This document shows positions 1 to 64,000 of a DNA stretch of 64,000 nucleotides, piece after piece. Origin of the DNA: Asterias rubens (lineage: Eukaryota). The position numbers and the translations under genes are program-made. The stretch lies in the NCBI RefSeq assembly GCF_902459465.1, contig NC_047075.1, positions 7,192,001 through 7,256,000 of the forward strand, written 5' to 3'. Each line of letters starts with the position of its first letter. Position 1 is the first letter of the stretch. The notes beneath the pieces are model-generated. The model worked only from the letters and a program-made list of their open reading frames with translations. It ran no database searches and had not been told where the DNA came from.

Positions 1-12087: not shown

Positions 12088-14990
12088 CAGGTGAGCTGTA
12101 TGTCGTATACTATTAACTCTACCTCTATGCGTATATACTAACCGGCCTCACGGCCTCCCACAGGCGGAGAGTGGTACGAGAGGCGGATGACCTGCGCACA
12201 GTATAGTTTTATGGGCGTTGTGCGAGGAAACACAAATTACGCACACAGTGTATGGGTGGATTTACGGCGTCTTTTTCGGAGTGAATAATGCGACTGCCTT
12301 GAGCAAGGCTAGTGTGTGGCAGGAGATGCTGTGTGCCCCCCCCCCCCCACCACTCCCAATGATGGCGAACTGTGTACAAACTTCCTCGGATGGCGCCCTC
12401 TTTTGAATCCTCCTCCTCCAGCCAATGTAGGGGGACCGTTCGCTCGGCCCCAGCGGCCAGTCTATAAAACAAGGCGCTGGGGACGAGCGAAGGGGACCGA
12501 GGTCCGGCATTACATAATTCCATGGGAAACCGATGCCCTTGAATGACATGTTTTCGTCATACTGTGCGATTTATAAGTGCTGTTTATTATAGTCATCTAT
12601 TTAAAAATTTATTTTTAGGGCTGTTCAGTCTTTAATTGCAAGGGAACCCTGTTTTTAGATGCTTTATAGTGACGTCATTGTCAGGCCATGGGTACAGAAT
12701 TGTTTTACACCATGTGCTGGTATTTCCTAACCATAATTTGTTAGTGCTGTCAAACTATATGCTATTACATCTGTTAGCTAATAATGGCAATTAAAACAAT
12801 CCTAACCGGCTGTTTGAACTAGTCAACATGATGGTCTTAACTTGAATAATGTACAGATACAAACTCAAGGAGAGACCACATCTTCGGTAAAAGCCCATCA
12901 CCGGTGTCCCAGGGAATTCTGTCCGCTGCAGATTCGGTCCCCCAGATTGGAAATTAACATGGGCTGTTGGAGGGTGATTCAGAAGAGGGCGCTATCAGAA
13001 GAAGTTTGCACACAGTTTGGCGTCAGATGACAGGATCTCCGGCCGGGGGACAGAATCACCGGCAGTGGCTATTGGTCTCAGACGAGACACACAAGAAAGC
13101 GCAGGGAGAAATAATAGCCCCATCAGTTATCGTTCTCCCTGGCTGGGGGACCTGAGGGAAAACTGAGACAAAAGCAGCTTGGTAGCTAAGATGATCAATC
13201 TCCTCAGTGGGTGCACAGAGAGGATCGGCCACATGCACATAAAACTTATACCAGGGAAGGGGAAATGAGCAAGCAAGCGTGATGTAGTCTAGTCTATGTT
13301 TATGGATAGCGCCCTCTACTAGCTGTGGTTGTTTGTAGTTGGCCATGGTTTTTAAAATAAATAATAGGAACGTATAGCCCGAACTTCTGACGTCACACTT
13401 CGAGGCTTGTGAACAACACCAGAGAGTGGCCTAGAGCCTCGGTCAATTCCTGTACATAATCACCTTTCACATACATTCATGAACACAGAAATTTAACATA
13501 ACAACATCACATGCAACTGTAAATAATACCATACAATATGCACGCAACATGCACGACCGAAATGGTCCTTTCTCTATGGTACAGATACGGAAAGCTTGCG
13601 TCACTGCACGTATCCTATTGGATCGTTGTATCCAACAAAACCATTGGTTTTGAAAATCAAGTACATACCTGTCTGTATCCTTGTAGATAGAGAGACAGTG
13701 GATCAGTCAAAAAGGTCTTGAACCAAGACTAGGCGCGCTGGGGGGCAATTTGGTGCGGCGAGACCGATCACCGCTGGGAACGAAACTGGTGTGCAGAATA
13801 CCATTCATTACCAACGGAACATGAAAAGGCGATGCTTGTTCGCTCGTCCCCAGCGCCATGCCTTAACCAAAGGCGCTGGGTTTGGGCAAACGTATATCAA
13901 GCACGCTCATTGGTTCGTGTAGTGTGAGGAAGAAAGCTCTGTCCAATCACACTGATAGGGCACAATAGACACTCCACGCATGATGTACTTCCTGAGCAAG
14001 AATTTACCCATGCTGATTAGCCCACCCCAGATCAATCAATCCACCATTGCTTGGGAAAGAGGTTGGATACATTGTTACCGAAAACGGCAAGGATTCTGAA
14101 AATAATGGTAAGAATTTATACATTTTATGTACTTTTTTTGTTCTGGTCTGGACCTGCGCCATGATCATTAAGAGTATAATAAGGTGTTAAGACCATTTTG
14201 GTTGCTTGATTTAGTGATTGATTCACAGCAAATGGCAAAATTACAAACGCAACAATTTAATAAAATAAATTAAAAAAGAACACCAGAAAAAACACTTGCA
14301 CAACTATCCAAGGATATCACCAAACAGTCAATAACTTAAACTAAAACAAACTATAAACGTGAAAGACAAAAGCGAATAGGATATCATTCATGAACAAGTC
14401 GCCTGTGTGGCTGGAGATTCTTTCCCGAAACGGCAAACTGATAATCTCTCATTCTCAAAATCAACCAGAGTGCGCTAGCATTCATGAGCGAGGAGGGACC
14501 ATGTCTCTTAATAATAATGAAGGCTGGTTTGCAATAATCCCCATTAGTAATGGCATTACCTGCGGACGAAAAAGTCCCCAGCCTGAGACACAGCGACGAT
14601 GATATAAACTTAATACACACATAAACAAAACTAGAAAAACATTTGGAGGGGATTTCGGAATCGCAACCGAAACAACTTTGTATTTCTCAAATTTTACTAT
14701 TTTTAGCCCCACCAAAATCCCAATGCTTCGGCGATTCCCACTTTACAGTGCAATATTTCACTATGGCTATGTAATGGTATGTCAGGTTATGAAAGTCGAG
14801 TTGACTCATTGGTATAATGGTGTGTATACTTCCGCGTTTGTTCTTTTGTATGTTCCGCCCAACATGACACTCGCACCTGTGTTACAGTTAGGCCATTGAT
14901 ATTCCACCCTTCAAGATCATGTTCAAAATTTTGCAGAATTATGCTGTACCCATCATGTGGGAATGTATACTTCATAATAAATCGGCCATT

Positions 14991-15032
14991 ATGGGACGGG
15001 GTGCAGTATCAGCATCTGTGCAGAATCTGAAG
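14991..15032 (+). CDS. Candidate first exon of the death-domain gene (MGRGAVSASVQNLK)
   Basis: ATG followed by 14 codons ending AAG|gtgatt (weak donor); phase 0 fits the next exon. Confidence 0.35.
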
Positions 15033-15412
15033 GTGATTGGTTTGCAAGGTGCCTAGTTTGCTGAGAAGTGCCGAAGTGACCGGTTACCACAGTGATGAAG
15101 TTTTGCACTTTAATCTGGTCCTTAAAAATATTAGTCCTAAATTGACGTCTGCCTATAACCAGGCTTCTATATAGACGATACTATCCATGCCTGTAACATT
15201 ACGGACTGAGAAGGGGATTGGAGTGGCCGTCCGTGGACTTTGAAAAGGTGATATGTACAGTCATTAAAAAAAAAAAAAAAAAATCGTTACATTTTTGTGC
15301 AACCTTTACACGAAATGTTTTTTTTTGTTTTTTGTAAACACTAGCTCACAGAGCTGGTGTAATTGTTTCGTCCAATCAGAAGAATCTCAAAAGAATAATT
15401 TATTAATATTGT

Positions 15413-15935
15413 TTACACTGGACACTGTTGGAAATTACTAAAAATAATTGTAAGCATAAAAACTTCCTTGGTCACGAGCAATGGAGAGCTGGGCCCAATT
15501 TCATAGAGCTGCTAAGCACGAAAATTTGTTTAGCATGAAATTTCTTCCTTTGATAAACACAGGATTACCAACCAAATTTCCATTTTGTTGCATTTCCTAG
15601 TTACTGTCTAGTATTTAGCTGCTGGTTATCTTGAAAATCACGTAGAAACTTGGTTGGGAAATCCTGTTTTTATCAAAGCAAACATTTCATGCTAAGCCAA
15701 TGTTGTGCTTAGCAGCTCTATGAAATTGGACCCTGTTGATAGTAAGAAACATTGTGATAAACGGCTCCCTCTGAAATAATGTAGTTTTTGAGAAAGAGGT
15801 AATTTATCACTCAAATAATAAATACCTCAGCTGTTATTCTGTCATTGTTCTATTTCATTATTTGATGCATAATGTTTGGACACACCAAGTGAGAGCACCG
15901 TCCTTGACAATTATTACCAAACGTGTCCAGTGGCT
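15413..15935. mobile_element. Kolobok-like MITE interrupted by a Harbinger-like MITE (15492-15732)
   Basis: The host sequence ATGGAGAGCTGTTGATAG is split at CTG, with CTG duplicated at 15489-91 and 15733-35. Confidence 0.8.
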
Positions 15936-15992
15936 AATTTGTACTTTGGAATTTCTTATTATTCTGTCAGTCTATTTTCTTATGCTACACAG

Positions 15993-16037
15993 GCGTCCAA
16001 CACCACCCAGAAAACCGTTCCGAAGCAGGAGTCAGAG
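15993..16037 (+). CDS. Death-domain gene, internal 45-nt exon (ASNTTQKTVPKQESE)
   Basis: tattttcttatgctacacag| ... GAG|gtatgt; symmetric exon, open in phase 0. Confidence 0.6.
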
Positions 16038-16130
16038 GTATGTTCCTTTAACGCGTTTAATTTTGTAAATTGGTTTTAAAAGTGGGAAAGTATCAGTGAA
16101 AACATTCGATCCACAAACAATCGGATCTTG

Positions 16131-16360
16131 GGCCATTTCCATAGAGCTGCTTAAGCACAAAATATTGCTTAAGCAAAACAATCCTTGCTTAGTAAAATCA
16201 GATTACCGGCCAAGACTCCACTTGTAATACTAAGTAAACATCAGCTAAATACCAGTCACAATCAATGTATTATGGCATGCAGTAACATGTGTAAAATAAG
16301 CAAGCTGTTTTGTGTTTTTAAAAGCAAATTTCTCGCTTAAGCAGCTCTATGAAATTGGCC
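16131..16360. mobile_element. Diverged Harbinger-like MITE related to 6607
   Basis: GGCCATTTCCATAGAGCTGCTTAAGC ... GCTTAAGCAGCTCTATGAAATTGGCC. Confidence 0.65.
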
Positions 16361-17612
16361 CCTGTCCGCAAGGGCCAACCCGTTTTGCTGTCAAAGACTA
16401 TGCCCGATTGAGCGGCTATTGCATTCTTTCTGCAATTTACACTACTTCCACATGTTCTGTGTGCTACGAATCGTCTACTTTTGGACCCAAACGCTTCCAG
16501 AGATTGATATCACAAATTAATATTTACCATAGAGGTATTCAAATGTTAATTACCAAGCAGAATGTGCTGTCACGATTTATACGACGATAGTGACATGGAG
16601 TGCTTTGTGAAACCTGGTCCAATGGTGGATTTCACAAAGAGTTGAGAGTAGTCTCGAGTTATTATTATTATTAGTATTGGTATTATTATTGTTGTTTATT
16701 AAACAACAATATTAATACCAATACTAATAACAATACTACTGATGATAACAGTTAGTGTTCTCATTATTGTTGTCTTCATTATGTCTGTCTTTGTTCTAAT
16801 TGTCTGTCCGTTCGTTCTTGTCCCCGTTTATTGTCTGTCCCCAGGCATCCCTACATAAGCCTCGGCTTCCAGATGATGCCTCCATACTCTATTTTTTTTT
16901 CTCTGCTTCATCATTAAAGACACTGGGCACTATTGGTAATTGTCAAAGATCAGCCTTCTCACTTTGTGCATCTCGACATGACTGTGTACAAAATGACAAA
17001 CCTGTGAAAATTTGAACTCAAATGGTCGTCGAAGTTGCGTGATAACAATGTAAGAAAAATTAACTTTTTACTGTTCATAAACAAAGGTTTATACACACCC
17101 ATGTGACGCGCTCTCCAACAAGAGGTATTTATGAATCTACACTTACATACCGGCGAACAAATCTCCCTACTTCGGTGCAGCAGCATATTCTGTGTCCCCC
17201 CCCCCACCCACCATTTGACGATCTGTTTACAAGCTTTTTCTGATAGCACCCTCTTTTCTCAGACATGCCAACAAACTTTGCTCAGTCAAGTATAGAACCA
17301 AATTCCTTCTCTATTAAACCACAGTTGAATTTGTACTGCTAATTTTTTAAGTATATTTTTTTTTATCACTTCCCTTATTTTAATGCTTTTATTTTGTAAA
17401 TTATTGTTGTTTATTATCTTTTAAACGCAATTCAGCCCTTGGGCTGCGATGTTTGAATTTTTAACAAATATTATTAATAATAATTTGTTGATCTTATTCT
17501 TTCGGCCCAAGTCAATATCCCATTATGGGGACAGATTTCCCTGGAAAAATGGCTCTACCACACCCCTTTTAAACACGATATTCTGGTTTTGTTTTCACTT
17601 CCTGCACAACAG

Positions 17613-17898
17613 ACATCTTCAGATATGCCACCAATTAATGAGGTGACCCTGCGTAAATTGGCGGAAAACCTTCCGAACTGGGAACAAGTTGCATCTTATC
17701 TGAAAATTACAAATATTAGAGTTGGTCGACTGAAGGCGGAATGTCCCGGTAATATTGACGAGCAGATATTCCAGATGCTGCATATTTGGTATAGGCGCTT
17801 TAACCTGGCCGCAAACAGGCATCAAATGGGAGAAGAGTTAATTGACGCACTGAAACAAGTCGATGGGACGGAAGATCTGATCGCATGTTATCTATCAG
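17613..17898 (+). CDS. Death-domain exon (…TLRKLAENLPNWEQVASYLKI…EQIFQMLHIWYRRF…ELIDALKQV…)
   Basis: Pyrimidine-rich acceptor ...cctgcacaacag| and donor TCA G|gtaaat, phase 0-1. The residue pattern W-x2-V-A-x2-L ... EQ-x2-QML-x2-W ... L-x2-AL is typical of death domains. Confidence 0.8.
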
Positions 17899-18682
17899 GT
17901 AAATTAAACAATAAACTGAAGTTAGTTTGTCATTTTAATGTGCATGGACTTTTGACCTCCTGTCTGGAAATGAGCGGAAGAGACAGAGGGATGCACCCGG
18001 TGCAGTGATCTGCATAAGTTTGGGCACAAGTTGAGTTAGGTCGCTTTTATAGAGTGTAGGCTACACGACAAAGCAAAAACAACTAAAGAGCTAAATAAGA
18101 CGAGAGCTCAAGTCTGTGTCACTTGAAACACATTGTTTCGGGAACACATACCTGTTTCCTTCCTAAATTGACTGCAAAACAATTACAAAAGTAAAACTAG
18201 AACAATATACAAAAATTCCATTTACTTCAGCAACTTTATAAAGTCACAAGAGTAGTATGAGAGGCGTATCTGACCTCCTTTTTCTGAGAAGGGTCATGAC
18301 CCTCCGTCATGAGGGTCTTCGATCCACTCTAGCAGACTTTGGACCGGGTTGCTCGAGTGATGTGTAAGGGTTGTACTTATCTAAGAAAAAAAACTGTTTT
18401 GTTTTATATTAATAAGGACAAATGTTTGTTTGTTTATTTGTTTGCCTGTTTGTTTGTTTGGTTTTTGTTTTTTTGTTCTTGATTTGTTTTTAATTTGTAT
18501 AAACTAGCATGGTGAGATAAAGGAAATTAAAAAGATATTTCTCGATGCAAACAACCGTCGTTAGTAACACATTCCTTTAGTCGACAGATTTCAGTGCTAA
18601 GTGTCGGGCAAAACAAAATTTACATGATTTCATTTCAAAAGAAAAATTAATAATGTTGAATTTGAACGTAAATATAATTGTA

Positions 18683-18858
18683 CTGTGGCTGGTCAAGATA
18701 CTGGTAATTAATTCCCTTTGGGCTGTGGCTGGTCAAGATACTGGTCATTAATTCCCTTTGGGCTGTGGCTGGTCAAGATACTGGTCATTAATTCCCTTTA
18801 AAACATGGTAACGTTTCAAGATACTGGTCATTAATTCCTTTTAAAACCTGGTAACGTT
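18683..18858. repeat. 40-bp tandem repeat (about 3 copies) plus an overlapping 42-bp duplication
   Basis: CTGTGGCTGGTCAAGATACTGG occurs at 18683, 18723 and 18763. Confidence 0.9.
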
Positions 18859-18879
18859 TTTGTTTGTCTTTCCTATTAG

Positions 18880-18893
18880 GAAACATGAAGTAA
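18880..18893 (+). CDS. Death-domain gene, terminal coding exon (G-N-M-K-stop)
   Basis: tttgtttgtctttcctattag|GA AAC ATG AAG TAA; phase 1 matches the preceding donor. Confidence 0.6.
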
Positions 18894-19049
18894 CGCCAAA
18901 TTTGAGAAACCACGAGACTTGCGTTGAGATCAAGATTCAATTTAAGGAGACGCAAGTTATTCTCATCACACTGACCTAGTAACTGATTGTCAAACTTTAA
19001 ACATTATTATTGCTTCATTTACTCAGATTTGTCATAGACTTTATCACAA

Positions 19050-19190
19050 TAATTACTCGGTACGCGCGCGTTATGCGAAGAACGAGGTGCATGCTGGTCT
19101 AGCTAGTAATCAAGTTTGATCGCTAGCTAGACCAGCATGCACCTCATTCAACAGTAAGCGCGTGCGCAATAGGTACTTTGCGAAAAGTTT
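19050..19190. mobile_element. Short hairpin element with a perfect 23-bp stem (19084-19106 and 19123-19145)
   Basis: GAGGTGCATGCTGGTCTAGCTAG pairs with CTAGCTAGACCAGCATGCACCTC; related sequence lies near 54870-54975. Confidence 0.6.
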
Positions 19191-19340
19191 CTTTTGTTGC
19201 ATTTATTTTTTTTTCATAATGGGAACAGACTCAGGTTCTCCTATCAACGCGGCAAATCTATTTACAGCGGGAAATGAAGTATCGTCACAATATTAATTAA
19301 GTAGTATTTGAAACTGTTCATGATTGAAGTATAACTAAGT

Positions 19341-19646
19341 GAGGTTTGTGGTAGCACCATGTGTAAATCTCCGGTAGTGTTTGTTCTTAAAGGAACCGGT
19401 GTTTGACAACTCTACGTTTCGATCAGTATGCCCTGACCGTCTTCAAGAGCTGTACTCGGTTGCTTAAGTAGCTAAGCCTAACTACCAGTTAACCTCCAAG
19501 GCAATGACAGCATCCTGCAACAGAGTCCAGCATTCTCCTGAAGACGATCAGAGAACACTGATCAAAACGTTGAATCGTTAACCATCGGTTCTTTACAGAA
19601 CCGCCACTACTCAAAAGAGATTTTCACATGGTGTTACCACAAACCT
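19341..19646. mobile_element. Palindromic element with Penelope-like terminal motifs; second full copy at 49565-49897
   Basis: Inverted arms of about 120 bp (GAGGTTTGTGGTAGCACCATGTG... and ...CACATGGTGTTACCACAAACCT), each carrying (C/T)TGAAGA-hairpin-(G/A)AAAC. Confidence 0.55.
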
Positions 19647-21084
19647 GTCTATATTATACTTCGCTACACAGTATTGGAGAAGTTCGAATTTTGACCAACT
19701 CTTGGCGACTTCCAGCAACCTACAAGTAGCCATAGACTTTTTTTTTTTAAATACTTCATCAAAAATAATTACAGAAAATGTGAGAAAGGGGGGTTAATCC
19801 TATAGTTTTGTTGTCTATTGGGAAACCTCATTAATTAGAGGTACTGGAGACCATCGGTAAATTGTCAAAGATCAGTTTTCGCACTTGGTGCATCCCAACA
19901 AGCATTATAACAAATCTGTGAAAATTTGAGCTCAATATTGATCATCGAAGTTGCAAGAAATTAACGCAATTAAAGAAAAATACCCTTGTTGCATAAATTA
20001 ATTAATTGTGGACTTTCGAAGTCTTCCTGAAGTCTTCCCAGATTCAAATATTATTTTAGTGAGAAATTCTATCGTTCTCAAAAACTATGTTACTTCAGAG
20101 AGAGTCGTTCTCATTGTCTAATATACTATCAACTCTCCATTGCTCGTTACCAAGTAAGGTTGTACAGCAAACGTGTCCAGTGTCTTTGAATGTTGCTTTA
20201 TTTAGACCAATATTATTAGTAATAAATACTTGGTTTGATACGTGCGGTGTGGGACTTAATAATAGCACCTTTGTAATTAAACTGGGAACTTGATAAAGAC
20301 ATTCTCGTGATCTGTCAAAACAGTCACTAATGTATTAAATCTGGGAAAAATTACACTGTGTACTTTAAGCTATTTTTGTCTTGTCTGTCATCTTTGATGA
20401 ATAATTAGATCTATATTTACTTTTGGTATGAAAACAAAAAATAAAATAAAAATATATTGATTACAAACAACAGTCACTAAACACCTGTCAGTTTTTGTAG
20501 ACTTTTTTTCAAAATAATAAGTCTTGCTTTTCTGTTCAAATTATACTGTTCAGTCATAATATTGCTATGCAATAATGCTGAGCGATTTTTTTCTGTCCAG
20601 GTGGTGTTTTGGTGGTGAACTGTGTTTGACCCCCAAAATTATGCTAATTTTGTAGATTGATTTAATTTACAAATTGTTATACAAATTTACATGAAATTTG
20701 CATAGGCCTACGGAGTTTCAAATCATACCGACTTATAGTGATGATGTAGTTTCAGCTTGTAGTGTTTAGTATTAGATTGTTACCAGAATAAATGCTTTTA
20801 GAAAAGAATGTCTTGCAATGTATGAGTGAGGTTTTTTTTACTGGAAAGAGAATAATATTGTTATTTTAGAAACAGTGCTTGATAGAGGGCGCCCCTTAAG
20901 TTGTGCCTCGGCTGTGTATTGAATTTGCCTTAACCAAACACGCTGGGATAGGCAAACTTATCCGTTCGTTGGTTAAGGCAAGGCGCTGATCAGTCCCATC
21001 ATGCATCACACTCACACTGCATGCATGACGTACTTCCTGAACAAGAATCTGTGCAAGCTGATTAGCCCCTCCCAGCGGTGGTGT

Positions 21085-24000
21085 TCACTACAGCCATGTG
21101 GTTGCCTTTTACTTTCGTCTCATAGCTATAGCGACCTCTAGGCAGCTGGACGGCTTTTTTGTCTCTGTCAAATTTTATTCTTGCCAAATCTCTCCATTCT
21201 CCATAATAATTGATATTCCTGACTGCAAGATCAACATAGACCTTCCTAACAACTTGGCGAGTCTTCTCAATAACTATGAACTCTCCCACGAGTAAGTGAC
21301 TATATTTTTGAACTGCTTTCATAATTTTGTGGAACTGCAGGCATCTCTCTACCGTTAACCAGTAGTGATATAATCTAAGCAATGATGACGTCAGTCCTGA
21401 AATACTCTGCCAAAAGTCTCACTGACATAGGAAGCAAATTGCCAAAAACCAACCTACCGCAACGAACGTGGGATATTCTGAGAGCTAATAACATAGCACA
21501 AATTAATAAGCGAGGTTGCAGAGGAGGATCTACAACACTTCGTCATATTCCAGTAGTAATGTCGCAAAGGTCCACCATTTTGAAATCTACACAAAGGAGA
21601 GGAATTGGGAACCTCATTAACATAACAACTGAGCAACCGAGGTACCATTATCAGCTACCAACTACCTTGTTATGTAATCCTCGTTCCCTCAATAACAAAG
21701 TTGATGAACTGAGCCTGATTTTGAACAATAACAAAGTGGACATTGGAGCTATCACGGAGACGTGGTTTTCACCAGACCAACCTGTGGATCAATTTAGTAT
21801 CCATGGCTACAACATTTTTTTCGCGTCCAAGAAAAGAGCGACGAGGAGGGGGTGTAGCTCTTTACACCAAAGAATGCTTGAATGTCACCTTACTTGATAA
21901 CATAGAGGTTCCTGATGACATCGAAGCAATCTGGGTTAATGTTCGGCCTCCACGCTTACCACGTTCAATTTCAAACATTGTGATTGGAACTGTTTACTAC
22001 CCTCCCAAAAGCATTATTGCTCAACCTCTGCTTGATCACATCAGTTCCACTGTTGATCAAATTCTCACACGGCAGCCTGATTCCGGCATTATTGTCATGG
22101 GTGATTTTAACCGGCTAGAACTGGACCCTCTTTTGTCAAATAACTTTATTCAAATTGTGGACAAGCCAACTCGTGAAGATGCCATTTTAGACAAGATCAT
22201 CACCAACCTATCATCATTCTACAATCCTGTAGAAATCAGCTCCCCTCTTGGTCTTAGTGATCACCGCTGTGTCATTGTCAGACCTAAAAGCCCCATCCGC
22301 AATACCAACACCAGCAAGACTCGAGTGGTACGGCCCATGAAGGACAGCGACGTGCGAGAATGTGGTTCATGGTTGAGTGACCATGATTGGTTGGAAGTAA
22401 TCAGCACGCATGACGTCACTGCAAAATGCACGGAGTTCTACGAAACCCTCAACGGTGTGCTAGACACTTACTTTCCGAAGAAATCAGTCAAAAAACACCC
22501 CACTGACAAACCATGGCTGACACCCTACATCAAATCACTCGTTGTCAAGCGTCAGCGCGCTTTCCATGGCAACCAACAATCGCTGTGGAGGTATTTCAGG
22601 AACAAGATCAATCGTGAAATCAAACTGGCCAAGAAAACACACTACACAACCAAGGTCGAGCGACTCAAGAAATCTAATCCGAGTTCATGGTTTCGTGAAG
22701 TTTGACTTATTACAACAGGCACGAGCACAAATCGCAACATCCATGTGCAGAATATTGACCCCACAGCTCACAAGGACATAGCGTCTGCTATTTGTGAAAA
22801 GTTCGCTGCAGTCGGTAACGACCTTGACCCCTTGGATACATCCTTACTGCCAGCCTACCTTCCAGCCAAACCAATCCCTCCTGTCCAACCTTGGGGGGTG
22901 CTCAAACAACTTCAGAGAATAAGCAGCACAAAGGCGAGTGGCCCCGATAATATTTCGGCTAGATTTATACGACAGTATTCTTATGAACTTTCTAAGCCAT
23001 TGACTCACATTATCAACGCCTCGTTTGCACAGCTTATCGTCCCAGCACAATGGAAGAGGGCAATTGTCGTCCCTGTGCCCAAAACTTCACCAGCCAACAT
23101 AGACAATTTGCGACATTTTTTCTTCACACACTCCATGCTAATGCTGAACTACCCAAATCTATATCGTCCATTCTTATCACTGACTTTTCTAAGGCTTTTG
23201 ATCACATCGGCCACACAATTGCAGTTTCCAAGCTCCTCAAGTTGGGAGTTCCACCACATTTAGCCGCATGGATCGGTGATTTCATCTCTAATCGTGAACA
23301 GTGCGTGAGATACCTCGATTGCTTTTCGGAATGGACCCATACTAATGCAGGTGTCCCACAAGGCACTAAGCTCGGTGCCATTATCTTCCTGGCAATCATC
23401 AATGACGCCGGTTCCAAAGAGAACAATGCAAGTATAAAACACTTCAAATATGTTGATGACATGACTGTCATTGAAACCCGTGATGCCAGTGTTGGATCCA
23501 ACCTCCCATCTGCAATAACTGATCTGGATGTTTGGTCGTCGGACAACAAAATGCAACTCAACGTGAAAACCAACCAGATCCCCTCTCATTGACTCTAAAT
23601 GACAAAACTATTACACAATGTGCAGTTATTAAGCTTTTAGGTGTTTTTATTCAAGCCGACTTAAGGTGGGACACGCATGTAGGCTCAATGATCAAGCGTG
23701 CAAATTCCCGCCTTTTCATGCTTCGTAAATTGAAGTATCATTACCTAAGCATATATGATCTTGTTGCTATACATACCTCCTTTGTGCGGCCAATTTTGGA
23801 GTACGCTGCACCCGCCTGGTCAGGTGCTTTGTCAAGTAAGCAGTGCTATGATCTGGAAAGGGTGCAAAAGCGCGCATGCAGAATTATTCTTGGCAATGAC
23901 TACGTGCGCTACTCAGACGCTCTACAATTGTGCAGTATTGAAACACTGGTATGCCGTCGTAACCACTTGTGCCAATCTTTTGCCAAAACTCTCCCTTCAT

Positions 24001-24416
24001 CAGTCCTAAAGCGCCTCTTGCCACAGAGGTATGATAGTGGGTACCAACTTAGGAACTCCGGACTTCTGGGTCAGTTTAAATGCCGAACAGAGCGCTATAG
24101 AAAGAGCTCTCTCCCTCGCCTCACACGCCTTTTTAACAACTGAATTGCAATAGAATGCAGCTTTTTATGCGCCCTTTGACTGTGCCAGCAATATTTTTTG
24201 TCCAGGTTTTTTTCCCCGCAACTTTCAGAACAATTTATTTTATACATTGTAAATATTTGTCTCTCCTTAATCAATTATTTCTTAAATAATGTGAAATAGT
24301 GTGTTTTTTTTCTTATTTTTTAATCTCTGTATATTTTCCTGTAATTCGACCTCCGGTCGCCATGGGAATTTGTTTTTAAAATAATAAACCAATTATGAAT
24401 GAATGAATGAATGAAT
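21085..24416 (+). mobile_element. Decayed CR1/L2-group non-LTR retrotransposon (APE endonuclease + reverse transcriptase)
   Basis: ORF pieces at 21382-24143 carry CNPRSLNNK and AITETWF (APE), IVMGDFN, LDKIITN, SDH, TDFSKAFD, GVPQGTKLG and YVDD (RT). AATAAA at 24383 and an (ATGA)n tail at 24395-24416. Frameshifts near 21830, 23100 and 23580 and a stop at 22703. The 5' end is approximate. Confidence 0.92.
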
Positions 24417-25317
24417 TACGCGTGTTAGGTTTTATTTGGTGTTTACATTAGTAAAACATGTTTGTCAGCTGCACCCACATCTTCCCGGACCAATCAAACG
24501 CACATGGAAAGCTTACGTCACTGCACGCTTGTCCAATGAAATAATTTTATCCAATAAGCCTTTTCGAGGTATGGTGGACACAATGCTACAACACTGTAAA
24601 GTTCTGGTAAATTTGTGCGTATTGACCATAGAAATAGAACGTATGTTATTCAGTGAAGTGCGCATTTTAGGCGATGCGGCGTTTCCACGCAAACCTAATG
24701 ACCACCAACATGGTGAGCGTGGCATCAGTCGCGGCGTGTGACGCGCGCGTATCACGTCCGCCATATCTCAAAAAGCTTATGAAATCACTGGTAATTAAAC
24801 GCGACGGTGAGCGCACACTTTTCATCATTGATCAATGACGTCTTGGGCCGAAAATCCCTTGGGTGCTTGCGCGACAAAAGACATCGACACGGCGTACCAC
24901 GCGCGTTGACGCATCTACCTTTAAGGAACCACGCGCGTCACAGGACGCATACTAAGCCCAGAGTTCTGTGGAATGTGGACGCGCAGCAGAGCGATTAACA
25001 GTATTTGGATTGCTAGGTGTGTGTGCATAATATTTTTTCTCAAGTTTATATCAAATGATGATGCTATTTATATTAACTTCAAAATAAAGAACCTATGGAC
25101 ATCAATTTGAAAAAAGGTAAGCTTTTCAATCGTTTTGACAGTAACATTTTGGTTCATTTGAAGGTGAGGGAAAATGGTTGGGTATCCACCCCCCCCCCTC
25201 CCTCAATAAGTTAATAACAATGGTAGAGAGACAGCTTTTATTCAAAAACCGAAGTTAAGATGGTAGAGAGTTGTGCTTTCTCAAGTATTTCAGTTCATGA
25301 AAAACTTGAATATTTAA

Positions 25318-25684
25318 AGGCAGTGGACACTTTTGGTAATTACTCAAAATAACTATTAGCATAAAACCTTACATGGTACTGAGTAATGGGGAGAGGTTGA
25401 TAGTATAAAACATTGTGAGAAACGGCTCCCTTTGAAGTGACGTAGTTTTCGAGAAAGAAGTAATTTTCCACGAATTTGATTTCGAAACCTCAATTTTAGA
25501 ATTTGAGGTCTCGAAATCAAGCATCTTCGTGTAACAAGGGTGTTTTTTCTTTTTTAGTTATCTCGCAACTCCGACGACCAATTGAGCTCAAATTTTCACA
25601 GGTATGTTAGTTTATTATGCATATGTTGAGATACATTAAGTGAGAAGACTGGTCTTTGACAATTACCAATAGTGTCTACTGGCT
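25318..25684. mobile_element. Kolobok-like MITE
   Basis: TTAA flanks (25314-17, 25685-88) and family TIRs. Further full or partial copies near 16915, 19840, 33546-34060, 37700, 44195, 51305, 54298, 59920 and 63290. Confidence 0.8.
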
Positions 25685-26207
25685 TTAACATGTAACATGT
25701 TTGATGGGTGAGGGGAGATTGTATGTGCAGCAAATTGAAAACTACGTTGACCGTTATGTTTTGGTGGCAAAAGGGGATAACAACAAGGGCATCTTTGTAT
25801 TCAGAACGGGGGTTTCTAGTAGGAGGGTGCATACAGTGAGTAGTTCTCTCACTTCAGGTAGGTTGGTCAACTTCCATGACTGAATTGAAATGTTTGGAGG
25901 AGAATTTTGAAGATGACGCGAGCATGATAGGAAGCCAAATGGAGATAATTGTATCTGGTGTAACAATAGTATTAAGTATTATTGCATCAAATTACATCTT
26001 TTGTTGTTTTTGTTCGATTATTTATGATCTACCCATCAATGGAACTCGGCAAACTCCCGCTCTGGAATATAAACGCAAAGCTGGCAACAACTAATCTCTA
26101 TCATTGGTTTAATATCTATGACTATGAACTGCGCAAATCAAGAAATATTGTAGTCCAGTAACTATAAACGGCAATGTTTATTCTAGTCACTGTGGAATAA
26201 ATAAACA

Positions 26208-26277
26208 GCTGGGGATTCAAACCTACAACCTTTGGATGGCAAGTCCTGTAGTCTAACCACTAGACCACTGAGAACCA
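26208..26277 (-). mobile_element. Degenerate tRNA-like SINE head
   Basis: The minus strand reads ...TGGTCTAGTGGTTAGACT...GGTTTGAATCCCC (A- and B-box-like), with poor stems. Confidence 0.45.
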
Positions 26278-26398
26278 AATCACAATTTGTTTACAGAACC
26301 AAATCATGTCTGTTACTTATTATCTCTGCTTTGATTAGTTAATTACTAACAGATTTGTGATAATTGATTGAATTACTTACACTACAGAAAGAGCAATT

Positions 26399-26571
26399 AT
26401 GAGGAGTTTGATTTGGTGGAGTTTGCTGTTTTGCGTCACCGTGACGTCAGTCTTTGCTAAGAAGTGTCCGACTGGTTGCAGCTGTAGAGGGCCTCCTTCA
26501 GAAAGACATACAGCTATTTGTTTCAAAGACAAGGGGCCCAGCAAGGACTTCCCTCCGTCAATTAAAACATT
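26399..26571 (+). CDS. Secreted LRR/charged-repeat protein, exon 1: signal peptide + LRRNT
   Basis: MRSLIWWSLLFCVTVTSVFA-KKCPTGCSCRG...AIC...FPPSIKTL; donor TT|gtaaga, phase 2. An upstream acceptor (ctacag|AAAG) implies a 5'UTR exon. Confidence 0.85.
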
Positions 26572-27546
26572 GTAAGAGCATTTCTAGCAAACTCAAAAAG
26601 GGGAGGGGGGGCATTACAATAGCTTGCTTGCAAGAGTGCACCACACATTAGGTGACAAGTCGTGCACCAATGTAATTATCAATTGTTTGTGAACCCACAG
26701 TCACTTTTCAACGATAACGTTTCGGAGTCATGCAATTAATAGATTGTGTAAAGATAAAATCTATCCGAACCTGGGGTGTCAGTGCTTTCAACTTTTATCA
26801 ATTTTTGGGGGGTTGACAAAAAAAAGGCATATTAATTTTGCTTGGGAATGGGAGGAGTGCCTCGAAGAAAGCGGGCAGCAGCAAGTCGGTTTGAAGAAAA
26901 AACAAATCGTGATTTTTTTCTGTGGTACTTTGCAAAAATTTCTGTTAAACGGGTTCACCTCAGACAAAATATTTTAGCATGATGGTTTAAAATTATCCTT
27001 CTATATTAAGTGTACTATCAGACAAATAACACAGCTTCACTTTAGGTCATCAATGTATGACTTCATTGTACGGTTTGGCTTAGAGATTGGCATTGTACAT
27101 CAGTTTGAAATCTTATCAAATTAATATCAATTCTATAATGTTCTTGACACTTGTCCATAATATCTTTAGAGAGCTACGTCATGTTTCTGCGGGTTCTATG
27201 CGAAGCTACATCAAACACGCACCCGATGTCACTGATCTCATGTAAGCAACACTATAGGCAATATATTTATGTCTAAGTTGAACTGGCGTGGCAGGAGATT
27301 TTTCCCAGTTACGGTAGCATCTTCTGGTAGCGCCCTCTATTGAATCCTGCTTCTCCAGCCCCTGTTTATTTCCCATGTACATGAATGTATTTCCACCATG
27401 TTTAAAATCCTATACTTATTTACATAAAATTATAAGGGCCGACATGGTGTTACTGCAAACATACTGCTATCTTCGCCATGCAAGTTTTTTTGTAGACCTT
27501 ACCACTAATGCAACATTTTATGTACGATCTATTATTTCTCATACAG

Positions 27547-27624
27547 ACTTCACGATTCTGGTTCAGGGGATGTGAAATACCTTCCTCCAGATTTCTTCCA
27601 TGGAATGAAACACATCAAAGCAAT
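27547..27624 (+). CDS. LRR protein exon 2 (LHDSGSGDVKYLPPDFFHGMKHIKAI)
   Basis: ttatttctcatacag| ... AT|gtaagt, 78 nt, phase 2-2, which is typical for single-LRR exons. Confidence 0.85.
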
Positions 27625-28147
27625 GTAAGTTGACTGGAAATAAGCTTCGATATCACTCTTAAAATTAATGAGGACAATGAAAACAACTTGTGGTTAGAAG
27701 CCTACATCAGCGTTTGATAGAATAAAGTATTTCAAGAAACGTTTCACTTCGAAGTAACGTATAGTTACGAGAACAAAAACAAAAACAAATAGCCAACAAC
27801 ACTGAATCGGACAAACATTAACTCATAACACTTCTCAGATTGCGTATTACAGTAGGGAATATTCTTCATTGAGTGGACACCTTTGGCTCCAGATTTTCGA
27901 CAATAATGTCTTAAAAAACGCGGCCGCCTTCTGAAATATTTTTTTTAAAAATATGATGTTATAGTTTTATTGTGTACTTCTGCATTTATTATTGAAAGAA
28001 ACGAACGGTTCCCTCGACCAATAATACACATACATGGCTAATTATTAGAAGAAGATCAAAACCAATAATACACATACATTGCTAATCATTAGAAGAAGAA
28101 ACTGTCCACAATGTCTAACTAAAATGTCTTATTTTCCCCTGAATCAG

Positions 28148-28228
28148 AACCTTCCAGAAGCTGAAGCACAACGTCGCCCCACATGGTCTAGCTATCGCAA
28201 TGGAGGGCCTTGGTCAACTACGATTTCT
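28148..28228 (+). CDS. LRR protein exon 3 (TFQKLKHNVAPHGLAIAMEGLGQLRFL)
   Basis: ttttcccctgaatcag| ... CT|gtaagt, 81 nt, phase 2-2. Confidence 0.8.
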
Positions 28229-28787
28229 GTAAGTTATTTTCTAGTAATAATAATTCAGTTTGTGGACCATGAGGCCTATCTACTACCTGGTTGATCGTGT
28301 CTTGTTATATTCTGCTACCACGGATATAGATGGCTTTTAACATCGCAAAGCCGATCTACATTGACACATCATCATGGCTCATGCAATGCCATCCAATCCA
28401 TATGTTTCATTCTATGTTGTTCAATCTTTCTTGTGTCACTTTGGTGTCGGTAAGCCCGTGTATTAAATTCATGTTCGAATTGACAACTGGGGCTATTATG
28501 ATGACACTCCTGACGCAGAGTCAATAACCCTGCTACACACAGATACAACAAAGCGCCAAAGCTATGATTTCAGAAATATATATGTTTTGAGATGTGTTGT
28601 CTGAGTTGAAGTGATGTGAGGTTTTTCCAAAGAGAGTGCCTGGCACGCACGGAGTGACAAAAATAGGATAAGTCTTAACCGTCAGGAAACTGAAAGAGAG
28701 GGAAGCAGTTTATTGTATAGGCTTGTAAAATGGAAAACATGTCGGGTTCTATAATGATCTTCTCTATCTTTGATTCAATCTTTTCAG

Positions 28788-28954
28788 AGATCTAACTAAG
28801 AATCGTTTGGAGTGCAGCTGTGAGCTTCTTGATTGGATAAACAGTCATCACGTGATGCTTCTAGGAGTGCCAAATCTAGCGCCCTCTACACATTGTAAAG
28901 AGGCCGGGTTTGACGAAGATACTTACACTTCGACGGAACTAATTGAACTATGCG
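28788..28954 (+). CDS. LRR protein exon 4: last LRR + LRRCT (DLTKNRLECSCELLDW...C...C)
   Basis: aatcttttcag| ... TGC G|gtaaga, 167 nt, phase 2-1; N-x-L-x-C-x-C-x-L-x2-W LRRCT pattern. Confidence 0.88.
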
Positions 28955-29024
28955 GTAAGAATGAATCTAGTTTGAACTTGAAACATACTTATCAGCTGAT
29001 TTGAGGTTTGAAGAAAGAAATATT

Positions 29025-29225
29025 GACTAGAGCAGGACTTGAACCAACGACCTTCGGATTAACGTGCCGGCGCTCTACCAACTGAGCTATCCAGCCCGTA
29101 ATTGGCGGTCTCCATATTTTCAATCTTTGTTCTAAGAGACCGCCATTAAAGATAGCTCAGTTGGTGCATGGTTGAGCGCCGGCGCGTTAATCCATATGAC
29201 ATTGGTTCAAATCACGCTCCAAGCA
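29025..29225. mobile_element. Palindromic element with two divergent tRNA-like arms; related copies at 61605-61775 (two arms) and 34372-34520 (one arm)
   Basis: Minus arm 29025-29096 reads GGCTGGATAGCTCAGTTGGTAGAGCG...GGTTCAAGTCC; plus arm 29151-29225 reads GATAGCTCAGTTGG...GGTTCAAATC. Confidence 0.7.
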
Positions 29226-29389
29226 ATGTTTCTTAGTTCAACCCTAAATCATACACAAATTTACCCAATCAGTTTCCCTTATGATTTATGATTTGATAAA
29301 TATTAATTAACTGCTAAAAATAATCATACTACAGATTATCTCGAGGAAGAGGAATTCGTTAAATCTTGAGTTAATTTGTATTACAACAG

Positions 29390-32300
29390 GAAGTTTGAAC
29401 TCGACACATGTTCATGAAGTGAAGCATGAATCGTCTGCAGATGAAATAAGCAAAGTGATGGACGAGTTTTCCAGTTCCAAGGTTGGGAAAGATGTTGATG
29501 AAGAAGACGAAGATGAGGATAAAGATGTTGATAATAATCAAGACGTTGAGAACCTTGAATCGGTAACTGGGACCAAACACACAGACAAAAATCGAGCTCT
29601 CTTCAATTGGTTGAAAAAAGACGTTGAGAAATCTGAATCAGTAACTGACTCCAAACACAAAATAAAACCTCAATCAAACACCGATTCAGAGAAAGACGAC
29701 GATGAGAAACCTGAATCAGTAACTGACTCCAAACACAAAATAAAACCTCAATCAAACACCGATTCAGAGAAAGACGACGATGAGAAACCTGAATCAGTAA
29801 CTCGCACCAAACACAAAGACAAAGCTCAATCTCTCATCGATTCGGAAAAAGAAGACGATGAGCAACCTGAATCGGTAACTGGCTCCAAACAGAAAGTCAA
29901 AGCTCAATCTCTCACCGATTCAAAGAAAGAAGACGTTGAGAAACATGAATCAGTAAATGGCTCCACACACAAAGACAAAGCTCAGTCTTTCACCGATTCG
30001 GAGAAAGAAGACGATGAGAAACCTGAATCAGTAACTGGCTCCAAACACAAAATAAACGCTCAAGCTCTCATCGATTCGGAGAAAGAAGACGACCACAAAG
30101 TCAAAGAGAATCTTGCGAATCTTGAATCGGTAACTGGGACCAAACACACAGACAAAAATCGAGCTCTCTTCAATTGGTTGAAAAAAGACGTTGAGAAATC
30201 TGAATCAGTAACTGACTCCAAACACAAAATAAAACCTCAATCAAACACCGATTCAGAGAAAGAAGACGACGAGAAACCTGAATCAGTAACTGACTCCAAA
30301 CACAAAATAAAACCTCAATCAAACACCGATTCAGAGAAAGACGACGATGAGAAATCTGAATCAGTAACTGACTCCAAACACAAAATAAAACCTCAATCAA
30401 ACACCGATTCAGAGAAAGACGACGATGAGAAACCTGAATCAGTAACTGACTCCAAACACAAAATAAAACCTCAATCAAACACCGATTCAGAGAAAGAAGA
30501 CGATGAGAAACCTGAATCAGTAACTGACTCCAAACACAAAATAAAACCTCAATCAAACACCGATTCAGAGAAAGACGACGATGAGAAACCTGAATCAGTA
30601 ACTGACTCCAAACACAAAATAAAACCTCAATCAAACACCGATTCAGAGAAAGACGACGATGAGAAATCTGAATCAGTAACTGACTCCAAACATAAAGACA
30701 AAGCTCAATCTCTTATCGATTCGGGGAAAGCAGACGATGAGCAACTTGAATCAGTAACTGGCCCCGAACACAAAATAAAAGCTCAATCTTTCACCGATTC
30801 AGAGAAAGAAGACGACGAGAAACCTGAATCGTTAACTCGCACCAAACATAAAGACAAAGCTCAATCTCTTATCGATTCGGGGAAAGCAGACGATGAGCAA
30901 CTTGAATCAGTAACTGGCCCCAAACATAAATCAAAAGCTCAATCTTTCACCGATTCAGAGAAAGAAGACGACGAGAAACCTGAATCGTTAACTCGCCCCA
31001 GACATAAAGACAAAGCTCTATCTTTTATTGATTCGGGGAAAGCAGACGGTGAGCAACCTGAATCAGTAACTGGCCCCAAACACAAAATAAAAGCTCAATC
31101 TTTCACCGATTCAGAGAAAGAAGACAACGAGAAACCTGAATCGGTAACTCGCCCCAAACATAAAGACAAAGCTCAATCTCTTATCGATTCAGAGAAAGAA
31201 GACGATGAGAAACCTGAATCGGTAACTGGCACCCAACACAAAGACAAAGCTCAAGCTCTCATCAAGTCGGAGGAAGAAGACGATGAGAAACCAGAATCGG
31301 TAACTCGCCCCAAACACAAAGACAAAGCTCAATCTCTTATCGATTCGGAGAAAGAAGACGGTGAGCAACCTCAATCAGTAACTGGCTCCAAACACAAAAT
31401 AAATGCTCAAGCTCTCATCGATTCGGAGAAAGAAGACGATAAGAAACCTGAATCGGTAACTGGCACCCAACACAAAGACAAAGCTCAAGCTCTCATCAAG
31501 TCGGAGGAAGAAGACGATGAGAAACCAGAATCGGTAACTCGCCCCAAACACAAAGACAAAGCTCAATCTCTTATCGATTCGGAGAAAGAAGACGGTGAGC
31601 AACCTGAATCAGTAACTGGCTCCAAACACAAAATAAATGCTCAAGCTCTCATCAACTCGGAGGAAGAAGACGATGAGAAACCTGAATCGGTAACTCGCCC
31701 CAAACACAAAGACAAAGCTCAATCTCTTATCGATTCGGGGAAAGCACACGATGAGCAACCTGAATCAGTAACTGGCTCCAAACACAAAATAAATGCTCAA
31801 GCTGTCATCGATTCGGAGAAAGAAGACGATGAGAAACCTGAATCGGTAACTGGCCCCAAACACAAAGACAAAGCTCAAGCGCTCATCAAGTCGGAGAAAG
31901 AAAACGTTGCGAATCTTAAATCTGAGTCAGTAACTGGCTCTGAGCAGCAAGAAAAAGTTCAATCTTTCACCGAATCTGAGAAAGAAGACGTTGAGAATCC
32001 TGAATCAGTAAATGGCTTCCAGCAGAAAGACAAAGCCCAAGCCCTCACCGATTCTGGGACTGAAGACGTTGAGAATCTTGAATCATTAATTGGCTCACAG
32101 CACCATGACAAATCAAAAGCTCTCTCCAATTCAAGGAAAACAGATTTTAAAGACCTTAAATCTGGTAGTGGTGCCCAACACAAAGACAACACTCAAACTC
32201 TCACCAAGTCAGGGGAAGATAACATTGCGAATCCAGAATCTGAAATTGACTCCCAATACCAAGCTCTCACCAATTTGGGGAAAGAAGACGTTGAGTCGAG

Positions 32301-33480
32301 CCCCGATTCAGTAACTGCCTCCCAACAGCAATACAAAGCTAAATCATTCCTCAATTCGGAGAAAGAAGACAGTCCCGATTCAGTAACTGCCTCCCAACAG
32401 CAATACAAAGCTAAATCATTCATCAATTCGGAGAAAGAAGACAGTCCCGATTCAGTAACTGCCACCCAACAGAAATACAAAGCTAAATCATTCATCAATT
32501 CGGAGAAAGAAGACAGTCCCGATTCAGTAACTGCCTCCCAACAGCAATACAAAGCTAAACCATTTACCAACTCGGGGAAAGAAGACGTTGAAAGTCCCGA
32601 AACAAGAACTGTCTTTAAACACCAACCCAAAACTGAAGCTCTCACCAGTTCGGAGAAGGAAGACTTTGCGAATCCTGAATCAGTAACTGGCTCCAAACAC
32701 CAAGAAAAAGCTCAATCTCTCACCAAGTCTAGGAAAAAAGACTTTGAAAACCCTGAATCTGGAAGTGGTTCCCAACAACAAGACGTATCTAAAGCTATTA
32801 CCAATTTCGTGAAAGAAGTGAGAGTGACAGTCACAACAGCACCCGAATCAAGAGGAGAACTATTTCAGGAAATCCATCCTCATCTGAAAAAAGACGGACA
32901 ATTTTTGCAGTCGGAATTTGAACGAATAGAAGAATATCGCAAAAGGTTATTGTCACTCCTTGACGAACATCGAATGACACCAACGTATTCGACACCGGAA
33001 TATTCTAGTCCGACCAAGATTGATACCGTGGTATCGAATAATGACATCGTTGAACCAGTCACCACACAAGAAACACTATCACCCGATGATAATGAAGTTA
33101 TCGATTACTACGATGCTGACATGGAGTCGATTCTCACGACCATGAAAACAATAACCACAACGCAACCTTCTGACAAGAACCCATCCAAAGTGTCTGAGGA
33201 GACACTAGAAGTAACTTCAGATCCAGACAATATGGCAACTTTCTCCTCACCACATACCAAAAACTCTAAAGATAAATCTACTGAGAAATTGAAAGCAGAG
33301 CAGAAATCCCACAACGATTCTAGACATTTGTTTCTAGAGCGATCCCCAAGCGGCGATTTCGGTTCATCGATTCTTGACAGCCCGATCGATATCCGATTAC
33401 ATCCGATCGATCCAGTAGAACTGAAGTTACTCATCAAGTATCTACAAAATGTTTCTGATGTCCAGAAAGCTGAGGACTAG
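29390..33480 (+). CDS. LRR protein terminal exon: about 1363 aa low-complexity Asp/Glu/Lys/Ser-rich repeat region
   Basis: tttgtattacaacag|GA AGT TTG is in phase with exon 4 and open for 4091 nt to TAG. The joined CDS is 4590 nt (1529 aa). Confidence 0.88.
29545..32790 (+). repeat. Coding minisatellite, 78-bp (26-aa) unit, roughly 40 copies, with a 72-bp sub-array near 32300-32570
   Basis: ESVTDSKHKIKPQSNTDSEKDDDEKP and variants; GAATCAGT occurs at 29635 and 29713. Confidence 0.92.
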
Positions 33481-36400
33481 TTTGGAAAACTTACACTGTA
33501 TTGAAAGACTCAGTCTGATTCTATAGAAAACATTTTAAAAACCATTAAAGGCACTATAGTCTAGACATTATTGGTAATTTCGAAAAGAGTTTGTAACCGT
33601 TTGTTATTAAATGCATACGATTAGACATATATTTTAAAAGTAGAGTATAATGATCCACACAAGTATCACTCGAAATTGCGTGGTTTTCCGTTTACCTCGT
33701 CGACAAACATGGTCAGCCATTTATGGGAGTCAATCGTTTGACTGTCATAAAATGGCCGACCGTGTTAGTTTGCAAAGTAAAAAGAAAACCACGCAATTTC
33801 GAGGTAAATGTGTGTGGATCATTGTATTCTACTTTTAAACCATCTTTCTAACCATTATTTATAACAAACGGTTACAAACGCTTTTCACCGACCAACTCGA
33901 CCGATCCAAAACAACGTGTTCCTTTAAATAGCAATCATTTATTGACAACGAGCAGTGGAGAGCTGTTGATAGTATTAAACATTGTGATGAACGGTTTTTG
34001 AGAAAGAGGTTATTTTTCCCCATCTTAAATAGTAAATACCTCAGCTGAAGCCCCTAATTGGACAGTACCCAGGATAAAGACACAGATAATTTTTGTAAAA
34101 TTTTCGCAGAATTCGAGTTCTCCGTTTTAACACAAAACCTTTTTGGGACAGTCTGAACAAAATGGTTGTGATCTTCTTTGACCAAACCCGTGGTCTTACG
34201 TTTTACTTGTTAAGGTTTTCTTTATTATTATATACTATTTAATTTAATTTCTTCACTACTTTCTTACTTCTTATTTGGAGATACATGTTCTAGTGTTGCG
34301 GTTATCAATAAATAAATATAAATATTACTCAAAGGCTGAATGTTAGTTCCTGAAGGGTTGACCGAAGCCCATTGACTATAGTGGGACTTGTACCAACGAC
34401 CTCCAGATTAACGTGACGGCGCTCTACTAACTGAGCTATCTTGAATCTAGCCCTATATATTGACGGTGTACCGAATATTTTGTCAACATCTTTGTTCGTG
34501 GGTGCCAGTCAGAAGCCATACAACCTGTAACTATAGCCAGGGATCACACCAAAACTTTCGAAACAATCGTGGTCAGGGACCAAAAAAGGATGTAAGCACA
34601 ACAAACTTGCTAAGCACATAAAAGTATTGCTTAACAGAAACAGGTCATCAGGCAAAATTACATTAAGTTTACACTGGTGTGAACGGTGCCCCACTCAGTT
34701 TTTGCTAATAGCAAAGAAATCGTCAAGCAGTATTTTCTGCTCAGCAGCAATTTGGAATTGGGACCTGGTTAGAGTGGCAGACATGGGATTGTTATAAGTT
34801 ATCATAGTGTGCTATTTACATAAACATAGATTATTGATGCTTATAGCAAGCTATATTTACGAGTCACAACACTTCTATGTACACGATCCACATAATAGCG
34901 CTATTGGGGACCGGTTCTATAGAAAATATTGACTGGCACGTCCTTTATGTACGGTAATAATACCTTGTCAATGGAGTGTCTTTATTATACCAAGGCCGCC
35001 GCCTTCTCAGTTTGGTTTACAGGTTCGAGCTGCCAGTAAGTCTCAAACGGTGTCTGTGGACCGCATGGGTGAATACATTATACACAGGACAATATTAATA
35101 TTACTGCGGTTGGAGCTTTGTTGTGGTGTTCACAGTGAACTTGGAGTTTGGTTGTGGATGGATTGGTAGCTCAAACGAGGTGAGTGGTATGGGTGTATAG
35201 TAGGCTTAGTGCGGGTAACACGCAACCGTTGTAAACAAAGCCAAAACACCGCTAGGAAGTTATGGCTGACTACCAGCTATACACTCTAAAAACAATGTTT
35301 TGATTTTCAACACATTCCTTAGCATACTTTTTGTAGCACTGTTTTTAACATGATAATCTTAAACATGTTTAGATTTATTGTGTTTGGGTAACATGCAACC
35401 GTTGTATGTAAACAAGGCCAAACACCACTTGGAAATGATGCCTGACTACCAGCTTCTATACACTCTAAAATCAATGTTTTAACAAGTTTTAGATTTCAAC
35501 ACATTTCAAAGCATACTTAAACTTTTTGTACCATTTTTTCCACAGCATAACCTAGAACATGTTTAGTTCTTGTGTGTGTTTGAATGCTACAAAATATTTG
35601 AGCAGGTGTCAAAATGATAAGCATGTTTATTATTTAAACATGTTTAAAAATTTGGTACAACATTTGTGTTTTATAACATTGACAGTATGTGTAGTTTACT
35701 ATGCAGTGTAACATCGAAGTATTATATAGCGCACGTATCTACAAAACAAAGTACTCAAGGCGCTGAGTAATACAAAACTTTCAGAAAGATAGGTACTTGT
35801 AATTGCAATGAGCAATTTTGAGACCCAATGCTGGTAACGTGGGTTTGATGTTGTACACCCAAATAGAGTATTTTACTGAAACAACCACATTCAATAGGAT
35901 CGTGAGATGTGATATCTTTAGTTGACAACAAAATACCGAAATAACAAGTTTCATGGTGTTTTAAAACATTATATTAGGCCATTGTCATACGAGGCAACTT
36001 TTCAGGTAACTTGGAGGCAACCGACTGCAGTGTATGCTACAGGACCACTTTGGTAGCAGTGGCGTCATTTTGCTTACAATGTCTTGGAATCCCTAAGAAT
36101 AAATGGTGATGAAACGCGAATGCATCACCTTATAAAGATTGCTTGGAACTGGTTGGCTGTAAATTGCCTCATGTGACACGAACCGTACCCTTTCCGAAAC
36201 AAGTGCATTAGTCCCGTGTACGGCTTCAGGCTCACTCATACTATAAAGTATGCTTCAATAAGACGGTCGGAGTCAACTGGTGGGGCTGGACCCGGAACAC
36301 GATTTTCGAAAAGGCTCGTTGACTATGGACCACTGGGCCCTAATCTGAAAGCAGAACATGTTGCTTCTGCTTAGCACAAAAAGGCAGGACACCACCCACA

Positions 36401-38381
36401 TTGTATGCCTACATGTCATCATGAAGGAAGGTTCTTCCTCCATGATGTGACATGGAAGTGTGGCTAGTAGCCATATTCTGGTTAGCGTTAAGTTTAGCTT
36501 TTTTTTGCGCTTTAGCAGATAACATTATTTTAATACAGGACTACAGTTAACTTGTTTTGTCTCATACGTACACAATAAGCAAACAAACCTCTCTATAAAC
36601 ATTTTATAGGAAATACACATACAATTTTGAATGTCAAGGAACATAAAAGTGATCACCAACCATTATACGCTGTTAAAAACCATGTTGACCTTTGTTTTTG
36701 TTTGAGTTTAATGTTGCCAATAAGGACCCCCTCATGTCGACAAATTGCTTTGGGAGTTAGATTATGAGCAAGACACGTTTTGTTTGCATACTGTTTCCTA
36801 CGCTTTACGCACATTTTGTAATTAAGGTTTAAAGGGTATACGTTAAATCACTCAAATTAATGGCAATAAAAACCTTTGGTCAGAAGCATTACACAACTTT
36901 CGATAGTTGAAAGCAGTTTTTAGAAACATTTTACTTCAAAGTTATGCGGTATTATTTCCCCAAGTTTGACTACGCGAGAAGCGTTTCATCGTATCGTTAC
37001 GCTTCTCAGAGAGAGTGAGTACTCCTATACCGTTATTCTGCATGCGTGGAAAAATTCACTTCGGCAAAACGCCACCAGATATACTTATTCAGATGTTAGT
37101 TTTAGTGTGTACATCTACGATTGTATTAACAATCGAGTCACGTTTCCAAAAAACAAAAGGAAAACTTTGCCTTTTTAAAAGACGCGGGTATTGTCGTCTA
37201 AATTAAATTAATTTTGTGTGGAGATGTAGTGTGTGAACAGGTCCACCTGTTCATTTTGCCTATAGGTCATTCCCCGACATAGTGACTGTACCATGTTATA
37301 TCCAAGCTCATTATACAAATCAACACAAAAACATCCCTTGTTCCAAATTACACCAACAATAGAATAACATCCTTTAGGTATGTAGTCTTTATACCAGACA
37401 CCAAGACTGTGTTTCACAACTATTGATTATTAAACAGGCCCTCAGACCAATATTGTCCCGGTTGTGACGTCTCTGTTTATGCGTCCAGCGTAAAACGCCC
37501 CAGGCAAACTGTAAACTTGCGTGTTCTTCGATTTTTGTACCACCTTGTTTGATTTGCAGAGCAGCGTTGACGATTATTCGCTGATTGGAAGTGGGTAATA
37601 ACACATTCATCTATGAAATGTTGAGGGTAGAGGAACTGTTTTAGAATTCTCAGCCGGTGGAACCCTTTTAAATAAAGGTAAGTTATGTTATGCTATGTTT
37701 TAATGGCACTGAACAAGTTTGGTAATTACAAAAGTAGTATCAAAACTTACTTGGTAACGAGGAATGGGCTAGCTGTTGATAGTATTTAAAACATTGGCAG
37801 AAAGGTTCCCTCTGATGTAGCGTAGTGTTTGGAGAAAGAAGTAATTTCCCACTCAGATATTTGCTGAAGCGTTTCTGAAGCCTTTCTCAGACAACTCTAA
37901 GACAACTTTGTGCAACAATTAAGGGTGTTTTTCTTTCATAGTTATCTCGCAACTCCGACGACCAATCGAGCTCAAATTTTTCAAAGGTTTGTTATTTTAT
38001 GCATATGTTGAGATGCACCAAATGATAATACTGGTTTTGGTCAATTACCAAACGTGTCCATTGCCTTTAGGGAAGTACAGTGGCTTTCGATAGTATAAAG
38101 CATTCTGATGCTCATTTCGCTTCTAAGTAAAGTGGATAGGTTTATGGACAAATATACCAGTTTGTCTCCCAAGATTTGAATCTTAGAAGCGCTACTGTAA
38201 TTTTATTTTTACTTTTTAGATTGTGTATTCCGTGGTAGGTCTAATGATTAGTTTTCCTGAGTGGTCATACAATTAATCGATCCGGATTAAAAGCAATATC
38301 TCAAAAACGCGACCACCCATTTTTAATGAAATTGCCACAAATACGTTGAATTGTATACATACATTTATGTAGGATTAAAAC

Positions 38382-38768
38382 AATGTGTGAGGTAAGAAAC
38401 TACCACTAGACACTACACATAGCTTAAACTACTTGAAATGTGTGAGGTAAGAAACTACCACTAGACACTACACATAGCTTAAACTACTTGAAATGTGTGA
38501 GGTAAGAAACTACCACTAGACACTACACATAGCTTAAACTACTTGAAATGTGTGAGGTAAGAAACTACCACTAGACACTACACATAGCTTAAACTACTTG
38601 AAATGTGTGAGGTAAGAAACTACCACTAGACACTACACATAGCTTAAACTACTTGAAATGTGTGAGGTAAGAAACTACCACTAGACACTACACATAGCTT
38701 AAACTACTTGAAATGTGTGAGGTAAGAAACTACCACTAGACACTACACATAGCTTAAACTACTTGAAA
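38382..38768. repeat. 55-bp perfect tandem repeat, 7 copies
   Basis: AATGTGTGAGGTAAGAAAC... occurs at 38382, 38437 ... 38712. Confidence 0.97.
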
Positions 38769-39543
38769 AGTAGACAACCAATTAAACAAGTTTTAGAAGA
38801 CCAACCGTCGGCGTTAATCTGTTTTCGTTAATCAGTTGACAATAAGTATAATGACGTCATTTGTTTAACTCTATATACCACGAATTAAAACGAGAAAATC
38901 ATCCTGCAGATGTAATTAAGTTGCTGTCCTTTTACGTTCACTGTTAACTAGAAAATAATAAGGTTTTATACAATCATGTAATCTGTTGTTCCACAGATAG
39001 AACTGTATTGTTTTTTTTAATTACTTATAGTCTACACACAACACAGATGTAGATTTCGCCTTTTACGTCACTCATATACACCAGACGACATTCTAGAAGA
39101 CTCTTTGAAGCAGTAATTAAAGGGAATCGATGAAGTACGGACAATAAATTGAGTTATATTGTTTTCATTGTGTTTAGTATGTGCTCAATCTGAAACGATA
39201 GTTGCGGAATAAATGAGTTTTGGAATGAAATGTTCTACTCAGTAGATTTGCTCTTCTATAATTAATTGCAAGGCCTTAATGTTCTCGAAATAATGGTTCA
39301 CGTATTGGGGTTTTCTGATCAGTTTGATATTTTGTTTATCTGCCCGTTTTTTTTTTAGTTTTTTTTTTTTACGTTTGTGCTGCTTTTTAAAACTTGTGCG
39401 TGCAATGCAATTTCTTCTTTTTCGAGATCAAATAAAACTTTCTTAGATACCTCGCTGTCTTAGTTTGAGATGTAATCTTAGAATTTCCTTCTAATATTTT
39501 CTGGGAAATTTTGACACAGATTCCGGGCCATGACCCAAAAGAA

Positions 39544-39738
39544 GATCTGGCTTTTCCAAACTTGGAATCCGGATCAATTCTGATCTGGCTTTCCAAACTT
39601 GGAATCCGGCTCAATTCTGATCTGGCTTTTTCAAACCTTGAGTTCGGCACAATTCTGATCTGGCTTTTTCAAACTTGGAATTCGGCACAACTCTGATCTG
39701 GCTTTTCCAAACCTGGAATCTGGATCAATTCTGATCTG
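39544..39738. repeat. About 38-bp imperfect tandem repeat, 5 copies
   Basis: GATCTG(GC) occurs at 39544, 39582, 39619, 39657, 39695 and 39733. Confidence 0.9.
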
Positions 39739-39792
39739 TTATGACACTTTTAGGAAGTTTTTTTAATGCATGTTTTATATTGGGTCAGTTAA

Positions 39793-40172
39793 AGACAGTG
39801 TACACTATTGGTAATTGTCAAAGACCAGTCTTCTCACTTAATGTATCTCAACGCATAAAAATACAAACCTGTGAGAACTTGAGCTCAATTATTGGTCTTC
39901 GAAGTTGCGAGATAATAATGAAAGAAAAAAAAACATTTGTCACACGAAGTTGTGTGCTTTCATATATGCTTGATTTCGAGACCTCAAATTCTAAATCTGA
40001 GTTCTCGAAATCAAATTCGTCGAAAATTACTCCGTTCACGAAAACTGCGTCACTTCAGAGGGAGTCGCTTCTCACACTGTTTTATAACATCAAATTCTCC
40101 TCATTACTCAATACCTAGTACGGTTTTATGCAAATAATTATTTTGAGTAATTACCAATAGTGTCCACTTCCT
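39793..40172. mobile_element. Kolobok-like MITE, same orientation as 575
   Basis: TTAA flanks (39789-92, 40173-76) and family TIRs. Confidence 0.8.
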
Positions 40173-40654
40173 TTAAAGTGTGATGGTTTTAGACGAACGG
40201 TTGTCCGCCTGCTTTAAAGGCAATTTTTTTGTCCCATTTTGTTTTCAATCAAATCAAATGAAGATTTCAAAAGGTTGTTCAGATTCAAATTTCGTGACTT
40301 AAAAACTATTATCTTGTATAAAAAACAAATTACGCATTAAGTGAAGTATTTCTTAAGATTGTTATACTATCAAAAGCTGCTGATGTAGGTTTCTAACTAA
40401 AGGTTCCTTAGCATAAATTTTAAAAATGATTGTCAATTGTATACATTCCTTTCAAGCGTTTTTCAATTAAGAAAACTTCGTACATCAATTTTATGGAAGT
40501 TAGCATCGGGGATAAGGAATATTAATTTTGGTTTTACCTTTTATATTCAATATATGTGAAAGTAATAATCCATGTTTTAATTACTAGTTAATTATATTTA
40601 AATTATAGCACTAATCTGTCCAGTTTATAACCAATTGTTCTTTGCAAGGTCGCT

Positions 40655-40801
40655 ATGGCGTTTGATGAAGGACTGAGTCCCGATGCGATCCGACAACTAT
40701 TCTGTGTTTGTGACCTCAATGGAAATGGCTATATTGAACGCAGTGAATTGGCGTCGGTTTGTAACGATCTGGATTCAGAAGAGCTTAGTAAAGTTTTCCA
40801 G
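40655..40801 (+). CDS. RASEF: RASEF EF-hand module A, exon A1 (MAFDEG...DLNGNGYIERSEL...KVFQ)
   Basis: EF loop DLNGNGYIERSE; acceptor ctttgcaag| at 40648 (exon begins 40649); donor CAG|gtaagg, phase 0. Confidence 0.85.
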
Positions 40802-41429
40802 GTAAGGGAACTGAAACAATGGAAAGTAATGCATGCGTGAATTATTAGTGAAACTTTTTATAGGAAACAATTTTGCAACTATCGATTTTTCTCGCAACGC
40901 TCCATCGGCGACAATCGAAAACGTAAAACACGAAAAAAATGAAGAACCTAGCAACATAGGCCTAACTCTTAACTCTAAATGTAATAGATGTTAAATTTAC
41001 ATCGGGGATAAATAATATTAGTTTAATACTTTTGGTTTTACCCCTCCACTAGTTTAAAGTGTTGTGGTTTTTGTTAGCTAACATAATAATATGATTGCAG
41101 TTCGAAATTCTTCAGTAAAACAAAAACAAAATCAATTTACAGTTAAAACACCTGGACCAAAGAATCTGAAGGTTACTTTTTCAAAAATGTGACGTTAAGT
41201 TGGCTTTTTATGCAATTAATAAACCAATAATTCAATAATTTGTAGATTATCCTTCAATCAACATCTGAATGGCCACCAGTCTTTGTGTCATTGAGAATAG
41301 TTTCTAATCCTTTGCGTAAATTTTCAAAGTTTTGTCATCTAAAAACTCCCGGTAAAAATGACCCGGATAATAGTATAAACAAACAAATTATAAAAATTAA
41401 AGGCTTCAACAAATCATCAGCATCATTAA

Positions 41430-41791
41430 AGGCAGTAAACACTATTGGTAATTACTCAAAATAATTATTAGCATAAAACCTTACTTGGTAACGAGAAATT
41501 AGAGAGGTTGATAGAATAAAACATTTTGAGAAACGGCTCCCTCTGAAGTAACGTAGTTTTCGAGAAAGAAGTAATTTTCCACGAATTTGATTTCGAGACC
41601 TCAGATTTAGAATTTGAGGTCTCGAAATCAAGCATCTGAAAGCACACAAATTCGTGTGACAAGGGTGTTTTTTCTTTCATTATTATCTCGCAACTTCGAC
41701 GACCGATTGAACTCAAATTTTCACAGGTTTGTTATTTATACACCAATTGAGAAGACTGGTCTTTGACAATTACCAGTAGTGTCCAGTGTCT
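41430..41791. mobile_element. Kolobok-like MITE, inverted relative to 39793
   Basis: TTAA followed by AGGCAGTAAACACTATTGGTAATTACTC; the body is the reverse complement of the 39793 copy. Confidence 0.8.
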
Positions 41792-41906
41792 TTTGCAAAC
41801 ACCGAATGTGAACACGTCGTTTTGCATAAAATTAGGGCTCATATGTTTCGGTAAAGAAAAAGAAAAGAAAAAGGGAAAACAAATATTTCTAATTGTTTGT
41901 TTGCAG

Positions 41907-42094
41907 GCCCTCGATTTGGATGGCGATGGACGGATCAGCATGCGTGATTTCTCTGCAGGTTTTCATAGTGTTGGGAGTACACTACTGGCTCTAAGTCGAC
42001 GTAGGCGGCGTCAACAGCTTCTAGAAAGTGCCCAAACTCAAGAACTCGAGACCTTTCTGGAAAAGCTTGACAGCGACTTCGACTTATTCTCAAG
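41907..42094 (+). CDS. RASEF: RASEF EF-hand module A, exon A2 (ALDLDGDGRISMRDFSAGF...LETFLEKLDSDFDLFS)
   Basis: ttgtttgtttgcag| ... AG|gtaaac, 188 nt, phase 0-2; EF loop DLDGDGRISMRD. Confidence 0.88.
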
Positions 42095-42837
42095 GTAAAC
42101 AAATCTTCATCAGACTTAACTTATATTGGATTTGATGCATCACATGGTGAAGTATCAATTAAAATATACTCCACTGTAGTAGAATATAAAGCAAGACAGT
42201 TCTCTGAAGAACAGCATCATACCCAGCAAGTACACAATCACACACATGGTGTTATTTTACTGCAAACAAAACTTCTAGACTTATTTAATTATCAAATTAA
42301 TTTGAAAACTTATTGGTTTTTTGTCAACACTGACATGGAATTGCCAGACCACCTCAATGCACGTAACACTAAATAATAGTGTGAAACGTCTAGCCTAGAC
42401 ACTACTTTTCAAGTCTCAAGTGCTGTCTCTCCCGATGTTGTTTTATATCTCGTAAAACCCAACTCCCTTGCAATAATTGAACACTGTCACCCCCATCCTG
42501 GATGTTATCAACGTGTAAATAGCAGACTCCGGTTGCGCAGTGATATTATTGTAGGCTTATTGACTTTTCCGACATATCAGTAAATATTGACATTCACAGC
42601 CCGTTCATTTCATTATGCAGATTCCAATACAGTATTTGTAATTATGATATGATCCCCCTATAATAAGTGAACGATTTCACTGGTATCTCTGCCTTAAAGT
42701 GTACAAATGTGGACTTCGCTGGTTTACTTTCTCCTGTGTGGTTGATCAAAAATTGCTTGTTGTAAATTAAATTCACCTATTTGGTTTGGAGTCAATTAAC
42801 CAGAGGATTTTGGGAAGTGGATATTTTGAAAGTAAGA

Positions 42838-42941
42838 ATGGCTTCAAGTGATGATGAAGTGGTTGGGATTTGTGAACTTTTTGAGGAGAAACAGGACGAT
42901 GTTTCGGACACCGAAACAGTAACAGAAGAAATTGAAAATGA
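42838..42941 (+). CDS. Candidate alternative RASEF exon, acidic (MASSDDEVVGICELFEEKQDDVSDTETVTEEIEN)
   Basis: aagaATGG start context and perfect donor GA|gtaagt in phase 2, compatible with exon B and exon C. Not in the supplied ORF track because it is short. Confidence 0.5.
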
Positions 42942-45900
42942 GTAAGTAATTACATTCAATCATTTATATGGCAATTGGAGAAATCAGGTCAACTCAAGAG
43001 AGATATTATTTTACGAAAACAAAGAAGAAGTACTGCTGAATATCAGGGAGAGCCTTTGCTCAAATATTTTCATCTACTTGGGAAAGAAGAATGTTTGGTG
43101 CACTCAATTTAAAAAAAAAACAAAAAAAAAAACAGTACACCTAAGAGGTGATAGAACCGATCCAGTTTATACAACTTCTACTCTCTTATCTAAAATGTAA
43201 GTTTCACAACTGCATAATTAAATATGAAACAGTTTTAAATGGGTATGGTGTAATTTTACAAATAAGCTCTACACCGTTTACTCGATTTTACCTACCCCTT
43301 TTTTGTGGGGTTAACATAAACTAAAAACACCATCAGCAAAACGTGGCCATTACTATTATAAAAAAAAAGAATTTAATGTATTAAAATTCACTATTATTAT
43401 TGAATCAGCTGTAGATTGTGTACATGGTTCGGTGACTATACCAAGATTATTAATCCGCTTAGTTTGACAAGGGTTTCGGAGCAGACAAACTCCTGTTTAT
43501 ACATCACTGGTTTATAAGGTCACAATAGGGGGTCAAGTAAACTAGAACCAAAAACTGGGATCACAGACTGGGATCCCTAAAATGGAACCACAACTTGGAA
43601 CCGCAGGAATCGCAAACTCGGATCTCAGACTTGAACCATAAATCTCAAACTTGGACTTCAATCTCGAAGTACATTTTGGAATCGCAAACTGGTATCACAA
43701 ACGGAGAACTCGACCTAAATTAGGACCCCAGACTGGGATCCCAGACTGACTATACACAACCTTGACCCACAAACAGAAACCCATAACTTTGGCATAACAT
43801 TGAACAATTAACAAACTGTGATCTCAAACTATGCACAACTACCCGGCCGTTTAACATTCACCAGCCACAAAAAAATTCGTCTTTCTTTACTTTGAGCACG
43901 TTTCTCTTATATTTATGGCCATGGTTTGAACTGTTCATGCCGTACGGTGCTAGCAATAAACTCACAGTTCATGCCGTTCGGTGCTAGCAATAAACTCACA
44001 GTTCTATGTCAACTTAATATTCATATGCAAAGTACAATGATAGACAGTAAACAATTCTTACATGGAAACGACCAAGGATCCTTTAGTGGTGACCGTGCTT
44101 ACATTTCACACCATAAGGTTGATTCACGTGCAGATTCTAACCTTGACTCAAGAGTGAGCTATTCTTCCTTGAGTTTGGCAAAGAATAAAAGCTTTAAAGG
44201 GATGTATCCGTTTTGGTAATTACTCAAAACAGTTGTTAGCATAAAAACTTACTTGGTAATGAGCAATGGAGAGATGCTGTTGATAGTATAAAACATTATG
44301 AGAAACGGCTCCCTCTGAAGTAACTTAATTTTTGAGAAAGAGGAAAAATAGTTATAGAACCTAAGACCTGAAAGCACATAGTTTTTTCCCTTTAATTTGA
44401 TGCATTATTTTCTTGCAACTTCGATGACCAATTGAGCCAATATTTTCAAATGTTTGTTACTTTACGCATTATGTTTGAACACACTAAGTGAGAATAATGG
44501 TCTTTGACTATATTACCAGCGTGTCAAGTGCCCTAAAAACTAATGGTATCACAATATTTGGTTAGAAACCCAACAGCAGCGTTTGATGGTGTAAAGAATT
44601 TTCACTCGTAGAAATGTGGTAATTTAAAAAGATAATTGTGTTTAGTTGTTGTGCCAAAAATATGAGTGGGAGAAGCGTTACTGCGTAACGCTCTCTCAGA
44701 TTGTTTCTTCCTAATAAGGGATTATTCTTCTTCATGAATGGACATCATCGCTCCGGCGTTTCGGCGATATCTCAAAAAAGCGCCCACCTTTTGAAATAAA
44801 AAATTAACATTCTAATAAAAAGTATCTTTTACTGTAACAGTAAAAGATACTTCTTTTTTTTCCATTTAGACCCCGAGGTCAATGAATGTACTGCCAAAGT
44901 TACCCCGGAGTTTGGGGCATTAAAAAACTTAAAAATATAAACTTTCAACACACCATACAACCTACCATAGAAGTGTAATTATGATTGGGGGTTTTGTTTT
45001 CTCCGAATTTGTAGGTGTTTTGGACCAGATCTGTATAGACAGACAGTGTAGTGTTGCCGAAACCAGCTACGCAATACACTGACGGCATTTAGCATCAAGT
45101 TATTAGATTTGTATCTAACGTAACTTAGCACATGAAGTTACACAAATCTGTAAAATACATTTATTGATTACCTATCTATATAGGCACCGACCGTTTATGA
45201 CGCGATTTTCCTATATTTAAAGGTCACCAATTTGTCCATTTTATGGGCACGAGTTTTTTTCTTTTCTCGATGTTAAACCTCACGTGTCTGTTGTTTTATT
45301 ACAGGTATATAAGTAAATAATATGCACATTTTATAGCTCAACCTATGCGTTTCAGAAGTAAAATAATGTATATTGAACAGTAATGAGATATAGCGCATTG
45401 GCTGGTAACCATTATTCTGGTAAGCACAATATGTAAATGCTTAGCTCCTTGTTATGCTGATGCAGCTAATGACACTATATACGAGTTATGTTCTTGATAC
45501 TGATTTCGTGCTTTAGCTGTTTTCAATATTAGTGGCTGCGTCTCCGGATGTGGCTTGATCGTCAAGTGACCATGCGTTAAATAACAGGATGGCGAAACAG
45601 ACGTAGCCGTTCGGGCCCAAATTTGTGTTAATGAATTTTAAACACTGCAATTATAAACTTTACTGTCACATGTAGATTGCATACGAAATCTCATTTTAAA
45701 GGAACGAAATAATTGTTTCGAGTGACGAAATAAGATTTCGAGATGAAAAAATGATAACATTTAAATATAATTTTAATTTGTTTTGTGCCTTCTCAATAAT
45801 TAGGATTTGAAACTTTGCATGGGGGAAATACGATGTAGTAAGGTTTGCGGTAACACCATGTAATGATAATCTCGAAATGAGTTGGGTGGTTCTGAAAATA

Positions 45901-46554
45901 ACCATTGGTTTCAACATAGAGCAAGGGTTTCAACTCGACGTTTCGAACCAGTATACTCCGATTATCTTCTTCTCAATAATTATTTTACTTGTCCCTTTAG
46001 AGGCTCCGTACCATTGAGATTTATTTTACTTGTCCCTTTAGAGGCTCAGTACATTGAGATTTATTTTCCATGCGATTCGTGTTATCTAGGAGCGCCATAT
46101 GGTTGGATACCAGAGCGTGGGTTTATTCAAATTGAAGGCCAAACTCAACACAGCACCAGCATGCCAGCACAAAATACACAACCTTTCTCGAATACAGTTC
46201 ATCCAGTTTAGTTATGCATACTTATGCAAATTAGTCGGCAACAGGTGTGCGCGTTTAGTTTTTGGTTTAGTTTTCATGAACAATACATCTTGATGCTGCA
46301 CTGTTTGGATGTGTTTTTTCATACTCGTGTTAGCGCTTATCAGTAAAGTGTACACGGAATAAAACCGGATTATTGGTGTATGTTTAGTGTTCGGCAGTTT
46401 GTTTTTGTGTCAGCTATTACTGTGATACTTTACGGATACATTATAACTTGAGGATAAAACCTTCGATGACTGAGATTTAGTTACGGAAATATCACTTGGA
46501 GAGTAGTGTTTAAACGAAACCAGGTTGGTCTACTTTCAAGCTCGCTCTACTTTC

Positions 46555-46737
46555 AAGATCACTGTTGGTGTTTTGCATGTAACTGTCATCGTGAACAGAG
46601 TATTTTGAAACATATTTCGGTCTGCAAACACGCCTTGTGATATTCAGATCACTGTTGGTGTTTTGCATGTAACTGTCATCGTGAACAGAGTATTTTGAAA
46701 CATATTTCGGTCTGCAAACACGCCTTGTGATATTCAC
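46555..46737. repeat. 90-bp perfect direct duplication
   Basis: AGATCACTGTTGGTG... occurs at 46556 and 46646. Confidence 0.95.
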
Positions 46738-46882
46738 CAAGTTAATTGGACTTGTACGAAAGGTTTTGGAAATTTCGCAAAGTCGGTCAACTACAACAAG
46801 AAATAGCGTCAACACTAGTTTTAGAACTGCTTTAACTTTGCAATACTCGTACCATGTGAATTAGTTATACTGACAATTCTAG

Positions 46883-47218
46883 AACAATGGAGCGGTTAGA
46901 TGAGGCGAGAATACAACAACTATTTGCGGCTTGTGATTTGAACAACAGTGGATGTATCGAGTATGATGACTTGAAAGAACTATGTGCCGATTTGGCCATT
47001 AGAGAAAACGAACTTATTGATGTATTTCGTGAGCTAGATATCAATGGAGATGGAAAAATCACAATCTCCGAGTTTACGGAAGGATTTCAGAGTGTGGAGA
47101 CACTTTTTATGCGGTCTAAAACGGAGCAAGCACGGCGGAAGAGTCAGCCACTGAATGCTCAGATATCGTGGGAGGCTTTCTCAGGGCAGCTTGCAGGGTC
47201 TCAATCCCTTATGCCATG
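46883..47218 (+). CDS. RASEF: RASEF EF-hand module B, single exon (TMERLDEARIQQLFAACDLNNSGCIE...DINGDGKITISEF...WEAFSGQL...)
   Basis: Two EF loops, close to human LRSVFAACDANRSG...LDADRDGAITFQEF...WQDFQARL. tactgacaattctag| ... TG|gtagga, 336 nt, phase 2-2, with an internal ATG at 46887. Confidence 0.9.
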
Positions 47219-49564
47219 GTAGGATTGATTTATTTCTCAAGTTTTATTTATATGTAGAAGATTGATTTGGTATATTAGGAGCCACCTTAAACAGTATTCC
47301 TCAAAACAAAGTTCTTCTTAATGGCCTTAAACAATTAAATGTAAAGTCAAAAGTTGAACTCATCGGATAATTTAAAGGAATATAATTGCCATAAATTTAA
47401 AAAGTAATTTCCAAACGTAAACCTTCTCTTTAAAAAGCGTCTCAGAACAAAATGTTTCTTATTTGTCTTCAAAAATGGCATCCCTGGTGTCAACGAATAT
47501 GATAAAACACTTATCATCAATATAAAAATATCATAATCTTAAACAGCCGTTGTGCTGATGTTTGTATCATGTGTGAAATATCTTGAAATCAATTATTATA
47601 TACAAATTTTGATGGAAGACCAAACCCCATCCTAACTACTCGATGTGTTGCACACCTTAATTTAGTAAACTCATAAACCTGCGTTTGAAAACCATGTATA
47701 GGCCAGTATATTGACAAATATACCGGGTTATCAAACTGATGTAGGTTCTTTGGGAGGCCCTGGCATGATCAGTAAACCTTATCGGTCAAGTTTAATAGAC
47801 CATCGGGCAAACCAAATTTATACCAGTAGAAAAAATACAAGCGATGGATTTAAAGAATTTCGAGGACCTTTAATTTATTTTGAAAATTCAGTTTGTTATA
47901 AAATTCAAAACAGTACCGGTGAAATACTTTTTGAAATACTGCAGTAAAGTCAGTCACTTTCTCAATCATTATTGGTTTATTCTTTAAAAACAAATTTCCC
48001 ATGGCGACCAGAGGTCGAATTAAAATATACAGAGATTTAACAAAAAATTGAAGAAAAATACACTATTACAAAAGTCATGAAAAAAAAGCATTTCGATATC
48101 ATGCGTTTGATAATATAAATCGCCGCTAGCGAAATAAGTCAGACATTATTTACAAAACTTAAATTAGATGTCATCGTTTTTTTTATTTTTATTTTATGTC
48201 TTGCAACGTTAACGTGATGGATAATAAGAATATGTTTAGGTTCTAGAAGACGGTAAACCCGGATCTGATTGAAACTTCGAGCAGAAACCAGCTCTTCTCA
48301 GAGCCACCACTTCTCACAAAATAAATTTGACATGGGGTCACCGCAAACCTTCTTTCTTATAATAGGGTTGCTTGTCTAACAATAACTACATGAATACATT
48401 AATTAAATTACACCTAAAAACAACAACCAACCAAACAAATAAATAATCGCACAAACACCCGGGCAAACAACCAAACCGAAACACTGAAACAAACAAATTT
48501 GCACATGTACAAATTTAACAAAATGGTGGTCAATATTTGTAGACTGTTTGTGATGTCCATCACATGGTAACAATGAGTGATGATTGAGTAGATGAGATAA
48601 GGTTTCAAGCATCAATTGTCCTTATCTACATTATTGTCACTCAAACTGTGTTTCTAGGCTAGAAGATAGTGTGTACTTGTTGCACAATGATGGACCATAG
48701 CTGACACTTCACGGAGGCAACTGCCCTCTTGCCCCTGGTCATTGCCTCGGAAGCAACTACCGCTGTTGCCCCTGGCCATTGCCTTGGTGCTAACCCACAA
48801 TTAGAAGTGGTTAGTTTTCTACTTCAATCACACCACTTCTTAATCCATCTTTATGTTGAATCGCTTCTGCTTGAGCTGTCCTGTCATCTTTTCTCTAATG
48901 AATTCGTTGTATTATCTGTCTGATATTAACATGTATGTATGTTTGTTTTGTTTGTTTGTATGTCTGCCTGTTTTTTCCCAAGCTTCGTCTTATTAAAACA
49001 GAAAGTTAAGAATTGCTTTAAAACAGAAAAATAAGATAAAATGCTCAATATTTTTGTCCGACCTATTTTTTTTTTCAATCTTTTTGAGCTGAAACGAATA
49101 CTACGTGGTAAAGTAAACAAGAATTGTTTTCTTGACGCTGATATTTTCAAGATCCCCTTGAAACTTGACTTTGTGAATTGCCGATTTATTTGTTCGAGAA
49201 GGAACTGGGGTAGCCATGGTAGACCTACTTATTACGTATGAACCCTTAAAATATGCCCCACTTATAAATCATCTATCACTGTCCTTTGTCCTGAAGGGTG
49301 TGATTTTAAGTGTTTGAATACTAGCACAGTTGGCTAATGTGTTAATTGTAATCGATTTGTTTAGTTGTTGTGCGTTGTAAGCAATAATTACATAAAATGA
49401 ACTAATTGGTTGGCTCCTGTTTATTGCCTGATTGTGGTGCGATGAATTCAAATTAAAGCTTGTCGAGTTTATCTAACACACCTGGAAAGTTCCCATGCTA
49501 TGAAAACCCGTATCTGATTCGGACATGTCACACTCATTTGTAATCATCCCTAGAACTAATTTCA

Positions 49565-49897
49565 GAGAGGTTTGCGGCATAGTACCATTCAAAATCTATT
49601 ATGAGTTGTGTTGGTTCTCAAAATAACAAGTGGTTGACAACACAATGTTTCGATCAGTATGCTCTGATCGTCTTCAGGAGAATGCTGGACTCTGTCACTG
49701 GATGGTGCTTAAGAAGTCTGCAATGGAAATCAACTGGTTAGTTGGGTTTGGCTGAGGCAAGAGATTCAGTCATTATCCTGAAGACGATCAGAGTCTCAGA
49801 GACTTCTTATCGAAACGTTGAGTCGTTAACCACTTTTATTTTGCAGAACCAACATCACTCAAAAGAGATTTTCACATGGTGGTACCACAAACCTCTT
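49565..49897. mobile_element. Palindromic element with Penelope-like terminal motifs (copy 2)
   Basis: Same arms as 19341; CTGAAGA-CGAT...ATC-GAAAC is present on both strands. Confidence 0.55.
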
Positions 49898-52599
49898 TTA
49901 GCCATATACTTTCACCAAGCAAAGTTTCACAAATCCTTCAGAAATTGTTTGTGGTGGCAGCAAACTTGAGGTCTGATTTGTCACGGTTTTGGTTTGAGTC
50001 CAGATAGCTCATTGCACCTGGGTCATTGTTTGTCTTTCCCCTTTGATTAGGCGTTAGGCGTAAAGCTGTAGCATAATAAAATGACAAGTGATACACACTT
50101 ATCGAAAGAGAAATGTTTTTGGCATCGTCAGGTTTAGATTGCCCAGCATCATTATTGTAAACCTAGCCTTTTATGGGACTCTTCGTTCGTGCTGTAGTAT
50201 AATACAAAAGAGAAAAGGCACCAGGGCTACCTGTTAACCCTCAAATGTTGCTGGGTCTCATAAAATTATAATTATTCAAACCTAGCTTTGCATAATGTCG
50301 TTACATTATAAGGGACAAGCTCGTAAAGAAAGAGCTATGCAAAAACTGAGCGTTATTATTATTTATGGTAATCATTAACTATTCAAAGATCATTCTGCGA
50401 TATAATCAACACAGTTCGTTTAATAACATTTTCATTTCTCATAACATTATGTGCGTTCTTTCCAATCGTAAATATATTCCAAAGTTTACATGCTTTCCAA
50501 TGGGTTATATGAATATTGAAATATCATGATAAATTTTCTCAAGAAAAATTAATGGAACTATTCATTTTGGGAAACTATGTATGTGTGAGGTTGTGTAAGC
50601 ATTGATTAACTTGATTAGTCAATTTGACTGGCAGAATGGCGGAAAATCACCCAATTATAAAACAGCTCATCTTGGAATATTATTTCAGCATGAATCGTTA
50701 TTTTTGACGTCATGATTAGCTTTTCGATCAGGTTGGCAAAACAGAATTTGTAATTTGCATTCTATTCAACAAGTTCATTTTGTTTGAACCCACGAGCAAA
50801 CTTATAACAATTGACAATGAAAGTAAACAACAACAGTGTCGTTCCGAATTTCAGAAATAACAGTAGAACTGTGAAATATCTCTAAATGATTCGATGACGC
50901 ACATTTTACCATAGAACTACTCTGTTAAAGTGTTCTCATACGATCGCGTTACTCACTATTTTGTAATTGCAAACATATTTTCACATAATTGCACTTAGAC
51001 TTTCATGTTTTTACAAACTACATTGCAGAATTGACGTCATTATTATCGATATATTGTTATTATTGTACATGTCTGTAGTTTGTATGTGAATTCCAATGGC
51101 TAGTTTGTCCTTGTTGCAGTTTACCCTGTGTTTAACAGTGTAACTATAGCAATCAATATAACAAGGGACCAAGTATGCCAGGACGCATTGCACGTTCTAT
51201 TTGCCCGTGACATTTAGGAGTCTAGGACCAGGTCAAACAAGGTGCTTAAAAAGAAATGGAAAATGCAATTTCGTGAATCTGATATTTAAACAAGTTGTTG
51301 TAAGTGGCACTGGACACTATGTAATTTTCAAAGACTACTCTTCTCACTTGGTGTATCTCAACATATGCATCAAATAAGAAATCCTGTGAAAGTTTGAGCC
51401 GCAGCTCAATTGGTCGTCAAAGTTGCAAAATGATAATGAAAGAAAAAACACCCTTGTGACACGAATTTATGTGCTTTCATCAGATGCTTGATTTCGAGAC
51501 CTCAAAATCTAGTTCTGAGGTCTCGAAATAAAATTCGTCGAAAATGCACGGTCGAAATGTCGAAAAAACTCAAACAGCCGTCAGTTCCCACGTCTTCTCA
51601 ACATGTTGAATTAGAATGGCATAAAACATGGGAATAGTCTGGCATGATATTCAATTACTTATAACAGTTATTCAAAAAGCCTTGAGCATTGTTTGGGATT
51701 TCTTTCAATCAAAACCAATTGTATACAATCATTCAAACCATAGAGTATTACTCTACGTTCCAACTTATAATTACTCACAGATGTGTTTATAATTAAACAA
51801 TCCAGTGCCATTGCTTCCTGGACCAGCTCTTAATATCCACCTCAAATAGAATTTAATTAAAACCTGTTTGCTAATTGTTAAATTTATACCTAGTTTAATC
51901 TTATTTGTCCGGCAAAGGACATGGTCTGAGTTGTATGTACAAAACGGAGTCCTACACAAATATTTGCTGATAAGAAAAGCCTATACACGTATTAACACGG
52001 GTTGAAAGGGGAGTTTATGTTTGCGCAATATTTCGGCTATTGGTAAAAAGGTTCTACATCTTTTAACAGAACGTTTTATTATGGACATTTCTGTGCCGCG
52101 CTGCAATCAACTACGATGGGCGAGTTCCTCAAACAACCAAAACAACAACCTATTGTCATTTACAGTTTGAGTAAATTTGTATTTCGAATGAACACAATTG
52201 TGTTTATAGGTCGCTGTTTTAACCTTACGGGGGAAATACAGCAACGATTGAGCACAATAGTTTATCAAAACAGTCTAGTAGTTGAACTTGTCGGCTTGCT
52301 ATGGTGACTTTGGTTCTGCTTGAATAGAGACTATGACATCTAAATAGAGTGGAAGGTGCAGCATGGTATTGTGAGAAAGTATGTGTGGTTTATAACTTAT
52401 GTTTCAATAACCGAGTTGAGGCCTGATGTGGAACAGAGTTCTTTTGATGCAGTTGAATTTAACAATCATACTTCAAAATACTGTAAAAGTTTGAGTGCTA
52501 GAAAATGAATGCAGAGAAACTAAACTCTGGACAATTCGATTGATTGTTGGACCGAGTTCTGAGACGCCGCTGTTTTTAGACTGTATCTCACCGGGCAGA

Positions 52600-52742
52600 A
52601 TGAACGTAGGAGCCGGCCGGATCTTAGCCGTCATTGATGAGGAGCCGAGATGTGAAATTGCTACGGGGTCGAATGGGGAGGAAGGGGGATATATTAATGA
52701 GAACGATGATGATGTTACGGAATACAACCTTGTTCCGGAGAG
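52600..52742 (+). CDS. Candidate alternative first exon of RASEF with no EF hand (MNVGAGRILAVIDEEPRCE...YNLVPE)
   Basis: ATG with A at -3 in a locally GC-richer patch; donor AG|gtttgt in phase 2, compatible with exon C. Confidence 0.45.
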
Positions 52743-53044
52743 GTTTGTTCAACAGTTTTGAATAAGTATAGGACTTTTACGAAACCCTGGCGTTGGCTTA
52801 CGATTTGGCTAAATAGGCTCACGGAGCCTAAGCCTTAGCCGCATGACCTTTGTAAACCACCTGTTGCATTTTCTACCAGTGCACAGTAATGCTTTGCAGA
52901 AATACTGCTTAGCAGAACAAGGTAAACAGCCAAAGTTTCATTCGACATGCACGATTTGTGACTGGTTAACTGCTTAGCAAATATGCTCAGCAAATATTGT
53001 TTAACATTTGCTGCTGAAGCAGCTTTTTAAAATTTGACATAGCT

Positions 53045-53235
53045 AGGTAAAATCAAGAGTAAGACAAGTCGTATATTGAGTAAGGACGAGTTACTCGTCC
53101 TAACTTAGGACTAGCTTTAACATTTTTAGTATCTAGACAAGTCTTGTCCTAACTTAGGACTAGCCTTAACATTTTTAGTATCTACTAGGACTAGTCCCAA
53201 GTTAGGACTAGTCTTATCTCTTTGTGAAATCGTCA
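53045..53235. mobile_element. Element with internal GTCCTAACTTAGGACTAG palindromic repeats
   Basis: The motif is repeated three times in both orientations; the terminus CTCTTTGTGAAATC is related to GATTTCACAAAGAG near 16628. Confidence 0.5.
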
Positions 53236-55923
53236 TCAGGTCTCGTTTAAGGGTTCATTCCGTATATACATGCATGACTTGGGTAGAGGTTAGGGTCGGT
53301 GTTAAGGAGTTGTAGATTCAACTTTCCCTCTTCTTTCCAGGCAAATAAGAGCTAGAAGAGCTAGCAGAGCTAGAAGTGCTGCGTTTGTAGTTTAATTGGG
53401 GTACAAGGACTACACTAAATTAACAGTGTTTCACATTTACATATTTTATACCATGTTATTGTTCTCTGCAATATTTCAGCGCCATGCAATATCGTATGAT
53501 TCATAGCAAACATCTGGTTCGTATCGATTTGATAAACTCGTGGCTCTGTTTGATAAATTCTGGGTAAATTACTACAAACGTGGGCGTATGACGTCAGATT
53601 ATCAAATAATAACTATTATCTATTTTAATTTTGTTATCTTTACGATTTGGTACATTGAATTTAAGAAGGATCAGTTTTACACGACCACGCGTTCATGGGT
53701 TTATACAAAAATGTTCAAATTATTTGTAGTATAAAATATTTGTATGTTATTAGTCGTACCGTCACTCAAAATGAGATGGAAAGTTTAACTATTCACAACC
53801 TTGTTTTGTTTAGTTGTTCTGCCAAAGATGAAGATGTTTCTGTTGTTATTGTTGTCAATGTTTTGTTGTTGTTGTTGTTGTTGTAGTTGTTGTTCAGTGT
53901 TTATTTTGTTGTCTTGTAAAGTGTATTTACCTCTATTCCAGAGGATGGATGAATGTTCATTGCAACAACCAATGGTACATATCCTACTGCCTGCCGAACT
54001 ATGACAATTCAGAAGCTCGAACCCAATGCGCTGTCAATCCTACAGGCACTTTTCATTCAATTTGTGATGATGAAAACTGTGCATCAGCAAACATCCATTA
54101 TTGATACAACTGCAAAGCAATGACGAATGGATAAGTAATTAATATTGAACTTCGTGTCGTACTAAAACGAAGGCCCGATATTAATGTTCATTGCTCACAA
54201 TACAATTAAATTCAGTTTTCGCAATCCCTCTTTTTAAGGGTGTTATTTTCATCGAACAAAGAAGATTAATTGTATTAAAATAATAAAGAGATCTGCTTCA
54301 AGGCATTGACACCTTTGGTAATTAATTTCCAAAGGCTAGTATTCACACTTGGTGTATCCCAACATGCATAAAGTAACAAATCTGTGAACATTTGGGCTCA
54401 ATTGGTCATCAGAGATACAAGAAAATAATAACAGAAAACACCCTTGTTGACCAAAAGTGTGCCAAAGAAAGGCTTCCGGCCTGCAATCTTTTAAAATTCG
54501 AAATTATTAACAAAAAATAATAGTGTTCACCTAGGATTATTTCAAACGTTGAATTTCTTTCGAACAAAGTTGTGTTACGAATGAAGTTCGAATTAATGCA
54601 ACTCCATCATTCTGTGATATTGCGTATACAGGCAAACTTAACTAAGTTACAACGAATCCTCTAGCATTTCTTGTTTTATTTTATTACTTTTTACTCAAAT
54701 TATAATGCCAGTTTTCATGACGTAAGCAATTATTTGCAAAACTTACCCGTATAAAATCATGCATTCAATTACTAAAACGAAATTATAATAGTTTTGTTTG
54801 TGCCGAAATTTCACGGCCCGATCTTGAATTCCATAAAGTACCAGCATTTGTATGCAAAGTGCGCATTGGGTACCGTCTGAATAGTTAAACCACACAGCAT
54901 GTGATTTGTGCTGGTCTAGTTTACGGACATGCTGGTTTGTTTGACTAATAAGCTTACGTACGTACCAGCACTGGACTTTGCTCGGAAAAGTTATTTTGGA
55001 TTCAACAGCCAGGAAGGCTTGGGATAAACAACTTTTATTCGTTATCGTTTTCTCTACTGATTTACACCCAAATGGTTACAAGCTGTTAAAAAGTGTCGGA
55101 TATGTCATAGCCGTTGTTAAAGTGTCATTGTTTTTGGATAAATCTGTCAGAACTTTCTATGGGACAGTTGACAATTCCTGGATGTCATCGTGACCACCAT
55201 AGTGTTATCGTACCACTGATGATTGTATTGTTTTACAACCAGCGATAACGAACAGTTGATGTCGTCAATCATCTTAAGTTGCCATTGTCGTTGTTAAAGT
55301 GTCTGTCGTTGCCATTTTGAGGAACTTTCTATTAGGGTTGACAGTTGACAATTTATGTCAATATTGTCAATACTTAAACTGACAGAGTGCACGTGTTATA
55401 CCGTGCTACTGGTGTCTGTATTCTGTTTACGGTTGCCGTGTTGTCGCGACTGCTGTCATTGTTGTGGAAATTGTCACCGCCGCTGTCATTGTCGTCGAAT
55501 TTGTCACCACTGTTGTCATTTTAATATGGAGGCCAAAGCGAGATGTCCAAGTATCAATGACAGTGAGGAATTACAATCCAGTATGTTCAATCTACTACCA
55601 GCGTACGTAATAACCTATATCAATGTTAACATATGGATAAATTATTAATTAACTATGGAATAGTCCATTCTAACCAACACTTTGTTTAATTTTAAGATTC
55701 AAAATCAAGTAGGATACCAGACGTCACAGATCATGTAACATGGTATTTTGGTTATGATGGTAGCCTAGAACTGGTAAGCATGGAATTGTGCTTAAGCTAC
55801 GTTTTATTCTTAAAGGCAAAGTAAACCTTTTGATTTACTTGTTACCATTTCACTGTTCTAATCAAACGGGGAAGTCCGGAGTGGTAGTGTCCACACTTGA
55901 AGAATAATCCGTTAATGGAATAC

Positions 55924-56157
55924 ACAATCTGAGAAACGTTACCGACAGTATAACGCTGCTTGTTTTCAGAACAATCTGAGAAACGTTACCGACAGTATAA
56001 CGCTGCTTGTTTTCAGAACAATCTGAGAAACGTTACCGACAGTATAACGCTGCTTGTTTTCAGAACAATCTGAGAAACGTTACCGACAGTATAACGCTTC
56101 TTGTTTTCAGAACAATCTGAGAAACGTTACCGACAGTATAACGCTTCTTGTTTTCAA
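55924..56157. repeat. 47-bp tandem repeat, 5 copies
   Basis: ACAATCTGAGAAACGTTACC occurs at 55924, 55971, 56018, 56065 and 56112. Confidence 0.97.
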
Positions 56158-58194
56158 TAGATTGTGTGGCATAAAACTGTTATATTTTGTAATTAAATTA
56201 GTAAAAATATTTATTGAAGTAAATGAGTCAAAACATTGACTATTGATTTTGTTTGGAAAAGGTGCAAACACACTTTGTTTTCCTCTTATATTATTATATT
56301 TTTATTTCTGGTTTACAATTTCTCGTCACTCTGAGGACTAATTAAGCAGTCATTTTCACATTTCAGTGATTTCAGTTATTTGATGTGTATTGAGTAGGAA
56401 ACAAAGCGTTTCTTTTTACCATGTTGGTTGTGTGCTTTAATATTCTATATTGACAAACTATCACTTTGTTACTAGCAGTTGCGTGTCCAAGAAACAACGC
56501 GGCAAACTGTTAATTAAAATACAATAACAAGATACGTTCACACAACATGTTATGGTAAACACTTAGATCGGTTTAATTACAATCAAATTAAGTTGATAAA
56601 TAAAGCTAATCACATGCTCTATTAAAGAGAAAGCATTATTAACGCTATCAGCTTACAAATACCAACTACTTTCTGCTTGTTGTTTGAAACGCGAAGAATC
56701 CTTGTGACCTTATCACACGATAGATTAACAATATTGAAAATACCTAATCAGCTTATACGATTTTGTAGTATTAATAACTATTTAAAAAGAGAGATTAATA
56801 AGTTAGCGTAAAATAAAAACCCTAACTTAAATTTATAACTGGGTTTGGAATTTTTTCGGGAAATTTGTACAGAATGCCATAAGATGAGAGAAGTTTTTTT
56901 TGTAAAGTGGCAATAAACTGAAAAGAAGACTATCCGTTTGAAATACTGTCAAAGTTGCGGATAAGAAACTTTAAAATAAAAGTACAGTCATTTATTTTGA
57001 TTGTCGTAATTCACAAAATCCTTCCAAAGAAAGGTATTTTGAAACAGACTCTGCTAGTGTCGAAACGTCATTGGCACATTTGGCTTATAACATGTTTGTT
57101 TTGGTAGTGAAGCTGTTTGTTTGGCCGAGTCAAATTATTACAGTTATTACTTGTCATTTGTAGACATTTTCCTTTGAAACATTTTAGGTTAATTTTATCA
57201 ACTGTATGTCCACATTTTTGGGTAATTCATGTTATGTCTCCTTTGCTCCCCATCACTTCACGATTATTTCTTGTCTTCACGCTGCCGTTTACATAAGCCC
57301 TTGTCGAAACCACGGCTCAGGCTTTGGATTCTGCTTTGCTAGGCTCCGTTCTCTCGTCTGAAGCCCCGAGCGCGTATACCCAAAGCACGCGCAATTGTCA
57401 AAACAACCGGCGGGGCCAAGCTAATAGCCTGAGCCGAATCCAAAACTAAATCCAGCTGTTCCGAAAAGGGCCATAAACTGTCCATTTAAACCTACTTCTT
57501 CACTTGTCTTATGTCTGCAGTGGGATATTTAAAGATTATGGCCGGCCCCATACAATCTTACAAACTAAAAATCACTATCTCATGATGTGTACAGCGTTAA
57601 CAGGTTATAAAATATTGATCAGGAATCGATTAGTTACCAAAGATCTCAAAGGACGCCAGTTAAGTATAGACGCGTTGTTTGGTTCTGTAATACTGTTTAA
57701 CGTAACAAGACAGCCATGTAGAGTTGCAGATCAAATGATATGGGTTAAGAAACCGTTTTAGGGAAAAGCAAACTGAGTTGAATATAGTTTTATGTTTGGA
57801 CGTACTGGACGTCAAGGAATGTAAGTACATGTTTTGATAGTAATAGTTCTAGAAACAGAGATAAACATTTCCGTCTTTAATGGTGTGATATAACAGTGAA
57901 TAGACCACGGCACACAACGCAATTTACAGGCAACCAGTTGCAGGCAATCTCCAAGAATAAGGTTCCGTAGCATACACTGCAATCAGTTGGTTGCCTTTAG
58001 TGAGTTTTGGCTGGGAGGCAGATTATGTTTTGTGCTTATTAGCTTTTGTAAACATTGATATTGGGCCCCACTTATCCTCTATGGGAAAGCTAGAATCACT
58101 CAAGACAATTTCTGAAAGTTCACAAATTGTACCTGATTTTTTAATTACTGATAATTAATGGTAAGTTTGTTTATATTTTGTTGTTGTTTTGCAG

Positions 58195-58344
58195 CCAGGA
58201 GCAAGTGTGTGAGTTATACCAACAACTTCATACGGCTGAACTTCCACATTGCTTGAGCCAGTTTGAAACCATCATATTCGAGACGATTAAAGACATCAAA
58301 CAGCAGCAGGCAGAAACAACTCGATTGGAACAGTCACTGAAAAG
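58195..58344 (+). CDS. RASEF: RASEF exon C, start of coiled coil (QEQVCELYQQL...EQSLKR)
   Basis: ttgttgttttgcag| ... AG|gttagt, 150 nt, phase 2-2. Matches human EEQVSTLYQNI. Confidence 0.93.
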
Positions 58345-59709
58345 GTTAGTGTTTCTTTGTTATTTCAACCGAACGACTATTTCATGTCTAAATAGCATTG
58401 GGACTAAACTTATTAGCATTCATGCAATTATGACTAATAACAATCTGTCTACTAATGTCTACAAACAAAAGGTATTCGCTACTGATTACAAATTTCAATG
58501 AAAACCTAAGAGCGGTTAAGTGCATCGGACTCAAGTTCTGGCGGTTAAAGTCACCAGAGTGTGGGTTCAAATCCCGGTCATGACAACTTAGACTTGTGTC
58601 ATTGAGCAAGACACTTAGCTACAATTGCTTCTCTTCACCCAGGAGTAAGTATGGGTACTGGAAGCGCAATGGTCATTCGTTTGACTTTCGCTGAAAAAGA
58701 GTCGATATTATTATTAGTATTATTTTAAGTTAGTGTATACAGACTCAATGCTGGTAGGTGACCTAGTTTTTCTACGTAAAACAATACTTCCATAAACATT
58801 GACTGAACGTAAATCACTATTCTGAAGTCAAGCTTTTGCGATCATGTGATGTAGAATAAAATATAAGCTGACGTCAATATTAGATAAATGACATTTTGCC
58901 AAGGTGAGCTGTATTTCAACTTGTTCAGTTGAAATATGTAACAGATGTTGAAATCGTAAAATGTACGATTTCAATATGGAGATTTATTGACTACAATCAT
59001 ACGATGGAATAATTGACATGAATTTTTCCAATTAAGGCTGTTAAACAAAACATGCAGCTGCAGTTACTGTGTGGACAATCATGTTCTGCACACTTAAGGG
59101 GCATTCTATTGTTTGACACTGTGTGGACGTATGTGGGTCCACACGGTGTTTTGAATTCAAGTCCCATAGTATGTGGACTTATGTTGTTCTGAAGTCCACC
59201 CTAAATCATTTGCAAAAACGAGAACACAAGAGTTGGACAATAAAAACACAAACAACAACAGAACACATCACCGAATGTAGCTAATGAAAATGTTTAAAAC
59301 AAAACAAAAATGGAAATGTAATGTCATTTAAGTCAGCATGTCTTCTGTATTTATAAAATAAAGCTTGCGATCAGCTTCTGACACCATACGCCTATAACCG
59401 AACACCCAACCATCAGAACACTCTCATCTGCTCACAACCAAACTTTCTCCTTTGTTGCTCCCCAAATTTGGAACAACCTCCCAGTACGTATCAGAAACTA
59501 TAACTCTTTACTTTTGTTCAAAAAATCCTTTAAAACTCATTTGTATCAGATGTAATAACTTGTATGTTGTAGTTATAGTTCCATGGCCATTGGTTTTGCT
59601 CTTTTCAGTGCTTTGATCGTAATGTAAAGGCGCGTTACAAGTATTTTGTTGTATGTAAAGTATGTATGTTATCAGATATTAAAAGGTTGATGTTGGTTTG
59701 TCTGTACAG

Positions 59710-59896
59710 AGCCAACGAGTCCCACACAGAGCATCTTCAACACATAGAGCTGGAGATGGAGACACAAATGACAAAGTTAGAAGCAAGAGTAAGAGAAGAA
59801 GAGAAAGAAACAGCCATCATTGAGAAAGAAGAACTCAAGAAAAGATTAGAGGCTGAGATAACTGAGTTACAAGCAAACCTCAGCAGATTTCACTCC
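59710..59896 (+). CDS. RASEF: RASEF exon D (ANESHTEHLQHIELEMETQM...LSRFHS)
   Basis: tctgtacag| ... TCC|gtaagc, 187 nt, phase 2-0. Matches human LSELEEEMDQRIQ...ETEVGDLQ. Confidence 0.92.
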
Positions 59897-60311
59897 GTAA
59901 GCTCAAACATTTTATAAAACATTTAACTAGATCTTCGGGCGCATAAATTTTGCAACAAGGGTGCTTCTCTATTTCATTATCTTGCAACTTCGTTGATCTA
60001 TTTAGCCTAAATGTTTACACATGTTGTTATCTGATGCATGTTTGGATACACCAAGTGAGAATCCTGGTCTTTTACGATTACCGGATGTGTACAGTGCCTT
60101 TCAACAAGAGAGCGCGGAAGTAAATGTTACTCTTTCAAAAGTAGATTGTTATTTTCAAACCTCGGTTGAAGTTTCGGCTACTACTTACAACCAAACACCG
60201 AAATTGCACGTTTTCAATGTACGGAGCCTGAACTGGACTCAAAACGTGTTTTCGAAAATGGCCTATCGTTTCAAACTTTTCGACTATTTCATGTTTCATT
60301 TATTGTTGTAG

Positions 60312-60493
60312 TTTGAAAAGAGATGGCACAGTCGAGAGAAACCCAAAGATGAAGCGCTTAAGAAGAAACTGGATGAGTTACAGCATGAGAATAGACAACT
60401 AAAGAGCAGCTTAACCGAAGCCTCAACTACACTAGCCATAACACGTAGTGAGTTAGCAGCATTCAAGTCAGAGTATGATGAGTGTATGGATAG
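60312..60493 (+). CDS. RASEF: RASEF exon E (FEKRW...LQHENRQLKSSLTEA...SELAAFKSEYDECMD)
   Basis: ttattgttgtag| ... AG|gtaaga, 182 nt, phase 0-2. Matches human LSMENQKVKKDLLEAQ...SELDALKSDY. Confidence 0.92.
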
Positions 60494-60817
60494 GTAAGAA
60501 CTAAACTAGGTTTAGGTTTAACCTCAAAAAGTAAACTGGTTTATGGTTATAAATATATCTGATTTTTAGCTGATTTATAAAGGTGTGGTAAAGTTAACTA
60601 GTTTACTACCTTGTAACTCGAGTGGTTGTTTAACTTGCAAACCTTAATTATGTTTGTTTGCTACTTTAATTTGTTAAAAGTTCAACTAATATTAGTTTAA
60701 TCACTTTTGCAAGAATTAATCTGCGATCGTGATTCATGATCGCCACTCATCACAAGAAATACTTCACAGATTTTATACCACTCACTCACTTTTCTTTATT
60801 TTCTGTTTTCTGTCTAG

Positions 60818-60886
60818 TGATAAAAGTTTACTGCACGAGTACATGTACGATCATGACAGTCTCGCAAGACAAGTTCAGTTGCTACA
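60818..60886 (+). CDS. RASEF: RASEF exon F (DKSLLHEYMYDHDSLARQVQLL)
   Basis: ttttctgtctag| ... CA|gtaagt, 69 nt, phase 2-2. Matches human DRNSLERQIEILQ. Confidence 0.9.
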
Positions 60887-61275
60887 GTAAGTATATAACA
60901 ATCTTTCATTTCTGGGTTTGCCAAGTCATTTTGATAACTGTTCTTAAACGATCGGTCTGTAAACTTGGGTTGGGTTATATTTACGAGTTTTAATCTTTAT
61001 ATAAACGAAACGAAACGTTGGACATCAGAGAACTATGATACAAAATTTCAAACGATTGAAAAAAAAAATCGCACGATACGGGTTCAAATATTTGAAACTT
61101 TGCGAGGCTCCAGAGTTAATTTATAATGCCATATTCGTAAACAAAAAGAACAATTTAGTATGAAATTTAGTACGCACATGTGCAGTTAAGTATATGCAAT
61201 GTCAATATTGCCAATGCATACGACGGCAGTTTTATGCTAGTTTTTAAAATAATGAATGATGGTTTTATGTTTTAG

Positions 61276-61342
61276 GGAGGCAAACAGAAGATTACAAGAT
61301 ACAAATGACGATCTACGAGCCACTGTTGACAGTATGAAGCGG
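61276..61342 (+). CDS. RASEF: RASEF exon G (EANRRLQDTNDDLRATVDSMKR)
   Basis: ttttatgttttag| ... CGG|gtaagc, 67 nt, phase 2-0. Matches human ANRKLHDSNDGLRS. Confidence 0.92.
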
Positions 61343-61604
61343 GTAAGCAGTTGACTTCTCCTTATAATTTTCTTGCAATAAAATTTTAAAAAATCTGTAT
61401 ACAAATTATTTTCTTTATTAAAAAAAAACCCATTGGGTTTATTTTCTTACCTTTCTCGATTATTGTAACATTATACTTTTGTTTGGCAATAATTGTTTTA
61501 AACATAATTTAAATACCAGTAGGGCCTTGTGTTGCCTCAGAATAAAAAAAACACGTTTGTGATTGGTTACATGGTATTTAAATTACAGCATCAATTGACT
61601 TGTT

Positions 61605-61775
61605 TGGCTTTGAACATAGAAATATTGACTGTGGTAGAACATGAACCAACTACCTCCAGATTAACCGTACGGGCGATCGACCAAAGTGACTGACCTAATA
61701 GTAGGGCTCCGGTTCGATCTGGAGGTCGTTGGTTCATGTCTTGATACAGTCAAGATTTCTTTTCTCAAACCCTGT
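61605..61775. mobile_element. Palindromic tRNA-like element (second two-armed copy, decayed)
   Basis: Arms ...GAACCAACTACCTCCAGAT... and ...ATCTGGAGGTCGTTGGTTC..., with outer ends AGAAATATTGACTG and CAGTCAAGATTTCT. Confidence 0.65.
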
Positions 61776-62216
61776 TCTATTTAAATGTTACCCATTCTGC
61801 GTCCTTTATGGTTTATTAATTGGTATGAGATATAGTAAAGGTACAATCGTTGATGATTAAAGTTGTGGCAAAAAAAAAAACACCACGACTTCCAAACAAT
61901 TATTTACAAACTCATGTTTAAATGATTTGTGAATTGTGATGCCTTTTGACTACTCAGTAATTAATTGTATTATGTATTTCGAATAGGTATTTGAATTAAC
62001 AGCAGCAATGGTCATATTACGACGTGTGGTATAAATCAAACAGCCATTGCTGTATATCACACACAAAGGATCAAGTTGAAAATAAAGTGCATGCAGCCTA
62101 GAATTTATTACTCATCGTAAAATGAAAGCAGTCAAATTTCAGCAACTCTCAATTGTTGATACACAACGTCGGGTATTGGGTCCATTTAAATGTGCGTTTT
62201 CTTGTTTATCCTTTAG

Positions 62217-62332
62217 TATCAGCATCAACGGTCACGCTCTGTTACACCAACCAATCAGAAGAGGAATGCCTTCAGCATGGTGCATTATGGTGAAGATTCA
62301 CCTTTGACCTTAAACATGGCCGCTGCTGATTC
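62217..62332 (+). CDS. RASEF: RASEF exon H (YQHQRSRSVTPTNQKR...AAAD)
   Basis: cttgtttatcctttag| ... TC|gtaagt, 116 nt, phase 0-2; bridges exons G and I in frame. Low-complexity linker with little homology. Confidence 0.78.
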
Positions 62333-62711
62333 GTAAGTACTTTAATAAACCGTTTTGTTTGAAACTAAATTAATACATTCCAAAAGAATCGCAATCGGCA
62401 TTGTCGAGTCTGTTTCATATTTGTATTATTACTCGCATATTTTGTAACAATGAAGCATGCATTGCTAGAAAGGGTAAGCAAACTTGGCATTGTTCTTGTG
62501 TTTTCCATCAAGGGGTCTTGATCCTAGACTTAACAGAGTGCAAGGGTGAACCAGATTAATGTAGTGTGTGTGTATTATTTCTAGAACCAACACGACCCAA
62601 AAGAAATATTCACACAGTGCAGTGTTACCGCAAACCTATTTTATAGTTATACTTCCACTGTGCAAAGTTACAAATCATACTCAAAATATAATTAGTAACT
62701 TTATGATAATG

Positions 62712-63020
62712 TAGTCATGATATGCAGATTTAGTTGAATGAGGCGGAGTCTGCTATCTCGAGAGAGTGAATAATTAAGTTTATGAATTATTCAAGATACG
62801 CAGATTTAGTAGGAGGCGGATTTTAATATTTAATACTCCGTAGAGAGTGAATAGTCAAGATTATACAATATTCATGATATGCAGATTTAGTCGAAGGCGG
62901 CAGATTCTAATATCTCAAGATTCTGTAGAGAGTGAATAATCAAGTTTGTGCATTATTCATGATATGCAGATTTAGTCGAAGAAGGCGGAGTCTAATATCT
63001 CAAGATTCCGTAGAAAGTGA
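62712..63020. repeat. About 80-bp degenerate tandem repeat, 4 copies, each containing the exon I acceptor
   Basis: CA(T/A)GATA(T/C)GCAG|ATTTAGT occurs near 62716, 62792, 62873 and 62958. Confidence 0.88.
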
Positions 63021-63115
63021 ATCTCCAATGCTTTGTCTGCCTGGATCGGGTTCGACTAAACGGCGATTCGTTTATCATCAAACAGCCGACGGTGAAAGCT
63101 ATCCAGATGAAGTCG
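62970..63115 (+). CDS. RASEF: RASEF exon I (FSRRRRSLISQDSVESE...SYPDEV); the gene, including the Rab domain, continues beyond the window
   Basis: gatatgcag| ... GTC G|gtaagt, 146 nt, phase 2-1; ends at ..EV-D like human ..CEVD. Confidence 0.72.
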
Positions 63116-64000
63116 GTAAGTTACATTTCGGTTATTCTGATTATTCGGGTATTCGGATTCTTCGTAGCGTTTATACAACACAATATCCGAATTATTGATA
63201 CATTACAATATCCGAATAGTCAATATTCGTTGTATTCGTAATCGTTTCATTGTGAGGTAACGACATTACATCTTTCTTTTCACCTTTTACACATTGCTCA
63301 CGCGTCTAAAAGTGCACACAAACGTGTGCAACAAGGGAATTAATTTGTTCTTTAATATTATCTTGCATCTTCGATGACCAATGGAGCAAAGGTATTCACA
63401 GGTTTACTTTATGCATATTTAGGGATACACCAAGTGAGAAGTCAATGCTGGTCTTAAAACTATCAAAGGTGGCAATTGCCTTTAAACAACAATAACCCTT
63501 TACAATCTGAATGAATTAGTCCATTATTTTCATTTCAAAAACATTGCTCGGGTATTCAAAAGTCCTCAATTAATAGTTAAAAACAAAAGTTAAAAACCTG
63601 TGTGTTGGACACAGTTGAAGTAAACTCAATAGTCAGTTTATTAGTGACGCACAAGGTCAAGTTGTTTAATTCAGTGGACAAGCCCAAACAAGACCCAAGG
63701 CAGTGCTAAGTTATTGTAGGAACTCTCCAATCTATCTCTTTTGTGAATAATTTTTTACAATAATAAACAAAAACGCTCGGTGGACAATTATCTGCCTCTA
63801 GCTAGGCTACAAGCAATCCTGCATAAAACACGTGAGCAAGAACCACGGGACATGACATAGGAGTTTTTATACTGGTATCATTTTGGGCAAACTTCCAACA
63901 ACTTTTTGCTGGTATCCATAAATCATGTATATTTTTTTTTCTGTCATAGACTTGGGATATTTTCGTCCTTTTCGAAACTACGTGTTTTGGCCTGGGATCC

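What the first reader, a model, noticed from the sequence alone, without database searches (positions are those of the whole stretch)
26399..33480. Unrecognised secreted protein: mini LRR head on a 1300-aa block-polyampholyte tail
Seen: signal peptide, LRRNT, about 3 LRRs and LRRCT on four small exons, then one 4.1-kb exon with roughly 40 copies of a 26-aa unit. The unit alternates a basic patch (KHKIK) and an acidic patch (DSEKDDDE), with 8 D/E, 5 K, 1 H and 6 S/T in the purest form. A Thr/Ser-rich stretch and a short unique C-terminus follow. I see no Cys in the tail, no TM segment and no GPI signal. Automated ORF calling misses the head. I do not recognise the architecture. Inference: a disordered, charge-patterned extracellular protein, with candidate roles in biomineral matrix, adhesive or cuticle, or coacervation; the LRR head would provide specific binding.
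Basis: partly seen in the sequence, partly recalled or inferred. Interest (0 to 1): 0.78.

Follow-up and report, generated by a model that had tools for sequence, protein, structure and literature searches.

The report
Secreted LRR protein, long charged tail
A sea-star gene, shown here to be spliced and transcribed, encodes a secreted protein with a very small leucine-rich-repeat binding head, a roughly 1,100-residue disordered tail of about 42 charged 26-residue repeats and a conserved end piece; it matches no known family and its role is still inferred, not shown.

Summary
The feature is real. Window 26399-33480 (+) is the coding part of a seven-exon gene. RNA contigs from a sister species join every predicted junction with GT..AG and leave the introns uncovered.

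- a 72-nt in-frame exon (27170-27241) encoding one more LRR;
- a 5'UTR exon ending at 25116.

The product is 1,553 aa, in this order:
- signal peptide;
- LRRNT, four LRRs and LRRCT, holding all eight mature Cys;
- an acidic linker;
- about 42 units of 26 aa;
- a Ser/Thr/Pro-rich stretch;
- a 45-residue end that is the best conserved part between species.

The tail is a strong polyampholyte (41% charged, pI 5.0) and is predicted disordered. Its charges are only weakly segregated: kappa and SCD equal shuffled values. "Block" is therefore overstated.

No relative of the tail, linker or C-terminus was found, apart from two ORF fragments on one unnamed ENA contig.

I read it as a lineage-specific extracellular tether or spacer. 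The biomineral, adhesive and coacervate ideas have no support. The tissue is unknown, and the spliced head could not be folded or put through Pfam. The scan has noted other orphan secreted repeat proteins in this genome.

The parts
24994..25116 (+). 5' untranslated exon. The start is approximate (at least 123 nt seen in RNA). It holds an in-frame upstream ATG at 25095 that would add 11 residues before the signal peptide. Donor GT at 25117.
   Evidence: The loose end of an X1 RNA contig before 26386 matches 25087-25116 with one mismatch.
26386..26571 (+). First coding exon: acceptor AG at 26384-85, ATG at 26399, signal peptide, LRRNT four-Cys cap and the start of LRR1. Ends in phase 2.
   Evidence: RNA contigs cover 26386-26569, and a joint 26571->27170 has GT..AG ends. 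Atlas features: best cluster is LRRNT, PF01462, score 0.88 with 173 shared features. Hydropathy.
27170..27241 (+).
   Evidence: X1 joints 26571->27170 and 27241->27547, both GT..AG; depth 45-133 here against 0 in the flanking intron bins. The frame is kept.
27547..27624 (+). 78-nt LRR exon (phase 2-2).
   Evidence: A single 623-nt X1 contig joins 27547-27624, 28148-28228, 28788-28953 and 29389-29620.
28148..28228 (+). 81-nt LRR exon (phase 2-2).
   Evidence: The same 623-nt contig; joints 27624->28148 and 28228->28788 are GT..AG.
28788..28954 (+). Exon with the last, canonical LRR (LDLTKNRL) and the four-Cys LRRCT cap.
   Evidence: Joint 28953->29389 (cut +1), GT..AG, with 166 letters on the shorter side. 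All ten best named Atlas clusters are LRR families (Slit, VLR-B), scores about 0.80.
29390..29556 (+). Start of the large exon: unique acidic linker (34% D/E), with an N-x-S/T sequon at residue 194.
   Evidence: Covered by the 623-nt RNA contig up to 29620; composition.
29557..32820 (+). Array of about 42 units of 26 aa (four of 24 aa); consensus ESVTGSKHKDKAQSLIDSEKEDDEKP. It contains young internal duplications: units 9-14 are 96-100% identical, and a 234-nt block is duplicated exactly.
   Evidence: AlphaFold2 on seven units gave mean pLDDT 56, pTM 0.20, mostly coil. Mean hydropathy 0.32 is below the Uversky boundary of 0.44.
32821..33300 (+). Unique region: a predicted long helix (around FLQSEFERIEEYRKRLLSLL), a Ser/Thr/Pro-rich stretch, and a conserved acidic Tyr motif (IDYYDxD).
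   Evidence: 34% identity to P0002, with conserved islands. Helix at model residues 49-92 with pLDDT up to 75.
33301..33480 (+). Conserved C-terminal module (core RLHPIDPVEL, then an amphipathic helix) and the TAG stop at 33478-33480.
   Evidence: 58% identity to P0001 over 59 residues, including ten invariant residues in a row. Predicted helix at model residues 239-259. The 3' end is held by RNA-type runs X1 and X4, and by X5-X8 at 0.91-1.00 of the sampled words.

Best explanation
This is a real, expressed sea-star gene restricted to this lineage. It encodes a secreted extracellular protein of about 171 kDa before modification, built from three functional parts.

1. A minimal disulfide-capped LRR module (LRRNT, four LRRs, LRRCT; about 170 residues) that serves as the specific binding head.
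2. About 1,100 residues of periodic, well-mixed polyampholyte repeats. At sea-water ionic strength these should behave as an expanded, strongly hydrated random coil.
3. A conserved C-terminal part, with a helix, an acidic di-tyrosine motif (a candidate sulfation site) and a terminal amphipathic helix, that offers a second interaction site.

The most likely mode of action is a long flexible tether or spacer in an extracellular matrix, coat or secretion. The two ordered ends hold partners, and the repeat array sets distance, hydration and ion or metal buffering (one His, about five Lys and about eight Asp/Glu per unit).

Shown here: the gene structure, splicing, transcription, the domain order, the composition, and the absence of known relatives. 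Inferred: secretion, disorder, binding by the head and by the C-terminus, and the tether role.
For: Gene and RNA:
- All six junctions have GT..AG ends and are joined in RNA contigs of run X1. Unique intron bins have depth 0.
- Coding pieces differ from the sister species at 10 of 557 positions (1.8%). Intron pieces in DNA run X3 differ at about 3.6%.
- There is a single open frame of 4,091 nt.

Head:
- The signal core is the only hydrophobic segment.
- Cys occurs only in the two caps.
- The first coding exon maps to an LRRNT cluster (0.88, 173 features). The cap exon maps to Slit and VLR LRR clusters.
- The LRR exons of 72, 78 and 81 nt are all phase 2-2, the usual cassette layout for LRR genes.

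Tail:
- Fraction of charged residues 0.41, net charge per residue -0.07, pI 5.0, kappa 0.147, which equals the shuffled value.
- Uversky hydropathy is below the boundary, and the AlphaFold2 model is low-confidence coil.
- Several unit positions are nearly invariant (E1 S2 V3 T4 H8 K9 K11 Q13 S18 K20 D22 E24) although dN/dS between units is about 0.77.

C-terminus:
- It is the only part with relatives among 1.84 billion representatives. The last 59 residues are 58% identical, while the preceding 160 are 34% identical.
Against: - No tissue, protein-level or binding data exist.
- The spliced head could not be submitted to Pfam or AlphaFold, because no reference exists for a spliced protein. Pfam and PDB sequence searches on single exons found no LRR family. 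Only the last LRR fits the LxxLxLxxN consensus well.
- Four of the five codons seen to differ from the sister species change the amino acid (five of the six changed positions), so the head and linker may be under weak constraint.
- Run X5, which holds the 3' end completely, showed no cover of the 5' exons. A shorter 3' transcript or a 3'-biased library cannot be told apart.
- The related ENA contig has no long ORF called in the 2.2 kb upstream of the conserved end, so the repeat array may not be shared. That contig's DNA could not be read.
Confidence: 0.55

Rival explanations
1. Skeletal (stereom) matrix protein. The acidic repeats would bind calcium or calcite and control mineral growth, and the LRR head would dock to the organic matrix.
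For: The protein is net acidic (pI 5.0, 24% D/E in the repeats), secreted, repetitive and fast-evolving, as many matrix proteins are (background in PMC5460417).
Against: The Patiria miniata skeletal proteome is reported to have no proteins with acidic repetitive regions (PMC5460417). The tail also carries 17% K/R, so it is a polyampholyte rather than a polyanion. Only 6 S-x-E sites fall in the 1,088 repeat residues, so it is a poor substrate for the secretory-pathway casein-kinase type. There is no expression evidence.
Confidence: 0.08
2. Component of an adhesive, mucus or other released secretion (tube-foot footprint or epidermal mucus). It would condense with oppositely charged partners or with itself by coacervation.
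For: It is large, secreted, disordered, charged, and has one His per unit. The same genome holds other orphan secreted repeat proteins, some strongly basic and some strongly acidic (scan notes s1-175462 and s1-150256; not tested here). Word depth in run X1 is fairly high at 200-400.
Against: The main text of the Asterias rubens catalogue of footprint proteins never mentions LRR or leucine; the footprint proteins made only by one adhesive cell type are described there as Cys-rich (PMC9382459). Charge blocks are not more segregated than random, and sea-water salt screens polyampholyte attraction. Aromatic residues make up 2% of the repeats, so there are few stickers.
Confidence: 0.15
3. Cargo or packaging protein of regulated secretory granules (granin-like). 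It would have conserved ends and a variable acidic middle, with His and carboxylates driving pH- and Ca-dependent condensation in the granule and swelling on release.
For: The ends are conserved and the acidic, disordered middle diverges fast. There is one His in nearly every unit (31 of 34) and a C-terminal amphipathic helix.
Against: There is no sequence relation to granins. Dibasic processing sites are few: KK 7, RK 3, KR 1. LRR caps are not a granin feature.
Confidence: 0.07
4. Gamete or egg-coat protein. The LRR head or the C-terminus would take part in species-specific recognition, and the repeat array would evolve quickly.
For: Most of the observed coding differences from the sister species change the amino acid. 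The array has young duplications. Such patterns are common in reproductive proteins (general knowledge).
Against: There is no expression evidence and no resemblance to known echinoderm gamete proteins. The sample of substitutions is tiny (six sites).
Confidence: 0.07
5. A gene on the way to decay, or a transcribed repeat expansion with no function for the tail. The open frame would persist only because an open 78-nt unit was copied.
For: dN/dS between units is about 0.77, and there is no excess of third-position variation. No relatives of the tail were found.
Against: The frame stays open through degenerate units and through 240 unique residues to a C-terminus conserved in another species. About a dozen unit positions are nearly invariant. 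The transcript is spliced and well covered in RNA.
Confidence: 0.08

Closest known systems
Small leucine-rich repeat proteins with charged extensions (asporin poly-Asp, osteomodulin/osteoadherin acidic tail, PRELP basic tail)
   Same: They are secreted matrix proteins with a Cys-capped LRR domain that binds a partner, plus a low-complexity charged extension that binds mineral or glycosaminoglycan. Decorin, mimecan, lumican and keratocan clusters appear among the Atlas feature neighbours of the first coding exon.
   Different: Those proteins have 10-12 LRRs, a different N-cap Cys spacing and an 'ear' C-cap, and extensions of tens of residues. This one has four LRRs, C-x3-C-x-C-x11-C, a canonical LRRCT-type cap and a tail of about 1,350 residues. 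A review states that echinoderms lack decorin (PMC10381214).
Platelet glycoprotein Ib alpha (GP1BA)
   Same: Both have an LRRNT-LRR-LRRCT head, an acidic tyrosine motif and a long repetitive disordered stalk that holds the head away from its anchor (my own knowledge of GP1BA).
   Different: GP1BA has a transmembrane anchor, a Pro/Thr-rich O-glycosylated mucin stalk and seven LRRs. Here there is no TM segment, the stalk is a Lys/Asp/Glu/Ser polyampholyte, and the acidic Tyr motif lies after the stalk.
Lamprey variable lymphocyte receptors, LRRC3-type mini-LRR proteins and Slit LRR units
   Same: They have a very short capped LRR solenoid (LRRNT, a few LRRs, LRRCT) followed by a Thr/Pro-rich stalk. 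VLR-B and Slit clusters are the nearest feature neighbours of the cap exon.
   Different: Scores of about 0.8 are leads only. There is no GPI signal or TM anchor, no sign of somatic assembly, and no comparable repeat tail in those families.
Plant leucine-rich repeat extensins (LRX)
   Same: The architecture and logic match: a secreted LRR head that binds a ligand, fused to a long repetitive structural tail that sits in the extracellular matrix (my own knowledge).
   Different: LRX proteins have an unrelated plant-type LRR and Ser-Pro(n) hydroxyproline-rich tails that are covalently cross-linked. This is an analogy only.
Alternating acidic/basic repeat proteins (Nopp140, treacle) and granins
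   Same: They share the composition: repeated acidic Ser-rich and Lys-rich patches in a long disordered chain.
   Different: Nopp140 and treacle are nuclear and lack a signal peptide and LRR. Granins lack LRR caps. No sequence similarity was detected.

Membership tests
Extracellular capped LRR proteins (LRRNT PF01462 / LRR / LRRCT PF01463) | N-terminal signal peptide | tested here: met
   A hydrophobic core at residues 3-21 (KD 1.52) is followed by V-F-A before KKCP. No other hydrophobic segment exists. No dedicated signal-peptide predictor was available.
Extracellular capped LRR proteins (LRRNT PF01462 / LRR / LRRCT PF01463) | LRRNT four-Cys cap (CPxxCxC ... C) | tested here: inconclusive
   CPTGCSC then C41 is read directly from the sequence. 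The best Atlas cluster is LRRNT, 0.88 with 173 features. Pfam hmmscan of the exon alone gave no LRRNT hit at E<=1.
Extracellular capped LRR proteins (LRRNT PF01462 / LRR / LRRCT PF01463) | Tandem LxxLxLxxN repeats of 20-29 residues | tested here: inconclusive
   There are four units of 24-27 residues, one per phase-2 exon. Only the last (LRFLDLTKNRL) is canonical; the others have S, V or L at the Asn position. Pfam found no hit on single exons.
Extracellular capped LRR proteins (LRRNT PF01462 / LRR / LRRCT PF01463) | LRRCT four-Cys cap (NxLxCxCxLxxW ... C ... C) | tested here: inconclusive
   The motif is present once in the window. The ten best named Atlas clusters are all LRR families. There was no Pfam or PDB sequence hit for the 55-residue exon.
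Extracellular capped LRR proteins (LRRNT PF01462 / LRR / LRRCT PF01463) | Curved solenoid fold of the whole head | not tested
The step was left out.
Small leucine-rich proteoglycans (SLRP) | 10-12 LRRs with a class-specific N-terminal Cys cluster and an ear-repeat C-cap | tested here: not met
   The head has four LRRs, Cys spacing C-x3-C-x-C-x11-C and an LRRCT-type C-cap.
GP1BA-like membrane LRR-mucin receptors | Transmembrane anchor after the stalk | tested here: not met
   The maximum 19-residue hydropathy in the tail is 0.51, and the C-terminus is hydrophilic.
Block polyampholytes (high charge segregation) | Kappa or SCD clearly beyond random mixing | tested here: not met
   Kappa is 0.147 against 0.150 +/- 0.011. 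SCD is 40.8 against 42.2 +/- 3.5. Only a 1.3-fold excess of net-charge variance appears at 8-10 residues.
Mucins | Pro/Thr/Ser-rich tandem repeats (usually over 30-40% S+T with Pro) | tested here: not met
   The repeats have 20% S+T and 4.5% P. Only the unique stretch after the repeats is Ser/Thr/Pro-rich. The mucin-like Atlas neighbours of the C-terminus score 0.66 or less.

The most novel reading that the evidence does not exclude
The protein is an interfibrillar cross-bridge of echinoderm mutable collagenous tissue. The mini-LRR head would bind collagen fibrils, as vertebrate small LRR proteins do. The conserved C-terminal helix would pair molecules. The His/Lys/Asp/Glu polyampholyte array would change extension or self-association when juxtaligamental cells alter local ions or pH. 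That would give a sequence-defined candidate for one of the soluble stiffening or plasticising factors so far known mainly as biochemical activities (described in PMC10817530).
Probability: 0.05. Interest if true: 0.8.

Novelty: new variant of a known kind. Interest (0 to 1): 0.4.

Why it matters
If the reading holds, this is an animal example of an extreme architecture: a minimal capped LRR binder on a tail of more than 1,300 residues, about 1,100 of them a sequence-periodic polyampholyte. It appears to be unannotated in the protein collections searched here.

It would be a clean natural model for how well-mixed polyampholyte chains behave at sea-water salt. It is also a candidate structural or regulatory matrix component in an animal group whose connective-tissue and secretion proteins are still poorly catalogued.

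The immediate practical value is a corrected, RNA-supported seven-exon gene model. This includes a 72-nt LRR exon that is easy to miss. The analysis also shows that the conserved parts are the two ends, not the array.

Tried and rejected
Sequence and family searches:
- Pfam on each exon translation and on the tail gave no family.
- PDB sequence search with the LRRNT and LRRCT exons gave only chance antibody hits.
- Three word-indexed protein searches (C-terminal region, linker, whole tail) gave nothing at E<=0.001.
- An exhaustive HMMER search with the C-terminal 260 residues gave two true fragments (P0001, P0002) and two low-complexity hits, P0003 and P0004 (P0004 is a deer-mouse uncharacterised protein).
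- The ENA contig carrying the fragments could not be read because the sample file is too large.
- Two metagenome scans with C-terminal patterns gave no relatives.
- tblastn of the head, units and C-terminus against the rest of the window found no paralogue.

Other attempts:
- Aligning the single LRR exons to build a profile failed, because they are too divergent.
- AlphaFold2 without an alignment, on the C-terminus and on seven units, gave low confidence and was not used for fold searches.
- Literature searches on sea-star adhesion, skeleton, MCT and LRR caps found no description of such a protein.

Readings rejected:
- Neuropeptide or prohormone precursor: hardly any dibasic sites, and no Gly-Lys-Arg pattern was noticed on reading the units (not counted).
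- Membrane receptor: no TM segment.
- Classical mucin: composition does not fit.

Step left out: folding and family scanning of the spliced head, because no reference exists for a spliced protein.

Full report
**What is in the sequence**

On the + strand, an ATG at 26399 opens a hydrophobic leader. A run of short exons follows, and then a 4,091-nt exon (29390-33480). That exon is open in one frame only: a single terminal stop, against 38-126 stops in the other five frames.

It had four small exons plus the large one, all with canonical GT/AG ends, and translated without a stop to 1,529 residues.

**RNA evidence and the corrected gene model**

Three runs hold the 5' part and eleven hold the 3' end. 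I laid four runs on 26300-29620.

Run X1 is an RNA-type run from a sister species; pieces are 1-2% different. It covers the exons at word depth 120-400 and leaves the unique intron bins at 0.

- One 623-nt contig joins 27547-27624, 28148-28228, 28788-28953 and 29389-29620. Every skipped part has GT..AG ends.
- The same run shows two joints I had not predicted: 26571->27170 and 27241->27547, both GT..AG. They define an extra 72-nt exon (27170-27241). It keeps phase 2 and adds 24 residues, which is one more LRR.
- A further contig ends at 26386 with 123 unmatched letters upstream. Their end matches 25087-25116, which is followed by GT. So there is a 5'UTR exon. It contains an ATG at 25095 in frame with 26399, which would add 11 polar residues ahead of the leader.

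The final model has seven exons and gives a 1,553-residue product counted from 26399.

Runs X2 and X3 cover introns and behave like DNA.

Run X5 holds every sampled word of the 3' end. In the 5' stretch it covered nothing except repeated elements. A 3'-biased library or a shorter transcript could both explain this.

**The head**

All eight Cys residues of the mature protein lie in two clusters:
- C23, C27, C29 and C41, in a CPxxCxC...C pattern;
- C144, C146, C171 and C190, following NRLECSCELLDW.

These are the patterns of LRRNT and LRRCT caps.

Between the caps lie four units of 24-27 residues, essentially one per exon. The exons are 72, 78 and 81 nt, all phase 2-2. Only the last unit is a textbook LxxLxLxxN repeat.

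Test results for the head:
- Pfam and PDB sequence searches on single exons found nothing.
- Language-model features place the first coding exon next to an LRRNT cluster (0.88, 173 shared features). That is a range in which the tool reports that most same-family hits fall.
- The cap exon is placed next to Slit and VLR-B LRR clusters at about 0.80, which is a lead only.
- Mean hydropathy of the head lies on the folded side of the Uversky boundary.

The LRR assignment therefore rests on motifs, exon structure and feature neighbours, not on a profile or a model.

**The tail**

After a 56-residue acidic linker come about 42 units, mostly of 26 residues, with four of 24.

Twelve positions are nearly invariant: E1 S2 V3 T4 H8 K9 K11 Q13 S18 K20 D22 E24. 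Overall, however, dN/dS between units is about 0.77 and third codon positions are not more variable than first positions. Selection seems to act on a few positions and on composition.

The array is young in places. Units 9-14 are 96-100% identical at the DNA level, and one three-unit block of 234 nt is duplicated exactly.

Composition of the repeats:
- 17% K+R, 24% D+E, 3.4% H, 20% S+T, 2% aromatic;
- fraction of charged residues 0.41;
- net charge per residue -0.07;
- pI 5.0.

- Kappa is 0.147 against 0.150 +/- 0.011 for shuffles.
- SCD is 40.8 against 42.2 +/- 3.5.
- Net-charge variance exceeds shuffles only 1.3-fold at 8-10 residues.
- At 26 residues it is three times lower than shuffles, because every unit carries the same charge.

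This is a periodic, well-mixed strong polyampholyte, not a blocky one.

By the known behaviour of such chains, and given that echinoderm body fluids have sea-water ionic strength, I expect an expanded hydrated coil rather than a coacervate. This is inference. AlphaFold2 on seven units gave mean pLDDT 56 and mostly coil, and hydropathy is far on the disordered side.

**The C-terminus**

The last 220 residues are unique.

An exhaustive HMMER search of 1.84 billion representatives found only two real matches. P0002 (157 aa) and P0001 (59 aa) are adjacent ORFs in different frames on one 11.3-kb ENA contig.

Identity is 34% over the first 160 residues. Conserved islands there include FL-SE, LLSLL and IDYYDxD-SILTT. 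Identity is 58% over the last 59 residues, including ten invariant residues in a row (RLHPIDPVEL).

AlphaFold2 predicts a long helix over the first island and a terminal helix, both at modest confidence, with coil between them.

The ends of the protein are thus the conserved parts. The acidic di-tyrosine motif looks like a tyrosine-sulfation site. That is inference from the known consensus and was not tested.

**Relatives and literature**

No relative of the tail, the linker or the C-terminus exists among proteins of 0.55-1.75 times the query length in the 5.8-billion collection. The window has no paralogue, and two metagenome scans found none. The gene seems to be unannotated in these collections.

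Papers:
- The main text of the Asterias rubens catalogue of footprint proteins never uses the words LRR or leucine (PMC9382459).
- The Patiria miniata skeletal proteome is reported to lack acidic repetitive proteins (PMC5460417).
- A review states that echinoderms lack decorin (PMC10381214).
- Several soluble effectors of mutable collagenous tissue are described as biochemical activities (PMC10817530).

None of these describes this protein. The negatives are weak.

Other notes of this scan report further orphan secreted repeat proteins in the same genome, some basic and some acidic Ser-Gly. So this class of gene is not unique here. I did not test those notes.

**Interpretation**

- I am confident that this is a real, spliced, transcribed gene (about 0.95).
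- I am fairly confident that it encodes a secreted mini-LRR protein with a disordered polyampholyte tail (about 0.85).
- The tether or spacer mechanism is my best inference from the anatomy: two conserved ordered ends holding partners, with a hydrated coil in between (about 0.3 on its own).
- Rivals are an adhesive or mucus component, a mineral matrix protein, a granin-like granule cargo, a gamete coat protein, or a decaying repeat expansion. Each is weaker, but none is excluded without tissue data.

**Verdict**

I class it as a new variant of a known kind: a secreted capped LRR protein with a charged extension, taken to an extreme. Interest is moderate.

Noticed in passing
window 29024-29096 (-), with an inverted partner at about 29150-29248 (+): The last intron holds a tRNA-Asn(GTT) gene (ARAGORN; Rfam 49 bits). 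Next to it is a degenerate inverted copy, forming an 80-nt inverted repeat that is 78% complementary. Word depth here is 10^3 to 10^5 times that of the flanks in all four runs, so this is a very high-copy tRNA or tRNA-derived element.
   Followed up: partly
window 25056-25116 (+): The 5'UTR exon has a short upstream ORF (ATGATGATG... TAA). It also has an ATG at 25095 in frame with the main start, which would give an alternative N-terminus 11 residues longer. The ATG is also present in the sister species' RNA.
   Followed up: partly
window 26441: One sister-species RNA contig carries an in-frame 3-nt insertion (TGA) inside the signal-peptide coding part, and a second contig lacks it. This looks like an allelic length variant of the leader.
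   Followed up: no
window 21382-24143 (+): A frame-shifted LINE-type retroelement lies upstream of the gene: an endonuclease-RT match (E 2.9e-05, below the Pfam cut-off) and an RVT_1 match (E 7.7e-16).
   Followed up: partly
window 17589-18008 (+): A 139-residue ORF carries a Death domain (PF00531, E 2.6e-05, 24.7 bits against a cut-off of 22.6). It is probably an exon of an unexamined gene.
   Followed up: partly
window 27632-27860 and 28520-28630: These intron stretches have raised depth in all DNA-like runs and in X5, so they are probably dispersed repeats.
   Followed up: no

Follow-up and report, generated by a model that had tools for sequence, protein, structure and literature searches.

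The RASEF/Rab45 homologue of the sea star Asterias rubens has five alternative first coding exons (from 5' to 3': A, D, B, E and F), all spliced to a shared exon C. Two of these, A and B, encode ancient EF-hand heads that are used singly. We have considerable confidence in this reading as a whole; by analogy, promoter choice would probably set the head of the encoded adaptor. The window, i.e., the whole stretch of DNA that was analysed (64,000 nucleotides of contig NC_047075.1), contains the 5' half of the gene, and all coordinates below are window positions on the + strand.

A large Rab gene with five first exons

The encoded product is a large Rab GTPase, with an N-terminal head followed by a coiled coil and a C-terminal Rab domain. 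Exon C (58195-58344; 150 nt; xQEQVCELYQQLH...LEQSLK), which is joined by every alternative first exon, starts the helical/coiled-coil part, and further shared coiled-coil exons lie within the window at 59702-59896, 60312-60491, ~60810-60887, 62217-62333 and 62971-63114. The gene extends about 11.5 kb beyond the window end. There, in window-equivalent coordinates, the Rab-domain exons are at 68879-69019, 70857-71054, 71386-71508 and 72614-72700, with the motifs GDAAVGKS and WDTAGQERF encoded by the exons at 68879-71054, and the last exon (75458-75553) terminates in a prenylatable cysteine tail (KCCI*). The Pfam families PF00071 (Rab GTPase) and PF27574 (EFCAB4A_helical) were precomputed, the latter for cluster representatives containing the A. 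rubens isoforms. By sequence comparison, exon C and the subsequent exons are common to the homologues, and every full-length homologue found was named RASEF homolog. The N-terminal EF-hand pair of a RASEF/Rab45-type large Rab is supplied by A and by B, and the helical region by the shared exons. Those homologue names, together with the match of module B to the human RASEF structure described below, argue for probable orthology to human RASEF rather than to another EF-hand protein. An atlas look-up returned generic EF-hand/EFCAB4A leads only.

All five first exons start with a separate ATG and end in phase 2 at a donor leading to 58195 (splice sites and phases were read from the sequence). Exons D, E and F encode no EF hand, and D and E had no Pfam match. 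Exon D (42838-42941; MASSDDEVVG...EEIEN) ends in the donor GA|gtaagt, exon E (52600-52742; MNVGAGRILAVIDEE...) in AG|gtttgt, and exon F (55526-55602; MEAKARC...NLLPA) in GC|gtacgt. Four of the five combinations are already modelled for A. rubens as RefSeq isoforms of "ras and EF-hand domain-containing protein homolog", the identical gene, and all four map exactly on the window: isoform X1 (XP_033638599.1/601.1; P0273; 737 aa) is A-C, X2 (XP_033638602.1; 736 aa) is B-C, X3 (XP_033638603.1; P0268; 673 aa) is E-C, with exon E matching at 100%, and X4 (XP_033638604.1; P0269; 660 aa) is D-C. Exon F had no A. rubens annotation in the cluster members examined and is modelled in related sea stars only, i.e., in Asterias amurensis isoform X7 (P0271; 88% identity), with counterparts in Acanthaster isoform X5 and Patiria isoform X7. 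In tblastn searches, X1 fell on A1, A2 and C, X2 on B and C, X4 on D and C, X3 on E and C, and A. amurensis X7 on F and C, with the downstream exons common to all through the Rab domain. These RefSeq isoforms are computed models. They do not say how the isoforms differ, and they do not identify A and B as ancient paralogues. In assembled contigs from four runs, depth was zero across most of exon D (bin 42850-43049). The three EF-less first exons, the existing annotation of the isoforms and the age of the duplication (at least bilaterian) had all been overlooked in the first-pass annotation.

EF-hand modules A and B

Module A is split between two exons. Exon A1 (40655-40801; 147 nt; 100% identical to isoform X1) carries the ATG and the first EF hand, with its loop DLNGNGYIERSE at 40712-40747, and ends in a phase-0 donor (ag|gtaagg). 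Exon A2 (41907-42094; 188 nt) follows an acceptor tttgcag| and encodes the second EF hand, with its loop DLDGDGRISMRD at 41913-41948, then an RRRRR stretch and the helix LETFLEKLDSDFDLFS, before the phase-2 donor AG|gtaaac to exon C. Together, A1 and A2 make 335 nt and so end in phase 2. A high-copy repeat lies within the intron between them.

Module B is encoded by a single exon (46276-47218; CDS 46887-47218, 332 nt), which is represented both in contigs and in RefSeq X2. It contains the loops DLNNSGCIEYDD (46935-46970) and DINGDGKITISE (47037-47072), followed by the helix SWEAFSGQL and the phase-2 donor TG|gtagga to exon C. Thus, a phase-0 intron separates the two EF hands in A, whereas B has none. 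The putative 5'UTR of B is long, being genome-colinear from at least ~46276, and further contigs extend to 46052.

The two modules scored almost equally against Pfam EF-hand_7 (49.4 bits for spliced A and 49.9 bits for B, with a gathering cutoff of 30). They are 43% identical over 105 aligned residues, with a local alignment score of 157 against 28.7 ± 5.1 for shuffled sequences, and their likeness reaches past the EF loops to a GFxSV motif, the basic stretch and the last helix. All four loops are canonical 12-residue loops with acidic or polar residues at positions 1, 3, 5 and 12, position 12 being Asp in the second loop of A and in the first loop of B. From these residues, both modules are predicted to bind Ca2+. 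The first-pass annotation had proposed that the gene is a RASEF/Rab45 homologue, that A and B each consist of an EF-hand pair plus the following helix with a common phase-2 end, and that an intron interrupts the pair in A but not in B. All of this agrees with the present sequence features, the mapped RefSeq isoforms and the Rab domain downstream.

Vertebrate RASEF is described as having one EF-hand pair (PMC8303950), and the mollusc module at the B position has lost its first EF loop. These observations would suit a reading in which one of the two modules is a decaying, non-functional leftover with transcripts that are noise, the other being the true N-terminus. We regard this as very unlikely. 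Both A and B retain open frames, canonical loop residues and intact splice sites, and both occur in transcript contigs. Between the two Asterias species there were no amino acid changes in the 111 residues of A, and only two in the 110 of B. In addition, both types have been kept across phyla as distinct groups.

Use of A and B singly or in tandem

Contigs from four runs, presumed (a guess) to be RNA, were mapped on a 6,000-letter stretch, with A1 lying outside that stretch; such assembled contigs are blind to transcription starts and rare junctions. In runs X1, X3 and X4, contigs of A2 span 41900-42094 and then continue for 29 nt past the donor into sequence that is not B. Contigs of B were found in the same three runs (run X1 record 8, 46707-47218; run X3 record 23; run X4 record 30, 46276-47218). 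They are unspliced over 46883, being genome-colinear for 170-600 nt upstream of it, which makes B look more like a first exon than a cassette. The ~4 kb preceding the B contigs had near-zero depth in its non-repeat part (42250-46050). Both the A2 and the B contigs end exactly 29 nt (k-2) after the donor, which is where a k=31 graph would be expected to break if the two converge on a single common exon. The junctions of A2 and of B to C thus rest on the RefSeq models together with this contig geometry.

The distance between A and exon C (16 kb, with other exons intervening) could be taken to mean that A forms a short gene of its own, upstream of RASEF, an outcome that the first-pass annotation had itself named as fatal to its proposal. 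This is scarcely credible, since RefSeq X1 links A2 directly to C, there is no in-frame stop or terminal exon after A2, where the contig runs 29 nt past the donor, and the same C motif follows A-type modules in echinoderms, hemichordates, molluscs, a brachiopod and a nemertean. With A placed in the RASEF gene, A-C and B-C are two interchangeable N-termini, as had been proposed from their open frames, and both are represented by RefSeq isoforms and by transcript contigs.

The same proposal had included a third form, A-B-C, in which B would also serve as an internal cassette, with A2 spliced to 46883 to give four EF hands and a doubled Ca2+ sensor. The frame is indeed open: measured from the AG at 46881-46882, which lies 4 nt before the B ATG and comes with a branch-point-like ctgac, exon B is 336 nt, and it has its own ATG. 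The frame, ATG and length claimed for a symmetric exon B therefore stand; its acceptor is a sequence possibility, not seen in use, across which the contigs run colinearly. Upstream of the B ATG there are nine open codons containing two frame-compatible AGs (46883 and 46865), approximately the number expected by chance. In coral, an AG with the same offset lies behind a poly-T tract; oyster has no comparable acceptor.

Two predicted proteins do carry two serial EF pairs before the same helical region. One is Pocillopora damicornis pdam_00010435 (P0267), an ab initio coral model that links both modules, a join not repeated among the retrieved RefSeq isoforms of that gene. The other is RefSeq isoform X2 of the nemertean Tubulanus polymorphus (P0170), in which the four EF loops reflect tandem copying of the B type within that lineage (sister modules, 100/98) and not A plus B. 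Four EF loops were present in only these 2 of ~140 homologues examined, which is far from the invertebrate norm that the first-pass annotation had considered as a possible objection. Across four sea stars, the 25 RefSeq isoforms include no example with both A and B, no piece joining 42094 to 46883 was present in the contigs of the four runs, and the A2 contig has one continuation, which leads away from B, while the B contig is unbroken at 46883. Overall, we consider the cassette form unlikely, and the doubled sensor is not upheld by these data. A and B are used singly, not in tandem, i.e., they are mutually exclusive, with room left for rare forms.

Age of the duplication and relation to vertebrate large Rabs

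A tree of 55 modules was built from a short alignment (116 columns), with the classes named beforehand by eye from sequence signatures. It recovered a bilaterian A clade (support 97/97) and a B group (91/94). Forcing all echinoderm modules together cost 38 lnL units (AU p = 0.00027); a recent duplication, within the echinoderms, was rejected (AU p = 0.0003). Placement of the coral type 1 module with A was not rejected (p = 0.48). The tree thus indicates that the A/B duplication predates the split between deuterostomes and lophotrochozoans and is far older than the echinoderms. The first-pass view of A and B as old duplicates is in line with the tree. At the DNA level, A and B share no repeat, which also fits an old duplication. 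The genomic order A, B, C was found in both of the other genomes in which order was examined, i.e., those of an oyster (Magallana) and a coral (Pocillopora), and two N-termini on identical downstream sequence occurred in twelve species pairs from Echinodermata, Mollusca, Nemertea and Cnidaria.

Among solved structures, the best match to module B was the EF domain of human RASEF (2PMY; 3e-12), followed by CRACR2A (6PSD), whereas the best matches to module A were calmodulins. Module B aligns without gaps to both 2PMY and 6PSD, and by this similarity it corresponds to the EF domain of human RASEF. A word-indexed search with module A returned echinoderm proteins only and was uninformative on vertebrates. 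In an all-against-all representative search with module B, long multi-EF proteins dominated by summed scores; single-stretch matches were used.

The functional context comes from published work on large Rabs (PMC6504896, PMC6504887, PMC8303950, PMC5057473). Human Rab45/RASEF and CRACR2a share the architecture of the sea-star gene (EF pair, coiled coil, Rab), and both are EF-hand/coiled-coil adaptors that activate dynein, in a manner that is Ca2+-dependent for CRACR2a but not for Rab45 (PMC6504896). In vertebrates, these two behaviours thus belong to separate genes (PMC6504896), whereas the sea star has two heads in one gene. In mouse, an alternative transcription start and exon 1 of RASEF produce, alongside Rab45-L, an EF-less testis form, TSG/Rab45-S (PMC5057473; PMC8303950), which resembles the sea-star forms starting from D, E and F. 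However, mouse has one EF head and one head-less form, whereas the sea star has two distinct EF heads and three head-less starts. In the large-Rab literature searched, EF-hand forms were described solely as "with" versus "without", and a conserved A/B swap across deep time appears not to have been described, although the gene models are already public.

Given the published behaviour of human Rab45 and CRACR2a as dynein-activating adaptors, we propose that promoter or first-exon choice would set the Ca2+-sensing, dynein-coupling head of a Rab cargo adaptor, i.e., A, B or none. Choice of head might then tune Ca2+ dependence, or the strength of dynein recruitment, per cell type. A broader proposal, which we put forward tentatively and regard as possible rather than probable, is that A and B were already mutually exclusive EF first exons in the cnidarian-bilaterian ancestor. 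Their order may have been kept for >550 million years for the sake of two regulatory modes, one Ca2+-gated (CRACR2a-like) and the other Ca2+-independent (human Rab45-like), and in vertebrates either the choice would have shifted to separate genes or the A head would have been lost.

In invertebrate RASEF, two anciently split EF heads serve as alternative first exons, and their order is shared by an echinoderm, an oyster and a coral. Large Rabs of this kind are coupled to dynein through the EF-hand/coiled-coil head, which in CRACR2a makes the coupling depend on Ca2+, so that one gene with two natural heads would be well suited to studying what determines the Ca2+ dependence of a dynein adaptor. 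The two-head gene is also relevant to the relationship between the ancestral gene and the vertebrate RASEF/CRACR2/RAB44 set.

Paralogous EF-hand modules and alternative first exons

Reading and translating the DNA placed module A of the RASEF/Rab45 homologue, i.e., the first of its two EF-hand-pair modules, in exons A1 (40655-40801; 147 nt, phase 0) and A2 (41907-42094; 188 nt), which together end in phase 2. The coding sequence of module B runs from an ATG at 46887 to a donor after 47218, with the same phase-2 end. Exon C (58195-58344) completes the split codon with its first base and then reads QEQVCELYQQLH. These results agree with the module coordinates and shared phase-2 ends reported in the first-pass annotation.

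Pfam detected EF hands in A1, A2 and B, the spliced heads scoring 49.4 and 49.9 bits, above the EF-hand_7 threshold. A and B were 43% identical over 105 aligned residues, with a local score of 157 (28.7 +/- 5.1 for shuffled B), and their similarity did not stop at the loops but took in GFxSV, a run of basic residues and the final helix. The module pair is therefore real and exceeds generic EF-hand likeness. At the DNA level, no repeat connecting A with B was found. Judged by their residues, the four loops look Ca2+-competent; position 12 is Asp, not Glu, in the second loop of A and the first loop of B, a possible source of differing metal affinity.

Among solved structures, the best match to module B was the EF-hand domain of human RASEF (2PMY; 3e-12, ungapped, 63 residues), so that B corresponds to the head known from human RASEF; B also matched CRACR2A (6PSD; 2e-8). 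The best matches to module A were calmodulins, with a gap, and a search restricted to A returned echinoderm proteins only. A 103-aa open frame elsewhere on the same chromosome (locus L004; G000:C15:523838-524050) is 34% identical to B residues 2-72 (E = 7e-7); it is probably the exon that encodes the EF hands of a different gene, of large-Rab or CRACR2-like type.

With a full-length Saccoglossus homologue (P0061) as family query, the cluster listing supplied Asterias rubens isoforms X1-X4 (XP_033638599, XP_033638602, XP_033638603, XP_033638604), named "ras and EF-hand domain-containing protein homolog", which are already public in RefSeq. Mapping of isoforms to the window and 60 kb of DNA downstream revealed five alternative first coding exons, every one with a good phase-2 donor and spliced to exon C. 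Two of the combinations that the annotation had considered open, A-C and B-C, exist as isoforms X1 (A1+A2+C; 737 aa) and X2 (B+C; 736 aa). The others begin with the short, acidic exon D (42838-42941; X4, 660 aa), exon E (52600-52742; X3, 673 aa) or, in Asterias amurensis X7, exon F (55526-55602). These last three exons lack EF hands, and Pfam gave no match for them. The shared part continues through coiled-coil exons to the Rab domain, marked by GDAAVGKS and WDTAGQERF, and finishes with KCCI* some 11.5 kb beyond the window end. All five kinds of N-terminus are present in Acanthaster planci, and RefSeq isoforms of Patiria miniata include four of them, the D type being missing.

Transcript contigs and the four-EF form

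We placed contigs from four sequencing runs, guessed to be RNA and representing two species, on positions 41250-47249 (6,000 letters; A1 lies outside). Depth was unbroken across A2 and across approximately 46276-47218, and close to zero over 42250-46050 outside a high-copy repeat. In runs X1, X3 and X4 a contig spanned 41900-42094, preceded by as many as 424 letters and followed, past the donor, by exactly 29. The first seven letters of these A2 contigs agreed with the end of A1 save for one mismatch, as expected for spliced A1-A2, and none had a second piece on B. The B contig in the same runs reached 47218 and then extended for exactly 29 letters more. Because 29 is k-2 in assemblies with k=31, this is the geometry expected of two paths merging into one shared exon; the targets of both junctions are assigned from that geometry together with the RefSeq models.

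The high-copy repeat, an interspersed one, sits within the A1-A2 intron (41426-41793); another copy, 81-90% identical to it, follows 2.77 kb further downstream (44194-44440). Summed contig depth over it reached 10^5-10^6 in all four runs and hundreds of false joints were produced; the repeat has the look of a short, abundant element that is transcribed.

The annotation had also proposed a four-EF form, A-B-C, using an acceptor at 46883 (AG at 46881-46882). For 170-600 nt before 46883, B contigs followed the genome sequence without a break (from 46707 in run X1, 46276 in X4 and 46052 in other pieces). Thus, the proposed acceptor is unused in these assemblies, and B acts as a first exon whose 5'UTR is long, although contigs can reveal neither transcription starts nor rare forms. 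None of 25 RefSeq isoforms from four sea stars contains A and B together, leaving the four-EF form unsupported for the sea-star gene.

Rare splicing of A2 to B, yielding four EF hands, has a low probability given these unspliced contigs and isoforms. Nine codons are open before B's ATG and hold two frame-compatible AGs, roughly what chance would provide. In the coral Pocillopora damicornis (locus L012) the second module has an AG 4 nt before its ATG, at the same offset as in sea-star B and behind a poly-T stretch (L012:16505-16531), and the ab initio model pdam_00010435 splices the modules together at this acceptor, giving a protein with four EF hands. The oyster has nothing comparable to the AG proposed as B's acceptor.

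Four EF loops occur in just 2 of ~140 homologues examined, i.e., this coral model and a nemertean isoform, and so are not the invertebrate norm. In the latter, Tubulanus polymorphus isoform X2 (P0170, RefSeq, 980 aa), the loops start at residues 73, 105, 192 and 224, and its modules are sisters to each other inside the B group described below (100/98). In this lineage the B head has been doubled in tandem, and one predicted protein includes both copies.

The 5'UTR of first exon B contains a perfect 90-bp tandem duplication (46556-46735; 2.0 copies, 100% identical). Contigs from runs X3 and X4, of the second, related species, omit 46533-46645, which suggests that the additional copy is peculiar to Asterias rubens or its assembly.

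Age and spread of the two heads

Homologue N-termini split into two signature classes. A types have loop starts 31-32 residues apart, ELAxxCxEL, SRRRRR and ...LS|CQEQV; B types have loop starts 34 residues apart, DLxELCxDLxIxxxEL, xLFxRK and ...AWExF...P|SQEQV. In twelve species (Echinodermata, Mollusca, Nemertea, Cnidaria) two distinct N-termini stand upon identical downstream sequence, and hence belong to one gene.

Maximum-likelihood analysis of 55 modules (116 columns) yielded a supported A clade of 24 bilaterian modules (97/97; echinoderms, hemichordates, molluscs, brachiopod, annelid, nemertean) and a B group of 11 (91/94; echinoderms, Saccoglossus, the annelid Owenia, Tubulanus). Mollusc modules without the first EF loop formed a separate long-branched group, and the two coral types grouped weakly (81/58). 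A single clade of all echinoderm modules was rejected (delta lnL 38.2, AU p = 0.00027); a tree joining cnidarian type 1 to the A types was not (delta lnL 0.97, p = 0.48). The old module duplication suggested by the annotation is borne out by the two groups and by this rejection: on the tree it had occurred in the bilaterian ancestor at the latest, and possibly already in the common ancestor of cnidarians and bilaterians.

The order A, B, C is found in the oyster Magallana gigas (L011: 3001-3333, 7397-7684, 8542) and in Pocillopora damicornis (L012: 10001-10327, 16529-16858, ~18756). The A-type head is a single exon in the oyster and in coral type 1, so the phase-0 intron of sea-star A (40802-41906) is not common to them; it was either gained on the sea-star side or lost in oyster and coral. 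The mollusc B-position module (L011:7397-7684; isoforms such as P0215, P0238, P0250 and P0235) has lost its first EF loop and kept the second (DSDxDG...), which suggests a head drifting from Ca2+ binding.

Proposed head choice in a large Rab

Human Rab45 and CRACR2a are described as dynein-activating adaptors whose single chain carries EF-hand pair, coiled coil and Rab domain. Binding of CRACR2a to dynein-dynactin depends on Ca2+ and on intact EF hands, whereas that of Rab45 is insensitive to Ca2+ (PMC6504896; PMC6504887). Isoforms are reportedly common among large Rabs (PMC8303950). Loss of the EF head through alternative first exons is already published for mouse RASEF: TSG/Rab45-S, which lacks the EF-hand domain, results from an alternative start site together with a different exon 1 (PMC5057473). 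In the portions of the literature searched, we found no description of two paralogous EF-hand heads as alternative first exons conserved across phyla.

We propose that the first exons have separate promoters, and that promoter and first-exon choice would equip the same coiled-coil/Rab body with either EF head, A or B, or with none, the heads presumably being mutually exclusive down to rare transcripts. If the heads differ in function, then by analogy with the human adaptors their choice may set whether, and how, Ca2+ links Rab-marked cargo to dynein.
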